A stretch of DNA of 63,932 nucleotides, counting the filler, from Collodictyon triciliatum (Eukaryota): the NCBI GenBank assembly GCA_043381765.1. It is 9 parts of 9 records of this genome, joined end to end, with 100 filler letters (N's around TTAATTAATTAA, not from the genome) between each part and the next. Parts side by side here need not be neighbours in the genome. Positions count along the whole stretch, not along the records: positions 32,380 to 40,368 come from JBHJMP010003639.1; 8 more parts are not named here. One strand, 5' to 3'. Under the pieces are notes generated by a model that was not told the DNA's origin, made no database searches, and saw only the letters and a list, made by a program, of their open reading frames with translations. Every line of letters begins with the position of its first letter. Position 1 is the stretch's first letter. Both the position numbers and the translations under genes were made by a program. This document shows, one piece after another, positions 1 through 63,932 of the stretch.

Positions 1-269
1 TTTTTGTTTTTTTTTTTGTTTGTTTTTTTGTTTGTTTTTTTGTTTGTTTTTTTGTTTGTTTTTTTGTTTGTTTTTTTTTTGTTTGTTTTTTGTTTGTTTT
101 TTGTTTGTTTGTTTGTTTTTGTTTTTGTTTGTTTGTTTGTTTTTTGTTTGTTTATTTTTGTTCTTTGTTTGTTTTTTTGTTTGTTTGTTCTTTGTTCTTT
201 GTTCTTTGTTCTTTGTTATTTATTATTCATTATTTATTATTTGTTCTTATAAAGCTGCTCGCGTTGTAG

Positions 270-893
270 TGTTCCAAAGAAGGGAGGGGTCTCATGCTCA
301 AGGACTTCCGTGATTTCTACCAGGAGCTGGAAAAGAAATGCTCCATCAGGTTTGCAAACTTTCGCAGGACCTCTTTTCAAATGCTGATATCTACTAAAAA
401 AAATTTTGAGGGCTTCATTTTTTGCTACGCGAATATACACATCAATCTTGATGGTGAACAATATGAACACTTCTACATTGCTCTTTTAGACCTCTTCCTG
501 AGGCGAAGTATGTGGAGGATTATATTAGGGCGTATGAGTTTACCGAAGCTGAATTCATTACACTTGTCCGTGACCATCCAGTGAGTTGAAGAAAAAAAGC
601 CAATAAAAATTTTCCAGTGTATCTTTGCTCTCCTCTTCTTGGTCGCAATAAAATGAAAATACTTTGTAAAATCAAATTGTTTTTGTTGTGTAAATTATGA
701 GAAGTGTTTTGATTTTCAAGTATAAATCTCAAATTCTATCCCTTCCAAACAGGAGTATACATCAAAACAAATGCTAGCCCTGGCGAACATCGCCGTTGGA
801 TTCAAAACCAGGAAAGGCAGAGATGATGTCAAGGAAGAAATTTCAAAAAGCTCGCCCGTAAGCATCTCCCGACGCAAGTCAACTCTGCTCTAA
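270..893 (+). CDS. VPS50: VPS50/syndetin (EARP complex subunit), last three exons, 5' partial
   Basis: Spliced exons from 270, ~490 and 753 read CSKEGRGLMLKDFRDFYQELEKKCSIRPLPEAKYVEDYIRAY...DHPEYTSKQMLAL, matching the syndetin C-terminus (CSNEGRALMQLDF...RPIP...YIKAY...EYS.KQL); stop TAA 891-893. Confidence 0.8.
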
Positions 894-1658
894 AAAATAA
901 AAAAAAGATAAAAGAAAAAGAAAAAGAAAAAACAAATCCAAAGATAGTATTAATCGCACAAATCCTTCCCTTCCGCTCTAAAAAAAAAAAATTCTGTTGG
1001 ATTCATCAGAGTTGCCAACCCAAAAAGCGCGAGAAAACAACTGAAATGTGCTGTATACCCCCTATTACTATTAAAAATATTGTTTTTGTTTTTTGTTTTT
1101 GTTTTTGTTAAATTCCTAAAGCGATTGAAAGAAGCCGATTCCAGCCCTTTCCAGAAGTGTTTCACCCGTTTGCCCATTTTTAGATTGATCCAATATCATA
1201 ATTCATTCTTCGAATACTAAAGTGGTTTACCCTGCCATCAAATCTCACCAAAACACAGTTATGTCCCCTGCATCAAACAAATCCTTTTTTTTTTCTTAAT
1301 TTTTTAATATTTTTTTTTGCAGCCAACCATCCCTGGGTGTGTGTTTACACGATCCTTGAAATCTAACGCAGCAACAAAGGCCTGCAATAAGATCGGCTCT
1401 GTGAACTTGCGACTTTGTGACAACGGGAGGCTGTTTTGTGGTTGTTTTGTATTTTTTGAGTTTTTTGACTCTGTTACGCTCTTTTTGCAAAAAAAAATAA
1501 AATAAAATGAAATATTAAAAGAATGAAGAAAAAAATAATGTTGGGGCTGAATGCATGTAGAACTCTGTCTCGCGCCAAGGTAGAGCGGGGAATCATCCGG
1601 GTCTTTGTATTTATCACTCTCTCGATTACCGTCTATTTAGAGCCCTGCCCATAAAACA

Positions 1659-4600
1659 AGTAAGCATCTTTGTTTGGATCAATATCTTTTCTTTCGAAAT
1701 GACAAAAGCGCTGCATTATTGTAACCTAAGACAAACCCATTCTTTACAAATGCATTTCTGATTTTTCATGGTATATAGTGGCCGAGGCTGTGCGAGTTGC
1801 TGTGCGAGTACGTCCGTTCAATCAAAGGTTTAACTTTGCTTTTAATTTATGATTTGAGACGCTCATTATTGATGTCTATATTTAAAAAAAGAAAAAGAAA
1901 AAGTTACTTTTTCTTCTGTTGCGCTATTTCAGATTTACTTTATTTTTTTGTTGCGTTATTTCAGTATTCTTTATTTATTTTTTGTTTCTCGTGTCTCTGC
2001 ATAACGCCCTTGATTTCATCAGGGAGAAGGACAGAAACGCAAAGCTAGTTATCCGCATGGATGGAAACATGACCACTATCATCAATCCAGAAACAGGTTT
2101 TCATGAAACATTTATGAGCATTTCTCGCCATAATATCGAAATCCACAATAGCAGCATTTTTTTAATGATTTTTATCTTATCATTCCGAATAGAGGAAGAA
2201 AAGAGCTTTACATACGATTTTTCATATTGGTCTCACGATGGATTCTCAGAAGAAGACGGTACGTCATATTTCATCATTGTACGACACTGTCGCTTCATCT
2301 GGATAGTATGACGGTCAGAACCATTCACAAGATCTGCATCATGCATTATTTGCTCATTATTACAAGCAGGTATATTGGTACCAGCAGGTGGTCGCTATGC
2401 TGATCAGAATATTGTATTCAATGATTTGGGTCGTGACGTGCTAGACAATGCATTCAAAGGTATATTGCCCGTCGTGTATGCCGAATTCTGCTACAACATT
2501 GCATCTAATATGATTGTTCGTACTGTACGCACTATCCTTCCTCTCAGAACATCAGCTTGTCTTAAACGCAAATACATTCCACAGGTTTCAACTGCAGTTT
2601 GTTTGCATATGGCCAAACAGGGTCTGGAAAGAGCTACTCGATGGTATCTATTTGCATAATTACCAGAAAAATGACATATTAGACCATATAAAAGACATAC
2701 GTGTTACAATCCTATTTCAAGGACTTTGTGGATGGAATATATGAGTGAGGTCCGTATGCCTATTTCTCAATCTCCATACTCCTCGACGCAAGGTTGGATA
2801 TGGCGCCAACAAGGGCATAGTGCCCATCTCTTGCGAGGAGATTTTCAAGTATATCGACCAGAATACAGACCCCCGAAAGGTTTTTTTTTCTCTCCTATTT
2901 ATCGTAATCTTTATTTCCTGTAAAATATTTGCTGGATGAATATCCGCATTAGGTTTAGTCATATTCTGATTTAGATAAATAATAATGCAAATTAGGAATT
3001 TCGAGTGACCTTCTCCATGTTGGAAATATACAACGAGCAAGTAAGGGATTTACTTAGCCGTGATAACCCAAAAGGAGGTCTCAAAGTGAGAAACATTCCA
3101 AAATTGGGTGTCCAAGTTGTTGGTCTGTCAGAAGTTCCTGTGGTCTCTTATGAAGACATCGAACTGAAGATGGAAGAAGGCACATCGAGCAGGTGGTTAG
3201 CCTCTACAGCCAAAGCATATACTCGTGCATTACTCTCTTTTTTTTATGTTTAATTTTCTTTTTTGGTTACTTAACCTGTGAATTCGAGCTTTAATTTCTC
3301 CTCCTGATATATTTGCAAAAAATAATAGAACTATTGCAGCCACAAATATGAATGCAACAAGTTCCAGAGCACACACCGTAGTTGCAATCCAATTTACTCA
3401 AGTGGAGAAAGATGCCAGAGGACCTGGAAAGGATAGAGAAATCACCAGCAAAATCAACCTTGTTTGTTATTCTCATCTATGCCATCTTACACTATCTTTT
3501 ACCGATCATTATTGGTTGTTTTCAAGTAATGGTTTAAATCTTTCACTTTCCTGAATTCCTTGTCTAAATTAAATTAAATTTATATAAAAAGGTTGATTTG
3601 GCTGGAAGTGAGAGGGCAGATAGTACTGGTGCAACTGGCGATAGGCTGAAGGAGGGTTCTATGATTAATCTTAGTTTGACGATGCTGGGAAATGTGATTA
3701 CAGCTCTGGCAGAAAAGTCCACATATCCCCACAAGAAAATCCTAGTTCCCTACCGCGACTCGAAACTCACTCAGATTCTTCAAGATGCTCTTGGAGGAAA
3801 CAGGTATACTTTTGTGGGACCCTTCCTTCTACTCGTATTGACTGCTACAATGCCGGTGATGAACCAACTGTTTGCTTGCCAGAACCTCTACATTTATTTT
3901 TAGAGAAAATTAATTATGTAATAATGACTGATATGCATCCTGTTTTCTCTCAGTAAAACAATCATGATTGCAGCCTTGTCTCCTGCGGATATCAATTATG
4001 ACGAAACTCTTTCCACACTTCGGTTAGCCATATCACAACAATATTCCTTTCCTTTTTCCCAAAAAAAAAATCATTCGGCGATGTATTCTAGCATTTTATT
4101 GTTCATTTGGGAAGAGAGCGCTAGAAAAATAAATTATGAAATATAGATATGCCGACCGAGCAAAGAAAATCAAAAATAAAGCTGTTGTGAACGTAGACCC
4201 AAAAGATCTGCTCATCCTTAATCTCCAGTATACTAAGCATTCACTCTTGCTCCTCATGGTGATACATGTGGTATGAAATCATTATGAATGCAATCACTCA
4301 ATCCGCACCATCACACTTTCAGGGAAGATAATAAGAGGTTATTGGACCAGCTTGAGCAACTGAAGTCTATGATGGGCATTGGCTCTTCTGTTCCACCGCC
4401 GCCTATCAGCGATGAAGGTTCGTAATCAAGGCGCCCCCTCAACTCATTAATATTAAGGAAATATGAATTGCAAACGTATTCTGAATAAATATGTTTATCC
4501 ATTTTCCCTAAATCTTGATATATCACACAGAAAAAACAAAAATGAGGACGAAAATGGAACAGATGGCAGAAGAACTCAGAGAGAACCAGAAAATGGTCGA

Positions 4601-7600
4601 GGAGCAAAATAAAACTTGGAATGAAAAGCTCAGGGAGGCAAACGAGAAAGCCAAGATACTGGAATTACAGGTGCGATTTTATTCATCATGTTGAAATCTC
4701 TTGCACAAAAGCATTTTAAGCATATTTGTAAAATACATGTGTTCTCGTCCGATTCAATACATAGTACCATCAAAACCATCAGACTGGGCTATTGGTTCCT
4801 GGGCATCATCCGCCAACCAGCCGACCCAGCTCTCAGTTACAAAGTGCTGGAACAGATTCGCCTGAGTCAGACGAAGCCACTTCTCTTCAAGTTTTAGAAT
4901 CACAACAACCACGCCCGCAAGAAACGAAAGCTCTAGCAGAGCAAAGTCACCGACAATCTCCACAATCTGTCATTGCAAACTCGCCAGTGCCTGTCTCATC
5001 TGCTCAACCCCAACCACATCAACAACCAGCTGTCCCTTCTAATCCACAAGCTACAAACCATGCAAATACAAAGACTATTGCACCAGCACCGCCACAAAAG
5101 AGAGTAGTGCGACAAGACCCACGCAAGAAATTCGCTCACCTTCGAAATGTCAACGAGGACCCCATGCTTTCCAATAAGGTTGTGTGGCTTCTCGATAAAA
5201 AGACTGTTACGATAGGTCGGAAAGAGACCATTCCAGAACCACATATATCATTGGCTGGGCTCAAGTGAGTGATAAATATCCCCTCTGGGTTCATCATCTT
5301 TTGTTTTGTTCGTTTTTGTTTGTTTGTTTGTTTGTTTGTTTGTTTGTTTGTTTGTTTGTTTGTTTGATATCGTTTCATATCGGTGGATAATTTGATGATA
5401 TTCCTATCCTCTTTTTAATCAATATTTTTTTTAAAAAAAAAACCAGTATCATGAAAGAACACGCCATCATTCGTCAAAACAAATCCAACGAATTTTTCAT
5501 CGCAGCGATGGTAGCGTAAAAGACACTATCAACTATCGCAACGACTACTAAGTTAAAAAAAAACGCCCTATTACTACGAAGCGCATTTTTTGAAAAAATT
5601 TTTAACTTAATTGATATAGGAAGGAGCACGTGTGCTGTTAAATGGAAAGCCTCTATCCACAGGAAAAAAGCATATCCTACATTCAAATGACAGACTCCTA
5701 TTTGGTGCGAATCATTTGTACATATTCATCAACCCAACAGAGGGAATCAAAGAAAAAATATGCGACTGGGACATGGCACAGGAAGAAATTGCCAAAGAAC
5801 AGGTTTGTCCCTGCCATGGTTTGTAAACCCTCTCTTTCATGCTACCTTTGGTTACCTTATTATTGACGATTTGGTATGTAGGGATTTGATTTGTCTCGAG
5901 ACCAACTCCACAATGAAGTCTTAGAAATCTTGCCTTTGATATATGAGGCAAATACTATGTCCAAGGATTTGAATAAAGGAATGATTTTTGAAATCAAGAT
6001 AATGTCCAGTCTGGAGCATGGCAAAGTGCAGGTTTGTAGCTATCATATTTTATACGAATGAGAGAAAATAACCACACACAAAAATAGCCACCCAATACAT
6101 AAGTAATCATTATTCATGTAATAAAATTGAAACTCCTACGTCATAGGCCGAACTGTACGTACAAATGACGAATCAGAGAACCTCAATCGTTTGGATATGG
6201 CCGAAGGATAAATTCATTAACCGTGTCTATCTAATGCGTGAAATATACCAGAGATTCGTAGAATGCGAGGACTATGACGTCCCACGAGAAAAGGACCCGT
6301 ACTGGGACCCCATCGAGCCGATACCTATTGGTTTTGCCAATGCATTCCTCTCGCCGTTGGCGTATCTTATCGAGTATAACAATATGATCGAAGTCAAGGA
6401 TTTTAAGGTATCCCGAGTTTCAATGCCAGCCCTCTTATTTGAGGGGGAAAAAATCATTCATGGTTGATTTTTAACTTGAAACAGATTATCAGCTGTAACT
6501 CAATAGCTGGTTTTCATATTAGGGAGAAGTGATAGGTATTCTTCATTTACAAATCTTTCCATTGGTTCCCAAAGGAGCGACCCCTGACGAAAATCTGGAC
6601 TTGATGATAGAAGACCCCAGGCATTACTTTAAAATAACACTTTGTCCTTGAGATACCTTTTTAATAGAAAAAAAAGCTGGATACTTTTCAGGATATATCG
6701 AGGCTATACTGACAAAGCTCTTTTTGTACTCTCTTATTGTTATTATTATTGTTATTATTATTGTTATTATTATTGTTATTATTATTGTTATTATTATTGT
6801 TATTATTATTGTTATTATTATTGTTATTATTATTGTTATTGTAAATTTTCAGTGAGCTTCTTTCTAGAAAAGTGGATTTGATGCTGAAAATTCCTTTTGG
6901 ACGTAATCTCCCTGGGAGGTTTTCTCGTGGTGTAAGATTTTTGCAATATTACGTTTTGCTTATTTTATCCAACACAAATGCGCTGCGGAATAATATATGC
7001 ATACTTAATACAACTAATCCCACCTTTCGTTTTACAGATTCAGTGTAAGTATAAATTCTACAAGAACACCCAAGAATCGACTGGCGTGATTTCCGGTCCT
7101 CATCCCGAATTTGCTTATGAAAAGCTTATATCATTCAAGAAAATAACTGGGGATGTACTGAATTACTTCAGAGATGGGATGCTACATATCAGTGTTTGGG
7201 GACTGCAATCAGAACCCAAGTCTACACCGCCTCCATATCCAAAAATATCTCGCGAGACGGGTAACTCTAGTCTCACCTTTTCCGGTGCTGGTTCTGTAGT
7301 AAACAAACTTGAAGGGCTCCGTAACCATGCTGTCAGCAAAGTGCAAAAGGGTCTGGGAATGATTCGCGACGCGATTGAAGACACAGACCTCTTTGATGGT
7401 CACCATTTGCCTCCAGCCTTGAAGATGAAGGGACTCAAAACTAAGCTTGACTTTGTCAGCACTGGCTCTCACCGTAACGAATCCGACCACGATGAGCCGC
7501 CCGGGGTGTTGGCGGGAAAGAAGGAGCCCAAGTCTGAAAAAAATGCACAATATCGTTCCATAAGCGTCGATCGAGGGCGTGACCTTACATCGCACATCCA

Positions 7601-7827
7601 GAATGGTCGGGCTCTATATGGGGCCGCAGCAGAGGCACCTCGTGAAGACCACGTGATTCCCCATATCGCTTCCAACACTAGCCATTCTGGTGGAGGAGAT
7701 GAACAAGAGAAGGACAAAGACAAACTGAAGAAACAGGTTCGGTTTCTCAAGACAGAGGTCTCTTCGCTCCAGCAATCACTCCACACAATGACTGTCCAAC
7801 ATGGTCGAGAAATTGACACATTGAAAC
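1659..7827 (+). CDS. Kinesin-3 (KIF28/KIF1/KIF13-like): N-terminal motor, FHA, KIF-associated and C2-like domains; multi-exon, 3' partial at contig end
   Basis: Exons give [25 protein letters not shown] (P-loop), [22 protein letters not shown] (switch I), VDLAGSER (switch II), [12 protein letters not shown] region [12 protein letters not shown]...TIGR...LNGK...DRLLFGANH. Confidence 0.92.
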
Positions 7828-7996
7828 GTACGAGTATTGATTTTCTCTCTTCCTCTATCTCTTTTTTACATTTTATATTGTTATTCTTTTATTCTTTTAT
7901 TCTTTTATTCTTTTATTCTTTTATTCTTTTATTCTTTTATTCTTTTATTCTTTTATTCTTTTATTCTTTTATTCTTTTATTCTTTTATTCTTTTAT

Positions 7997-8096
7997 NNNN
8001 NNNNNNNNNNNNNNNNNNNNNNNNNNNNNNNNNNNNNNNNTTAATTAATTAANNNNNNNNNNNNNNNNNNNNNNNNNNNNNNNNNNNNNNNNNNNN
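7997..8096. other. Artificial contig linker N44-TTAATTAATTAA-N44 (also 16093-16192, 24186-24285, 32280-32379, 40369-40468, 48457-48556, 56542-56641, 62783-62882)
   Basis: Identical six-frame-stop spacer embedded in N runs. Confidence 0.98.
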
Positions 8097-8186
<90 letters not shown>

Positions 8187-8263
8187 CCGCATGACTGGAA
8201 CTGACCATTAGCATATGCGGTAAAATTTTCCTTTATTAAAAAAAAAAACATTCATGCACGTAG

Positions 8264-9974
8264 GTCAAGGTGGAAGAAAAAAGAGAGAGTAAATGGAAAA
8301 CAGCAACAATACAGGAATTTAGAAGCTTTTTAAAAGGTTTTTTTTTGTTTTTTTACTGTCAATTCTCTCAGTTATAAGAGAGGGATAGAGAGAGGCGGGG
8401 GTTATATATAAAGAAGTGATAAATAAAATAAATATGAGTGTATACACCCCCTGCAATTACAGTTTTGTGATAGTAATGAATTTTATTTCTTGTTGCAGAT
8501 CTAGACAAATACCATACATCAGTTATGTCTGTGTGGTCATTAAAGAAGTTGTTGAATCAAATATATGAGGAACGAATTCGCCTTGCTAAAGTAGATCACA
8601 ATATCCTCCATGTAAACGCTGCGCAATTCTCGTACAATTACGTTTTCCATAGGTACGGGCTCCGCTCTCTCGCACTGCGGGTAAGTTTCGTTTACGTATG
8701 TGGAATCGATATATTACCCAACCCAAGAGAATATCTGTTGATGATTGAGATTCCAGAATCTACGAAATCTACTGGCGAATGTCGACCGCCTGCGAACAAA
8801 GGATGAGGCTGTTTATCTATACTCGCGTTTGACCGGAATGGAAGACCCTATTCCAATTGACGGCTTCAATGCATTAATGTATACTACCCTTCTCTCCAAA
8901 CTTTACTAAAATTACGCTGTTTCAAAGTTCATTTTGTAAACTTGTATCTATGCACGGCGCATAGATCGTTCTATACACTCCTGCAGCAGAATTTATTGAT
9001 TCCGTCTCTTATATTGATTCAACGAGATAATTACACCTTGCCAATTTCAAGAGTTCAGGCCATGGTTTTGACCATCTATCCAAATAGTTTTTCGTATTTT
9101 ATTTATTTATTTATTTATGTATTATCGGCTGAATAAATAAATAAATAAAAAAAAAAAGATACTTACGTTGTAACATGAAGTCGATTTTAAATGTTCAGGT
9201 ATGACTGGATTGTGTTAACTAAATCTCTTTATGATGCACATTTAGATCAACTCATTAGCCAGCCAAGGAACCGGGGGTATGAGTGAAAAAGTTTTGCTCG
9301 TATTTTTTAACCAAGAGAACGGACTCCTGATACGTCTGCGTCGGGAAATAGAAGAGGAAGAGCACGTGGATGACCCACGGTGTGCCATGTCCCCGCCATT
9401 CCTCTTTATCCTTCACTCAAATAGCATTCATTGTAAAATACTCACTATCACATAGAGACATCCCTGCTCAACAATTACGCATGAGAAGGCTTATCTCGGT
9501 GTATATTGCTCACATCTCTCCATCCCTCCCACCAGAATCACCGTGGCCGTGGCGCGCATAACACTGGACCGGCTATGTACGCTCTTCCTGGCCGAGTACG
9601 TCCGTGTGGCGAACCAGCGTCCGCCTTCGTCTCCCAACTTGAACAGCACCCTCACCGAACAGTCTAGTGAGCCGAATACAAGCATCCAAGCGGCACAGCC
9701 GCCGCAGGACATACCCATCCAGTCTCCCACGCATTCGCCCCAGCAGCGGCCGCAGTCGCAACTGCAGTCTCTCCACGCCCCTCAAGAAACTCAGCAACCC
9801 ATCCCGCCATTGTTACCGCAATCATCCGGCCTGTTGCTCCAAACGCAGCCCTTTCTTAGTCTGCCAATCATGCACCAGACTTATCAGCATCGCCCCTCAA
9901 CACCCCAAACCCTTGCTTATTCAAAGAACTCGTTCTTTTCCTTTGGTGGGGGCGCTGCAAGTACCCCGAAATAG
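8264..9974 (+). CDS. Unknown multi-exon protein, 5' partial, helical domain plus Q/P-rich tail
   Basis: Phase-compatible GT-AG exons (VKVEEKRESKW..., SLKKLLNQIYEERI...RYGLRSLA, NLRNLLANV...) and terminal ORF 9543-9974; family not identified. Confidence 0.5.
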
Positions 9975-11063
9975 CGTTGCTTCATAGGCACAAATATCTA
10001 TTCAAGGCGGCGGCGAGAACTGGGCTCTTGCCTCCCCCAGGAAAAAAAAAACCAGCTTACTTTTGCTCTTAGTTCTTTCCTTTGTTCACATCTATTTCCA
10101 TATGAAGATACATAAAAAGAATTGCACAAACAAGAAATGAATATGTAGATGCTTTCATAGAGGTATACAGGAGCAAAGGAGTTATAAAAAGACAAATATG
10201 AAAGCCGGGCTTTTGTGAGGTGAAGGCCATAATATTCTTCCTTTTGATTCTTTTTTTCTCTCCCAGATATATCTCCAGAACAAAAAACGGTGAATTTATA
10301 AGTGTACAGACAAGACGGATGGGTTGTATGCAAACCAGTGATGGCGTAAAGGAGCTTTGAGAAAGATAAGAGGTGAGCGGGACATGGGAAGCACACACAC
10401 TCGTGGATGGAATAATGAATATAACTTTGTTTTGGTCGAGTTGTGTAAGATATTAGAGGACAGGCGATGAATTGCGTAAATTACGATTATATGCGTGATG
10501 AAGCGGAATGAATTGGCACAGCTAGGCTTCATAATCCCCGTTGAAAAACATGTCTCTATTGAGATGTGATAAATAAACGGAGTGAAAATGGTTCTCTTTG
10601 TGGAAGGTTCTCTTAATTGCTTAGTCCATGAATGAAATAATTCTACTTGACGAGTATCTTCTATTATCATTATTATTTTATCAGCGATGATACAAATCGT
10701 AAAATATGTACACTTTTTCATTTTTCTTGTAGACTTACGTGTTGTCCAAAAGTGCATCGCCAAACAAGGATTCTAATCCCTCTTGCTTCTCCTGTGGTCA
10801 ATAGGATTTATTGGTTTATTAAAATGCTGTCGTTTGGTGCCCATTCCAGACAGACAAAACATAATCTGAGTCGCTCGATGAAGAGTGAATGAGGGAAATA
10901 GGTAATGACCAGAAGTATAAATGTATTCTACACATGTTTCACTCACCCCTTCGCTGAGAAAGGGAATATTGACTGCGTTATGTGGCTGTTCATCTTTGTT
11001 GGTGGGATATTTACATTCAAAATATTGGTTTGTATTCAATTTAACACCACGCAACACAACAAT

Positions 11064-11095
<32 letters not shown>

Positions 11096-11195
11096 CAGCC
11101 CAATTCTGTACGATTGAGGTATACAAGTAAGTATCAACCTGCTCTTGCTTGACTTTGATTCGTATTGGCATGAGCAGTCGCATTCAAGCTTGTGG

Positions 11196-14100
11196 TCACG
11201 TTTGCATTGTAAATATCTTGGATTCTTGATGTTGGGGTAGGGAGGCGTGCCGGTCCACGCTCAGAATTGGGAGTATCTGCCTGCCTGCGCTTTCGGTCTC
11301 TGTGTGTGCAATAATACGGAAAAGAATCGAGCAGTCAGAGCGAATATGCAAGACGAGCGAGTTGAAGGATGTTTGGCGCCTTTTCCCTCCGGTATTTCTA
11401 ATATATATATAAAACATATGATGACTGACCCAGGCTTGGGAACTGAACTCTTTGGGTCTATAGGTCGCCTCCCAGGTCTCCTTCCTAAGCCATTTACCAA
11501 ATTCGAGGTATCAGTCAATATATAAAAAGAAGCTTGTGGTAGACCTCCAAGATACTGTTTACTTGCTCCTTATCGTAAATTTTATGCATTTTTGATAGGA
11601 AAGATATTGAACGTGCAAAACCTGTGGGAGAAGGGTCTACGTTGATGAACCCCTGATGGTTGGAGGGGTCATTTGGAGATGCAACAACATGTGGGAGATG
11701 TGCTTGGGGTCTTTCAACATCGACCAGTGGCGAGTATTCCTCGCTTCGAGGGGTTCCTTCCGAAGTCTTTTGTGAGAATTTGCTGTTCTGTGACTGTTGA
11801 GGATGAGCGCATTCGATTAGATTCTCATTGGGGTCTTAAACTCACGCTTTTGTACATAGCAAAAATTACTTACATTACCATCGGTCATAATTAAATGATA
11901 AACGATATTCAATAGATTGGATTCGCGGATAACTCTGCTGATTTATAAATCATGCGCGAAATAATATACATTATTCTGGAGTAAAAATCACATGGAAGAC
12001 GTGGTTCCCACTCCATACAGGTTGTAGGCGTATTGCTGGCGGTGCCGTGTTGAGTTGCTCGTCCTGCCTAGTGCTTTGGATAGATGTTCCGCCTTGTAAT
12101 CCGAGATTAATTTGGTGCTGTGCGATGATTGCTTGCAGCTGGGATGAATCCTGTGCTGGTGGGTTGCCCTGGTTGCTGAGAGCATTCGGTATCGCTGTAT
12201 TCAACATATGGAAGCCAAGCAACTCTCGACCGAGTTGTACCTGCTGATGATTTCCTATTTGTATCCTCGTGTGCTCCTCCTCGCCAGGGTGATATTGCGG
12301 TTCGGCACCATCCTCTTGTATTTGTTGTTGCACTTGGACTTGTGCTTGAACCAGGTTGTGTGCCTGGATTTGTGCTTGTATTTGAGCATGTAATTGGGTC
12401 TGGGCTTGCGCTTGATTTAGGGCTTGGATTTGTGCTTGGATTTGTGCTTGGATTTGTGCTTGGATTTGTGCTTGTGCTTGTGCTTGTGCTTGTGCTTGTG
12501 CTTGTGCTTGTGCTTGAGAATGAGAATGAGCCTGTGATTGAGAATGGGCCTGAGCTTGCACATGTGCTTGCATTTGTAGTTGGTGATATTGTTGGAGTTG
12601 CTGTAGTTGCTGCTTGTGCAAGTGATGATTTTGAGCATTCCCGTGATTTTGTAATTGCTGAGGACTTTCTGGTTGGTCAGTGCCTTGCGGTTGCAACTGT
12701 CGCCGTTGCATTTGATTCAGCAAGTGAGCATGCAGTTGGGCTTGATAATGTGCTTGAAGTTGAACCTGAGCCTGAGCCTGGGCCTGAGCCTGAGCCTGTG
12801 CTTGTGCTTGTGCTTGTGCTTGTACTTGTACTTGTACTTGTGCTTGTGCTTGTGCTTGTGCTTGTGCTTGTGCTTGTGCTTGTGCTTGTGCTTGTGCTTG
12901 TGCTTCAACCTGGGGTTGAGTTTGGGTTCGTGTATTTGAAAGTTGGTCATGTTGAATTTCTTGATGGGGTTGACTGTTGAATTGATGTTGTCTGAGCATG
13001 TGCGCTTGGATTATTGCTTGTGTCTGACTTTGAGTAAAGGAATACGGCTCTGTGTGTGTTTGCATTTGCGATATTAGTTGAGCCTGGGGTTGGGGTTGGG
13101 GTTGAGGTTGAGACTGTATTTCAGTATTCAATTGGTATTGAGATTGAGATTGAGATTGAGATTGAGATTGAGATTGAGATTGAGATTGAGATTGAGATTG
13201 AGATTGAGATTGAGATTGAGATTGAGATTGAGATTGAGATTGAAGTTGGCGTTGAGGTTGCGACTCTGCGTTCGGTTGGGGCTGTGCTTGAATCTGGATG
13301 TAAAGCTGAGGTTGGTTCTGTGATTGGGGTTGGGGTTGTGTTTGCACTTGTTGCAATTGGTATAGTTGTTGAAGTTGCTGTAGTTGTTGAATGTTCGGGG
13401 ATTGCTGATTACGACTGGCTTGGCTTGCCATGAGTTGCTGAATCATCTTTTGAATATGCGATTGCTAGGTGATAAGCAAGATTAGTTTGTTTGTTTTTTA
13501 TGATTAAATATTGATTTATTTCTTTTCATGACAGATTATAAGATACAAATGGAGGAAAGTGACTGACATTGACCAAAACTTGCAGCGACGGTTGGTTTGT
13601 GGTACCTGGTATTTTTTGTTTGAGCATTATTTTTCTCATAAAAAGTGAAAGAAGGTGTGATATATTTCAATCTGTCTGGTATCTAAACATTCAACTTAGC
13701 ATGAAACGGCTATCGCCTTTTGGATTTTTTTATCAAGTAAAAATAAAAAGATGCCTAATTGTTAATTGAATGAAAAAAAATAGAGAGAAAAAAAAAAGAT
13801 GGGGTGAATAAATTTCATACCTGGACTTGCATTAGCAGACATTAAGGCCTGTTGAATTTGCTGGTCATTTACAGGCAGTGGAGGAATCTGAGGACATTAT
13901 TTAAATAAATTTCAAGTTGTACTTTATCGAAAATATACTAAATGAATTACATTTGAAGGGAAAAAAGAAGTCAGAACTCACAGCGACCACGTGTTGTGGT
14001 TGTATAGCGCTCTCTGTCTTTCCTTGATTTGCAGCCTGTTGTGCCTATTATTCAAAAAAATTGTAATAAATCTATATGTCCTCTATCATTAAGCTAAATA

Positions 14101-15743
14101 AAGAAAGCTTTCTAAAGGCATAGAGCACACCTGTAATATTTGCTGGATTGGAATACTTTTGGCCATATTCGGAGGTGCGTTGGAAAAAAAAAAGGAAGTT
14201 AGACTGCGCCTCAAATGATTGTCTGTGTTCAACGTGGCGGTGTAGGACGCATAAATCATATCAAAAGGTTGAAAGAAACAAACGTTTGCATTTGGATATT
14301 TCTTGCTATTTGGGCATTCAGCATGGCGGTATTGGGTATTGTCACATAGTTCGCTCCACGAGGCTAAGTATGCGATAAAAAAAACAATTACATTTCCGAG
14401 ATGATAAAAGCAAATTTGACTTATTCAGTTGTTTCAACGATTAATATTGTTTTTATTTTTTATATTTATTTTTTTAAAAAAAAATGTGTGAGGGGGATAA
14501 TCTAGTTGAACTTAAATGACGCTGTAATTCAGTACCATAGCAAGGGACTGAAGTTGCTGATTAGCTTGTGCTGCTGCAGAGCCCATCCCTGGGGTAAGTG
14601 ATCTCTCCAATCCGGATGCTTGCATGGCTAGTGCAAACGTATCCTCTCGTAGCTGCATCATGAAAATCAGTTTTTTTTTTTAAAAAAAATAATAATGATA
14701 ATTTTACTCAACCATGAAGAAAATATGAATTCAGTTGATAATCGATTTGGAAAGAGACCCCCATATTAAGGGTTATATAATGAGAAGAGAACTGGATTAA
14801 TCAGCAATCACCATATTTTCATTAAGTCTAAGGTGCGTAGCCTGCGATACTAGAGGTATGTATGTTAGTTATAGTCAGGGGAGATGATTGGGTGCTTGTT
14901 GTACTGCTGACAATATTTCGTGTCGTGGAGTAGAATGAGAGATATATAATTTGTATAAAATTAAATCAAAGGCTACTTTGGTCCTGGCCATCGACAATGG
15001 CAGGGCTCGATGGTATGGACGGAGTCGATTGAATCGGCGTTGTGGGTGCAGCAAATGTTATTCCAGATGGTATGTGGACATGGGTTGCATTATGCTTGAT
15101 TGTGGGGACTGAAAGTGTAATTAAACTTTCTGGCTTGACAGCCGAAATAGGGTCGCGAGGAGAAGGAAAAGGTGTAGGATTAGGGGCTTGTGGGCTTCCT
15201 ATGGAGTTCACAGTCGATACAGGTTTTTGTGGTGCTGATTGAGTCTGATTTGCATGTGCGTGCTGAGAGTTTGGTGAAGGGCGGGTATATGCCGATTCAT
15301 GAGATGTTACTACAGAATCTAGAGCCGGATTGTCTGTTGATTATTTCATTATTATTATTTTCCATCTGAATATAATTCACCTTTTTGACATTTATTTTTT
15401 TCTTAATTCGAATTCACCTTTTTGATACTTAATTTTTCACTCTTATACCAGAAAGAAAAGCGTACCTTTTTGTATTTTTGGCTTTACTGCCAATTGAGAA
15501 CCCTTCGGTTGAACAACAATATTCTATTAACAGTTAGGGTATTGATTTTATTACAGTGTGTGTATGTTCCGCCATTGATTCATAGATGAAAAAACTCGTT
15601 AAACACATATATAAAAACAATGATTTAAATAATACTTCAGTCTCTGCTAGTGTGATTCTGGTTGATCTGATCTGGTCAGGAGGATATCCCTTCTCATCTG
15701 CTCTATCACGAAGAAACGCATTATCTCGTTCGTGCTGAAACTG
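11196..15743 (-). CDS. Glutamine-rich low-complexity protein with QA and QS dipeptide repeats; boundaries approximate
   Basis: 491-aa open exon 11971-13446 plus flanking minus-strand exon-like segments; no folded domain recognised. Confidence 0.55.
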
Positions 15744-16318
15744 TAGAATAAATCACGAACAATAAAGGAATATTTCATGTTAAATCATATTTATTGTAAA
15801 AAAAGATAATAAATCCGATAGAATTGTAGAGGAAATATATAAATAAAGGACTTTAGTATATATTGCGGCCTCCTTTGACCCTCCCCCATTACGTTTGGCA
15901 CTGTAAATATCCCAAAAGACAGTCCACCATTCCAGAAGAAAACCACTCGGTGGATCGGCATCATTTGGAAACTAATTGACACGGAAAGATGAGATTAAAC
16001 AAAGACATGTATTCTATATGATATTGGAATTGCTATAAATTCATAATGTTTTCATGACATATGTTTTAAAAAAAAACATCATCATCATCGTCNNNNNNNN
16101 NNNNNNNNNNNNNNNNNNNNNNNNNNNNNNNNNNNNTTAATTAATTAANNNNNNNNNNNNNNNNNNNNNNNNNNNNNNNNNNNNNNNNNNNNTTTTTTTC
16201 TTTCTTTTTTTCTTTTTTTTTTTCTTTCTTTTTTTCTTTCTTTTTTTCTTTCTTTTTTTCTTTCTTTTTTTTCTTGTTCTGCGTGACAACCTCATACAAA
16301 TTGAATGCTTATGTGTAG

Positions 16319-18982
16319 TATCAAGTTGTCTTACGTATCAGGGGAGTATGGAAAGAAAGAGGATTTTCAAAAACTCAACACTCATATCAAGAAGCTGGTT
16401 GGTAGTGCCAGGGACAATCGCATATTCTATTTGGTAAAAATGCTCTCTGTTTTTATATACATTTAATTTTTATGTGTATGTTTATATTTCTTAATTTTCT
16501 CTTTTTTTTTTTCTCTGGCTTGGTTAACGAACTATAAAATCAGTTTCTTTTTATGATAGACTACGAGCAATTTTTATTTATTCATGTTGGGTACATGAGA
16601 TAGACTCTCGATTTATTGGATGGTTTTCAAAATTGATTTCTTTCAATAGTGATTATATTTTCAGCATAGTAATTGAAATTCAGCCAAATATCCTAAGGAA
16701 ATACATTTTATTGATAATGCAATCTCTCATCTGGTCATAAATATTGGCCAATCTCACTATTTGAGAATGTTTTGATAGAATTTTTAATGCAGGCGATTCC
16801 ACCAAATGTATTCTTGGATGCAGCACGTTGTATACGTGCAGAGTGCGAATCAGAAAACGGATGGTAAATCTGAGCTCATAATCAGTTTTTTAGACGCTTG
16901 AGGCTTTTTTTTTCTAAAATTAAACGTTGTTTTAAATTGCTCTATACCTATATTGTTACACATTCATCCCCTGTGAAGGACCAGAATTGTGGTTGAAAAG
17001 CCATTTGGCCGAGACTTGTTGTCTTCCCAGGATCTAATGAAAGGATTAAGCGAACAATTCCAAGAAAATCAAGTTTACAGAATCGATCATTATCTAGGTT
17101 TCTCCTTGATATATTTGAATTTCAATAAAAAAAAATTCTAAATATATATATATATATCAAAATCTTCATCTCATGTTCACTTGGGTGAAAGTGTAACCGC
17201 GCCATTTTATATTTGCTAACATATAATTACTTTTAAAAAAATAGGGAAGGAACTAGTTCAAGTAATCAAGTTCAAATATCCCTTCATTTATATTTGAATC
17301 GAAAAAAGGGGGAAAAATATTTCATATGGATAAAAGAAGGGAATATAATAAACATTCTAAATATTCAGCCATGTGAGCCAACAAACTTACTTCTATCATT
17401 TGATCTAGAATCTATTTGTCCTCAGGTTTTCAAACTCCATATTTGAGGTAAATGAAATAAATTCATCGTAGTATGACCCTACAATGTACTCTATATTGAA
17501 TTAATCGTGACCGAAAATATTCTAACAAAAAAAACATATCAGCCTCTTTGGAATAACCGCCACATAAGCTGCGTCAAGATTGTTGTATCGGTAAATACAG
17601 AATCCTTACATATCTTTATGAAAAGTCAATTTGGTCGAATGATACCGAAACGATCTAGTGTCCATATATCAATAACGCTATATAATCATCACGAATTGAA
17701 AATATTCCTGAAATAAGCAATTGTACTTCCAGTCTCCCAAAAATATTTTTATTGTTCTAGGAAAATTTTGGGACAGCGGGCAGGGGTGGATATTTTGACC
17801 ACTTTGGCATAATACGTGATGTGATGCAGAATCACATGATTCAAGTAATGAGTCTCGTTGCCATGGAACCTCCTGAAAGTGATGACCCGGACGCAGTCCG
17901 AAATGAAAAGGTTCGAGCCCTACGGTCCACTAAGCCGATTGCTCGAGAAGATATATTGGTTGGCCAGTATGTGGGAAACGGCAAAGATACTGGGTATAAG
18001 GAAGAAGATGGTGTTCCGAGGGACTCTAAGACCCCAACATTCGCCATAGCCCATATACAAATCAATAACGAGAGATGGAAAGGTGTCCCTTTTATTCTCA
18101 AATGCGGAAAAGGCTTGGATAAGAAAAAGGCAGAAGTTCGCATCCAATTCAAACCCCCTAAAGTTAAGGTTCTCTCCCAGGAGCAAGCCCAAAATGAACT
18201 TGTAATTCGTGTTCAACCAGAAGAAGCTATCTACATGAAACTCACCTCGAAGCGCCCAGGAATGAAGATGGAGACTGTCCAAAGTGAATTGGATTTGACC
18301 TATCACGAAAGATTTGGTGGTAAAATACCGACAGCTTACGAAAAACTTATACATGATGTCTACCAAGGAAATCAAAGCTTATTTGGTACAGTTATTCGAA
18401 TTTTTTGGTTCTAATTCATATACATTTTTATATCATGATTGCTATGTGACTTTGTTGGGGTAGTTAATGTAATATATCTCCCTAGTTCGCGAGGACGAAC
18501 TACATGCATCTTGGTTGATATTTGATCAGATATTGAAGGACTTGGAGGAACTGAAAGAGGAGCCCTTACCTTACACGTTTGGCACCCGTGGCCCTGCAGG
18601 AGCAGATGAAATGGCTGAGGCTCTGGGTCATAGATATGACCCAAGTTATAAATGGACAAAGCCCTTGGCACTCTCTCCGACAACCCAACCGTCTCAGACG
18701 AACCCATCACAACCAGGCACTCTGCAACCTTCGATGAAGTCCTTGGGCCCATCAAAATCCACCAAATCACCTTCAGTCATGTATCCTCGCGTATTTGAAA
18801 GAAGCCCTCATAAGAATACTGACAGCTTCGCCGCCCAAAAAGAGCCAGAAAGGAAACCCGCAGTACCCAGCGCCGCAACCAACCCTATACGCCCGGCCCC
18901 AAAACCGCACTCTGTCGCGACAACCACCACAAAAACATCAAAATCCCCGAGTGATGTCCCCAGAACAAAAGCCAAGAAATAA
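16319..18982 (+). CDS. G6PD: Glucose-6-phosphate dehydrogenase, 5' partial
   Basis: Spliced motifs [75 protein letters not shown]. Confidence 0.97.
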
Positions 18983-20129
18983 AACTCTCGGCCAAAAAAA
19001 GGCAGCAGTTATGAATTAAGTCCTTGTGTGGTGGGAAATGACCCGGAGTTTGGTGTTCTTTGGCGTCGACAGCAGAAGAAAATATAGAGATGCAGCTAAA
19101 ACTATGCCCTCGAAAATGACTTCCACAATAGCTTTATGTGATTAATATTTCTGGAAAATAAAAATTAGACATCTTAATCTGTATATTTTTGGTTATTTAT
19201 TCAATTTAGACTCATATTAGATTACATTTTACATATATTATATGTAAAAAAGGATTATTGACCTGTTATGGTAAAGAGTTGCAGGGTTGACTATAGAGCA
19301 GGCACAAGATGTTGTTTATCACGCTAGTGTGGCGGAGTGTGGCTATATAAAGCGATTGGATTCCACAAATTCGCAAAAACCCACACGGAATCGCCTCAAC
19401 CAAAACTTCGCAGAACCACCGTCGAAATTCACCCCGGCTGCACGAAGCCAAACTCCACTATCTTGGCTAACCTCGCCTACAGCCAGCTACAGACACTATA
19501 TCATAGCGGCCGAGTCTATCATTCTTTTTTTTTTCTTTCCTTTTTTCGCTGGGCTTTTGTACACCTGGCAAGAGGAAGCAGGAAATTTACAACACCACAC
19601 TTTACTTGGCGCCCGGCTGCTCGATTCCCCACGGCCAACTGATCGAAGAACCGCCTGCCTCGGCTCTGTAGCGATCAAGGAGCCACGCTGTGATCTGGCC
19701 TCAAACACTGGACTCGTAAGACTTGCAATACATGTATATTCACCACGATACTGCATCCACCTCTTCGCTTTTGCTTTCCCCACGTCGCGCACAAAGATCA
19801 GAGATCTGGTGTGGGCAGGGGAAGGAGGAGAAGGATCGTAAAACTATAATTTCCACAAATGCACGTAACGGTATCTGGGTGGCCGAAAGGCTTTCTTTTT
19901 CTTGCGCCCTCCTCTCCTTCGTGAAGCCGAGAGCCTCTCTGCGAATACTCATAACATGGGTTCTGTTTTAGATCACAACCTCTTGTACATTTTATCGACC
20001 AAGGCACCTTCTCGGTGCAAACAGGACAGCAAACCCCGCCACCTTCCCATTTTTTTGCAACCTCTTAACTTGCTTCAGTCTCCAAACCCAACACATCCGC
20101 TCTCTGGATAAACGCGAGCCGTTGCCTCA

Positions 20130-22793
20130 ATGTCCGACCTTGACAGTCTTTCGTATGAGTGCGTTCTCTCGGCAAAAATCCAAGACTGCAACGCTGATAA
20201 CACCACTGGGCGTATTCTCAAAAGAAAGTCTCCCTTGATACAGAGTCCCGGTGATAATCAGGACTCCACCGAAGCCATTGAAACAAACACAGACAAACAA
20301 CAAAGCCCCTCAGCCTTGAATCTTGAGCAGGATGAGAATATATCTCTAAACAGCCACACAAACCCCCATCCACATACAATCTGTTGCGTAAGCACTAAAA
20401 GTCCAAAGAAGATACGGCTGATCGATAGCAACGACAATGCGCTCACAGGGTTTGAAGGGGACATCAGGGACGATGAGAGATGTGACGCCTCTTGCGGTGA
20501 CGAAAGCCCTTTCCATGCTGCTCTTCATAACCCTGATGCCCCAGCAAGCTTCATCGCGAGCGCATTACCTCGCAAACATATTTACTGTATGGCGCTTGGA
20601 TATCATATTATGTTCTCCATATAATTCCTTGAATCGAATAAAGGAAAAAAATGTTCTCTGTATAATTCCTTCACTTATATCTATTTTATAATCATGGTTT
20701 GAAAATACAGTTGCGTTTACCTAGTTTCACACTTGATTGTTGACATGGGGCTATTTAAATTTTCTTGCTTGTCCCCTGCTTCACATATGTGCATACTTGA
20801 ACAGACTTTATCACTTTTTTTTAAAATTTATCTAATCAAATCTAGCAGCAGCATCGACGGGACTACATTCAAGGAAAAGCCGAGCCTTTCCGGAACTTTC
20901 TGACGAAGATTCTGATGTTCCAGAGGACGAGCTTTATGTTCAATCTTTGGGCGAGGAGAATTGCACCAGTGATGGATACTTGGGAAGTGCAACTCAGAAC
21001 AAACTAGAAAGTAATATTACCATTCTAGACAATTTTATTCCCACAGTCTAGTGTAGAACTATTGATATGTTCGAAGACTTTGTCTACTTTATGTCGCGGT
21101 GATTTTTCGTGCATATCCATTATAATTTGGCATATTCGTAGATTCTCACGAATCCGTAGAAGAAAAAGATGAGCAAGAAACCCCTGAAGTTGAGGGAGAA
21201 ATTGATGTGTAAGCCATACATAATCGCAACGTTTCCAGTTACATGTAGCACCACAGTTTCCCGAAATTTCATCCATCACATGTAGCATCGTTTTACCATA
21301 CGTACATCACATTAGATATGAATTTATGGCCAGTCTGCCTCCAATTCCAGCGGCATTCCAAAACAGACCGCCGTGCATCCCCCCTAGACATGAAAACTCT
21401 CCTCCCGTCACTCTTGTTTTAGATCTAGATGAGACCCTTGTGCATTGTAGCATTGAACCAACAGATGACAGCGACTTCGATTTCCCAGTAAATTTTGGGA
21501 ACCAAGATTTTCAAGTAAGTGCCGTCTTGATTATTCCCTGAGGCTATCGTGTTCGATATTGTACTTTATATACAGATAGGCTGTGGAGAATTAGTCTCTC
21601 CATACCCGAATTCACCCGATGATGGCGATGTAGAAGGAAAAGAAGAGAATACCAAACCATTTAACGAAATTATTATGGCTAGGTTTACGCAAAAATAAGA
21701 CCGTTTTGTTCATATTTCCTGGAGCAAGTATCAAGGCATTATGAAGTCGTGATATTTACAGCATCACAGCAAGTTTATGCAGACAAAGTGCTCGATATTA
21801 TCGACCCACAGAGACTTTATATATCGTGAGTATATATTATTTCTTTGTTAACACACTCAATTAAATATCTTTTTCTTTTTTCTCCCTCTTTTATTTGATA
21901 CCGGAATCCCATGGATAAATACGTAACGAAGTCTATGCAAAAAAAAAAAAGGGAATAAAAAGAAAAGAAAAAGAGAGAAAAGTTGACAATCTATTCCTAT
22001 TAAAAGTTTAGTACCAAATTGGATTATCCCTTTACATTTTCTCATCCTTTACCACCCTCTTTTATAGACATCGAGTCTTTCGTGAGCATTGCGTTGTTGT
22101 GGATGGGAACTATGTCAAGGACTTGAATATCCTCGGTCGAAACCTTTCCAAAGTGGCTATTGTGGACAACTCCCCACAGGTCTTTGGTTATCAGGTTTGC
22201 CAAAGAAATGTATTGAGCGCTTTCCACTGAGTTTATATATATGTTCATTTCTTCTCGACCCTTTGCATCTGTTGTCACTGAACAAGGGAGAGATTTCATG
22301 AAAAGCAAGCGCCCACTTAAAGACCTATTTGTAGGTGGACAATGGGATTCCCATTGAAAGCTGGTACGGAGACCGGAGCGACCAAGAGCTCCTATACCTT
22401 CTGCCCTTCCTCCTGATGCTCGTGAGTGCCACGACCTCTGCCACCGTTTAATTCAGATGCATATACATACATACATACATACATACATACATACATACAT
22501 ACATACATACATACATACATACATACATACATACATACATACATACATACATACATACATACATCTTGAGTATTGAAAGGCGATGGCCCGGAAGGAAGGA
22601 TAGCGCAACTAACATGGAACCCGCAATGCCCTGCACATCGCAGCCCATAGGCAAAGACATCCGGCCGCAGATAGCGAAGCGATTCGGAATGTACGACCGC
22701 ATCTTCCAAGGCCGCGCCGCCCCGGAACACCTGCAGCGCAGATTCTGCACACCCGACGACGCAGAGGGGGCAGGGCCATCGGGACCGCTATGA
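20130..22793 (+). CDS. SCP/CTD small phosphatase-like (CTDSPL2-type, NIF/FCP1 HAD domain); start uncertain
   Basis: [13 protein letters not shown] (DxDxT), [22 protein letters not shown]...[28 protein letters not shown]...DQELL; last exon ends TGA 22793. Confidence 0.9.
22462..22563. repeat. (TACA)n intronic microsatellite
   Basis: Seen directly. Confidence 0.95.
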
Positions 22794-22954
22794 TTGGCAC
22801 GCTCACCATGGGACATCATCCACGGCTGCCTCATAAAGCAGGGCGACATGCGAGAGATAACCGAACCGAACACGATAGAACCACAGCAAAATCACGACCC
22901 GACCCGACACGACAGGGCAAGGCGAGGCGAGGCGGTGTATGGGACAGACGGGCA

Positions 22955-24019
22955 TCAGGCAGCAGCGGCGTCGGGCAGGCGGGCAGGAGAGGACCCGAGG
23001 CGTGGGCGGTGGAGGCTGGATGTAGACGTGGGGACGGGGGCAGGAGTGGGTGTAGGAGCAGGAGTGGGTGTGGGTTGGGTGGCGGGTCGGGGTGCCGCGG
23101 CCGAGGGTGTCGTCGTCCGAGGGCGGGGGCTGCGCGGAGTCTGCACGGCATGTGGGCGCACCGGCGTGCTTGCACGGCGTGCTGGCGGGTTTGTGGGCGG
23201 GTTTGTGGGCGGGAGGATGCTGGAGAGCGATGCTCGCTGTGGCTGTGGCTGTGGCTGTGGCTGTGGCTGTGGCTGTGGTGGCAGCTGGCGAGCCCGAGTC
23301 TTCTCCTCGGCGGTGACTCGGGTGGAGTCCAGGAAGACAAGGCCCTCTAACTTGCCAAGAACGTAGGAGCTGCCATGCATGGAGGGGATGAGGCGTGTTG
23401 CAGATACAAATACAAATACAAACACAGATACAGATACAGATACAGATACAGATACAGATACAGATACAGATACAGATACAGATACAGATACAGATACAGA
23501 TACAGATACAGATACAGATACAGATACAGATAGAGTTTAGGAAGAGCCACCGGTATGCAGCGTCGCGCTGCTCCCTGGCCGGATTACCCAGCATGGAAAG
23601 GTAGCGCAGCCCCGGTAGGCTCCGCCGCACTCGATTCACGAAGGCAGGCAGGTCTGATATCTCGTTCTTGTTGATGCACAGCGTCTGCAGCGTCGGGCAG
23701 GAGCCGATCTCGGAGGCGCATGAGATACAGTTGCTGTCCACAACAAGCGTCTCTAGCGCACTGAACGAACCCAGAAACTCCAAGTCCCTGTGTCCAGATA
23801 ACGAAGAGCGTGTGAGTTGAGGCACAGACACTCACGCAGAAGCACAAGGACGGAAACACAGACATATCAATCCATCCGCACGACCCTTTACCTGAGCTGG
23901 TTTCCCGTCAGGTCCATGTATCGCGCACTCCCTCTGTATTTCTCCACCAGTGCCTCAGGGAACTCCGCGTACTCCTGGAAGGCGAGGTGGAGTTCGCCGG
24001 TTTCGAGCACTGACTCCAT
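22955..24019 (-). CDS. LRMDA/C10orf11-like leucine-rich-repeat protein with Pro-rich tail, 3 exons
   Basis: ATG 24019; MDLTGNQL|DLEFLGSFSALETLVVDSNCI...LQTLCINKNEISDL...LRYLSMLGNP...YR|SYVLGKLEGLVFLD (LRR cap); intron phases compatible. Confidence 0.8.
23425..23531. repeat. (CAGATA)n intronic microsatellite
   Basis: Seen directly. Confidence 0.95.
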
Positions 24020-24285
24020 GGGCCACCACCTGAGCCTGCGCAAGCCTCGTCAACAAAGACACGCGATTCCCTTCATCTTTTCCCTCTCTACCCCTATTTT
24101 TTTTTTTTTTTTTTTTTTTTTTGGGCTTCTTTTTTTTATTTTTTTTTTTTTGTTTTGTAAAACCTTTTTGGGGGGGGAAAAAAAANNNNNNNNNNNNNNN
24201 NNNNNNNNNNNNNNNNNNNNNNNNNNNNNTTAATTAATTAANNNNNNNNNNNNNNNNNNNNNNNNNNNNNNNNNNNNNNNNNNNN

Positions 24286-24383
<98 letters not shown>

Positions 24384-24425
24384 AGGACGGATAGCTGAAT
24401 TATGCTAACGATGAGGTACATCTAG

Positions 24426-25465
24426 GATTCTTTCATATCCTCTCACCGAACCAGAAGAGACAGTCTCTCCATCACAAGTCTCCCACCAGGATATGTGATG
24501 AATGAGGCCATGGTTGACCCGATGGGTCGCATGCACGGGCCACCTTCATTCCAAAGTATTGAGGCAGCCAGAGTGTGGGACATGATTCCGGGAGAAATTC
24601 ACCGCTTTAATAGAGATGACTTTGAGGACATCCGCGGGAGCATCATGTCTACCGGATTTAACATAGTTTGTGCCATTTTCTTTAAAAAAGTGTGGTTTAT
24701 CCAAAACTGATAGTCGTAATGAGAGTCTAGGACATTCTCTGGGTACTTCTAACCAAATACATGTATCTCAAGGTCCAAAAAATTATGTACCTTGGAAAAA
24801 TTTACTGTCTGAAAGAGCCGTCGGTATACAACGAAGGGTATTAACCTGCATACGCATTGGTAGATGTGTGTATACTCTCAGACAGTCCCAGTAATATTCA
24901 TTACAAACATTAAATAAGCACTTATACCTCAGACATACAGGTGGACATACCATATATACGCCTACAAATGGCCGAGAATTCTCTGAGTTGGTCAACAAAA
25001 TGATACGTTCAGAGGCTTGTGTGTTGGGGTAATGTCATGAATATTTTTATTTTAATCACAACACATCTTTATTTTTCATTTTTTAAAGTATTATGAAGGG
25101 CTGTAGTTTAGAAAAACGCCTCTACCTTGAATGAATAAAGGAAAAAATTGGAAGTATATAAAATTCGGACTATGGTTATTGATTTTCCCCTCTTTACCGA
25201 CTACCATATTAAGGTACATAGGGCGTCATAAATATATAGTCTCGTTGTTGGGAATAATCGACAATGATATACATCCCGGTATTATTCTGGAGTATGGAGA
25301 GCTTGGAAATCTACAGAACTTTATCAATCGAAATTGCTTCGACACTGGGATTACTGGAAAAATTCGCATATGCTCACAAATGGCAGAGGCCATCGAGCAT
25401 ATACATAAGATGGATGTTGTTCATGGCGATATTCGTCCCGAAAACATTTTGGTATGACTGGAATA

Positions 25466-25564
<99 letters not shown>

Positions 25565-27048
25565 CACTACACGGTACACGTTTCTTCTTTACCGCATATA
25601 AATCTTGGTATTATTTCTAAAAGTAGAGCTTAACTTTCCTTAATCGCTTAACATTAAGGCTTTTATGACACACGACCTCATTCAATTCTAATTACACTGC
25701 ATATGACCCACGATATCTCCAAACGATGGACCACCATAATCTTACAGACAATTATCAGATTAACATAGTTTATATCTCCTTGTAGCTCTTTAGAGAGTCC
25801 AATACCATCGTTGCCAAGCTTGCAGACTTTGGACTTGCATCCTGCCCAAAGCTTCTTACCACATGCAGAGAAATCGCATTCGTTCGCTACTCCGCACCGG
25901 AAGTGCTCAAAGGCCGCTTTGTAATACTAAATAGAATTTGCTTTACAATGTCCCTTTTTCTTTCTTTTGTTTTAGTCTAAGAAGAAACATACCTTACAGG
26001 CGACCACAAGGTCAGACATTTACTCCTACGGAATGACCATCTGGTCACTCTTCACTCGAGAGGTTGGTTTCCTTAATCTATCAATTTAGAAAACCTAATC
26101 GTGCAGTGAGTCAAACATAAATGAAATCCAATAAAGTCAAAATTTGGGTGGTTGTCTAATCTCTGTGTTCATTAGAGACTGAGTATATACGCGAAAAAAA
26201 AATTCGAGGTATCTATTTCATTTTCATCACTCACATGCATAATACAGGAACCTTATGTCACCTTGTCTCTGGACGAAATGATTCAGTCTATGGAATCCGG
26301 GAAGCATATATTGCCCATGCAAGGCGTGCCGGATGACCTTGAATCGATGATAAAGAGCTGTTGGACAGCACGTCCAGATAAGCGACCCACAGCATCGGAT
26401 ATCCTCCCACGCCTCTCGTATTCCTGGACCATTTACTCCATGAAAGAATCGGGCCAGGTGGTTTCAGCACCCGCGCCACCGCCCTTTGTTGTGACTCGTG
26501 ACATGCCCTTGAGAATCGAAGTGGAATCCCTCCGCGCAACTTGTCTGCAGATTATAGAGCTCAACTCAAAGACACTAGCCCTGCGTGAACAACTTGGCTC
26601 CACCCTGACCCAAAGAGAACGTGCGTGGCCTTACTCCCACGTGCAAGGAGCAGAACACATACAATCATCACTTCACGGTCAAGGATACAAGACAGCCGAC
26701 ATGGTTGACCAAGAGCCGATTCGCGCCCGCCTCAATTCTGATGATGAGGCATTTTACAATCATATATCCACTCTCTATGACATATTTTCGAAGGAGATTC
26801 TAAGCACAGAATACATCGAGTACTGGAACAAAATGGTTCGGGAGTCTTTGATTATGCGACACCAAATTGCCATTTATCGCAGGGATGTTTCGTCTGACCC
26901 CAAAACAAGTCCCAAGGAGTAAGTCAAGTTTTTTTTTTATTTTGATATTCTTCCTTCCTTCCTCTAGCACAAACTGAAAGGAAAACCCCAAAAAACTTGG
27001 TCATACTCTTGCTATTATGTAAAATCAGATGGAACATACCGTCATACC

Positions 27049-27097
<49 letters not shown>

Positions 27098-29880
27098 ACA
27101 TGCACGATCAATGTAATGGTCACATCAATAAATCATAACAACTTTTATTTCGTTTTTCTTTTATTCAATTCAAAGAAGCATACCAACTTGTTAAAATAAC
27201 ATTCTCATCATGCACAGCACTGTTCGGTTCATCATCGATGAGCAGCCATATTCACAAGTGCTCTTGAAATGCCGAAAGGATGACTCATGGAAAATCGCGT
27301 TCAAAAATCACCCCTTGGATGGAAAGTACAGTCGCAATACTTGAGATTTTTTTCTCCCTAGATTGAAGATTTAAACTGAATCCCCAAATCGTCCCCAAAA
27401 AATAATATATTCACAAATATCTTGGGATAGATACTCACTGAAATTGTTGCGCGGAGCCAATCAACACATAACTGGTGTTGGTAATCTGAAGATTTTTGTC
27501 ACTTGTGACAATAAAACGATATCGGTACGTCTTTTCTTCCCCTTTAATCTTTCCTCGCAAAGAATATATTCGCTTCCAACTGCTTCCTTTTCTGTTCATC
27601 ATAAACGAAGAATTAACATGGCCTCACAGAGCCTGGAACAAAATTGTGTTATTTGCTGGCAAGGGCGATGGGGGATGCAACCTGACAGTCAGACAATCAC
27701 GGTTGATGTCGATAACATCACAATCAGAGAGCAAAAGGTGACAAATTCAAGAACCATGAATCATGATGATGTTTTTATTTTAAAAAAAAACGAAGAAATA
27801 ACCAAGAAATAACCAAGAAATAACCAAGAAATAACCAAGAAATAACCAAGAAATAACCAAGAAATAACCAAGAAATAACCAAGAAATAACCAAGAAATAA
27901 CCAAGAATAGCGGTAGAAACAACAAATTATCACATAGCAAGCAAGTGAATCAGTGCAGACATAGTGAGACTGATACTAAAGTCAAAATTACATTTACTTA
28001 CAGGTTCGGAAAATCTGCATGCATTTCTGTGTTGAGGTAGTTGTGGAGGGGAAACGAATCCAGATCTTGAGTGACCCATCAAATCCCATGCTCCTCATCA
28101 CACATTCATCGCAATGGCCCGATGCCTTCCGTGACATTGTGATTGAAGAGTCTTTTGTGCACAAGGTGCTTGCCCATTATTCTACCGCCTTGTTGATTAT
28201 TATCGAATACAAACTACGCAGTACTTGTGTGCTACATCAAGATATCCGCTGACATTGATAATTTACATTCGATTAATTCAACAAAGGATGTCATCACATT
28301 CGAAACCTTGGCCAATGTCATCACGAGACATTTTCTTCATTCACTTTCTACATATGAAGATGCACCTGATCGCCCCATCACTCGAGAGGAGCTGGACTTT
28401 ATCCACATCCGAAAGTTTGGTGAGAGGAGCCCTTCATATCATTCTGCTATCCAAAGCAAACAGAAATATCAATTTTGATTTTTTTTTTTTTAATGTATCC
28501 ACACCTAATAACGACAAATATATACTTACCAACACCAGATGGGAAATCCACAATCGGGCGTGAGAAATTCCTCAGCTTTTGGATTTACTTTGGCGCGTTA
28601 ATGTCAACACTAAGGAAGGAGCGCATCAGAAAATTATGGGCAGAAGGGTAAGGATATATTTAGAGTTTGAGAAGAACCCTATGTACAAAACCGCCCTGTA
28701 TGATAATCATCTTCATCTCCATTTACATAACAACCACTCAGTTCAATTTATTCTGATTATTTAACCTATTCTCTAAACTGTTTTCATTCTTTAAAAAGGT
28801 TAATATTCGCCTTTGCTGATACGGCATATGCTACTGATATGTTGATGCTTATGGAACACGGGACTGCCATGGTGCGCCTGTCAATATCGAAACCCGGGGC
28901 CCTTGTGATATCAATTCGTCGGCCAGATAATGTGGTTCACATTATGATTCACCCAGTAAGTATAACCTTTCTCCTCTACAGACATACTCCTATCACTTCA
29001 ACATAGGAACAAAGGCTGCACTATCCCACTATGTCTTTATCATATTTTCATATTTTGATGCTGCAAGAGAGTAATTATGACACGAAAAAAAAATCATCCG
29101 ATTGGGGGCTCTAATTTGTATGCGCCTCAAACTCATGTTATTGAACTCTCCTCAAAGGACAAACTTGGATACCGAAAGGACATTTTCGAAGTTATCCGCA
29201 GCTATGAATTTACTCGCTTGCTGATAAACTGCCGGCCTTCTCACTTTGCCATCCGACGAGAATTTTTGACCTCCAGATTTGCTAACATCCAAGGAACCCA
29301 AGACCCATCCGACCACCACCACCACCACCACCACTTACGCCCGACTGATGATTTCAGTGCGAGCCCCATAAGGAAGAAAGATGTTTCCAATCGCTCGCGA
29401 GGGAAATCATCCCGCTCGTATTCAGGTGTGCTATTCCCAGCATGAAGTATTACGTTGTCCTTCGTCATATCTTATTTTAACTCCTGTACAATGCCATTTT
29501 TATTATTATTTTCTTAGCTTATTGCCTTTGATTTAAAAAAGGGATGTATTTTGATAAGCTTATTAATTACAATTTATACCTTTTTGCAAGCGTGATTACC
29601 ACGAGTATTGTGCCCCACTCTCGTTTTTTCTTTTTGTCAGTTTTTGAACATGTGTGCGACAGTTGGCTCATCCACAAATCACAAATGACACGACGAGTAC
29701 ATTCATGACCTTATCTGACATCACTTAGGCGACGAGAATGACGAATCTGTTCGCGCAAACGACGACAGCCACTTCTGGGGAGACAAGGACGTCATCGACT
29801 CTGTCAAATTGGACGGTGCCATGCACTCTCGCGTTGTATCGCAGGGATACATTTTCTTCTCCGAGTTTGTGAACCAGTAG
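24426..29880 (+). CDS. Putative protein kinase (TK/TKL-like)-STAT fusion: kinase, coiled coil, STAT DNA-binding domain, linker/EF, SH2, C-terminal GY; 5' partial
   Basis: 16 phase-compatible GT-AG exons: 24426-24665, 24773-24837, 24933-25028, 25214-25451, 25786-25920, 26000-26062, 26248-26918, 27218-27325, 27431-27524, 27630-27737, 28004-28165, 28287-28419, 28539-28647, 28799-28955, 29158-29425, 29729-29880. Kinase motifs YCLK, HGDIRPEN, DFG, RYSAPE, SDIYSYG, CW..RP. STAT motifs EQPY, LLRGA, SNPMLLITHSSQW, RHFL..RP, FWIYFG, LWAEGLI, MVRLS, QGYI. Confidence 0.78.
25467..25564. repeat. (TTA)n intronic microsatellite
   Basis: Seen directly. Confidence 0.95.
27796..27906 (+). repeat. 11-bp minisatellite (AAATAACCAAG)n in a STAT intron
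   Basis: About 10 perfect head-to-tail copies, no spacers. Confidence 0.9.
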
Positions 29881-30777
29881 TTCGGGTGCCATATCTCCAC
29901 CCCTTATACTTGTTCTCTTACCCTCATCTCGACCGCCTGAAGAAACTGATTATTTTTTTCTTCACCCGTGATTCCTTATCCCACACCCCTGTACGACCCT
30001 GGCCAAATGCGTCTTCAGAAACAAACATACTTCAACTCTATAGTCCGCCTACCGTCTTTTCTCCTTACTGAAAACAAAAATCGATAGCCACCAAAATAAA
30101 ACCTGAAAGAAAATCCCGGGTGCATCGGCAACACGTCGACTCCAAGCGCCAGCCGCAGCGTTTCTTTTCATTCTACCTTCTCCCTCGAAACCACTAACAC
30201 AAGAACGCAGTATGTCGGCAAAGCGAGACAGAAAGCCGAAGATGCAAGGGAATGGGATATCGCACTGCTGATTCCAGAAAGTCTCAGAATGTTCCGCACT
30301 TTTCCAGATATAAATATTACACATCTCATATTAATATTCTTGGAATACATATCTAAATTTTCCCATGTGAAGTTGCATATATATAGAAAACCACCTATTT
30401 CAACATGAGCCCCCTACAAATAGCGCGAGCTTCACAAATGGGTCTATTTAATCCGCCTCGTCTGGGCTTGGACTCCTTGGCTCTTGTATTCAGCCTCTCA
30501 ATCATGTGCAAGAAAACATTCGCATTCAACAGCAACACCGGAGAACCCAAGCAGCAGACGGACCCAATCCGAGGATAACAATGCGACGCCAACCCAAGTG
30601 ACGGGAACTAGCCATGCAGCCCGGCATTCAAAGGCGGAGGATTCGATGCAAATCGGCTCGATTTTAAAGGAGAGACTCACTTGACCATCCCCTGAGCAAA
30701 CAGATGCACACCAGATGAACAGAGAAACAGAGAGAGCCCACTCCACCTTCAGAAACATGATCGAGCGGGTGATCCGT

Positions 30778-30821
30778 CACCTGTCACCCACCTGTCACTC
30801 ACCTGTCACTCACCTGTCACA
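30778..30821 (+). promoter_or_regulatory. 4 x 11-bp tandem CACCTGTCAC(C/T/A) motif just upstream of the secreted-protein ATG
   Basis: Repeat seen directly; regulatory role is inference. Confidence 0.35.
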
Positions 30822-30830
30822 CAGAACCCC

Positions 30831-31298
30831 ATGGCCCGCTCCCAAAGCCTCCTCGCCCTCGCGGTTGTCGTGCTCGTGTGCGCGGCAGCGTCTGCACAGG
30901 CCTGCAAGCTGACGCACTCGCAGGCACTGTCGAAGCTGCAGGCCAACGGCCTGACGGTCTCGTCGAGCGGCAACTGCTCGGACCGCAACAACCCCAAGTG
31001 CACGTCACTGGAGCAGATCAACTGCGCCACCATCGACGGCATCATCCGCTTCAAGACGCAGTCCGGCTGCTCCACAAACGTCACGGGCGGCACTGAGACG
31101 GGCCACTCGTCCGGCACCTACTCGCACTGGAACGGCTACAAGGTTGACATCAGCCTCTCCACCTGCAACCAGAACTACATCCCCGCCACTTACACCTTCA
31201 TCGGCTACCGCGGAGACGGCGCTGCCCAGTACCAGAGCTCCAACGGCAACATCTACGCCAAGGAGGGTAACCACTGGGACATCCTTTACTACAACTAA
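30831..31298 (+). CDS. Secreted 155-aa bacterial-type protein, putative zinc peptidase of the M15/LAS-like (D-Ala-D-Ala peptidase/Hedgehog-N) fold
   Basis: Signal peptide MARSQSLLALAVVVLVCAAASA; intronless, high GC3; motifs TGGTETGH, SHWNGYKVD (H-x6-D) and NHWD; resembles small secreted actinobacterial proteins from recollection. Confidence 0.8.
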   Translation: MARSQSLLALAVVVLVCAAASAQACKLTHSQALSKLQANGLTVSSSGNCSDRNNPKCTSLEQINCATIDGIIRFKTQSGCSTNVTGGTETGHSSGTYSHWNGYKVDISLSTCNQNYIPATYTFIGYRGDGAAQYQSSNGNIYAKEGNHWDILYYN

Positions 31299-31538
31299 GC
31301 CCTCGCCCGTCTGTCTTGCAGACCCCTAGTTGTGCACATAAAGCCACCGCCTCAGTCGCCTCCACCAACTCACCTCGCTGACGTGATTACCCTTCCCACG
31401 CTCATGTTGTGTCTTGTTTAGTCTTGTCACAACATGCTGCGATGTATTCAAACGGAGTCGAAGCGTGGGAACGAAAATCGCATGTAGCCGATTTTAGATT
31501 TTATGTACACTTAACTGACTCGTTGCATCCAAGAAGTA

Positions 31539-31611
31539 GCTCGCATAGCTTAGTTGGTAGAGCGTGGTGCTAATAACGCCAAGGTCGTAGGTTCGATCCC
31601 TGCTGTGAGCA
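31539..31611 (+). tRNA. tRNA-Ile(AAT)
   Basis: 73 nt; acceptor GCTCGCA/TGTGAGC, D-loop TAGTTGGTA, anticodon loop CT-AAT-AA, T-loop GTTCGATC, downstream T-run. Confidence 0.97.
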
Positions 31612-31869
31612 ACTATCACTTATTTTTATGTGTTACAATGCGCGGAGGCCACAACATGCTCTGTTTTCATTTTGCTTATAATTTCTCCATTTCTTTTGCA
31701 AATACTTTTTTCATTGTCTCGCAAGCACGCGAGTGTGGAATCACAGTCCCTTTGGCGCGGCCCCTCTTCCAATCCCTTCACTTCTTCGGCTCTGGTATCG
31801 CCGATAGTGAAGCTATAGCAATTCTTTATTATTTTATTTTATATTTTTCCAACTAGAGGCACTTTTGAA

Positions 31870-32164
31870 ATGGCGATGCCGATGACTGTTGGGCTGGAGT
31901 TTGGTGCTGTGGCCGATCTGGAGCAGGTTTTTATTCCTACTCTGTAATAAGTTTATTTTTTTATTTTTATTTTTATTTTTTTCGGTTCTTTTCCGTTACT
32001 TAATAGGAACGCACAGACGAAACAATTCATGCAAATGTTTTGAAGTCTTGCGATAACTTTGCTCGTCTATCTTTCCTACCTTGATTCAGACGGTGCGAGA
32101 GTCGATTCCTGCTTACGAGTTTGTCTGTGTTCCTTTGATTCATCCGCGCTACAAACGCAATCTG
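31870..32164 (+). CDS. PRMT5: PRMT5 (SKB1/HSL7) first two exons, 3' partial
   Basis: MAMPMTVGLEFGAVADLEQ|TVRESIPAYEFVCVPLIHPRYKRNL matches the PRMT5 N-terminal motif (FDFLCMPVFHPRFKR). Confidence 0.75.
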
Positions 32165-32244
32165 GTTTGTCACTAGAATACAAATAAGACTCATTATTAG
32201 TTCTATCTCATTTTCATATAATAGTCAGTTCTGCATAGAGACAC

Positions 32245-32279
<35 letters not shown>

Positions 32280-32454
32280 NNNNNNNNNNNNNNNNNNNNN
32301 NNNNNNNNNNNNNNNNNNNNNNNTTAATTAATTAANNNNNNNNNNNNNNNNNNNNNNNNNNNNNNNNNNNNNNNNNNNNGTGGGCTGTAAAATAAAAATT
32401 GAACTGCTCAACTCAGATGCTTATTCAAATAGATGCAGCACATGTTTTGCGGGA

Positions 32455-32554
<100 letters not shown>

Positions 32555-32587
32555 GGATATAGGAATGCCAAGACAAACAGATGCAAC

Positions 32588-35355
32588 CACTGGACTGCTG
32601 GAGGCCTCTTCAACTCTAAATAAGATGAATAAGAGTAATTTTTATGTTTATTAAAAGTATTTAGAACTGTTATCATACAGAGCACCATATTCCTCCAAAT
32701 GTTGAATGTCAGGCTTCGAACAGAATGAGAAAACGTACCTCCTCTTCTTATACTTCAAATCCTTAACGGCAGGGAGTCTGGTAAAAATAAAAAAAAATTA
32801 AAACGGCTTTTAAAAAAAAATGATACTAACATAATGGGTTGTAATACATTCAACCAGAATGTGTTTTGCATCTAATTTCCGATCCACCCGAGCATATAAT
32901 CGAACAAAATTACTTGATTCCTTTCTCGGTTCCAAGAAGATACGGATCTATATTTTTACGACTACGCAGTTGCAGTTTTCGATTCTCTGCAAGATCCTTT
33001 CATAATAGGAGACGATGAGAGGGAGAGGCTGTGCTCGCAGATTACAACATATGCTCTAAAGATGGGATTCATCAACAAGATTGGATACTCACCACAAGAA
33101 AATCATAAGTTACAATTGGAATCTTTTGCTTGAGTGCAAGCTTTGTCTGGTCCGACTTTGATCGCTTCTTAACCTCTTCTTCGATAGTGACAAAGTGCGA
33201 GGTGGTTGGGTCGACTCTATTTGATTACATATATGATTAGACACATTTCAATAAGTATTATGACGAGATTAGAGCTGCGTTAAGTGATTTGTGCATAAAG
33301 AAAAAAATTATCAAACGCACTTTGATTGAAAAGTTCCGCCGTGTGCTTCCACAAATTCCTGAATCTTAGCTCTTGTATACGGCAACTTACCCAGGAATGC
33401 AAATGAGAGACCAAGGAGCTCTTCGCCAGCTGGAACATCCTCCTTATAGATGGTTGGATATTTAGTTATTAAAATATAGTATGTGATTGTAAGAGGTAGA
33501 AAGAGAAGCTGTTCAACATGGTCATATCAGTAAATCTGCATAAGATTGGGTCATATGAGTGACTCACATCCTTTTCTTCGTCGCTCGGTGCATCAGGATC
33601 AAAATCCTAACATAGATGCAAAAGAAATATCTTTACAAAGGAATATTTGTTACATGCAGTGTTTTTGTTATTTTTGATTTTTATTGTGACGATTATTAAT
33701 ATTCCTTTCAATTTGTCCGTAATGGAAGGAAATTGGTAAAAGATATTGTCCATAACTACATCCGAGTTGCATGTAATATGTAATTAATTTTCAGTATACC
33801 AATGTACGCACATCTTACCAGAGACGGTTGCGATTCTCCATCAACGGGTGGGGTTTTCCCCTCTGCAGACTCTGCAGCAGAGGCATCTGGAGTGGAAGCA
33901 GATGCAGATGCAGATGTGGGTGCTCCTCCATCGCCATCTTTGGATACAGATGATAGCGATGGCAACTTCCCGTAAGGAGGTTTCCATGTGCTTAGAAAAG
34001 CATGTCTATTCAAAGATTCTGGAATCGTCCACCTTTTTTAAAGGAAAAATGTACGAGGAATATTTAAAAAAAATTCTTCAGTTGCGAAAAGTAAATTTAA
34101 TAATGCAAAACATAAATTATTTTTTATGATTAAGTAGATTATTATAGAACAGAGTGATGTGGGATTACTGAAATCTCTTTGGTGGTTCCTTTGATTCGTA
34201 ATGGCAACGGACAGCTGGAGAATACCAACCGTAGCAGACGCAAACATCTCCCTATTGATATTTTGAAATAAGTATGGTGACCAAAAATATAGCTGTAAAA
34301 AAAAAAAATTCTCATTTTCTGCGTTTACATTACTATATTTAAATTGTGGCATGAGATTTGAAAAACATTCCTTAATTCGATATAAAAACGAACCTCCCAT
34401 GAAAGCGTGAGGTTTTTGCAATATGGGCAAGGTTCAGTGTTGCCGAAAGCCATGCCCTCTGCACATACATCTAGGATGTCTGGTGGTTTCATGGAATCTT
34501 GATAACGATTATTGGCCTCAACAAGGAGCTTGATTGTCTTTTTGTCCAAGTTTTTTTCAATAATGTTTCGTGTCTCCCATAAGCGGTCCACATATGCTCT
34601 CCTTTCCTTTATGTTCATTCTGATTGAGTCACGATTGTAAAATTTCTAAACGTTAAAACATGTGTATATGGGGAAATGGGTACTATGGCTTTTCTCTTGT
34701 TTTTGTTTTTTGTTTTTTTGGTTTGTTTTTTCGCTAAAATTGGCTTTAGCTTTACCTTGATGCCTGGATCAGTGTCATTTGGCGCAGGCAGTCCCACTTT
34801 GAAGTAAATCTTGAGCTATGGTTTCAAAAAAATAGTTGAAATAGTAACCGTTAAAAAAAAAAGAGACTACAGATGAAAGTGAGCACTTTCTTTAGATAAC
34901 CCAGAAAGTTTACATCTGTAGTAAACTATTATTGCTGTGTTAGTTTGTATATCTGCCTATATGTTAAGAAGCTCCAAACCTGGTCGTCCCAGCGCAAGGT
35001 CTTCCAATATCGTAACTCATCCAGGTTTGTAAGGAAGTAAGCACAGCGCAGGTGATGGTTGTTCTGGACAAAGCCGTCGTGGTACGGAGAGCGCTCATAC
35101 TGAGTTATCCGGACAGTATTTTCCCTTCATGGAGTGAAAACAAAAGTTATTGCCTCACAGGGAAATGGCACATCTTACTCTTTGTGTTTCTTTAGATAAT
35201 CGAAAGTAGAAGAAAAAAAAAGTGAGGGAAAAAAAAAAAAGAAAGAGGAAGTTGACGGGAAAAAAAAACTGTGTCTACGGGATTGATTTTCCGCAGTGCT
35301 TGCACGATGCTCGACTTGTAGGCGCATACGAGGCCTTCGGCTTTGGGATGGACAT
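32588..35355 (-). CDS. PARP1-like protein 5' half: PARP zinc finger, PADR1/Zn3 and BRCT; 3' partial
   Basis: ATG 35355; YAPTSRASCKHCGKSIP, SPYHDG...HHLRC...LRWDDQ, DVCAEGMAFGNTEPCPYC, FAFLGKLPYTRAKIQEFVEAHGG. Confidence 0.85.
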
Positions 35356-38127
35356 TTCGAGCTGCTCTTATCTGCTACAGACACTGTGGTTCAGCAAAGC
35401 ATTGCCTTGAGGAAATTGTTGGTCTTCGTGCTCTCTTTCAGGAAATATACAAGCTGATCCGGCCCAACGGACTGGCCGTACCATCGGCTGCATTTGACTT
35501 GCCACTCAAACAGTTAATACCCTGCTCCGTGGCAGCACTCACAAAGACCCGCGGGGAAATAAAAATCCCTCAACCCCGACAACCCCCACCACGCCACAAA
35601 GCCTATCATAAAGCCAAGCCTTTCGCCGAATTTACAGTGAAAGTGTGCCTCGCTCTTCCTGCGGTTGTCACAGGAGATTCCGCAATAGGTTGGCTTCTTT
35701 CAAACATCCAAACATCCAAACATTTAAAATCGACCTGGTGGTATGCCTTGGTGTAAGTTGCTGTATTTTCACTAATTATGTCAAATATATGTATATCTGC
35801 ATCACATTATTTTATTAATAATCATTTAAAATCAATATTTCACATATAAAATGTATTTTATATTAATTTCCGCATATAGAAATATGATCACTTTCGTTTT
35901 CCTTTCCCTTGTGATCAGATCACAAAACGACGCCGTGAACCCATGGTGGGAGAATAAGTTGGAGGAGGGTGTTGTGGACGGAAAAAACGCGGCAACAGAC
36001 GCACAGACTAAAAGACGCCAAGGACTCTGCCGAATAGCATGAGCGTTGGACTGGGGCGCTCTTTGGGGTTGGGATTCACGGGGACTCCCACAAAGCTCCG
36101 CGAAAACGCTGCTTCCAATGTGCAAGGCAGCCCGCAGATCGGAGCGCAGACCCACGCACACGCAGATAAAAGCACGTATGCTTCGCACCTCCTCCAAACC
36201 ATGTTGCTAGTAGTGGAGCCATATTGAAGAATATTTCTTGTTGGCTCATTTGAAGTACAACTCTGCGGGTGATGTTTCTGTCCCTATTTTATACTCCCCA
36301 ATCCCCTTTTGTCGATGCAGAGAGAGAAAGTAAGAGAAGTTGTATCAGAAGGTGTCATCACCACCGCCGTGAGTAACATCTTCATGGTTCTTGCTTAGGA
36401 ATCGTGGCTTTCGCATTGTGGACGAAACTTTCCGTGATTCCTTTAACTTGCAGAGTCCATATCTGTTTTCCCCCTTGCCGCATCAGGCCTACCAGAGAGG
36501 GCCTTTGGTTGGATTTACATACACAGTTGTCCCCGTTTAACGATGCTAGATTAACCCTGAATTTCTTTCTTCTTCTTTTGCTTCTTCCTTCAAGTAGATA
36601 AATTCCGAGCAACCACACGAGTCATCAGAGAAAGAGAGCTTTGATACTTTCAAGAAGGTGGCAAACCACATATTTTTCTTCCCTTTCATACTCTTTATAT
36701 TTTTTTTTCGTATCACTTTAGATCAATATACTAATTTCCTTTTAAAATTCGATTCACATTAGGATATGGAAAAAAAGTTATCATATCAAGATAGGAACGT
36801 ACTCTCCATTGAATGTGCATACACTAATGATGGGTCTCTTCTTTCTTTCTTTTCTTTATATACAGAAGCATGTAAATCGTATCTAGTTAATAAAATGTTT
36901 CCTTTTTTCTTCTGTATTTTTCCTTTTGCGCATTGTTCCCTCCGAATTCCTTGCAAACTAACTTTTTTTTTTTTCCCTACGGGTATATTTTTGCTTAGGT
37001 GCTCAGATGATGGGAGGAATAGATACGGCCACCATCCGATACTATTACTGTCCAGCCGCTCTGCTCCACTTGCCAGTCACCGCTCTGGAAACATGATTAT
37101 AACTCACCGCTCCACGGCTGGCCAGTCAGCCAGATCGGTGCCGAGCACAAATACCCATGATTAACAAAATAAGTTGGATTTTCCAAATACAAGTACCGCC
37201 ATGGCAACGTAGAAAAGAAAAATGTGGCTACGAATTTTTTTTCTGATGTAGACAAAAGATGGCTCCATGTTAATCTTCTTGTAAATAAAGTGCACAAAAA
37301 AAGAAAAGGAAAAGGAAAGGAAATCGACGATATCATTCTATACATACCAATAAAAGCAGATACTATTCAAGCACTCGAGAAGGGAAGAAATCAGAATAAC
37401 CCTTCACGACACAGGAGCAGGCTGGTGAGTGCACAATCCACATGGTTAAGATTATATGCCCTCTACTTACCACAAAGTAGATACACGGGTCTTGAATAAC
37501 GCGCCTCGGTGGGTCGAATATTTCTTGGTTATTTGGTGGCACATGAGCAATTTTCCCTAATGATTTTATCGCGTGGGTGGTCGCCTTCTGCGATTCAAAG
37601 GAGAGCACCGCCGATTTTTGTTAAAACTGACTACATGTGCGGTTGTTTGCTAAGACCATACCCTTCTAAAAAGCAAATAACAAAAGGTTCTTCATCATGG
37701 GACCAGACACGCACGTCAATTCATGGTTGTTGTTTATCCTCCATCCTTTCTTCCAACCATTTTACAAGACAACCCGCTACAAAATCGTAAGAGAGTGGGG
37801 CAGAGGCACACCCTTGATAAACTGTTCCATACCTTTGTTTCGGATATGAATATTTGTGTTCCACAGGAAAACAAACCACGCCATTATGATTTTTTTTTCT
37901 TTTTATTCACGACAGACTTAGCTGTTGGCGCCCATGCCAACAATCTTTTTTTCAACCACCAAGCAAGTATTCCGAGGTAAAAAAGGGAAAGTGATGGCGG
38001 ATGTGCCATCAGAGGAGTATAGAGATGGGGAAAAGATAAAGGAGAGAAAAGAGGATGAAGAGGAGTAGGAAAGGAAGTAAAGACCCTGGGGCATTTATGG
38101 AATCAAGATACCAGATAGAACAATCCC

Positions 38128-38572
38128 AGATTTTATGAACACGTAACTTTTCGAAAGATGAGATGGAGACAGTATGTTAATACAAAAGGAAGTGAAGAAT
38201 TGTTTATGGGCCGAATCGAAAAGACATTTGGTGAGGATGCTGTACTTGCGTATGGAGACTGGAGCAGAAGATGTCAGATGAAGCATTTTATGCCGTCAAT
38301 CGGAAGAGGGTTACGAAAAATAGTACCCAAACATTTTGAACCGGTTAGTGCAGATGTATTTAGAACCTCCAAGATGTGCTGTAACTGCGAAAAAGAACTG
38401 GAATATATGAAACTGAAAGGAAATACAAAAAATATATAGATGTATCATATGTAAAGAATGAAATCGCTCAAAAAGCAAACAAAGTGTATTCTTGACAAGG
38501 GACTTTAGCAGCACTAATAATATACTCAAGAAAGTTATTTTAATCCTTCAAAATATGCATACAACTCGCTAA
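38128..38572 (+). pseudogene. Decayed Fanzor (eukaryotic TnpB-family RuvC nuclease), C-terminal fragment
   Basis: FYEHVTFRKMRWRQYV...FGEDAVLAYGDWSRRCQMKHFMPSIGRGLRK...DVFRTSKMCCNC, +1 frameshift near 38430, then YRCIICKE*NRSKSKQSVFLTRDFSSTNNIL. Fanzor1-type YG(D/N)WS, DEFxTS-CxxC, CxxC and TRDxNSAxNI motifs; the conserved E of DEFxTS is V and TGA replaces the last Cys. Confidence 0.85.
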
Positions 38573-38580
38573 AAAAAACA

Positions 38581-38699
38581 GGCTGTTGGGTCTTTCCTGG
38601 CAGCCTTCATCACTACACGATCTTTTGTGAAAAAAGTGGTGAGACCTTGGATACTAGCACACCAAGTTTACCAGTCGAAAGATGATATACTCCTTTTAG
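38581..38699 (+). ncRNA. Putative Fanzor omegaRNA scaffold / element right end, copy 1
   Basis: Starts 8 nt after the Fanzor stop; several stems including a GAAA-capped terminal hairpin; ~85% identical (hand alignment) to 56746-56865. Confidence 0.65.
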
Positions 38700-39015
38700 C
38701 GTTTGAATAAAGCACTGAAAGAATGGAAAGATTAATCAAACCTGAGCAAAGACGAAGAATATAGGTATGTGGCAGACACAGGAAAGTTAACAAAGTCTGT
38801 AGAGCCAGAACTGTGCGACGAGAAAAAAAAATACAAGATAGGAGCGATGAAGAGAAAGTTGTGATCTGTGGATACACATCCTTTATCTTGTTCTACTCTA
38901 ATTTTTTTTTCTTTTTTGTTGGCTTTGGTTTTGGTTTTGGTTGTACGTCCGAAGCAACTTTAATCCTTAATGCTGAGACCCGCTGACTGTCGGTAATGTT
39001 CGCTTGGCAGGTAGA

Positions 39016-40368
39016 ATGTGTGACATATTCCGTCTCTGCTTTGGCGGCGATGACGACGAGAACGACGCATCTGCAAAAGAACCGACTGGCCCGAAGAAAG
39101 CGCCGCCACCTTCTGTGGAAATGAGTGAATACTGTATTGGTTGCAAAAAGGGCTTTTCAATCACCGTGCGTCGTCATGAATGCTCCAGCTGGTTAGTTCC
39201 ATTACTCAAAAGAGTCACTATCATATAAAAACTTTTATGTTTTCATGATCTTCTAGCTATTTATTTACTTTTAAATTTCTCATTTTTTTTATTATCTATC
39301 ACCCCTTTATTTGGTTATTTCTCAATATACTTTATTATTTTTCTATTTCTTGTAATGTTTTTTTTGTTTTTTTGTTTTTTTGTTTTTTTGTTTTTTTGTT
39401 TTTGTTTGTTTTTGTTTGTCTTAATCACGTCAAATCAAGGATTACAATATTGTAATTTCTCACAGCAACCGGGTTTATTGTGGAGACTGCATCTCAAGAA
39501 AGCAGGATTCTCTTCCGTGGGATAGCCCGCGAATGTGTATCTCGTGTGAAGAAAGCCAAAAGAAAACATTCAAAGACGATACGCGCATCCGACAATTTGA
39601 AGAGGATTATGCCTCATATCTCAAAACTGGTTTGACTCATGGACGCTTTTATTAAAAGTTGTATAATAAACGACAGAAAACGTGTATACTTCTATATATA
39701 TATATAGTATTCAACATTTTGCAGGTTTATTTTACCCCATGTTGGTATAATGAATTATTTTTTTTCAAAACAAACGAAGGCAAAGATATGACATGTCAAT
39801 AACACCTCCCCGTGTTACCGCAATGCAGGTGTTATATTCAAAAAGCACGGCACCACAGGTTTCCCTCACCGCAGATCTGTGCGGGTCAATGAGCAATACA
39901 GCAAAATCATATGGAGTGACCCGACAGCCGAGGAACAGCCCCGGGACATGGACCTTGCGGATTCAAAGATAGTACGAGGCAAGAGCACCGCAGTCATGAG
40001 AAAGACAGGAAAATGTAAGCCCTCATGGCTCATCTTTATCCACTTCTGAATATATATATATATATTCCTCTCTTTCTTTTTTTTTATAATTTGCATAGCT
40101 ACAAACTAGAGATATTGATGAATCTACATATGCAAAAAAAATAAAAAAATAAAGGAAATTTCATATGTGAAGTTAAACAAAAGGAAATTCACAGCTGTTC
40201 GGGATGAATGCTGCTTCTCAATTGTGGGGACACAGCGCACATTGGATTTGGAGGCAGACAGCGAAGTCCAGCGTGATCGATTCATTACAGCCATGGAAGA
40301 ATGTCTATGGGTTTCAACGGCCATCAAAAAGTCCACAGAGGCCCAGAAAAGAATCAAACAAGTGGAGG
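39016..40368 (+). CDS. FYVE-type zinc finger plus PH-domain protein, 3' partial
   Basis: CIGCKKGFSITVRRHECSSC|NRVYCGDC...RMCISC; PH: FKKHGTTGFPHRRSV...IIW...IVRGKST...CCFSIVGTQRTLDLEA...RDRF. Confidence 0.85.
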
Positions 40369-40468
40369 NNNNNNNNNNNNNNNNNNNNNNNNNNNNNNNN
40401 NNNNNNNNNNNNTTAATTAATTAANNNNNNNNNNNNNNNNNNNNNNNNNNNNNNNNNNNNNNNNNNNN

Positions 40469-40534
<66 letters not shown>

Positions 40535-40928
40535 ATTTTTCCAAGACACTTTGTGATTGTCTGTTCCTCCTTTCTTAACTTCACTCATCCCTGCTATACG
40601 GGCATCAACCATGAATTCGAAATGATAATGCTGATAAAAAAAAAAAAACCGGGAGTCAAACCCGAGAACCCCGAGAATCTGATGCGCGCCACGAGTGAGA
40701 AGGGACTAGCGCTAGAACATTGCGAGAGAAACAGATGAGAGTCATACGCAAACTCCACACTAATCACGTTGCATGCACGAGCATAATGACGATAAGGATT
40801 ATGACCTTATTTATTTTATTTTATTCTTTTGTTGGATTCATGTATTCTGATATTCGGCCAGAAACCCGGGAAAAAGCGATGCGTCCAGCTTGAAAAAAAC
40901 CCGAGAGAAAGCATAACCAACATGTTGA

Positions 40929-43900
40929 TTATAAGACCGCACCAGGCTGACTTCTTCTTTTGCCTCCCTTGAATCTATTTTTGGTTCTCCATTCATCGGC
41001 TTTCTGTGCATTTTTTTCCACAACCCACCCGTTTTCATAGCAATCTGCGAGAATAGGGAACACAATCGAGTACTTGTAAAAGACGTCATAGTATTCGATC
41101 TCTTTCCCTGACAATATGCGAGACTCAACATATTCTTCCTTAATGATATCGGCCATTTCTTTCAAAACGTCGAAAGCTTCCTTAGAACCTTGCTGTGCGA
41201 GCTTTCTCAATTTTTCAAAGTTTTCAGCTTTACCGAATAGTCTAATGGCCTTTTTGATATCCTTTTCAACACCCCATCCGTTGGCATAGCATTCAGAAAC
41301 AACGGAAAATGCTTGGGGGTATTTGAGATTTTCATTATCCATGATCTCGGCCGTCTCCTTCAAAATTTTGAACGCCTCCTTTGAGCCTTGCTGAGCAAGA
41401 TTCTTTAGCTTTCCAAACTTTTCGGCTTTACCAAACAGTTTCATGGCATTATCAGGGCTCTTTTCAACGCCCCAGCCATTTTCAATGCATTCAACCATCA
41501 TCTGAGCTTGGAATTTGGTATATCTTTCACCGCCGCAGTATTTCACAAAGTCCTCATCAAAAGAAACGGCACCCTCTTGCAAGAAAAATTGCTTGTTAAA
41601 CTGACTTAGGCCCTTGGCATTCTTGATTCGTATATCACCACCTTTTAGCTTTCTTGGACCAACGATGCGTATTGTCATCAAAATGGCAGTTTTGCTGATT
41701 TCAATCAAATTCATCGCGTCACTCGCTTTGTTGAAAACTGCCAAAATAACATCGGGTCTATCTTTTCTAAAGAGGCAGTTGCTTTTGTTGTACATCAATT
41801 CGGTTTTTTGTAGCTCGTGTATCTGATCCCCAGAGGCCACATCCCAAATCCTCATCGTTCCATCTTCGCCTCCAGATGCTAGCCAATTCTCTCCATTAGG
41901 CCCTTGAATTCCGCATACACTTGTTACTCTGCGACTATGGCATTGCAATACTTTGACCTGGTTGCCAGAGTTTACATCCCAAACGCATACAGTTCTGTCG
42001 CTACTTCCAGATGCTAACCAGCTCTCCCCTTTTGGCCCTTGGACACTACAAATACACGTGACAGCGTTCTTGTGCCCTTCCAGTACCTTGATTTGGTCTC
42101 CTGTTGATAGATCCCAGATGCGAACTGTTTTATCCGTGCTTCCAGATGCCAACCAGTTTTCACCCTTTGGACTTTTGACGCCGCAAACGCCGTTGACTGA
42201 GTTTGTGTGTCCCTCCAGGATGGCTATTTCATTTCCTGTCGCTATATCCCAGATACCAATCGTTTTATCACTACCCCCCGACACCAGCCAATTTTCACCG
42301 TTTGGTCCTTGAATTCCAGAAACATCATTCACGCTGCCAGAGTGGCCCTGCAAGGTTCTTATCTCATTCGCAGTATCCAAATCCCACACACTTATTATTG
42401 TTTTGCTACTGCCTAATGCCATCCATTTCTCTCCATTTCTTCCATTAATGCTGCCTATGCATGTGACAGACTCTGTGCATCCCCCAAATATTTCGACGGG
42501 ACTTTCTGAAGACAGTTCAGAAATTCGTATTGACCTATCCAGGGCTCCAGATATTATCCAGCTCTCACCGTTGGGTCCTCTTGTGCTGCAGAGGCTCTTG
42601 ACGGCAGATGAGTGACCTTCTGTACATATGATTTCGTTCCCAGTATCCAAATCCCAAACGCGGATCACTTTTTCGGCGCTCCCGCCCAACCATCTTTCGC
42701 CATTGGGGCCCTGGATGTTGCAAACAGTTCTGACCCAGTCGGTGTGACCGTGGAAAATCTTAATTTGATTTCCTGTGAAAAGATCCCATGTGCGGAGGGT
42801 TCTATCGCTGCTACCTGATGCCAACCAATTTTCGCCGTTGGGACCTGTAATAGCACAAACCCCGTTGATACCACCGGTATGGCCCTCCAATACTCTGATT
42901 TCTCTCCCCGTGGCTACATCCCAAATTCGAATTGTTTTATCATCACTCCCAGATGCCAGCCAGCTTTCGCCACTAGGTCCCTGAATACTAAATATGCTCA
43001 ATACCCAATTTTTATGGCCCTCTAGGACTCGGAGCTGGACTGCGTTTGATAAGTCCCATATTCGAATTGTATTGTCGTTACTTCCAGAGGCCAGCCAATT
43101 TTCCCCATTCGGTCTTTTAATAAAGCAAACACTTCTAATCCAGTCTCCATGTCCCTCAAATTTCCTAACCTGGTTACCAGTGGCTATATCCCAAACACGT
43201 ACAGTTTTATCATCACTTCCAGAGGCCACCCACTTTTCGCCGTTTGGTCCTTGAAGACTGCAAACGCTGTTTATACCTCCTGTGTGTCCCTCAAACATTC
43301 TGATTTGGGCCCCCGTGGCTATGTCCCACACCCGCACTGTTTTGTCATTGCTTCCAGAGGCCACATAATATTCACCATGAAGACCCTCAGCCGTGCAAAC
43401 ACTGGTGATTGTATTTGTATGGCTCAGCAATGTTTTGAGCTGGTTTCCGGTGGCCAGATCCCAGATACCGATGGTTTTATCATCACATCCAGATACTAAC
43501 CAACTTTCACCATTGGGCCCCTGGATGGCGCAAATATTATTGATACCTCCTTCATGGCCTTCAAAAAGTTTGATTTGATTGCTGGTGGCCAAATCCCAAA
43601 CTCTTATTGTTCTGTCGCCACTCCCTGAAGCCAACCAACTTTCACCATTGGGACCTTGAATTCCATACATGCTGCGTATCCAATCTGTGTGGCCTCTGAG
43701 TAGTTTTATTTGGTTTCCAGAGGTTAGGTCCCAGATTCGAATTGTTCTATCATTGCCTCCAGACGCCAACCAATTTTCCTCATTGGGTCCTTGGACGCTG
43801 CAAACAGCTCTTATCCAGTCTGTGTGTCCATTCAATACCATGACCTGTGATCCAGTGGCAATATTCCAGATTCGAACGGTTTTATCATCGCTGCCTGACG

Positions 43901-46900
43901 CCAACCAGTTCTCACCCTTAGGCCCTTGAATACGGCACACCTCATTCACACCATCTGTATGACCCTCCAAGGTCTTGATTTGCTTTCCAGCAACAACGTC
44001 CCAAATGCGTATTGTTTTATCTTCACTTGCTGATGCCAACCAAGTTTCGCCGTTCGGTCCTTGGACACTACAGATACTGAATATCCAGTTGGTGTGTCCT
44101 TCCAATACTTTAATTTGATCTCCGGTGGTTGAATCCCAGACACGTATTGTTTTATCCTTACTCGCAGATACCAACCATTTTTCACCCTTAGGTCCTTGAA
44201 TACTGCAGATGCTTACGATGGTGGCCTTATGACCGGTCATAACCCTAATGTAGTTTCCGGTGGAGACATTCCATATACGAACCGTATTATCGTTGCTTCC
44301 GGACGCGAGCCAATTCTCTCCATTAGGTCCCTGGATACTACAAACGCAAGCCACCTTGTCCGTGTGTCCCAAAAACAACGGTAGGCGACCGAAATTGACG
44401 TCTTTCATATTTGCGCCGTTAAAGATACAGTTTCCCAGAAAAGTCCCATCGAACAACACACCCTCCAGATTTGCACCGGTGAAGTCTGCACCATCAACAA
44501 CGGATTGAGAGAGATCAGCATTTGGAATCTGGATGCCTCGGAAGTTCATTCCACTGAAGGAGACATCCGCATAATTTAAAATTGTGATGGCATTGGAGGC
44601 TGCTTGTGCCTTGCTTGCATCTGTCTTGGATAGTTCGATAATTGCGAATAGATTGTCTAGGTAGCCCTGATCTCTATTCACTTTTTCGCTGAGATTGATG
44701 AGAATAACAGGCTCCAGTTTTCTATCGAGAGCACCAGTTTTGATAATCTTCGTTTTCACCAAAGACTGGGCACGCTGGGTTCTTTGAGATGTTTTTTGCC
44801 CAGAAGAGTGGTCCAATGAAGTTGACAGCGACAGAGAGGCAACAGCACCTTTTTCGTCCGACGTCTGCCTTTGTTCTTCAGGTTCTGATGCTGTCAGATT
44901 GATTTCATCTTTGATATACTCTGCAGCAAAGAATTCATAGAGGGATTTGTGAAAGAACTCGTATGTTGTCGCACTAGATTTCTTTATGGGTGCGCAGCGC
45001 AGAACAAAGACAGAGTAAGAGGGATCACCATCTGGAAGCTTGTGGTCAGGGTTTGTATTGAAAAATTTGGCATATTCTGGGTTTCTTGACGGTTTGCCCT
45101 CTATTTTTTCATACTCTAACGCCGATATACCATTTTGACACATCTCCTGGGCCATGTCTTTGCATTTATTCCAAAGAAGCTCGTGCAAATCCTCCGGCAT
45201 TCGCTGCTTTAAAGAAAGAGTTAACTCTAGTTTTTCCTTTTCGCGTTCGAACCATGTCCTTGAGAATTTGTCCAAAAAGTCAGTTCTCATCATTTTTGCT
45301 TCTTCCTTGGACTTTGATGGGTCTCCTCGTTCCTTGCATAAAGTAGGAAGTGTGGTAGCCGCCATGAAAATCATAAAAGGAGTGACGGCCAACTCTCGCA
45401 ATTCTTTAATCTTGTTTAATTCTTCCTCGTATCTGGAGCCATTTTCCCACCCCTCCATGGGATTCAACTGGGAGAATTTGTTAAAGTAATCCAACCTTTG
45501 CTTGGGCTCGAATGGTCTCAAATAGATTTCATCCAGAGAATGGCCCTGCTCACCTTTGGGCAGGAATAGTGTTTGATGGTTGGGCTTTCTATCCAAAAAT
45601 TGCTTACGGCACCCAAACACAAACTTGCAGTTGGGCCATTCTTGAAGCTTGTTTGAGACAAAAAATGATGTGTTTTTGTCTTCTATCTCGTCGTAGCCGT
45701 CCAGGAAAAAAACAAAGGACGCCTTCTTCAGCTCCTTAATTTGGTCCTTCCTGAAATCGCAGTCTGGAATGTAAATGCTGTTTTTGCTCTCTGATAAAAG
45801 CAACTCTTCAATTGCATTCTCTCTGGGCTTTTCCAACGAGGTTAAAGAAACATATAATGCAATATATCCTTTCCCGTATTCATACTTTTCCCACAATGAA
45901 CGGACCACGCATTGTTGCAAGAGAGATTTTCCAGAGCCGGAATCTCCAAGTACGAGAAGTACTCTAGCTTTCGACGAAGTTATGAATTTGATAATGTAAT
46001 CCTGAGCATCAAACACTTTTCCTTTCTCTGCAATCCTTTCCGCTTGTCCAGATATGTATGTGCTGAATCGGTTTTTGAATTCTTCATTGCGAACTGTCTC
46101 CTCTTTAATGGTTTCGACTATGTCTTGGATGGTTCTTTCGTCTCTTCCTGCTTTCTCAAAGAGAATAGTAGGTAGGGCCAAGCTCTCTGGTACGAATGCA
46201 GCCATTTCAATCTTCTTTTGCTTCACAAAGAAATCGATCTCTTCGCTTTTTGACCATTTATTGTGGGTAGAGATGAAATTCATCAAATCAAACACCTTAC
46301 GACGCTCTGAACCGGTATAAGTGTACTTGAAGCGCTCATAAATCGAGTCGATAATGAGGAAAGCCAATGTCTCACTGACATTGTCCGATTTTGGCTTAAA
46401 TTGCAAGTCCCAGACCTTGATAGCCTCGTCGATGTTCGCAGATAAGCTGACACGGAAAACCTGATAAAAGGTGAACCAGTTCTTTTTAATTTCAATTTCA
46501 CTGACAGCAGAGACAACCTCTTGTAAAGCTGACAGTGTCCCCAGTATGTCGAAGGAAAAGGCAGCGGATGCAGCATTGAACAGACCAAGACTGACCTTAC
46601 CAGCAATTTTGAGGTTTTTTACTAACGGATTTTGGTCATCCCCAATGTTTTTCAGGAGCTCGCAAAATAGAGACTTTTTGGCTTGTACGTATTTAATTTG
46701 GGCCTTGTTGGCGATGCTCTCTCCACGAGTCTCTATTTTCTTGTCAACCCAGTTTTGACTAAAGGTTTCCATGTATGACTTATATGTTTCCTCGGGGATG
46801 CCAGATGCACCAGAGATATACAACGCATTCAGAATTGCATTCAGACTATCCAGTATTTTTTGGCACAGGGCTTCGTCACTTGAGAAAAGTGTTCCAACAC

Positions 46901-48209
46901 GTTCAATTAAAATATCAACAACTTTGGCCAATAAGGTCTGGTCAAAGTCATCTTTGAGTGTGTTTGTCACAACGACTTGCAGGGCGTTTAGCAGACGGTC
47001 CAATTTTTCCATACCTTTTTGCATTTTGTCGCCGACAGCAGTGATGAGCTTTTCTGATATAAGTTTGTCTCCGGCAGGAGCCAATGCTGTAAGCTCTTTA
47101 AGATTATCCTCGTCTGCGGTGGGCTCCTTCATAAAAAGCTTGATAATACGTATGGCTCTTTTCTTCTCTGAACCAGTTCCACTCTGTTGGTCTCTTTGTT
47201 CGCATATGGTCATAGCAAGGTGCGATGCATTGATTGGTGTCTCCTTGAATTCCAGAATCCCAGACTTCCAATCAGAAAACACAGGGCCAGAGTGAGCCGC
47301 CGATGCTTGACTTTCAGAATAGGGAGCTTGTTGCTGATTAGTCTGGGCAAACGTCACATTTTTTCTCGTTTCGGATCCAGAGGAAGTGGCCATTGGATTT
47401 GTTGCTAGGCCACGGGGAACTCCGGCAGAAACAGTTTCGTGAGGGGATGTCGAAACCGGAGTGGCTAAATTTGATGTGTTCTGCGAGGAGCCTGGCGTAT
47501 TCAATGCCATAGATGAAGTAGCAGGTTGAAGAGGAGACCCATGGTGTGGGCCGGGTGTAAAGTTGGCTTGTGGTATGGTGCCTGCGTGTGTAGGTGAAAA
47601 CATCTGATTAGGAGACATGAACGTAGCTTGTGGTGTACTAGCTCGGACCAACGAGTCAATCACGTAACCATTTTGTTCGGATGGTGGTAATCGAGACACT
47701 TGGTCTATAACACTTTGAATGAATTTCTGCTTGGAATCATTCTGTTCACGGACGTTTTCGGTTTGGATAGAAGCCTGCCTTTCAGCAATCGCAGCTTGCT
47801 TTTCAGCGTAAGAAATATGTAGCGAAATGAGTTTTTCTAAGATTCGAATATCATCTTCCTTTGTAGAACTGTGGAGTAACTGGGATGCTAACACTTGCGT
47901 TAATTGCATGGACATGGCAGCCATGTTGAATCCTGGAGGCGAGCCAGATCCAGCAGCTTCATATGCTTCGTTCATCTTGGACAGGATTTCAAGGATATCA
48001 AGTGGTGTATCCTGGGAGGCATTGGGTGCTCTCCTGGGGGTGGTATTCGTTCGAGACATTCGAGATGATGAATTGCCTCCTCCTCCTCTCAAGACTAGGC
48101 GTACCTGAGGAGTTCCTTCCGTGTTGGGATTAACACTAAAGGATTCAGCATAGAACTTGTCTTTCAGGATGGATGGGTCAATATTCGGGGGGACAATTGT
48201 TCCAGCCAC
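40929..48209 (-). CDS. NLR-like STAND protein: helical N-terminus, NACHT, pentapeptide repeats, 19 WD40 repeats, Sel1-like repeats; true start uncertain
   Basis: 2426-codon uninterrupted frame; Walker A GDSGSGKS, Walker B FFLDGYDEI, TPFM, FFHKSLYEFFAA; pentapeptides ADLSQ/ADFTG/ANLEG; 45-aa GH...WD repeats; C-terminal CYENGWGVEK repeats. Confidence 0.93.
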   Translation of the reverse strand: MAGTIVPPNIDPSILKDKFYAESFSVNPNTEGTPQVRLVLRGGGGNSSSRMSRTNTTPRRAPNASQDTPLDILEILSKMNEAYEAAGSGSPPGFNMAAMSMQLTQVLASQLLHSSTKEDDIRILEKLISLHISYAEKQAAIAERQASIQTENVREQNDSKQKFIQSVIDQVSRLPPSEQNGYVIDSLVRASTPQATFMSPNQMFSPTHAGTIPQANFTPGPHHGSPLQPATSSMALNTPGSSQNTSNLATPVSTSPHETVSAGVPRGLATNPMATSSGSETRKNVTFAQTNQQQAPYSESQASAAHSGPVFSDWKSGILEFKETPINASHLAMTICEQRDQQSGTGSEKKRAIRIIKLFMKEPTADEDNLKELTALAPAGDKLISEKLITAVGDKMQKGMEKLDRLLNALQVVVTNTLKDDFDQTLLAKVVDILIERVGTLFSSDEALCQKILDSLNAILNALYISGASGIPEETYKSYMETFSQNWVDKKIETRGESIANKAQIKYVQAKKSLFCELLKNIGDDQNPLVKNLKIAGKVSLGLFNAASAAFSFDILGTLSALQEVVSAVSEIEIKKNWFTFYQVFRVSLSANIDEAIKVWDLQFKPKSDNVSETLAFLIIDSIYERFKYTYTGSERRKVFDLMNFISTHNKWSKSEEIDFFVKQKKIEMAAFVPESLALPTILFEKAGRDERTIQDIVETIKEETVRNEEFKNRFSTYISGQAERIAEKGKVFDAQDYIIKFITSSKARVLLVLGDSGSGKSLLQQCVVRSLWEKYEYGKGYIALYVSLTSLEKPRENAIEELLLSESKNSIYIPDCDFRKDQIKELKKASFVFFLDGYDEIEDKNTSFFVSNKLQEWPNCKFVFGCRKQFLDRKPNHQTLFLPKGEQGHSLDEIYLRPFEPKQRLDYFNKFSQLNPMEGWENGSRYEEELNKIKELRELAVTPFMIFMAATTLPTLCKERGDPSKSKEEAKMMRTDFLDKFSRTWFEREKEKLELTLSLKQRMPEDLHELLWNKCKDMAQEMCQNGISALEYEKIEGKPSRNPEYAKFFNTNPDHKLPDGDPSYSVFVLRCAPIKKSSATTYEFFHKSLYEFFAAEYIKDEINLTASEPEEQRQTSDEKGAVASLSLSTSLDHSSGQKTSQRTQRAQSLVKTKIIKTGALDRKLEPVILINLSEKVNRDQGYLDNLFAIIELSKTDASKAQAASNAITILNYADVSFSGMNFRGIQIPNADLSQSVVDGADFTGANLEGVLFDGTFLGNCIFNGANMKDVNFGRLPLFLGHTDKVACVCSIQGPNGENWLASGSNDNTVRIWNVSTGNYIRVMTGHKATIVSICSIQGPKGEKWLVSASKDKTIRVWDSTTGDQIKVLEGHTNWIFSICSVQGPNGETWLASASEDKTIRIWDVVAGKQIKTLEGHTDGVNEVCRIQGPKGENWLASGSDDKTVRIWNIATGSQVMVLNGHTDWIRAVCSVQGPNEENWLASGGNDRTIRIWDLTSGNQIKLLRGHTDWIRSMYGIQGPNGESWLASGSGDRTIRVWDLATSNQIKLFEGHEGGINNICAIQGPNGESWLVSGCDDKTIGIWDLATGNQLKTLLSHTNTITSVCTAEGLHGEYYVASGSNDKTVRVWDIATGAQIRMFEGHTGGINSVCSLQGPNGEKWVASGSDDKTVRVWDIATGNQVRKFEGHGDWIRSVCFIKRPNGENWLASGSNDNTIRIWDLSNAVQLRVLEGHKNWVLSIFSIQGPSGESWLASGSDDKTIRIWDVATGREIRVLEGHTGGINGVCAITGPNGENWLASGSSDRTLRTWDLFTGNQIKIFHGHTDWVRTVCNIQGPNGERWLGGSAEKVIRVWDLDTGNEIICTEGHSSAVKSLCSTRGPNGESWIISGALDRSIRISELSSESPVEIFGGCTESVTCIGSINGRNGEKWMALGSSKTIISVWDLDTANEIRTLQGHSGSVNDVSGIQGPNGENWLVSGGSDKTIGIWDIATGNEIAILEGHTNSVNGVCGVKSPKGENWLASGSTDKTVRIWDLSTGDQIKVLEGHKNAVTCICSVQGPKGESWLASGSSDRTVCVWDVNSGNQVKVLQCHSRRVTSVCGIQGPNGENWLASGGEDGTMRIWDVASGDQIHELQKTELMYNKSNCLFRKDRPDVILAVFNKASDAMNLIEISKTAILMTIRIVGPRKLKGGDIRIKNAKGLSQFNKQFFLQEGAVSFDEDFVKYCGGERYTKFQAQMMVECIENGWGVEKSPDNAMKLFGKAEKFGKLKNLAQQGSKEAFKILKETAEIMDNENLKYPQAFSVVSECYANGWGVEKDIKKAIRLFGKAENFEKLRKLAQQGSKEAFDVLKEMADIIKEEYVESRILSGKEIEYYDVFYKYSIVFPILADCYENGWVVEKNAQKADEWRTKNRFKGGKRRSQPGAVL

Positions 48210-48557
48210 ACATCCACACTCGTATTTCTCAGGTGTAGGCGGTTGGGTGTCTTTTTTTTTTTTTGTTTCAATTTTTTTTAAAAAGAAAAAAAAGGAATTG
48301 TGTTTGCGTCAGTTAAATTATTTTTTAAAAAAATAAAGTTCTTGTTTGTTATATATAAGCGAAATAAAAAAATCACTGTGATGATAAGAGGATAAATTGG
48401 CCATTGTTAATAGTAGTGGTTTTTTTTTTTAAAAAAAAAAAAAGGGAATTAGGGGGNNNNNNNNNNNNNNNNNNNNNNNNNNNNNNNNNNNNNNNNNNNN
48501 TTAATTAATTAANNNNNNNNNNNNNNNNNNNNNNNNNNNNNNNNNNNNNNNNNNNNT

Positions 48558-48656
<99 letters not shown>

Positions 48657-48746
48657 CTGTTCTGGAAAAGCACGTCAATTGAAGAGGGCACAATACATAT
48701 TTCTTCAAGTCAACCATTTTTTAAATGGCCCTTTTGGGGTGTTCAG

Positions 48747-51700
48747 ATTATTTCCAAAATGCAAATGAAGATGTCTGGCATGAAAAATCAGATGCAAGTG
48801 CAGCAGGGTCTCCTCGAGGCTGAGCTTAAAAAGACTGAGTTAGTGGCGTCTGAGCTTACAAATAACCTTGTAAAGGTATCACAAATTATAAACATGCATT
48901 TTCCCCTTATACTACATGCTTCGCATTTCTTTCCCTTTTCCCCCTTCCAAATAGTTCAAATTGTACAATTAAACTCGTGATATGTAGGACATGGAGCTTG
49001 ATAATATGACGCAGAATTGGTTGGCCACCGAGTTTACCAGCCCAGGAAATATCATCATCGAGGACGAAGCCGATGCTGACGAAGGACCCGATTCACCCAC
49101 GGATCAAGAGGCAAACGAAAATAGCTTGAGAGAGGTAAGAATAGCGTAAGCTATTTAATATGCCGCTCTGAGTCTATTGAAATTCCCAACAGTCTCACTG
49201 GTACATACTCTCAACACAACTGAAATCTCATCTGTAATCGGATATATATATGCAAATACATGAGCAAATTCAATTATAAATTCAAATATAATAAAATTGT
49301 AATCATTATCGCAATCATAAACGTATTGTATTTTTTCGTAACATATATTACCCTTTCCTTCTATTCAAACGAAATAATGTGCCTCTGCGCTTTTTTTTTA
49401 TCTCGACCCACAATTTTTTTTTTTTTACTAAGGAATTCTAATCGATATATTTCTATGCAATCATAAATTGGCTTGCGCAAAAATTAGGGGTCTCCCTTGG
49501 ATCCTATCCAGGTTACTTTTTTTTCGATGAAACATTGTTTATAATGTGACGTAAAAACCTACTTCTTCTTTTCTTCATTCCTCAACGCGAGATAAGAAAA
49601 CTACGAATCAGTAATTTTTTAACACATATATCCTGGCATGCAGCACAAAACATACAAACAGAGAAAGAAATGAAACAAAAATGAAACTAAGAACAAAAGC
49701 AAAAATAAACCAAACCAAACCAAACCAAACCAAACCAAACCAAACCAAACCAAACCAAACCAAACCAAACCAAACCAAACCAAACCAAAACAATCATAAT
49801 ATAATTGATGGCAATTATAATGGCTATGAATGTACAAGAGAACAGGCAGAATACAATAAAACACTCTAATTTAAAATTTTGTTTCCTGTTGTTCACGACC
49901 TTGATTCCGCTTCAGGAAAGCTATGGAGAACCAGAAACTGAGCCCAGTTCTAATCGTGATATATCATCCCTTCCCTCGCATTCGTCAAGAATGAATATAT
50001 CTGCGTACGGACTCGAATTGATCTACTAAGAGAATTTTACGCTTGGATACCATCCTTACTATTAGAATTAATTTCGCACTAGTCCATAATAGATTAATAT
50101 TATCCATATAAAACTCATATAGGGAAGATAAACATGCACCTGAAGTATATATTGATGTTACTACTGTTGGCTCATCATCTGAGCAAGGTTTTTCTTTCTT
50201 TTTACCAGTGCAGCTTTAATTTTGTAACATATACCGGACGAGATGAACGATAATTCCGTATCAGATCTTCAGAAAGAGTCATCTCCGGCCAAAGTTCAAG
50301 AAGAAAGAGCCAGTAGATTAGGATTCGTGAAGCAAGCGCGACGAACCAGGTCGATATTTTATTCCAAGCCTGTTGCTGAGAAAATGAATTACTACTAGCT
50401 TTTATTGCATGCCATACACCAATTTATCACGTTTAAGAATATTTACTGGATTCATTATTAATAGTCAAATGGTCTCTTCAACGTCTAAAATGAGGATAAA
50501 ACGTCTTTCGTTATCTTTTTCCTCCGAAATTATACCTCAAATACCTACTGATGTTATGGATGAGTTACGGAACCCTGATTTCGCGTTATCTGTAAAAAGT
50601 CATGATGAATTGAAAAAATGTGTTCTGTATATGATTATGGTAATTCTTGTATTCTGTCATTCAAAGTTACTGCTATTCCTTTTTCTATATTTGCATTAAT
50701 TGTTATTTAAATTGACTAAATATTAACACTGATGATAATAATACAAATAATTATAAAATGAAATAAGAATAAAAATTAATTGTAAACACTTTCCACGACA
50801 GGACTTACAACTCGTTGAAACTTTTATGATACGGCCGACAATAATTAAAAATTTCCTCGATCAATTAGAAATATGGTTTACCCTTAGTCGAAATATTTCC
50901 CACTCAATTCCTCTGAATTGTATTTATTCTGGCTTCAGTATTTTTTTTTTATTCCATAAAGTATTTTGATTATCTGTTCATGACTTCAGTATGAATAAAA
51001 CCATTAATTTTACAGCTACAAGTCAAATCCCTATCACAATTTTAAGCATGCAATTGACGTAACTCAAACCGTATACTACTACCTCATTAAAACTAATGCA
51101 AGGTAAGACCAGCGCCGCCTTATTGGACGATCCTGTTTTAAACCAACACATATACCTCACCAAATGAGAATTACAGTGAAAACTTTATCTGAATATAGGG
51201 ACATTTTGCATCCTATCGATATTTTGGCCCTAATTGTCTCATCTCTGGGCCACGATGTCGGCCATCCTGGCCAGGCACGCAGTTCCATTTGTTTAACCTT
51301 TTTATTGCACATTTCTTTATTTACTTATTTATTCGCAACGATGATTATACCCAAGAATTGACGAAATATCCATCAGAGAATTCCAATCGATACTGATGGT
51401 GCTTTGAAAGTAATTTTCTTTATCTACTTTCGGTGGTCATAATTTAGAATAATGCGTTTCAAATAAATACACAATCGGAGCTGGCTCGGATCTACAATGA
51501 TAACTCTGTACTGGAAAGCTACCACGCAGCGAAGACATTCGAAATCATCAGACTCTACGAATATCCGAAGGAAGACATCGAGAAAGACCCAAGTTTTCAG
51601 CTTTTTTTAATCGTCACAATCTAAGCTTCTTTATTGTTAACCTCCGATAGATTTAGATAATGTGAATGAACGGAACCATCATCCCCCTCTCTAATTGATT

Positions 51701-54587
51701 ACTAATCAATCCATTTCATACTTTCATAGCTCATCTGGTACAATATATCTCCCGAAAAACAAATGGAGATTTTGATCATAATCCAAAGAATACAAATATA
51801 TTTCAATCATTATCGAACAGCCAATTTAAGGAGGTAACCAATTTTTTTGGTATATTAAAAATATGATGGGCATAGAATAGACATGTCTAAATTTTTCCTT
51901 GCTTGTTTTTTCGCCAATTATTCCGCATGATGAATTAAGAGTGATTTCTTCACCAGATCCGAAAGAACATGATAAACATGATACTGTTCACCGATATGTC
52001 AAAGCATTTTGATATGACAGCCAAGCTATCTGGCCTTGCTAAAATCGTACGTGAAGAAATAAATAGCTCTTCTCTTCCCCTTTTTCTGTGTCCTGCTTCT
52101 TGAAAGCTTGACGGAAGAAGCACAATAATACGCATGCTCTATGAAAATTGCTCACTACTTATACCGGGCTACTTCAGGCTGAAGCAGATGGAGCTCTCTT
52201 ATCATCGGAGAGGAGGGAAGATAGGTGGTCTATTTATGACATATGCATTCAGAGCTACGCAGTTATAGCTCATACTATACACGAAAGACCGATTATCAAC
52301 ATTCGATTATCATTTCTAGGAATTAACTAAAAAAAATAATTTTTTTTTTATCTTATGCCTGTCATTTTTCAATACCTAGAGAGTTCTTATGTTCCGTCCT
52401 ACTTCACTGCGCAGACATTTCAAACGTGACAAAGAAATTTGACATCAGCAAATACTGGGCAGACTGCCTCCGAGACGAATTCTACCAGCAGGTATACTTT
52501 CACATCTATATCGATTCCCTGTCAGTTTTGGTTTACTTCCATGCAAGCTTATACGTTTGATAATCCAAAAATTCTTTGAAATGATGATTTAAGGGGGACA
52601 TGGAAAAACTGTATGGATTTCCCGTATCTCCCTACATGGACAGAGAGGATTCGAATCAAGTGTGTTTTTTTTTTCCCGAGCCCTCCCGGTTGCTCGCTTC
52701 TTAAATCTCCAATTTAGCTGACTTACATTTGTATTCTATATTATACTAGTACTCTTACTCAAATGCCTATTTTATTTTTCATTTTTACTGCTATTCAAGT
52801 ATTCAAAGCTATGATGGGATTTATTTCAAATAATATACCTTCTCCTTGTATTGATTCTTATGAATATCAAGAGATATTTATTCACCAATATAACAAAGAA
52901 TAATGACAAGAAATTAAAAAAATTGGAAAACGAAAACATCATCTTTATACGCGAAGATGTTAAAGGGACTACATTTAAACGAAAATAGGCGCGAACCACA
53001 TTAAACTTCATCGACTTTGTTGCCACTCCGTTGTTTTCTTCTCTATCCATCATATTGCGGGGATTGGAGGAAGTGAGCTCGACGCTCATGCACAACAGAC
53101 AGCGTTGGCAGGATGTTCTTGAACTGCAACTATCAGAGCCGACAGAAAGCCAAGCAGTTCATGTGCATGTTGCAGGCGAGAGTGGAGACCGGAAACAGAC
53201 AGAAGTAATGAATTCTGTGTCAATTACAGTCTCTGATTCTTTACCCGCAGTGGTAGTCAATTCTCCAAGAAACAGCGAAACACTAGCAAGCGAGCATCAT
53301 CAACAGATCCCTAACAAGGCGCAATCAAAACTTCTCGACACAAGAGGTTATTGGTCGTTCGTCAAGATCATGTTTTATACTTTCCATATGTTTGTGTCAT
53401 TTCGGATCACATTGCATTTTTTTTTTCATTTATCTTGCTTTCATTTAAAATTGCAGAATTTGAAAAGCAAGCATACAGAAGACGCAGTGTCTTAGTAATG
53501 CAGAAAGTTAATGAAGTAAGTCGTTGTTTTTCTTTTAGAAAAGAAGTGCTTTTATTTTAGCATTTAGTCTCGGTAAAGGGAATACCATTTACCATTAATT
53601 CTACCTCAACTTCTGTGACAAACATAGTGGTCATCTTCCCGAAAAAAACGAAACCCCCAAAAAACCCCAAAAAACCCCAAAAAACCACCTGATAATCCCC
53701 CCAAAAAAACAGGCTGACGAAGCTGCTAAGCGGATATCGACAAGGAGTAGCTTGTCGAAACCATCAGACAGCACATTACTCCCAATCTCCCCTCTGATAA
53801 CGATGATGGCTGGAAAATTTCAGAGTGTAAACGAAACAGATGAACATAAGCCGATAATAACAATACCAATAGTTCACAGGTAAGCCTTTCAGAGACATTT
53901 TATTAAGCAGATTTTTTTAAACGTAACTATTTTGGACATTCTACTGTTCATTTGCTATTATTTTACATAAATGTCAACCAACATTTAAAATCATATATTT
54001 TGTTCATTTCTTCACGATTGCGGAAACCGGTTTATAGGGAAAAATCAGTAAGTTATTTACTTCATCTGTAAAAATGATATTTACGCATTCTTGACTTTTA
54101 TTTTAATATTGGGCTCTACTCACATATCGTTGGATATAGATGAGTGAGCCCTCTGAGGGGATAGTCATCCATATTCCAAGGTTTCAATTGCAATTTCAAA
54201 CGATTACATAATGAGAGATTGGGAAAGGAAAAATTCACAAAATGAGTTTATTATGCTCTTTGTAAACCATGCTGAAATGCACCCTTCTAAATATCACATA
54301 AAATGTAACTTGACAATATGCCTTCGTATACGTCATTTTGTGAGATAATTATTTCATTTCTGATTTATTTGCAGTATGAAGGTATCCAGTGAGGCCCCCC
54401 ATGAGGTAAGGTCCTCAGTTTGTTATCAGATTGTACCATCTTCAATTGTGTCTAAATGTCTCTCTCTCTCTCTTTTTTTTTTTTATTTTCCCACGAAAAA
54501 AAGAGTCATATTCAGCATGATAATCAGCACCAGGGACACACTGACCAACCTAGAGAATTGAGCGGGTTTGAAATCATAACTTGGTGA
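48747..54587 (+). CDS. Class I 3',5'-cyclic nucleotide phosphodiesterase, 5' partial; 3' end tentative
   Basis: NPYHNFKHAIDVTQ, HDVGHPGQ|NNAF...YNDNSVLESYH, ILFTDMSKH, LHCADISN, EFYQQ|GDMEK, FIDFVATPLF. Confidence 0.93.
49706..49788. repeat. (AAACC)n intronic microsatellite
   Basis: Seen directly. Confidence 0.95.
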
Positions 54588-54677
54588 AAAATGAAATCTG
54601 TTCTGTTCAACTATTTGAAGTTTATCTCAGATATACCAGTTTTTGCCAGTTTCTGTAGTCACCACAGCAAATGGGTG

Positions 54678-54719
<42 letters not shown>

Positions 54720-55345
54720 TATTTTTTAATAAAAAAAAAAAAAAATAAACCAAAACCAAAATTCTCCCCCCATTGTCCATAACCAAGGACAGGTTGCACA
54801 CACTCCCACGGTTAGTAGCTGCGTCGGTTGATATCTTTTCGAAAGACCGTTCCCAAAACTAATTAGTCGTGCAATTAAAACCGTATCCCAACATCTAGAT
54901 TTTGCAATCAAATAAAATACAATAAAATACCCACCAGACCAAAAAAGTGATTGAGCCTCCGCCACACGCCGCAAACAAGATCACATTCCCGACAAATCCT
55001 GCAGGCAGCGGCATGAGGTATGTGGATATATGGTAGCAACTTTCACCTATCGTGTGATGCTTGGATGATAGCACGCATGGAGCTAATGGAGAGGGGACAA
55101 TTGCCGTGCAGAGGGCATAGGGGCTTTGGAAATGCTGGAACCTCCGGGGCGCTTTCCACGGTGGGGAATTCTATGCATGGTAGAAAGTTGGACCGAGCTG
55201 GACATGCACCAAGCGCACCAGCTTCATTTGATGCAACCATCGTAAACTCGTCATCACTCCACAACGGCGGGCCTGCAACTATGGTCATCTCTTTAAACGG
55301 CTCCACGAAGAACAGGACCGCAAAGCACAAAGGTAATTGATGGAC

Positions 55346-55525
55346 GAAAAGAAAAGAAAAGAAAAGAAAAGAAAAGAAAAGAAAAGAAAAGAAAAGAAAA
55401 GAAAAGAAAAGAAAAGAAAAGAAAAGAAAAGAAAAGAAAAGAAAAAGAAAAGAAAAGAAAAAGAAAAGAAAAGAAAAGAAAAAGAAAAGAAAAAGAAAAG
55501 AAAAAGAAAAGAAAAGAAAAAGAAA
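55346..55525. repeat. (GAAAA)n microsatellite
   Basis: Seen directly. Confidence 0.95.
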
Positions 55526-56180
55526 AGGGAAAAGGAAAGGGAAAGTGAAACTCGTCTATCTTGATATTGGGTCGATGTGGGTGTAAATGCCTGATTGACA
55601 AGTGCCATGCATCCAGAGTCCGAGAGCTCCTTTGCCGACGTAGGGCAGCAAGGTGGCACGCTTGTTGGAAGCAGCAGCAGCGGCTCACAGAACAGTCACT
55701 CCACAGGCAGTCGCAAGTTTTTTGACAAAAGGTGCGTCGCTGAAACTCCTCCACTACCAATATATTGTCCGTCTTATTTCTTCCTTCATTCCTTCCTTCT
55801 TTTTTTTTTTATATACTTTTATTTATTTGTTGATTTCTTGGTGGTTCTTTACCGATGCAAAACACCCTGGAATTTTTGATGGCCGATTTCCAACTCTTTT
55901 CTTTTTCTTAAACACGTATGTGTGAACTTGTCTCAACTCCAAAAGCGACGAGAGTGGAAACCCAAACGGAGTCACCCTCCCGCCGCTGAGAAATGTCCAA
56001 GTCCGGCGCAGCGGGCATAATTCCTTGTATTAGTAAAGACTGTCCGCCAGCATTTCCTCGTCTAATAAACCGCTTCATCCTCAGAATTAAAAAAAAAAAA
56101 ATGAGTGAAGAATGAACCAGTGATTGCAAGAGGAAGATAGCCACCAAGAAGTTGTGCGAGAGCCAAAAAGCGAATGCGGT

Positions 56181-56253
56181 TGCTCACAGCAGGGATCGAA
56201 CCTACGACCTTGGCGTTATTAGCACCACGCTCTACCAACTAAGCTATGCGAGC
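56181..56253 (-). tRNA. tRNA-Ile(AAT), identical to 31539-31611
   Basis: Exact reverse complement of the first copy, followed by a T-run on the minus strand. Confidence 0.97.
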
Positions 56254-56712
56254 TTCCTCGTATCAATTCGAAAAATATATGTATATAAAACCATATTATA
56301 GTTACTGTGCTATTCGCTGGCCAAACCGCTAATCTGCCAAACTGCCAAACTGCCAAACGGCCGACTTCTCCTGCATAAGCGAGCGCACAGGCACCGCAAC
56401 TGTTGGCCGTCCCTGCACACATATTATCTTGTCTGATCACAACAACAATTCGCAAGCTGTATTCCCCAAATAACAACCCCTTGCTACTGCCAACACCTTC
56501 ACCATCCTGCACAAAATTGAAAGGAAGAATAAAAAAAAAAANNNNNNNNNNNNNNNNNNNNNNNNNNNNNNNNNNNNNNNNNNNNTTAATTAATTAANNN
56601 NNNNNNNNNNNNNNNNNNNNNNNNNNNNNNNNNNNNNNNNNAAAAAAAAAAAAACAAAAAAAAAAGAATTAAAAATTTATATAAACAAAAAAAAAAAAAC
56701 AAAAACCCTATT

Positions 56713-56745
<33 letters not shown>

Positions 56746-56865
56746 GGCTGTTAGGTCTTTCCAGGCAGCCTTCACCACTACACGACCTCTGTGAAAAAAA
56801 GTGGCGAGGCCTTGAATACTGGCGAACCAGGTTTACCAATCGAAAGAATGGTATACTCCTTCTAG
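56746..56865 (+). ncRNA. Putative Fanzor omegaRNA scaffold / element right end, copy 2
   Basis: Homologous to 38581-38699; ends in a hairpin, then TACTCCTTCTAG, then T. Confidence 0.65.
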
Positions 56866-57191
56866 TACACAATATAAAAGTTTGTAAGAGGTGTGGCACA
56901 GGCGGTTATCTAGACTTGACACGAACACCTCGCGCTCCCTTCAGTACCTTTTCCTATTTCCAGAGTCTTTTAAGGAGGGCAAATGCGGGGGCTTCGCACA
57001 TGGGGGATTTATTCTCGAGGGGCTGAACAAAGAGGGCCTCATGTAGGTCGACCGAAGGAGAAAGAACTAGGAGCCGCAGCCTGTAAAGGATCTTTGGAGA
57101 GAGCGACGGGAGGAGATAACAGCAACTGTCTCTTGAAAGAGGGCCTCTTATTCTCCATGGCCGAATGTGCCGTGGCCGTTGCTAGAATGAT

Positions 57192-58020
57192 TTAGACGGC
57201 TGCGGCTGCTGCGGTGGCTGCGCCACCTTTGAAGTTACGGAAAAACTCCATGAAGGAGACAATCACCATAAAGACAAAGGCAGCAATCATGATGTTCGTG
57301 GTATCTCCGAGTTTGACACTGCACCCAGCCTAGAGGAAGGAAAAGAGGGAGCAGGAGACGGAGGGAAAAAAAAAAACGGTGAATGAGGTAAGCTTATGTG
57401 CACTAGTAAAAGGCAGCGAGTTGCACGGGCCACGAAAGAATGAATCGTTGGGGGGCAGAAAAAAAGCACACACCCCGAAGAGGTCATCCAAAACATCATG
57501 CCCATTGGCAGTCCAGGAGGCAAACGAGATCAGCAGAGTTAGGCAGACTGCAGCCAGCAGCCCCATGTTGATTTTTCGGTACTGCTCTTGTCCCTGGGTT
57601 GAAGAGCGATCAAGGGAGGCAGAGATAAGACATGCGTGGAGGCCCGTTAGAACGTTGTGCAGAAGGTCAGGAGAGGTTCAAGCAAGGAAGGGTGCAGACA
57701 GAAGAGCGTTCACTTACTCGGAACGTGACAAGGAAGCTCAGGGCGATGATGGCAACCAACAAGAAAATGGTCAGGATCCCGAAGGCCAGCGCGGCCTGGC
57801 CGCTAGAGTTGAGAGTATTGCAGTCGTCCAGGTTGCAGTCAGAGTACTTGAAGTTTCCGGTGTGTGCCTTCTTCCAGCCGTACTCAACCTCGGAGCCGCC
57901 ACAGGACACCAGTGTCCAGATGTCCACGCCAAGGCCGATCACAATGATGAAGAGGAAGAGCGAGGACATTGCGAGAGGAAGCGCGGGCAGAGCGCGCTGG
58001 ACAGCAGCGGGAAGGGCCAT
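57192..58020 (-). CDS. Four-transmembrane claudin/PMP22-like protein, 3 exons
   Basis: ATG 58020; four hydrophobic segments; loop 1 W...YGWK...C-x4-C; in-phase junctions FR|GQE and FG|AGC; stop 57192-57194. Confidence 0.75.
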
Positions 58021-58768
58021 ATTCTGTGTACTGCGTAGCAAGCAAGAGTGATCGGTCACCAGCTGAAGACAAAGCACAAAAGTCCAAGGAAAAAGAAANN
58101 NNNNNNNNNNNNNNNNNNNNNNNNNNNNNNNNNNNNNNNNNNNNNNNNNNNNNNNNNNNNNNNNNNNNNNNNNNNNNNNNNNNNNNNNNNNNNNNNNNNN
58201 NNNNNNNNNNNNNNNNNNNNNNNNNNNNNNNNNNNNNNNNNNNNNNNNNNNNNNNNNNNNNNNNNNNNNNNNNNNNNNNNNNNNNNNNNNNNNNNNNNNN
58301 NNNNNNNNNNNNNNNNNNNNNNNNNNNNNNNNNNNNNNNNNNNNNNNNNNNNNNNNNNNNNNNNNNNNNNNNNNNNNNNNNNNNNNNNNNNNNNNNNNNN
58401 NNNNNNNNNNNNNNNNNNNNNNNNNNNNNNNNNNNNNNNNNNNNNNNNNNNNNNNNNNCACGGATTCGCTCGAGTGTCTTTGCGTGAATGAGACTGCGCG
58501 GCCAAATTTTCCTTAAATTGCCTGCCAGATCTGATGTTAACTTTGTAATTATGGGTGCTCAGCTTGGGAATATGCTATGTCAAAATCCAGAAAAAGGTAT
58601 GAATGGATGCATCTCGTGGGGGTTTGGGTGGCGGTGGTTGTTTTTTGTTTTTTTTTCTTTACTCTATTTTATTCTTTTTCCAATTTGCTCGACAAGAGGG
58701 TTCGGCTTCGGTGGCGAAGGGTGTGATTGAAGAAAAAGATTTGCATGCAATTATCGAACTTATTTATT

Positions 58769-58820
<52 letters not shown>

Positions 58821-58982
58821 ATAATCCCTTACTGCCGATGACGGGTATTCGAGAGCGGTTATCTGGAAGGGAATGGGGTTGGTTTTCGCACTTATCTCCA
58901 GCCTTAGGTAAGCAGAACGTTTTGTATTCAATCACTACTGGTGCATTAAGAAAGTGGCACATATAAATGGATGTCGCAAAAA

Positions 58983-59379
58983 TTATTTATTTGCATTTCG
59001 CAATGCCAGAGCAGCCATTTCTTTTGTCTTGCTGTCGATATCTTGTTGTATAAACCATTCCAGAGTCGGCACAATATCACACCGAAGTATAACTGGACGT
59101 GAGCGGTCTTTTGAGGCATACATAAGTGGAAGAAAGGAAAATAAAAATAAGTATCTGTCAGCAGTTTAGAGTTCATGTCCACCTTAAGTTACGATTTTCT
59201 GTTGAGTCCCAAAGATTTCATCCATTTAATATCTTGGTCGAATATGTTACCACAATCAGACATGTTTGCCAAACACATGACAGAAAGGTGGTGAATCCGT
59301 GGGAATTGCTCGTCGGTCTGGACCAATTCCGAAAGCAAGGGTATCATACCAAGGGACGAAAGCTCAGTACAGACATCAT
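58983..59379 (-). CDS. Armadillo-repeat-like protein, last two exons (copy 1)
   Basis: Exons 59379-59251 (DVCTELSSLGMIPLLSELV...LSVMCLANMS) and 59107-58983 (VILRCDIVPTLEWF...KEMAALALRNANK*). Confidence 0.6.
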
Positions 59380-60131
59380 CTATGTTGAAAGATATTGTCT
59401 ATTATTATGTTATGGTCTATAAGATACCGTAGATTTATTAATATAGGTAGTGTCTTTATCGAGATACATAATCTTACCTTACCAATTGCAATAGCAAAAA
59501 NNNNNNNNNNNNNNNNNNNNNNNNNNNNNNNNNNNNNNNNNNNNNNNNNNNNNNNNNNNCTTTCAATTTTGTGCAAGATGGTGATGTTGGCTTTGGTTAG
59601 CTACATCGTTCCTTTTTCTTCTTTTGATTTTTCTGCTCGTTTATTTTACCCACTACTTCTCTTCTTTTTTTTCTTTTCACCTTTCTGCGGGTACAAGTCT
59701 GAGGCTGTTCCTATCTTTCATTAATTATTTTTCTTATTTTCATCAGTTGGATCATCTCGTATCGTAACGTATTGTATTTTATTGTCCTTTTGTTTTTGTT
59801 TTCTCCTTCTTTTTTGTCTGCCTATACTTCTGGTGTAATCATAGTTCTCTTTGTTTCGCTTTTAACTGAAAGTCACGACCCCTATTATTTTTGTTTCCTT
59901 CTGAATCCCTTTTGTTTTATCAGCTCGTAATAATTGCCAAGGCCTACAACTGAACACCTTTAAGTTAACTCACTTTTTCTTCTTTTTTTTTACACCCCTT
60001 GTCTAATAATACGTGCTTTAATGAAATCTCGTGGGTCGAAAATACCTCGAAAGAACATAAACTCGAATTACCAAAACAGTTTAGTTTTTCTTTTAGTAAC
60101 TAAAGTTCATCGCAAAGTATCTCATAGTGGC

Positions 60132-61826
60132 ATGGACGCACAGTGGCTAAGTCGTGTTGCTGGCTCCCACGCCATACGTTACTTGGAAGAACAGCACCAA
60201 ATACCCCTATGGTCTGAAAGTGGAGCTAATGTGCTTTCACTTTGGTCGGTCTTGTTTGTTGAGAGTTTCTTCTCTGCCTTATTTGCTCTGATCCCTATCA
60301 CAATATTTTACATTCCCGCTTTGATGATGCCACCAGACGAGCTGAATCAAGTGGTGGATCTAATTTATGTCATTCTGTCAAATGCAATCATGCATATATG
60401 CTATGCTGTATTTATATGTTTAATCATGAGGCACTTATTCGGACCACGAATCACAGCTATAGTTGCATGCAGGTTTTTTATTCCAATTCTCTTCCTTGCT
60501 GTCGCTCTCTCTTTGCCAATCGTGTTTAAAAAGAAAATGCGACTTTGGATACAAAGGTCTCTATTTGCAGGTTACCTTCTTACATTCGGATACGTGCACA
60601 AAAACGCTAACAAACTACTACCCCTGGCGGACTGTGAAATGCACCGCAAACTCCTACTTGATGGTACAGCTATAGCTGTTTGTAAAGCATTCATCGGCTG
60701 TGTAATCGTATACAATCTAACCGTGCTAGTATATCCGATTTATGTTGTCTCAGGGATCTATTTTCAACTCATCTTGCGTTTGGTGTTTATGAGCTTCATA
60801 TTTTTTGTTGCTGATTTTATCCAGATATACTGTTTGATTGGTCTGCCCTCCGAATACATGCAAAAGAGAATGGATATTGTTTCGATTGTCAATTCATACG
60901 CCCGCCTTAACGGGAGGCTTATGATTGGAATAGTTGACAAAGATAACTACGAGCGTAATATGACTTTGATGTGTATTGGTCTCCTTTTAGTCGATGTTTT
61001 CAACCGCTCGACCTATAACATTCGCTATCATACCGCTGTGCAATTCATATCATGGTGGAAAGCTTCGGAGATCTCGCATTCAACTATTTTCAGTCGCGTT
61101 GTAGACTTTATCCGAGCGCCTTTCAAACGATTTGCAAGCTCATACAGCGAGAAGACGCACAACCCAAGCTCCTTATCTGGTCATACAAAGAAGCAAGTGC
61201 AAACTGTACAAGTGGAGCAATCGCATGGCATGCAAGATATCCACAAGATACATGTTCGAGAAGTCGAGAATAGTGATGAAGAGAACACCCGTGCTATGAG
61301 CACCAGCAACCAAGGACATGAAAGAAATGCAGTTAGGGACAATGAAGTAGATGAAGGTCAAGCGAGCGGAGCTAGGCATCAAGATAGAAAAACGGGTAAT
61401 ATAATAGTCGAGAATGACAAGAAGGAGGAGGACGCGGATGATGCACCATTCGCACTACCCAGTCCACTACGAGAGATGCGAGTCAAGCAAATTACTGATA
61501 ACGTTGCATCGGAGATTCGAGTTGCTATTCTAATATCCTTCTTTTTGTTTTTCATGCATCGTTTGTTCCCGCCAGACATATTGTACACACCCTCAACCTT
61601 TGTAGAATGTTTTTATTTACTAGGAATCCAAGTGATATTCGAATTTCTATCCGACCTTATATCGTTCTACATCGAGATATACTACTACAAACTACCTTTG
61701 GACGTGTCATATGACAATTTTAAAAATTCCTCTGCTATGACATTTACATTCTCTTTGTTCTCTGTGATTGGGTTTCAGTCGTACATCTCTTTCCTTGTCA
61801 ACTACCACTACTACGTCGAAGACTGA
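60132..61826 (+). CDS. Intronless multi-pass membrane protein of unknown family
   Basis: ORF 60021-61826; likely start MDAQW at 60132; many hydrophobic segments around a long charged loop. Confidence 0.75.
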   Translation: MDAQWLSRVAGSHAIRYLEEQHQIPLWSESGANVLSLWSVLFVESFFSALFALIPITIFYIPALMMPPDELNQVVDLIYVILSNAIMHICYAVFICLIMRHLFGPRITAIVACRFFIPILFLAVALSLPIVFKKKMRLWIQRSLFAGYLLTFGYVHKNANKLLPLADCEMHRKLLLDGTAIAVCKAFIGCVIVYNLTVLVYPIYVVSGIYFQLILRLVFMSFIFFVADFIQIYCLIGLPSEYMQKRMDIVSIVNSYARLNGRLMIGIVDKDNYERNMTLMCIGLLLVDVFNRSTYNIRYHTAVQFISWWKASEISHSTIFSRVVDFIRAPFKRFASSYSEKTHNPSSLSGHTKKQVQTVQVEQSHGMQDIHKIHVREVENSDEENTRAMSTSNQGHERNAVRDNEVDEGQASGARHQDRKTGNIIVENDKKEEDADDAPFALPSPLREMRVKQITDNVASEIRVAILISFFLFFMHRLFPPDILYTPSTFVECFYLLGIQVIFEFLSDLISFYIEIYYYKLPLDVSYDNFKNSSAMTFTFSLFSVIGFQSYISFLVNYHYYVED

Positions 61827-62401
61827 AACCAGAGCACAACTATTCCATCCATCTTCTTCCTTTTCTCGCTCCTCTAAATAAAAATAATATTGAAATATTC
61901 AGGCATCGGTTTGGACTTTGTCGCAAGGCTCCAATTTCATTAGATGACAACCTTTACCAATACTACAGGACAGATGCATCCACACCCGTTATATTTTTTG
62001 GTATATCACAGATAGTATGGGGACTGTGAGGAAGTAAATCCTCCCTGTCATATAATTCATGAAATAGTCAACTTCTGCAGTTTAAAATATGGCAAGCGAT
62101 TCTCTTTCTGTTAGTTTTTTTTCTTTTTTTTCTTTTTGTTTCCCCCTGTATTCTACGTAGGCGAAAGGTATGTATGGCTTTTTTTTAAGTAACTGATTCT
62201 ATTATTGTTTTGATATTTTAGTGATTTACATGTAAAATTGTGAGAGAGCAATGTTTTTCTGTCGCGCTGGGGGTGAATTGATGAGATTTGATTGTTCGAA
62301 ATTGTGGACCCAACAGTAATTTAAATAATAATAATAACTAATTCACACACTCTTCCCTATCGCCACCGAAAATGAGTAAAATCTTTTGTTTCGATGCATA
62401 T

Positions 62402-62782
62402 TTATTTATTTGCATTTCGAAATGCCAGAGCAGCGATTTCTTTTGTCTTGCTGTCGATATCTTGTTGTATAAACCATTCCAGAGCCGGCAGAATATCACA
62501 CCGAAGTATAACTGGACGTGAGCGGTCTTTTGAGGCATACATAAGTGGAAGAAAGGAAAATAAAAATAAGTATCTGTCAGCAGCTTAGAGTTCATGTCCA
62601 CCTTAAGTTACGATTTTCTGTTGAGTTCCAAAGGTTTCATCCATTTAATATCTTGGTCGAATATGTTACCACAATCAGACATATTTGCCAAACACATGAC
62701 AGAAAGGTGGTGAATCCGTGGGAATTGCTCGTCGGTCTGGACCAATTCCGAAAGCAAGGGTATCATACCAAGGGACGAAAGC
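62402..62782 (-). CDS. Armadillo-repeat-like protein, last two exons (copy 2, cut by contig end)
   Basis: ~98% identical by eye to 58983-59363, including the intron; same stop codon. Confidence 0.6.
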
Positions 62783-62882
62783 NNNNNNNNNNNNNNNNNN
62801 NNNNNNNNNNNNNNNNNNNNNNNNNNTTAATTAATTAANNNNNNNNNNNNNNNNNNNNNNNNNNNNNNNNNNNNNNNNNNNN

Positions 62883-63361
62883 GAGAGATATAACAGAGAC
62901 AATATAAACGCATTTTGAAATGGAGAAGTAGAGACAAATTTTTCATGTGTGAAAAAAAAAATTAGCTTTGCAATTTAAACGTAAAATGGAAGAGGATAGA
63001 AAAGCTAGCGATGCGAGACTACCTGACCAAATGAATTCAAGTCCTGTGCAGACATCGTCATGTACTCCACAGCTTCAGGCAGGCTGATTGGGCTGCCTCC
63101 GTTTGGGGCAACTCACAGGCTGGCAGCCGGTCTCTTGCCCCAAACGGAGGCACCCCGAAGCCTGCCTGAAGCTGTGGAGTACATGACGATGTCTGCACAG
63201 GACTTGAATTCATTTGGTCAGGTAGTCTCGCATCGCTAGCTTTTCTATCCTCTTCCATTTTACGTTTAAATTGCCAAGCTAATTTTTTTTTTCACACATG
63301 AAAAATTTGTCTCTACTTCTCCATTTCAAAATGCGTTTATATTGTCTCTGTTATATCTCTC
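62883..63361. repeat. 479-bp fold-back inverted repeat
   Basis: Arms 62883-63085 and 63159-63361 (203 bp, one mismatch seen); inner perfect 18-bp stem 63094-63111/63135-63152. Confidence 0.95.
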
Positions 63362-63482
63362 CTCTTATTATGAAATGAACTATCTTGCTGGCAATGTATG
63401 TTGCCCTGATATACTTTTTTTATATGTAAGTAACATGATAATAACAATAATCACATGCTTATCCTTTTATTTCTTCCACAAG

Positions 63483-63659
63483 TTCAACTTGGGAATCATG
63501 TATCGAGATGGAATTGGGGTTGACAAGAATCCCTCATTGGCTGTGCATTACCTCACATTGGCCTCAGACAAAGGAGATGCGATTGCGCAAGTCTGTCCAC
63601 ACATAATGAACCATTCACAGCGTTTTCTTTATCCGCTTCATCTTCTCTTCCTACTGATT

Positions 63660-63744
<85 letters not shown>

Positions 63745-63932
63745 TTTTCACCCTTTTGCATACACGATGACAAACTCGATCCAGACATCCCACGCACATG
63801 ACCACCCTTGTGCATCCTTCCGACATTCCACTCATCACACATTTTCCACACCCATCCGCTTTTTACTCACACGGAGCCCACCGCCTGTCCAGATGCATCT
63901 GGGGCTGGCCTATCTTTCAGGAAACGGAGTCC
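63483..63932 (+). CDS. Sel1-like repeat protein, internal exons (partial)
   Basis: Exon 63483-63590 FNLGIMYRDGIGVDKNPSLAVHYLTLASDKGDAIAQ; exon from 63893 MHLGLAYLSGNGV. Confidence 0.85.
63663..63739. repeat. (CA)n intronic microsatellite
   Basis: Seen directly. Confidence 0.95.

Follow-up and report, generated by a model that had tools for sequence, protein, structure and literature searches.

In STAT signalling, the standard example, a kinase and a latent transcription factor are normally two separate proteins that come together only when needed. Dictyostelium SHK kinases carry a kinase and an SH2 domain on one chain, and we know of no STAT coiled coil, DNA-binding domain or EF-hand linker in them. 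In Pfam terms, the amoebozoan STAT family is made up of Dict-STAT-coil, STATa_Ig, EF-hand_12 and SH2. Reviews place STAT-like proteins with a coiled coil, a DNA-binding domain and an SH2 domain at the divergence of Amoebozoa (PMC3670263; PMC4053784). According to a study of Dictyostelium STATc, its SH2 domain docks on autophosphorylation sites of the TKL kinases Pyk2 and Pyk3, which then phosphorylate STATc; control acts via the phosphatase PTP3 (PMC4196871). At the locus described here, kinase and STAT lie in one transcript and one reading frame.

Gene structure and orthologue

The window (the whole stretch of 63,932 nucleotides of Collodictyon triciliatum DNA that we analysed) is a chain of contigs of about 8 kb, with eight joiners of the N/TTAATTAATTAA/N type at a spacing of ~8.09 kb (sequence scan of the whole stretch; chance expectation 0.05). 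The gene-bearing contig, 24286-32279, starts directly after one of them, and the 5' end of the kinase-STAT gene is cut off by the contig end. Position 24426, originally taken as the start of the gene, proved to be an exon start behind an acceptor AG at 24424-25; an in-frame stop lies directly upstream, so exon 1 must be spliced to something further 5'. What the window holds is the 3' two-thirds of a single gene, real, expressed and rich in introns, from a Diphylleia-related (CRuMs) protist. The predicted set of 15 phase-compatible introns, all GT-AG, stands: the 16 exons on the plus strand form one open frame of 2799 nt without an internal stop, encoding 932 amino acids. RNA-type contigs, compared over 25570-30100, show 10 of the 11 introns in that range as joints, namely 26918->27218 and nine more GT..AG joints. 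For intron 25921-25999 there is a loose end only, at 26000, whose 11 letters are the end of exon 5. Introns 1-4 lie outside the compared range and are placed by homology and GT-AG only. The features are as follows.

24186..24285, no strand: artificial joiner between contigs (44 N, TTAATTAATTAA, 44 N)
24426..24665, plus strand: exon 1, conserved upstream-STAT tail that includes PPGY (Tyr codon 24492-94), followed by the first part of the kinase N-lobe; aligns to P0001 residues 543-622
24773..24837, plus strand: exon 2, degenerate glycine loop, beta-3 strand and putative ATP-binding Lys (AAA 24812-14, IYCLKEP); alignment with 40 kinases
24933..25028, plus strand: exon 3, insert of 17 residues and helix alpha-C, which bears the conserved Glu; kinase and orthologue alignment
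25214..25451, plus strand: exon 4, kinase subdomains IV-VIb and catalytic loop HGDIRPEN (HGD 25422-30); Pfam
25786..25920, plus strand: exon 5, DFG (25825-33), activation loop and SAPE; Pfam and motifs
26000..26062, plus strand: exon 6, kinase subdomain IX; X1 joint leading to 26248, orthologue alignment
26248..26918, plus strand: exon 7, end of the kinase C-lobe (to about 26412), linker, and three long STAT coiled-coil helices (about 26521-26892); Pfam, helices, homology
26919..27217, plus strand: intron 7, 299 nt, GTAAGT..CAG, containing an A48 run and AATAAA; spliced out in X1 and X2 contigs
27218..28165, plus strand: exons 8-11 (27218-27325, 27431-27524, 27630-27737, 28004-28165), QP motif and Ig-like STAT DNA-binding domain; all cDNA joints seen, Pfam, orthologue, fold
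28287..28647, plus strand: exons 12-13 (28287-28419, 28539-28647), EF-hand-fold linker; Pfam EF-hand_12, joints in X1, X2 and X3
28799..29425, plus strand: exons 14-15 (28799-28955, 29158-29425), SH2 with the phosphotyrosine-binding Arg (CGC 28875-77, MVRLS), then a poorly conserved His/Ser-rich tail; Pfam, cDNA joints
29729..29880, plus strand: exon 16, C-terminal tail containing SQGY (Tyr codon 29848-50), and stop TAG 29878-80; cDNA joints, orthologue, family alignment

The product is colinear with residues 543-1417 of the 1467-residue Diphylleia rotans protein P0001 (60.5% identity over 880 columns, one gap column, E = 0), which argues that the gene model is not due to chance. P0001 and two isoforms, complete ORFs labelled Diphylleia rotans in EukProt, come from an independently assembled transcriptome and differ only at the N-terminus and in a 27-residue tail cassette. 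The P0001 kinase, at 659-875, scores 146.1 and 126.7 bits (Pfam PK_Tyr_Ser-Thr and Pkinase), and STATa_Ig, EF-hand_12 and SH2 are each found in two stretches. Its domain order is STAT - kinase - STAT: N-terminal of the kinase stands another complete STAT core, made up of Ig, EF-hand, SH2 and GY. By comparison with the orthologue, this upstream core is absent from the window, where exon 1 encodes only its conserved end. The orthologue's second core and the exon 1 tail together suggest that the full architecture of the window gene is likely STAT-kinase-STAT rather than kinase-STAT. The kinase joined to a full STAT that was first proposed is thus present, but probably within a longer chain.

Among the matches listed, a kinase is absent from all 148 other STAT relatives, and STAT domains are absent from all 73 other kinase relatives. 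By sequence comparison, then, the kinase-STAT fusion is found elsewhere, among the relatives recovered, only in Diphylleia rotans. The expected rarity of the architecture was supported, with this one orthologue, of the STAT-kinase-STAT form, as the exception in the search.

The kinase domain

The window exons match the kinase profiles (Pfam PK_Tyr_Ser-Thr / Pkinase) at 52.5, 28.3 and 16.7 bits, exon 4 alone giving 52.5 bits for the first and 51.9 bits for the second. The exon 2 lysine aligns with the VAxK lysine of 40 kinases, and the catalytic set (beta-3 Lys, alpha-C Glu, HxD Asp, catalytic-loop Asn, DFG Asp, APE) is complete in both the window protein and Diphylleia, with HGD instead of HRD in the catalytic loop and PEN, DFG and APE also visible. 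In a PDB search the closest solved kinases were FGFR, ABL and RIPK1, at about 1e-24, with EGFR also a neighbour. Sequence places the kinase as TK/TKL-like, a class assignment from which Ser/Thr versus Tyr specificity is not readable. The glycine-rich loop GxGxxG was not found in either species: where the 40 kinases have GxGxFG, the window has MSTGFN and Diphylleia ISTGFN, with one Gly only, and that one shifted. A 17-residue insert separates beta-3 from alpha-C, and the Pfam kinase profiles match P0001 only from profile position 40. Nucleotide binding may be impaired, or the domain may be a pseudokinase.

It is possible, though on the unlikely side, that the fusion is real while its kinase is a pseudokinase or scaffold (like JAK JH2) or a Ser/Thr modulator, the STAT being activated by a separate tyrosine kinase. 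The degenerate glycine loop, the insert before alpha-C and the first 40 unmatched profile positions would all fit. So would the catalytic loop HGDIRPEN, which is of the KPEN type with an Arg and not of the AAR type of dedicated tyrosine kinases, and the language-model look-alikes, which are generic kinases with PBK-type clusters the commonest (17 of 30 matches; a lead only). However, both species retain Lys, Glu, HxD Asp, Asn, DFG and APE, with 50-61% identity over the domain, and the nearest solved structures are tyrosine kinases and RIPK1. Dictyostelium STAT kinases, as the STATc study describes them, are also TKL-type rather than classical tyrosine kinases (PMC4196871).

The STAT module

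The kinase profile covers only residues 1-55 of exon 7 (Pfam), and helices follow at residues 92-126, 156-182 and 187-215. The original prediction placed a STATa-like coiled coil in this post-kinase tail, within the kinase exon, and the family alignment and the fold of the whole module agree that it is one. Of the 150 STAT relatives listed by phmmer, 25 have alignments that start at query residues 91-154, within the tail, and in P0009 and P0011 the aligned stretch is the Pfam Dict-STAT-coil. An AF2 model of P0001 876-1467 (pLDDT 76.7, pTM 0.79) matches Dictyostelium STATa 1uur by Foldseek (E 1e-26, TM 0.74) and by VIA (Z 30.1, rmsd 5.7, 438 of 461 residues aligned, with model 33-515 on chain 242-702). 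The predicted match begins with the first coiled-coil residue of STATa (chain residue 242), so that the suggested AlphaFold comparison, made on the orthologous module, came out as anticipated. The window tail by itself resembles STATs modestly (hhalign E 4.9e-4, probability 32%, 54 columns). Exon 7 folded by itself gives a generic three-helix bundle, matched best by other such bundles; BAG domains score Z 13, STAT1 stands at rank 31 (Z 9.4) and 1uur is absent from the best 50 fold matches.

The profiles foreseen for the spliced protein were largely recovered, PK_Tyr_Ser-Thr, EF-hand_12 and SH2 among them and STATa_Ig weakly on the window, but Dict-STAT-coil had no match at E <= 1 on window exon 7 or on P0001; 15 of 27 other long STAT relatives match it. 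Searched exon by exon, STATa_Ig is weak on the window (E 0.033, 14.6 bits, below the cut-off of 26.6), whereas the orthologue gives 59.1 bits in two stretches and its predicted fold matches 1uur. EF-hand_12 gives 24.8 and 14 bits on two separate window exons, the cut-off of 25 applying to the whole protein, and 106.3 bits in the orthologue, to which the window linker is identical at 80 of 101 residues. SH2 reaches 26.9 bits on exon 14 (cut-off 21), with the Arg and Ser of the motif (I/V)R(F/L)S kept. Pfam and fold agree with the anticipated Dictyostelium STATa order of DNA-binding domain, EF-hand linker, SH2 and GY, and the motifs named for it (LLRGA, SNP..ITHSSQW, RHFL, DRP, FWIYFG, LWAEG, MVRLS and a terminal GY) occur in that order in plus-strand frames. 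The exon 16 GY aligns with the near-invariant G and Y of the STAT family, as a putative phosphorylation site. Of 22 near-invariant STAT residues, 19 are present in the window, the SH2 Arg and the terminal Tyr among them.

It is improbable that the STAT parts of a real fusion have stopped acting as a transcription factor and instead read phosphotyrosine, regulate or recruit substrates for a cytoplasmic kinase, as the SH2 domain does in SH2-kinase units. In the tree a long branch does set the window and Diphylleia proteins off from the 28 other STATs. Yet the Ig-like DNA-binding domain is the part best conserved between the two (118 of 139 residues identical, or 85%; SH2 reaches 59% and the coiled coil 52%), and it keeps the near-invariant residues of ITHSSQW and LAN, which points to selection on that surface.

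The kinase-STAT junction

Exon 7 ends two bases into a codon. The apparent kinase stop described in the original prediction is there, GAG TAA at 26917-26922 (TAA 26920-22), and overlaps the GTAAGT donor that begins at 26919; the acceptor AG is at 27216-17. Joining 26918 to 27218 gives the codon GA|C, the predicted Asp, and leads on into TVRFII; P0001 has Asp at exactly this position. The joint is present in cDNA-like contigs from X1 and X2, two runs of one study, with one contig in each. The shorter side measures 34 letters in X1 and 24 in X2, the latter below the tool's 31-letter bar. In four runs 26938-27089 has no contig cover, though intron 7 may be retained on occasion.

It is very improbable that two adjacent genes, a kinase that stops at TAA 26922 and a STAT, are joined only through rare read-through splicing or through a chimera made in assembly or by Trinity. 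In favour of that reading, the stop codon lies exactly at the junction, AATAAA and the A48 run lie within the 299-nt gap, and the joint is bridged by short contigs (171 and 314 nt) of low depth, about 4.7-4.8, from a single study. Against it, the joint is canonical GT..AG and preserves the frame, the coiled coil lies in the kinase exon so that a separate STAT gene would be without one, 26938-27089 is uncovered, the first STAT exon begins in phase 2 with no start of its own, and the same uninterrupted kinase-STAT ORF is found in all three isoforms of the other species.

Discussion

One chain carries an upstream STAT tyrosine tail, a TK/TKL-like kinase and a complete Dictyostelium-type STAT, and the reading that we favour, and consider reasonably likely, is that the kinase activates its own STAT. 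The built-in kinase would phosphorylate the GY tyrosines C-terminal of each STAT core, in cis or between chains, and the SH2 domains would then bind these phosphotyrosines, as in STAT dimers. Paired in this way, the DNA-binding domains would close like a clamp on DNA and regulate transcription. A tyrosine phosphatase, or regulation of the kinase, would provide control, instead of a separate JAK- or Pyk-type kinase. We infer self-phosphorylation, dimerisation and DNA binding of the fusion protein. It is tempting, though distinctly tentative, to speculate further that the two cores of one STAT-kinase-STAT chain pair via reciprocal SH2-phosphotyrosine contacts after the kinase has phosphorylated both GY motifs, making a single-chain STAT "dimer" with its own kinase, born by internal duplication in CRuMs.

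A natural covalent kinase-STAT, probably with two cores, would link tyrosine phosphorylation to a gene by the simplest route known. If the single-chain reading is true, a whole JAK-STAT-like pathway would lie in one polypeptide, and, with CRuMs branching beside Amorphea, STAT-type factors would predate the ancestor of amoebozoans and animals. The fusion would also offer a direct test of whether early STAT control acted through the phosphatase and not the kinase, as is suggested by the Dictyostelium STATc work (PMC4196871). Such a compact, self-contained switch could be of interest to protein engineers.

The protein shares with SHK kinases a kinase and an SH2 domain on one chain, and kinase, SH2 and CARD occur together in two of its kinase relatives (P0178 and P0206). 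As in metazoan JAK-STAT signalling, tyrosine phosphorylation beside the SH2 domain would drive reciprocal SH2-phosphotyrosine pairing of STAT cores, and mammalian STAT structures match the P0001 module model at Z 14-18. Unlike that system, kinase and substrate are covalently linked and no receptor is implied; the full orthologue has no FERM and no pseudokinase-kinase tandem, with one kinase domain only (Pfam), and the fusion is comparable to a JAK-plus-STAT pair by analogy at most.

As in the Dictyostelium Pyk2/Pyk3-STATc pairs, a TK/TKL-like kinase sits together with an SH2-bearing STAT, a likeness of kinase class; there the two are separate proteins, and SH2 docking of that kind is the interaction that a fusion would make permanent. 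Unlike Dictyostelium STATa, the kinase is fused directly before the coiled coil, and the orthologue adds a second STAT core before the kinase. Unlike amoebozoan STATs, neither the window protein nor P0001 matches the Dict-STAT-coil profile, and, Diphylleia aside, identity to other STATs is just 20-31%. Coiled coil, Ig-like DNA-binding domain, EF-hand linker, SH2 and GY follow the order, and have the fold, seen in Dictyostelium STATa (PDB 1uur/1uus) and the amoebozoan STATs. The host of this Dictyostelium-type STAT is neither an amoebozoan nor an animal but a CRuMs protist related to Diphylleia, as labelled in EukProt.

A kinase and a STAT in one spliced frame

The region is an intron-rich eukaryotic gene on the plus strand. 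Its long frame at 26176-26922 closes with GAG TAA, where the G of GAG is also the first base of GTAAGT, and a CAG acceptor has its last base at 27217; joining 26918 to 27218 yields the codon GA|C, after which the frame continues as TVRFIIDEQP. A 16-exon model, assembled from reading frames, GT/AG sites and tblastn with the closest relative, gives a spliced sequence of 2799 nt whose frame stays open, free of internal stops, for 932 aa. All 15 introns (79-334 nt) run from GT to AG, and their count and phases match the original prediction.

We compared four public sequencing runs (X1 to X4) with 25570-30100, a stretch outside which introns 1-4 lie. X1 and X2 belong to a single study under the names of two organisms, and are classed as RNA only by guess. 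At a match of at least 99%, seven contigs were found in X1 and four in X2. Because these contigs skip introns at GT..AG, and because some bear loose ends that we take to be a template-switch cDNA adapter, we read them as cDNA. The predicted splice that uses the GTAAGT overlapping the TAA and ends at CAG 27217, both sites of which are readable in the window, is present as a 26918-to-27218 joint in one contig of each run of this study, with a shorter side of 34 letters in X1 and of 24 letters in X2, the latter below the tool's bar of 31. Nine further joints fit the 16-exon model exactly after stated cut shifts, and a loose end at 26000 has the 11 letters with which exon 5 ends. A second study supplied X3, a metatranscriptome from fresh water, which covers exons 11-13 with one joint; in X4 no contig matched 25570-30100.

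The TAA is nested in GTAAGT (window 26917-26924), and intron 7 contains AATAAA (27128-33) and an A48 run. Were intron 7 retained, the protein would stop just past the coiled coil, leaving kinase and coil without the DNA-binding domain or SH2, and the nested stop and donor could serve to select between a full-length and a truncated isoform. In X1-X4 we found no contig supporting retention, which may still occur at times; 26938-27089 is covered by no contig in any run, which does not prove that intron 7 is constantly removed.

An orthologue with the same order of domains

A word-based search with exon 7 returned one protein, P0001 of Diphylleia rotans (1467 aa), with 51% identity across the whole exon, and such protein searches found no close relative beyond the Diphylleia cluster. 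This cluster has three members with the EukProt label Diphylleia rotans, all complete ORFs from one Trinity gene, whose only differences are 13 residues at the N-terminus and, in the C-terminal tail, a cassette of 27 residues. The spliced window model is 60.5% identical to P0001 543-1417 over 880 columns, and P0001 has an Asp precisely where the window splice junction falls. The proteins P0004 and P0153 were rejected as independent support, being unspliced ORF calls from a 1039-bp contig and 100% identical to exon 7.

Every domain expected from the original prediction other than the coiled coil was recovered by Pfam in P0001: a kinase at 659-875 (PK_Tyr_Ser-Thr 146 bits, Pkinase 127 bits) and STATa_Ig, EF-hand_12 and SH2 twice over, once before and once after the kinase. 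The orthologue is therefore a STAT-kinase-STAT. Its residues 1-227, ahead of the first STAT Ig domain, have no Pfam match and include a His/Pro-rich stretch. With one open frame, the joint in cDNA contigs and the same order in P0001, the claim that kinase and STAT are fused on one chain is borne out.

The kinase exon already holds the start of the STAT

The post-kinase part of exon 7 had been proposed to encode the STAT coiled coil, with an expected match to the Pfam profile Dict-STAT-coil. That match is absent at E <= 1 both in the window tail and in P0001. An hhalign comparison of the window tail with 25 STATs aligned 54 columns with modest significance (E 4.9e-4) at a probability of 32%. 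Folded alone, exon 7 forms long helices at 92-126, 156-182 and 187-215 (pLDDT 67.7) that most resemble generic three-helix bundles, with BAG domains at Z about 13, STAT1 at Z 9.4 at rank 31, and 1uur, the Dictyostelium STATa structure, absent among the best 50 listed.

The identification as a coiled coil comes from relatives and from the whole module. A full HMMER scan with the second STAT module (P0001 876-1467) against 1.84 billion representatives recovered 382 relatives at E <= 0.001; for 25 of the 150 listed, not counting P0001 itself and P0004, the alignments start at query 91-154, within the part encoded by exon 7, and in the STAT relatives P0009 and P0011 the aligned stretch falls inside Pfam Dict-STAT-coil domains. 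A MAFFT alignment sets the window tail against coiled-coil helices from 27 STATs; the tail shares the family's near-invariant Leu, and the STAT family QP motif comes immediately past the splice junction. Modelled with AlphaFold2 from 105 sequences (pLDDT 76.7, pTM 0.79), P0001 876-1467 folds into three helices, an Ig-like domain, an EF-hand linker and an SH2. The top match of this model by far is Dictyostelium STATa (Foldseek E 1.1e-26, TM 0.74-0.76); by VIA the two superpose with Z 30.1 and rmsd 5.7 A over 438/461 residues, followed by mammalian STATs at Z 14-18. Since model residues 33-515 lie on chain residues 242-702, the match takes in the coiled coil of the crystal structure from its first residue. 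The STAT thus starts inside the kinase exon, and the kinase-STAT link does not depend on the junction alone, in keeping with the original prediction.

Conservation of the STAT and kinase parts

The window keeps 19 of the 22 near-invariant residues of 105 STATs, among them the Arg of the SH2 motif MVRLS and the C-terminal Tyr of SQGY. Three window exons added as fragments to the STAT alignment were misplaced (9-13% identity) and are excluded.

Identity of window and Diphylleia by segment
Coiled coil: 66/128
DNA-binding domain: 118/139
EF-hand linker: 80/101
Linker: 13/32
SH2: 59/100
Tail: 19/85

That the DNA-binding domain is the most constrained segment between the two species argues, at the level of sequence, for a working transcription factor. 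On the kinase side, the frames show HGDIRPEN (a non-RD catalytic loop), DFG, SAPE and motifs of subdomains IX and XI. Aligned by MAFFT with 40 unrelated kinases, IYCLKEP places its Lys at the VAxK Lys and IRSEA its Glu at the alpha-C Glu; the glycine loop reads MSTGFN here, whereas other kinases have GxGxFG, and a 17-residue insert lies ahead of alpha-C. The nearest solved kinases are FGFR, EGFR, ABL and RIPK1 (about 1e-24). The kinase-STAT protein is probably active, though not certainly so; we infer tyrosine specificity of the kinase from context only.

A gene truncated by the contig edge

Eight copies of TTAATTAATTAA with 44 N on either side lie about 8.09 kb apart (chance expectation 0.05), and this regular spacing marks the window as a chain of ~8-kb contigs. 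Reading features across the joiners is invalid, and genes near them are cut.

Joiners (44 N, TTAATTAATTAA, 44 N) in the window
8041, 16137, 24230, 32324, 40413, 48501, 56586, 62827

The contig with the kinase-STAT gene spans 24286-32279, and its first bases lie inside a (TTG)n repeat 140 bases 5' of exon 1. Exon 1 is directly 3' of an acceptor (AG 24424-25) whose TAG shuts the upstream frame; 24426 therefore marks the start of an exon, not of the gene, whose 5' part the contig edge removes. The kinase-STAT fusion first proposed stands, but the extent given for it falls short of the whole gene.

Exon 1 aligns to P0001 543-622, where the first STAT core ends and the kinase begins, and contains a conserved PPGY (PQGY in Diphylleia). 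Because its first 24 residues are conserved with no in-frame start ahead of them, the window gene very probably also extends upstream into a first STAT core. A tblastn search of the whole window with the orthologue found no first STAT module elsewhere, and two scans of metagenome contigs (one with exon 1, one with exon 11 and the Diphylleia isoforms) found no relatives.

In a quick IQ-TREE analysis of 31 STAT cores, restricted to matches of at least 250 profile positions and so leaving out most of the 150 listed, Diphylleia core 1 groups with Diphylleia core 2 plus the window (SH-aLRT 99), apart from the other 28. Both branches are long (1.8 and 1.4), a kind of join against which the tool cautions, and the tree has no root; it therefore does no more than suggest that the two cores arose by internal duplication.

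Other features of the window

Long simple repeats occupy introns and the contig edge: (TTG)n, (ATT)n, A48 and an array of the 10-mer (AATAACCAAG)n. Two further open frames stand out.

Repeats and open frames
24286-24384: simple repeat
25467-25563: simple repeat
27050-27097: simple repeat
about 27797-27907: simple repeat
30696-31298, plus strand: Cys-rich open frame, 200 aa, same contig, downstream of the kinase-STAT gene
22803-23831, minus strand: open frame, 342 aa, previous contig

The Cys-rich frame has a hydrophobic start within it and no Pfam family at E <= 0.01. The minus-strand frame contains leucine-rich-repeat-like text (LETLVVDSNCIS, LRYLSMLGNP) and is broken by a long (TG/CA)n tract, read as ICIC repeats; it probably represents exons plus an intronic microsatellite.

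A new architecture and its possible mechanism

The original prediction knew of no other kinase that also carries the STAT coiled coil and DNA-binding domain, and among the relatives compared we found no kinase-STAT protein beyond the Diphylleia isoforms. Among the 27 longest (at least 673 aa) of the 150 listed STAT relatives, EF-hand_12 occurs in 27, STATa_Ig in 26, SH2 in 24, Dict-STAT-coil in 15 and a Pfam kinase family in none. A kinase HMM built from 40 kinases and run on 156 collected proteins matched four, namely the three Diphylleia isoforms and P0153 (the unspliced ORF identical to exon 7); the 148 other STAT relatives gave no match. Conversely, P0001 alone among 74 kinase-region relatives has STAT domains. 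Open-access text, without supplements, yielded no published description of a kinase-STAT fusion or of STATs in Diphyllatea; PMC4053784 has supplementary figures of domain architectures that could affect how new the fusion is, and the words STAT, kinase, SH2 and transcription factor are all absent from PMC11603278. The kinase-STAT is a new domain architecture made from known kinds of protein. Two kinase relatives, P0178 and P0206, are uncharacterised proteins of ~1255 aa from assembled public runs that combine kinase, SH2 and CARD domains, another unusual phosphotyrosine-reader architecture.

In the mechanism that we propose, the built-in kinase would phosphorylate the GY tyrosine that follows each STAT core, the SH2 domains would bind these phosphorylated tyrosines, and the DNA-binding domains would close on DNA, at a level set by a phosphatase or by regulation of the kinase. 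Pairing of the two cores on one chain could be intramolecular; a complex prediction of the first STAT core (P0001 215-580) with the second module scored 0.00, which, without controls, speaks neither for nor against pairing.

In Dictyostelium, PMC4196871 describes TKL kinases, Pyk2 and Pyk3, that autophosphorylate on tyrosine; the SH2 of STATc docks on these autophosphorylation sites and STATc is then phosphorylated, with control exerted by the phosphatase PTP3. Compared with the Pyk2/Pyk3-STATc system, fusion would make the docking permanent, and it is for this reason that we favour the reading of the kinase-STAT as a self-contained switch.

Follow-up and report, generated by a model that had tools for sequence, protein, structure and literature searches.

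A probable 5'-truncated relic of a Fanzor1-carrying transposon, with a probable, diverged RNA scaffold, in Collodictyon triciliatum

Results

The locus lies in a window of 63,932 nucleotides from the genome of Collodictyon triciliatum (assembly GCA_043381765.1), which is the whole stretch of DNA that was analysed; the part concerned comes from record JBHJMP010003639.1. The genes recognised in the window are of cellular type. They include a G6PD exon (E 1.1e-79), a kinase and an LRR protein, and an open reading frame of 2459 amino acid residues is found at 40929-48308. The best named relatives of the G6PD gene are no more than 61% identical to it.

The coordinates of the features of the locus are presented in Table 1. 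Positions 38103-38635 on the + strand encode the C-terminal part of a Fanzor1 protein, ~170 residues long and divided among pieces A, B and C and an ancestral C-terminal tail. When the stop-to-stop frames of 37000-39600 were read, piece B was found within an open stretch of frame 1 at 38119-38436. The tail from 38573, beginning with KKQAVG, is common to two metagenomic proteins, P0001 and P0002. In the register of P0002, which stops 6 residues past its residue 642 (position 38617), the end of the reading frame is expected near 38635. In front of the relic, 38000-38092 seems to belong to a different repeat or to be rich in purines and of low complexity.

Table 1. Features of the Fanzor1 relic and of the structured segment at its 3' side (positions in the window)
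Feature	Position	Strand	Remarks
5' truncation point	about 38093-38100	+	contigs of run X1 carry on the reading frame before 38096; the window departs there
Relic piece A, SRYQIE	38103-38120	+	frame 3; equivalent to P0002 residues ~471-476
Frameshift 1	38121-38130	+	10 nt against 3 codons in relatives; direct sequence comparison
Relic piece B	38131-38436	+	frame 1; FRKMRWRQ, YGDWS, KHFMPSIGRGLRK, DVFRTSKMCCNC, first half of zinc ribbon
YGDWS	38251-38265	+	Gly at the old RuvC-II position
DVFRTSKMC (part of DVFRTSKMCCNC)	38353-38379	+	frame 1
Val codon GTA	38356-38358	+	stands for the invariant catalytic Glu of relatives (NEFRTSK)
Frameshift 2	A-run around 38427-38433	+	frame 1 to frame 2
Relic piece C	38426-38572	+	frame 2; second CxxC and RuvC-III
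TGA after CIICKE	38459-38461	+	frame 2; Cys in relatives
RuvC-III, TRDFSSTNNIL	from 38495	+	frame 2
TAA stop	38570-38572	+	frame 2; Phe in relatives
Ancestral C-terminal tail, KKQAVG...	38573-38635	+	overlaps the 5' part of the probable RNA scaffold
Helix H0	38580-38590 with 38596-38606	+	11 bp, 5-nt loop; fold and model R1, all pairs canonical
Helix P1	38607-38611 with 38638-38642	+	R1 alignment; extendable to 9 bp
Hairpin P2	38616-38619 with 38626-38629	+	R1 alignment, inside P1; layout covaries in relatives
A-rich bulge	38630-38635	+	R1 leaves 38630-38637 unpaired; falls on the AAAGU bulge of relatives
5-bp hairpin	38646-38650 with 38662-38666	+	fold; in the diverged 3' part of the scaffold, 38646-38683
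UUUACC motif	38667-38672	+	UUUUAC in relatives
GAAA hairpin, 3 bp	38674-38683	+	fold; relatives have helix H4 there
Probable remnant of right terminal inverted repeat and element right end	38697-38717	+	alignment to the 3' terminal motif of R1

The frames were read and the codons checked by script, and all of the peptide motifs that the initial annotation had quoted from the locus are present where it placed them. Comparison with solved structures supports its identification of a Fanzor relic. The frame-1 fragment matches Fanzor1 of Parasitella parasitica (9cf0) with E 2.6e-11, the Fanzor of Spizellomyces punctatus (8gkh) with E 1.9e-6 and Fanzor1 of Guillardia theta (9cer) with E 0.019. In a large protein collection, 7 of 37 candidates were found at E<=1e-3. 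The best matches, both metagenomic, are P0001 (223 residues, 67% identity) and P0002 (648 residues, 65% identity). P0002 aligned in its turn to all three solved Fanzor1 proteins (E 2e-28 to 4e-23), and therefore intact relatives of the P0002 subfamily exist. These alignments span the N-terminal and RuvC parts, with the RuvC-I motif DPGK and the catalytic Glu among the aligned residues, and stop where the zinc finger begins.

Six relatives were also compared with the window by tblastn. Residues 479-581 of P0002 correspond to 38128-38436 (65% identity) and residues 579-642 to 38426-38617; no further Fanzor match was found in the 64-kb window at E<0.8. Pfam gave no family at E<=10 for the two relic fragments, and PF07282 stayed below its cut-off even for the full-length relatives (P0002, E 0.11; P0003, E 0.0089).

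Jiang et al. (2023, PMC10530073) describe that in Fanzors the canonical RuvC-II Glu is replaced by Gly or Pro, with an alternative Glu located downstream. Bao and Jurka (2013, PMC3627910) give G500 and E536 as conserved in Fanzor1, and describe the C-terminal Fanzor motif as [TS][TS]-x-x-C4 zinc ribbon-x(5,50)-RD. The latter motif is found in the window as TSKMCCNC ... CIIC ... TRD, though it is split by a frameshift and the TGA codon. Of the rearranged RuvC-II site the window keeps the Gly, in YGDWS, and has lost the alternative Glu. The residues Glu555 and Gly521, the Cys residues and the Arg-Asp pair are all invariant in an alignment of six proteins (A1).

The total damage to the Fanzor1 copy consists of two frameshifts, two in-frame stops, the substitution of Glu by Val and the disappearance of the N-terminal ~470 residues; the RuvC-I and WED/REC parts are absent. 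One of the two frameshifts is deduced from the position of SRYQIE in the third frame together with the 10-nt stretch that follows it. The extent of the N-terminal loss follows from the tblastn comparison, in which residues 1-470 of P0002 are unmatched in the window. The copy had already been called dead on account of a frameshift, a nonsense codon and the change of Glu to Val. All of this stands, while the damage was understated by the other frameshift, the second stop and the ~470 lost residues. The copy is much more broken than noted because it is truncated at the 5' side. This Fanzor1 copy is dead and unable to make a nuclease. The Val in the place of the catalytic Glu fits a relic and not a working Fanzor1.

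The structured segment overlaps the end of the coding relic. On the + strand it folds with -35.0 kcal/mol (z -2.21), and 4 of 200 shuffles were as good; on the - strand the z-value is +0.32, with 123 of 200 shuffles as good. Taken alone, the predicted fold is only modestly better than chance. It is set beyond chance by the match to a covariance model of the relatives, R1, which is described below. Both stems proposed in the initial annotation are real: GGCUGUUGGG/CCUGGCAGCC (38581-38590 with 38596-38605) lies on helix H0, and UUCAUCACU/AGUGGUGAG (38606-38614 with 38635-38643) lies on P1. The inner hairpin, 38616-38620 with 38625-38629, and the A-rich bulge were recovered as well. The GAAA-capped hairpin is also present, as a weak hairpin of 3 pairs only. 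A structured segment is indeed found here, and it probably extends ~20 nt further than had been thought, to about 38717. It had been placed directly after the gene, which proved incorrect, as it starts inside the ancestral tail of the reading frame. The proposed pseudoknot of GGUCU with AGACC is complementary on paper, but competes with two helices.

Pattern scans gave 50 related loci from metagenome contigs and 10 from viral contigs, and the corresponding region was compared in these relatives. Identity ranges from 27-60% across the best aligned segment, the full-length loci being at 41-47%. Contigs of giant viruses carry all 10 of the viral-collection loci, and the same contigs recur under several of the 50 metagenome loci. 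Behind the RuvC-III motif the relatives at 41-60% identity, which are mostly on giant-virus contigs, have an element of ~150-200 nt that ends in a 31-nt inverted repeat. Conservation of the DNA begins ~60 nt past the motif and reaches the right repeat, after which the likeness stops abruptly. The element is conserved in spite of a stop codon whose distance into it varies from ~10 to ~186 nt.

There are 35 distinct 3' regions, and 25 of them were aligned with MAFFT (A2). The regions dropped were L010 and L016, which are truncated at the end of the contig, L026, L038 and L045, which are near-duplicates of kept rows, and L031, L033, L040, L044 and L047, which are divergent or badly aligned. RNAalifold predicted just 7 pairs on A2, and five helix regions, H0, P1, P2, H4 and H5, were then drawn by eye. 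In this layout P1 encloses the hairpin P2 together with a bulge that is A-rich and on the 3' side, H4 and H5 are located further 3', and H0 is an 11-bp hairpin that occurs in one subgroup only. Covariation is strong: 83.6% of the cells of A2 are paired and the covariation score is 0.371, whereas slid partners give 35.5-47.2% and 0.059-0.081, and none of 500 shuffles reached 0.371. Helix H5, near the right repeat, is 47.1% paired; it is thus unsupported and was omitted from R1.

The covariance model R1, built from A2, has 160 positions and 24 pairs. It finds the element on the + strand behind the reading frame in 32 of 43 loci, with 56-166 bits, and in 18 loci it also matches the left repeat on the opposite strand. 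The sequence UUUUAC is near-invariant in the relatives, with UUUAAC in one of the 25 rows of A2. A long-range pairing of UUUUAC with GUAAAA would be possible there; the columns of this pairing and of the proposed pseudoknot are almost invariant.

The whole window was searched with R1 on both strands with the filters off. The best of 17 matches is 38576-38722 on the + strand, which coincides with the segment earlier described as omegaRNA-like; its score is a weak 16.9 bits, compared with the 56-166 bits of the relatives. The E-value of this match is 0.1 for the whole window and 0.0019 for the surrounding 1.2 kb (38000-39200), both values being rough since the calibration of R1 was shortened. 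With default filters R1 missed the relic. In the R1 alignment all 20 pairs of H0, P1 and P2 are canonical in the window. The 3' third of the scaffold (38646-38683) was left unaligned and H4 and the terminal motif were poorly matched, so that the right end at 38697-38717 is approximate. The runner-up match, 1654-1778 (14.4 bits), was rejected, most of its helix pairs being non-canonical. In a blastn comparison of 38100-38900 with the 60 loci the likeness stops at ~38503, with none for the structured segment. Rfam gave two far sub-threshold matches, both of them outside the segment. Since the R1 score is weak, the homology of the structured segment to the RNA scaffold of the relatives is probable rather than proven.

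Small shares of the stretch occur in 10 of the 16 sequencing runs listed (the best share is 0.17); none of them contains the whole, and no RNA run with a share is among those listed. Fourteen of the 16 runs are labelled as freshwater metagenomes. Four runs, including X1, X2 and X4, were compared at 80% likeness; the metagenome contigs are not assignable to an organism. Run X1 contains 70 short contigs of 80-99% identity, which cover 38093-38712 only: 4 at >=99%, 16 at 95-99%, and 25 each at 90-95% and below 90%. Coverage by these contigs runs out within the bin 38682-38712 and is nil past it, and a single contig departs after 38699. At the other side, the contigs continue the Fanzor reading frame before 38096, and the window diverges there. 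X1 thus marks a multi-copy family with a right end near 38700-38717, of which the window copy is truncated near 38096.

All 7 X1 contigs that cover 38461 read C, which gives Cys and not TGA. At 38571 the contigs read T or C and at 38572 they read T, which gives Phe or Ser and not TAA. With sense codons in place of both stops, these contigs point to the existence of less damaged copies. The initial annotation had proposed that this lineage has or had a Fanzor family of its own. The multi-copy contigs agree with this, such a family being shown only in the metagenome contigs, where the organism is unassignable.

Four X1 contigs (records 5-8) run from the RuvC-III region into the structured segment. 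These contigs, and the covarying element behind the reading frame in 32 of the 43 related loci, link the segment to Fanzor genes elsewhere, as had been expected. Among the changes listed, four are located in model helices; three of them turn a G.U pair into a Watson-Crick pair (38587, 38610, 38619), and the fourth, at 38616, breaks a pair. The remaining changes listed between 38616 and 38637 belong to loops or to the bulge. An X4 contig, 38632-38782 (5 differences), bridges the junction of scaffold and flank, and an X2 contig reaches 38742. Since these contigs span the junction, this relic is present at the same site in a close relative. An empty-site test used 16 nt from the loose end of X2 behind 38092, which were unmatched in the window.

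It could be argued that the protein relic alone is real, and that the structured segment is a decayed coding tail with its 3' flank, whose fold and R1 match arose by chance. The modest fold z-value of -2.21, the window-wide E of 0.1, the 14.4-bit chance match elsewhere, the lack of nucleotide likeness to the relatives at this place and the empty Rfam result for the segment would all allow such a reading. However, the best match in ~128 kb of searched strand falls at the place and on the strand predicted beforehand, behind RuvC-III. It has 20 of 20 pairs canonical in three helices with the A-rich bulge in register, while the helices of the 14.4-bit match are broken. The X1 paralog family also spans the segment and stops near 38712. 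A chance origin of the segment is thus improbable, and a diverged scaffold remains the preferred reading.

The relatives also show the setting of the element. Of the 40 loci with a right-end motif, 27 also have an inverted copy of the right-end 31-mer upstream of the gene, counts which are not independent because many loci are the same contig in two collections. The elements bounded by these repeats are 0.8-5.5 kb long. The additional reading frame upstream codes for a transposase of the DDE_3 family (E 1.4e-13), which has an HTH domain. The ends, TA-CACC...GGTG-TA, are consistent with Tc1/mariner, the TA duplication being inseparable from the repeat itself. Short, internally deleted derivatives of 823-1172 nt (L045, L060, L040, L039) occur among the relatives and keep a 3' coding stump and the scaffold.

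In the window, no inverted copy of 38699-38717 was found within 3 mismatches, no transposase was detected (best tblastn E 0.33), and no target-site duplication is seen, the left end being missing. Non-autonomous copies are usual, so the missing transposase is no argument against a mariner-type origin. With left repeat, transposase and duplication all lacking in the window, the assignment to the mariner type derives from relatives at no more than 60% identity. On this basis, the source element of the relic would have been a Tc1/mariner (IS630-like) transposon with terminal inverted repeats of ~31 nt.

An integrated giant-virus fragment might alternatively have brought in the relic, which would then be a viral remnant with no transposition in this lineage. 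The 10 viral-collection relatives on giant-virus contigs are in line with this, and several "cellular" Fanzor1 elements are regarded as virus-borne by Bao and Jurka (PMC3627910). However, the genes of the window (G6PD, kinase, LRR, the 2459-residue open reading frame) are of cellular type, and there is no second Fanzor or transposase piece in the 64 kb. The subfamily in the window, at 65-67% identity to P0001 and P0002, is distinct from the viral loci, which reach at most 60%, and the many diverged copies in X1 are as expected for a resident repeat family. A viral remnant is therefore unlikely.

Discussion

The stretch ~38096-38717 on the + strand is probably the 5'-truncated and mutated right-hand end of a Fanzor1-carrying cut-and-paste transposon. 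In the intact element, the 3' region of the Fanzor1 mRNA, from the tail of the reading frame to the right inverted repeat, would fold into an omegaRNA scaffold. The guide would come from the flank immediately past the right end, and the complex of nuclease and RNA would cut matching DNA. This mechanism of scaffold and flank-derived guide is reported as established for other Fanzor1 proteins (PMC10432273, PMC11423790, PMC10530073). By analogy with these, the region 38576-38717 may have had the role of the omegaRNA in intact copies. The window copy keeps the last ~170 codons and a recognisable though diverged probable scaffold with H0, P1, P2 and the A-rich bulge, and has lost the left end. It is most likely an inert fossil amid cellular genes.

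Unlikely as well is the proposal that the relic scaffold remains in use, as a candidate "ghost" guide loaded in trans by an intact Fanzor1 and aimed to the right of ~38717; it is agreeable with the ghost loci of Spizellomyces, which have no Fanzor gene and whose omegaRNAs are reported to support SpuFz1 cleavage in human-cell assays (PMC10432273), with the full pairing of H0, P1 and P2 in the window, with the strengthening of pairs by three of the four stem changes listed among the paralogs, with the retention of the relic in a ~3% diverged relative, as indicated by the X4 contig across the scaffold-flank junction, and with the less damaged copies suggested by the X1 sense codons at both stops, but the guide-side 3' part of the scaffold is the least conserved in the window, 500 nt of decaying coding sequence have been retained as under plain neutral decay, and a relative only ~3% diverged should keep the relic even with no selection. 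The wider picture, in which a freshwater protist lineage would have a live multi-copy Fanzor1 of the P0002 type and keep the relic as a candidate trans-acting guide, is equally doubtful.

Elements of this kind have been described. Bao and Jurka (2013, PMC3627910) report Fanzor1 carried by Mariner/Tc1-type transposons, namely PGv-1 and PUl-1/PUl-4, and Jiang et al. (2023, PMC10530073) associate Fanzor1c with Mariner/Tc1. The C-terminal motif set of the PGv-1/PUl type is the same as that of the relic, including the Gly and Glu positions specific to Fanzor1. The relatives of the relic likewise have inverted repeats of ~31 nt, TA-consistent ends and a DDE_3 transposase. The window copy itself differs, having no left repeat, no transposase and a doubtful right repeat, and PGv-1 was compared by its description. 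Unlike the PGv-1/PUl type, the subfamily in the window is known here only from metagenomic proteins at 65-67% identity.

The proteins SpuFz1 (8gkh), PpFz1 (9cf0) and GtFz1 (9cer) have significant similarity to the relic over the RuvC-II/zinc-ribbon region. Their scaffold, as described, is located at the 3' end of the reading frame, abuts the right end and consists of few stem-loops, as would that of the relic. The window differs in that its gene is non-working and its predicted scaffold of ~140 nt (H0, P1/P2 and the 3' hairpins) is defined by comparative analysis alone. Published Fz1 scaffolds are reported to vary widely past the first stem-loop (Saito et al. 2023, PMC10432273; Xu et al. 2024, PMC11423790). 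The Spu-1 "ghost" or partial Fanzor loci of Spizellomyces punctatus, as published, resemble the window in that a right end with the omegaRNA, a probable one in the window, is kept and a working nuclease gene is lacking. However, they are described with both inverted repeats, as conserved and multi-copy, and with demonstrated guide activity, whereas the window has no left repeat and retains a 500-nt coding stump.

On its own the relic is an ordinary transposon fossil, and relics of its design have been published and are recurrent. The covariation-supported scaffold (H0, P1/P2 and H4) and the right-end repeat of a mariner-borne Fanzor1 help in recognising orphan right ends. P0002, with its 648 residues, and the multi-copy freshwater family could be mined as new compact RNA-guided nucleases. 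The relic also puts a subfamily that is otherwise seen here in metagenomic proteins into a eukaryotic genome of cellular type.

Derivatives and Cargo of the Mariner-Fanzor1 Elements

Four internally deleted copies of the mariner-Fanzor1 element, the Tc1/mariner-type transposon that carries Fanzor1 in relatives of the relic, were found on metagenome and giant-virus contigs and are listed in the table below. They range in size from 823 to 1172 nt. Each has kept its two inverted repeats along with the complete RNA scaffold and a stump of the Fanzor C-terminus, which makes all four ghost-like, non-autonomous copies. Some elements of 4.7-5.5 kb contain an additional cargo ORF located between the transposase and Fanzor1. 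Two such ORFs are included in the table; one encodes a protein of 805 residues for which the Pfam search returned no match, and the other a protein of 550 residues that combines a C2H2 finger with a treble-clef zinc finger of the DUF4379 type.

Cargo ORFs and internally deleted derivatives among the related Fanzor1 loci
Feature	Locus and position	Strand
Cargo ORF	L019:2475-4892	-
Cargo ORF	L022:3225-4877	-
Internally deleted derivative	L045:2797-3619	
Internally deleted derivative	L060:4518-5340	
Internally deleted derivative	L040:186-1090	
Internally deleted derivative	L039:1090-2261	

Possible Long-Range Pairing in the Element

The UUUUAC motif behind scaffold helix P1 is near-invariant across the 60 related loci (L001-L060) and is complementary to GUAAAA at the extreme right end of the element, within its last ~10 nt. 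From this complementarity, the two segments could form a candidate long-range closing helix adjoining the guide. Both sets of columns hardly vary among these loci.

Surroundings of the Relic and Other Features of the Window

To the left of the relic, a purine-rich stretch (38000-38092) occurs also in contigs from the public sequencing runs X1 and X2. One X2 contig departs from the window after 38092, and its continuation has no match in the window; the stretch could represent a further repeat or mark the point of a rearrangement. At 38977-39655 (+) there are two Cys-rich ORF pieces, CIGCKKGF...RRHEC and ...VYCGDCIS...CISCEE. Between them lie ~250 nt of T-rich repeats, (TTTTTTTG)n at 39358-39420, and the arrangement resembles an intron-containing zinc-finger gene.

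A run of N at ~40365-40465, read as an assembly gap, adjoins a long (GA)n/(TC)n microsatellite, and the two translate as X runs and ERERER/SLSLSL. An unbroken single reading frame of 2459 residues lies at 40929-48308 (-); inspected by eye, its translation shows a GDSGSGKS motif of the P-loop type followed by numerous WD40-like repeats (...GH...WD...). The C-terminal exon of glucose-6-phosphate dehydrogenase is located at 17761-18414 (+), with an E-value of 1.1e-79. Since its closest relatives in a large protein collection are at most 61% identical, the host lineage has no close named relative in that collection.
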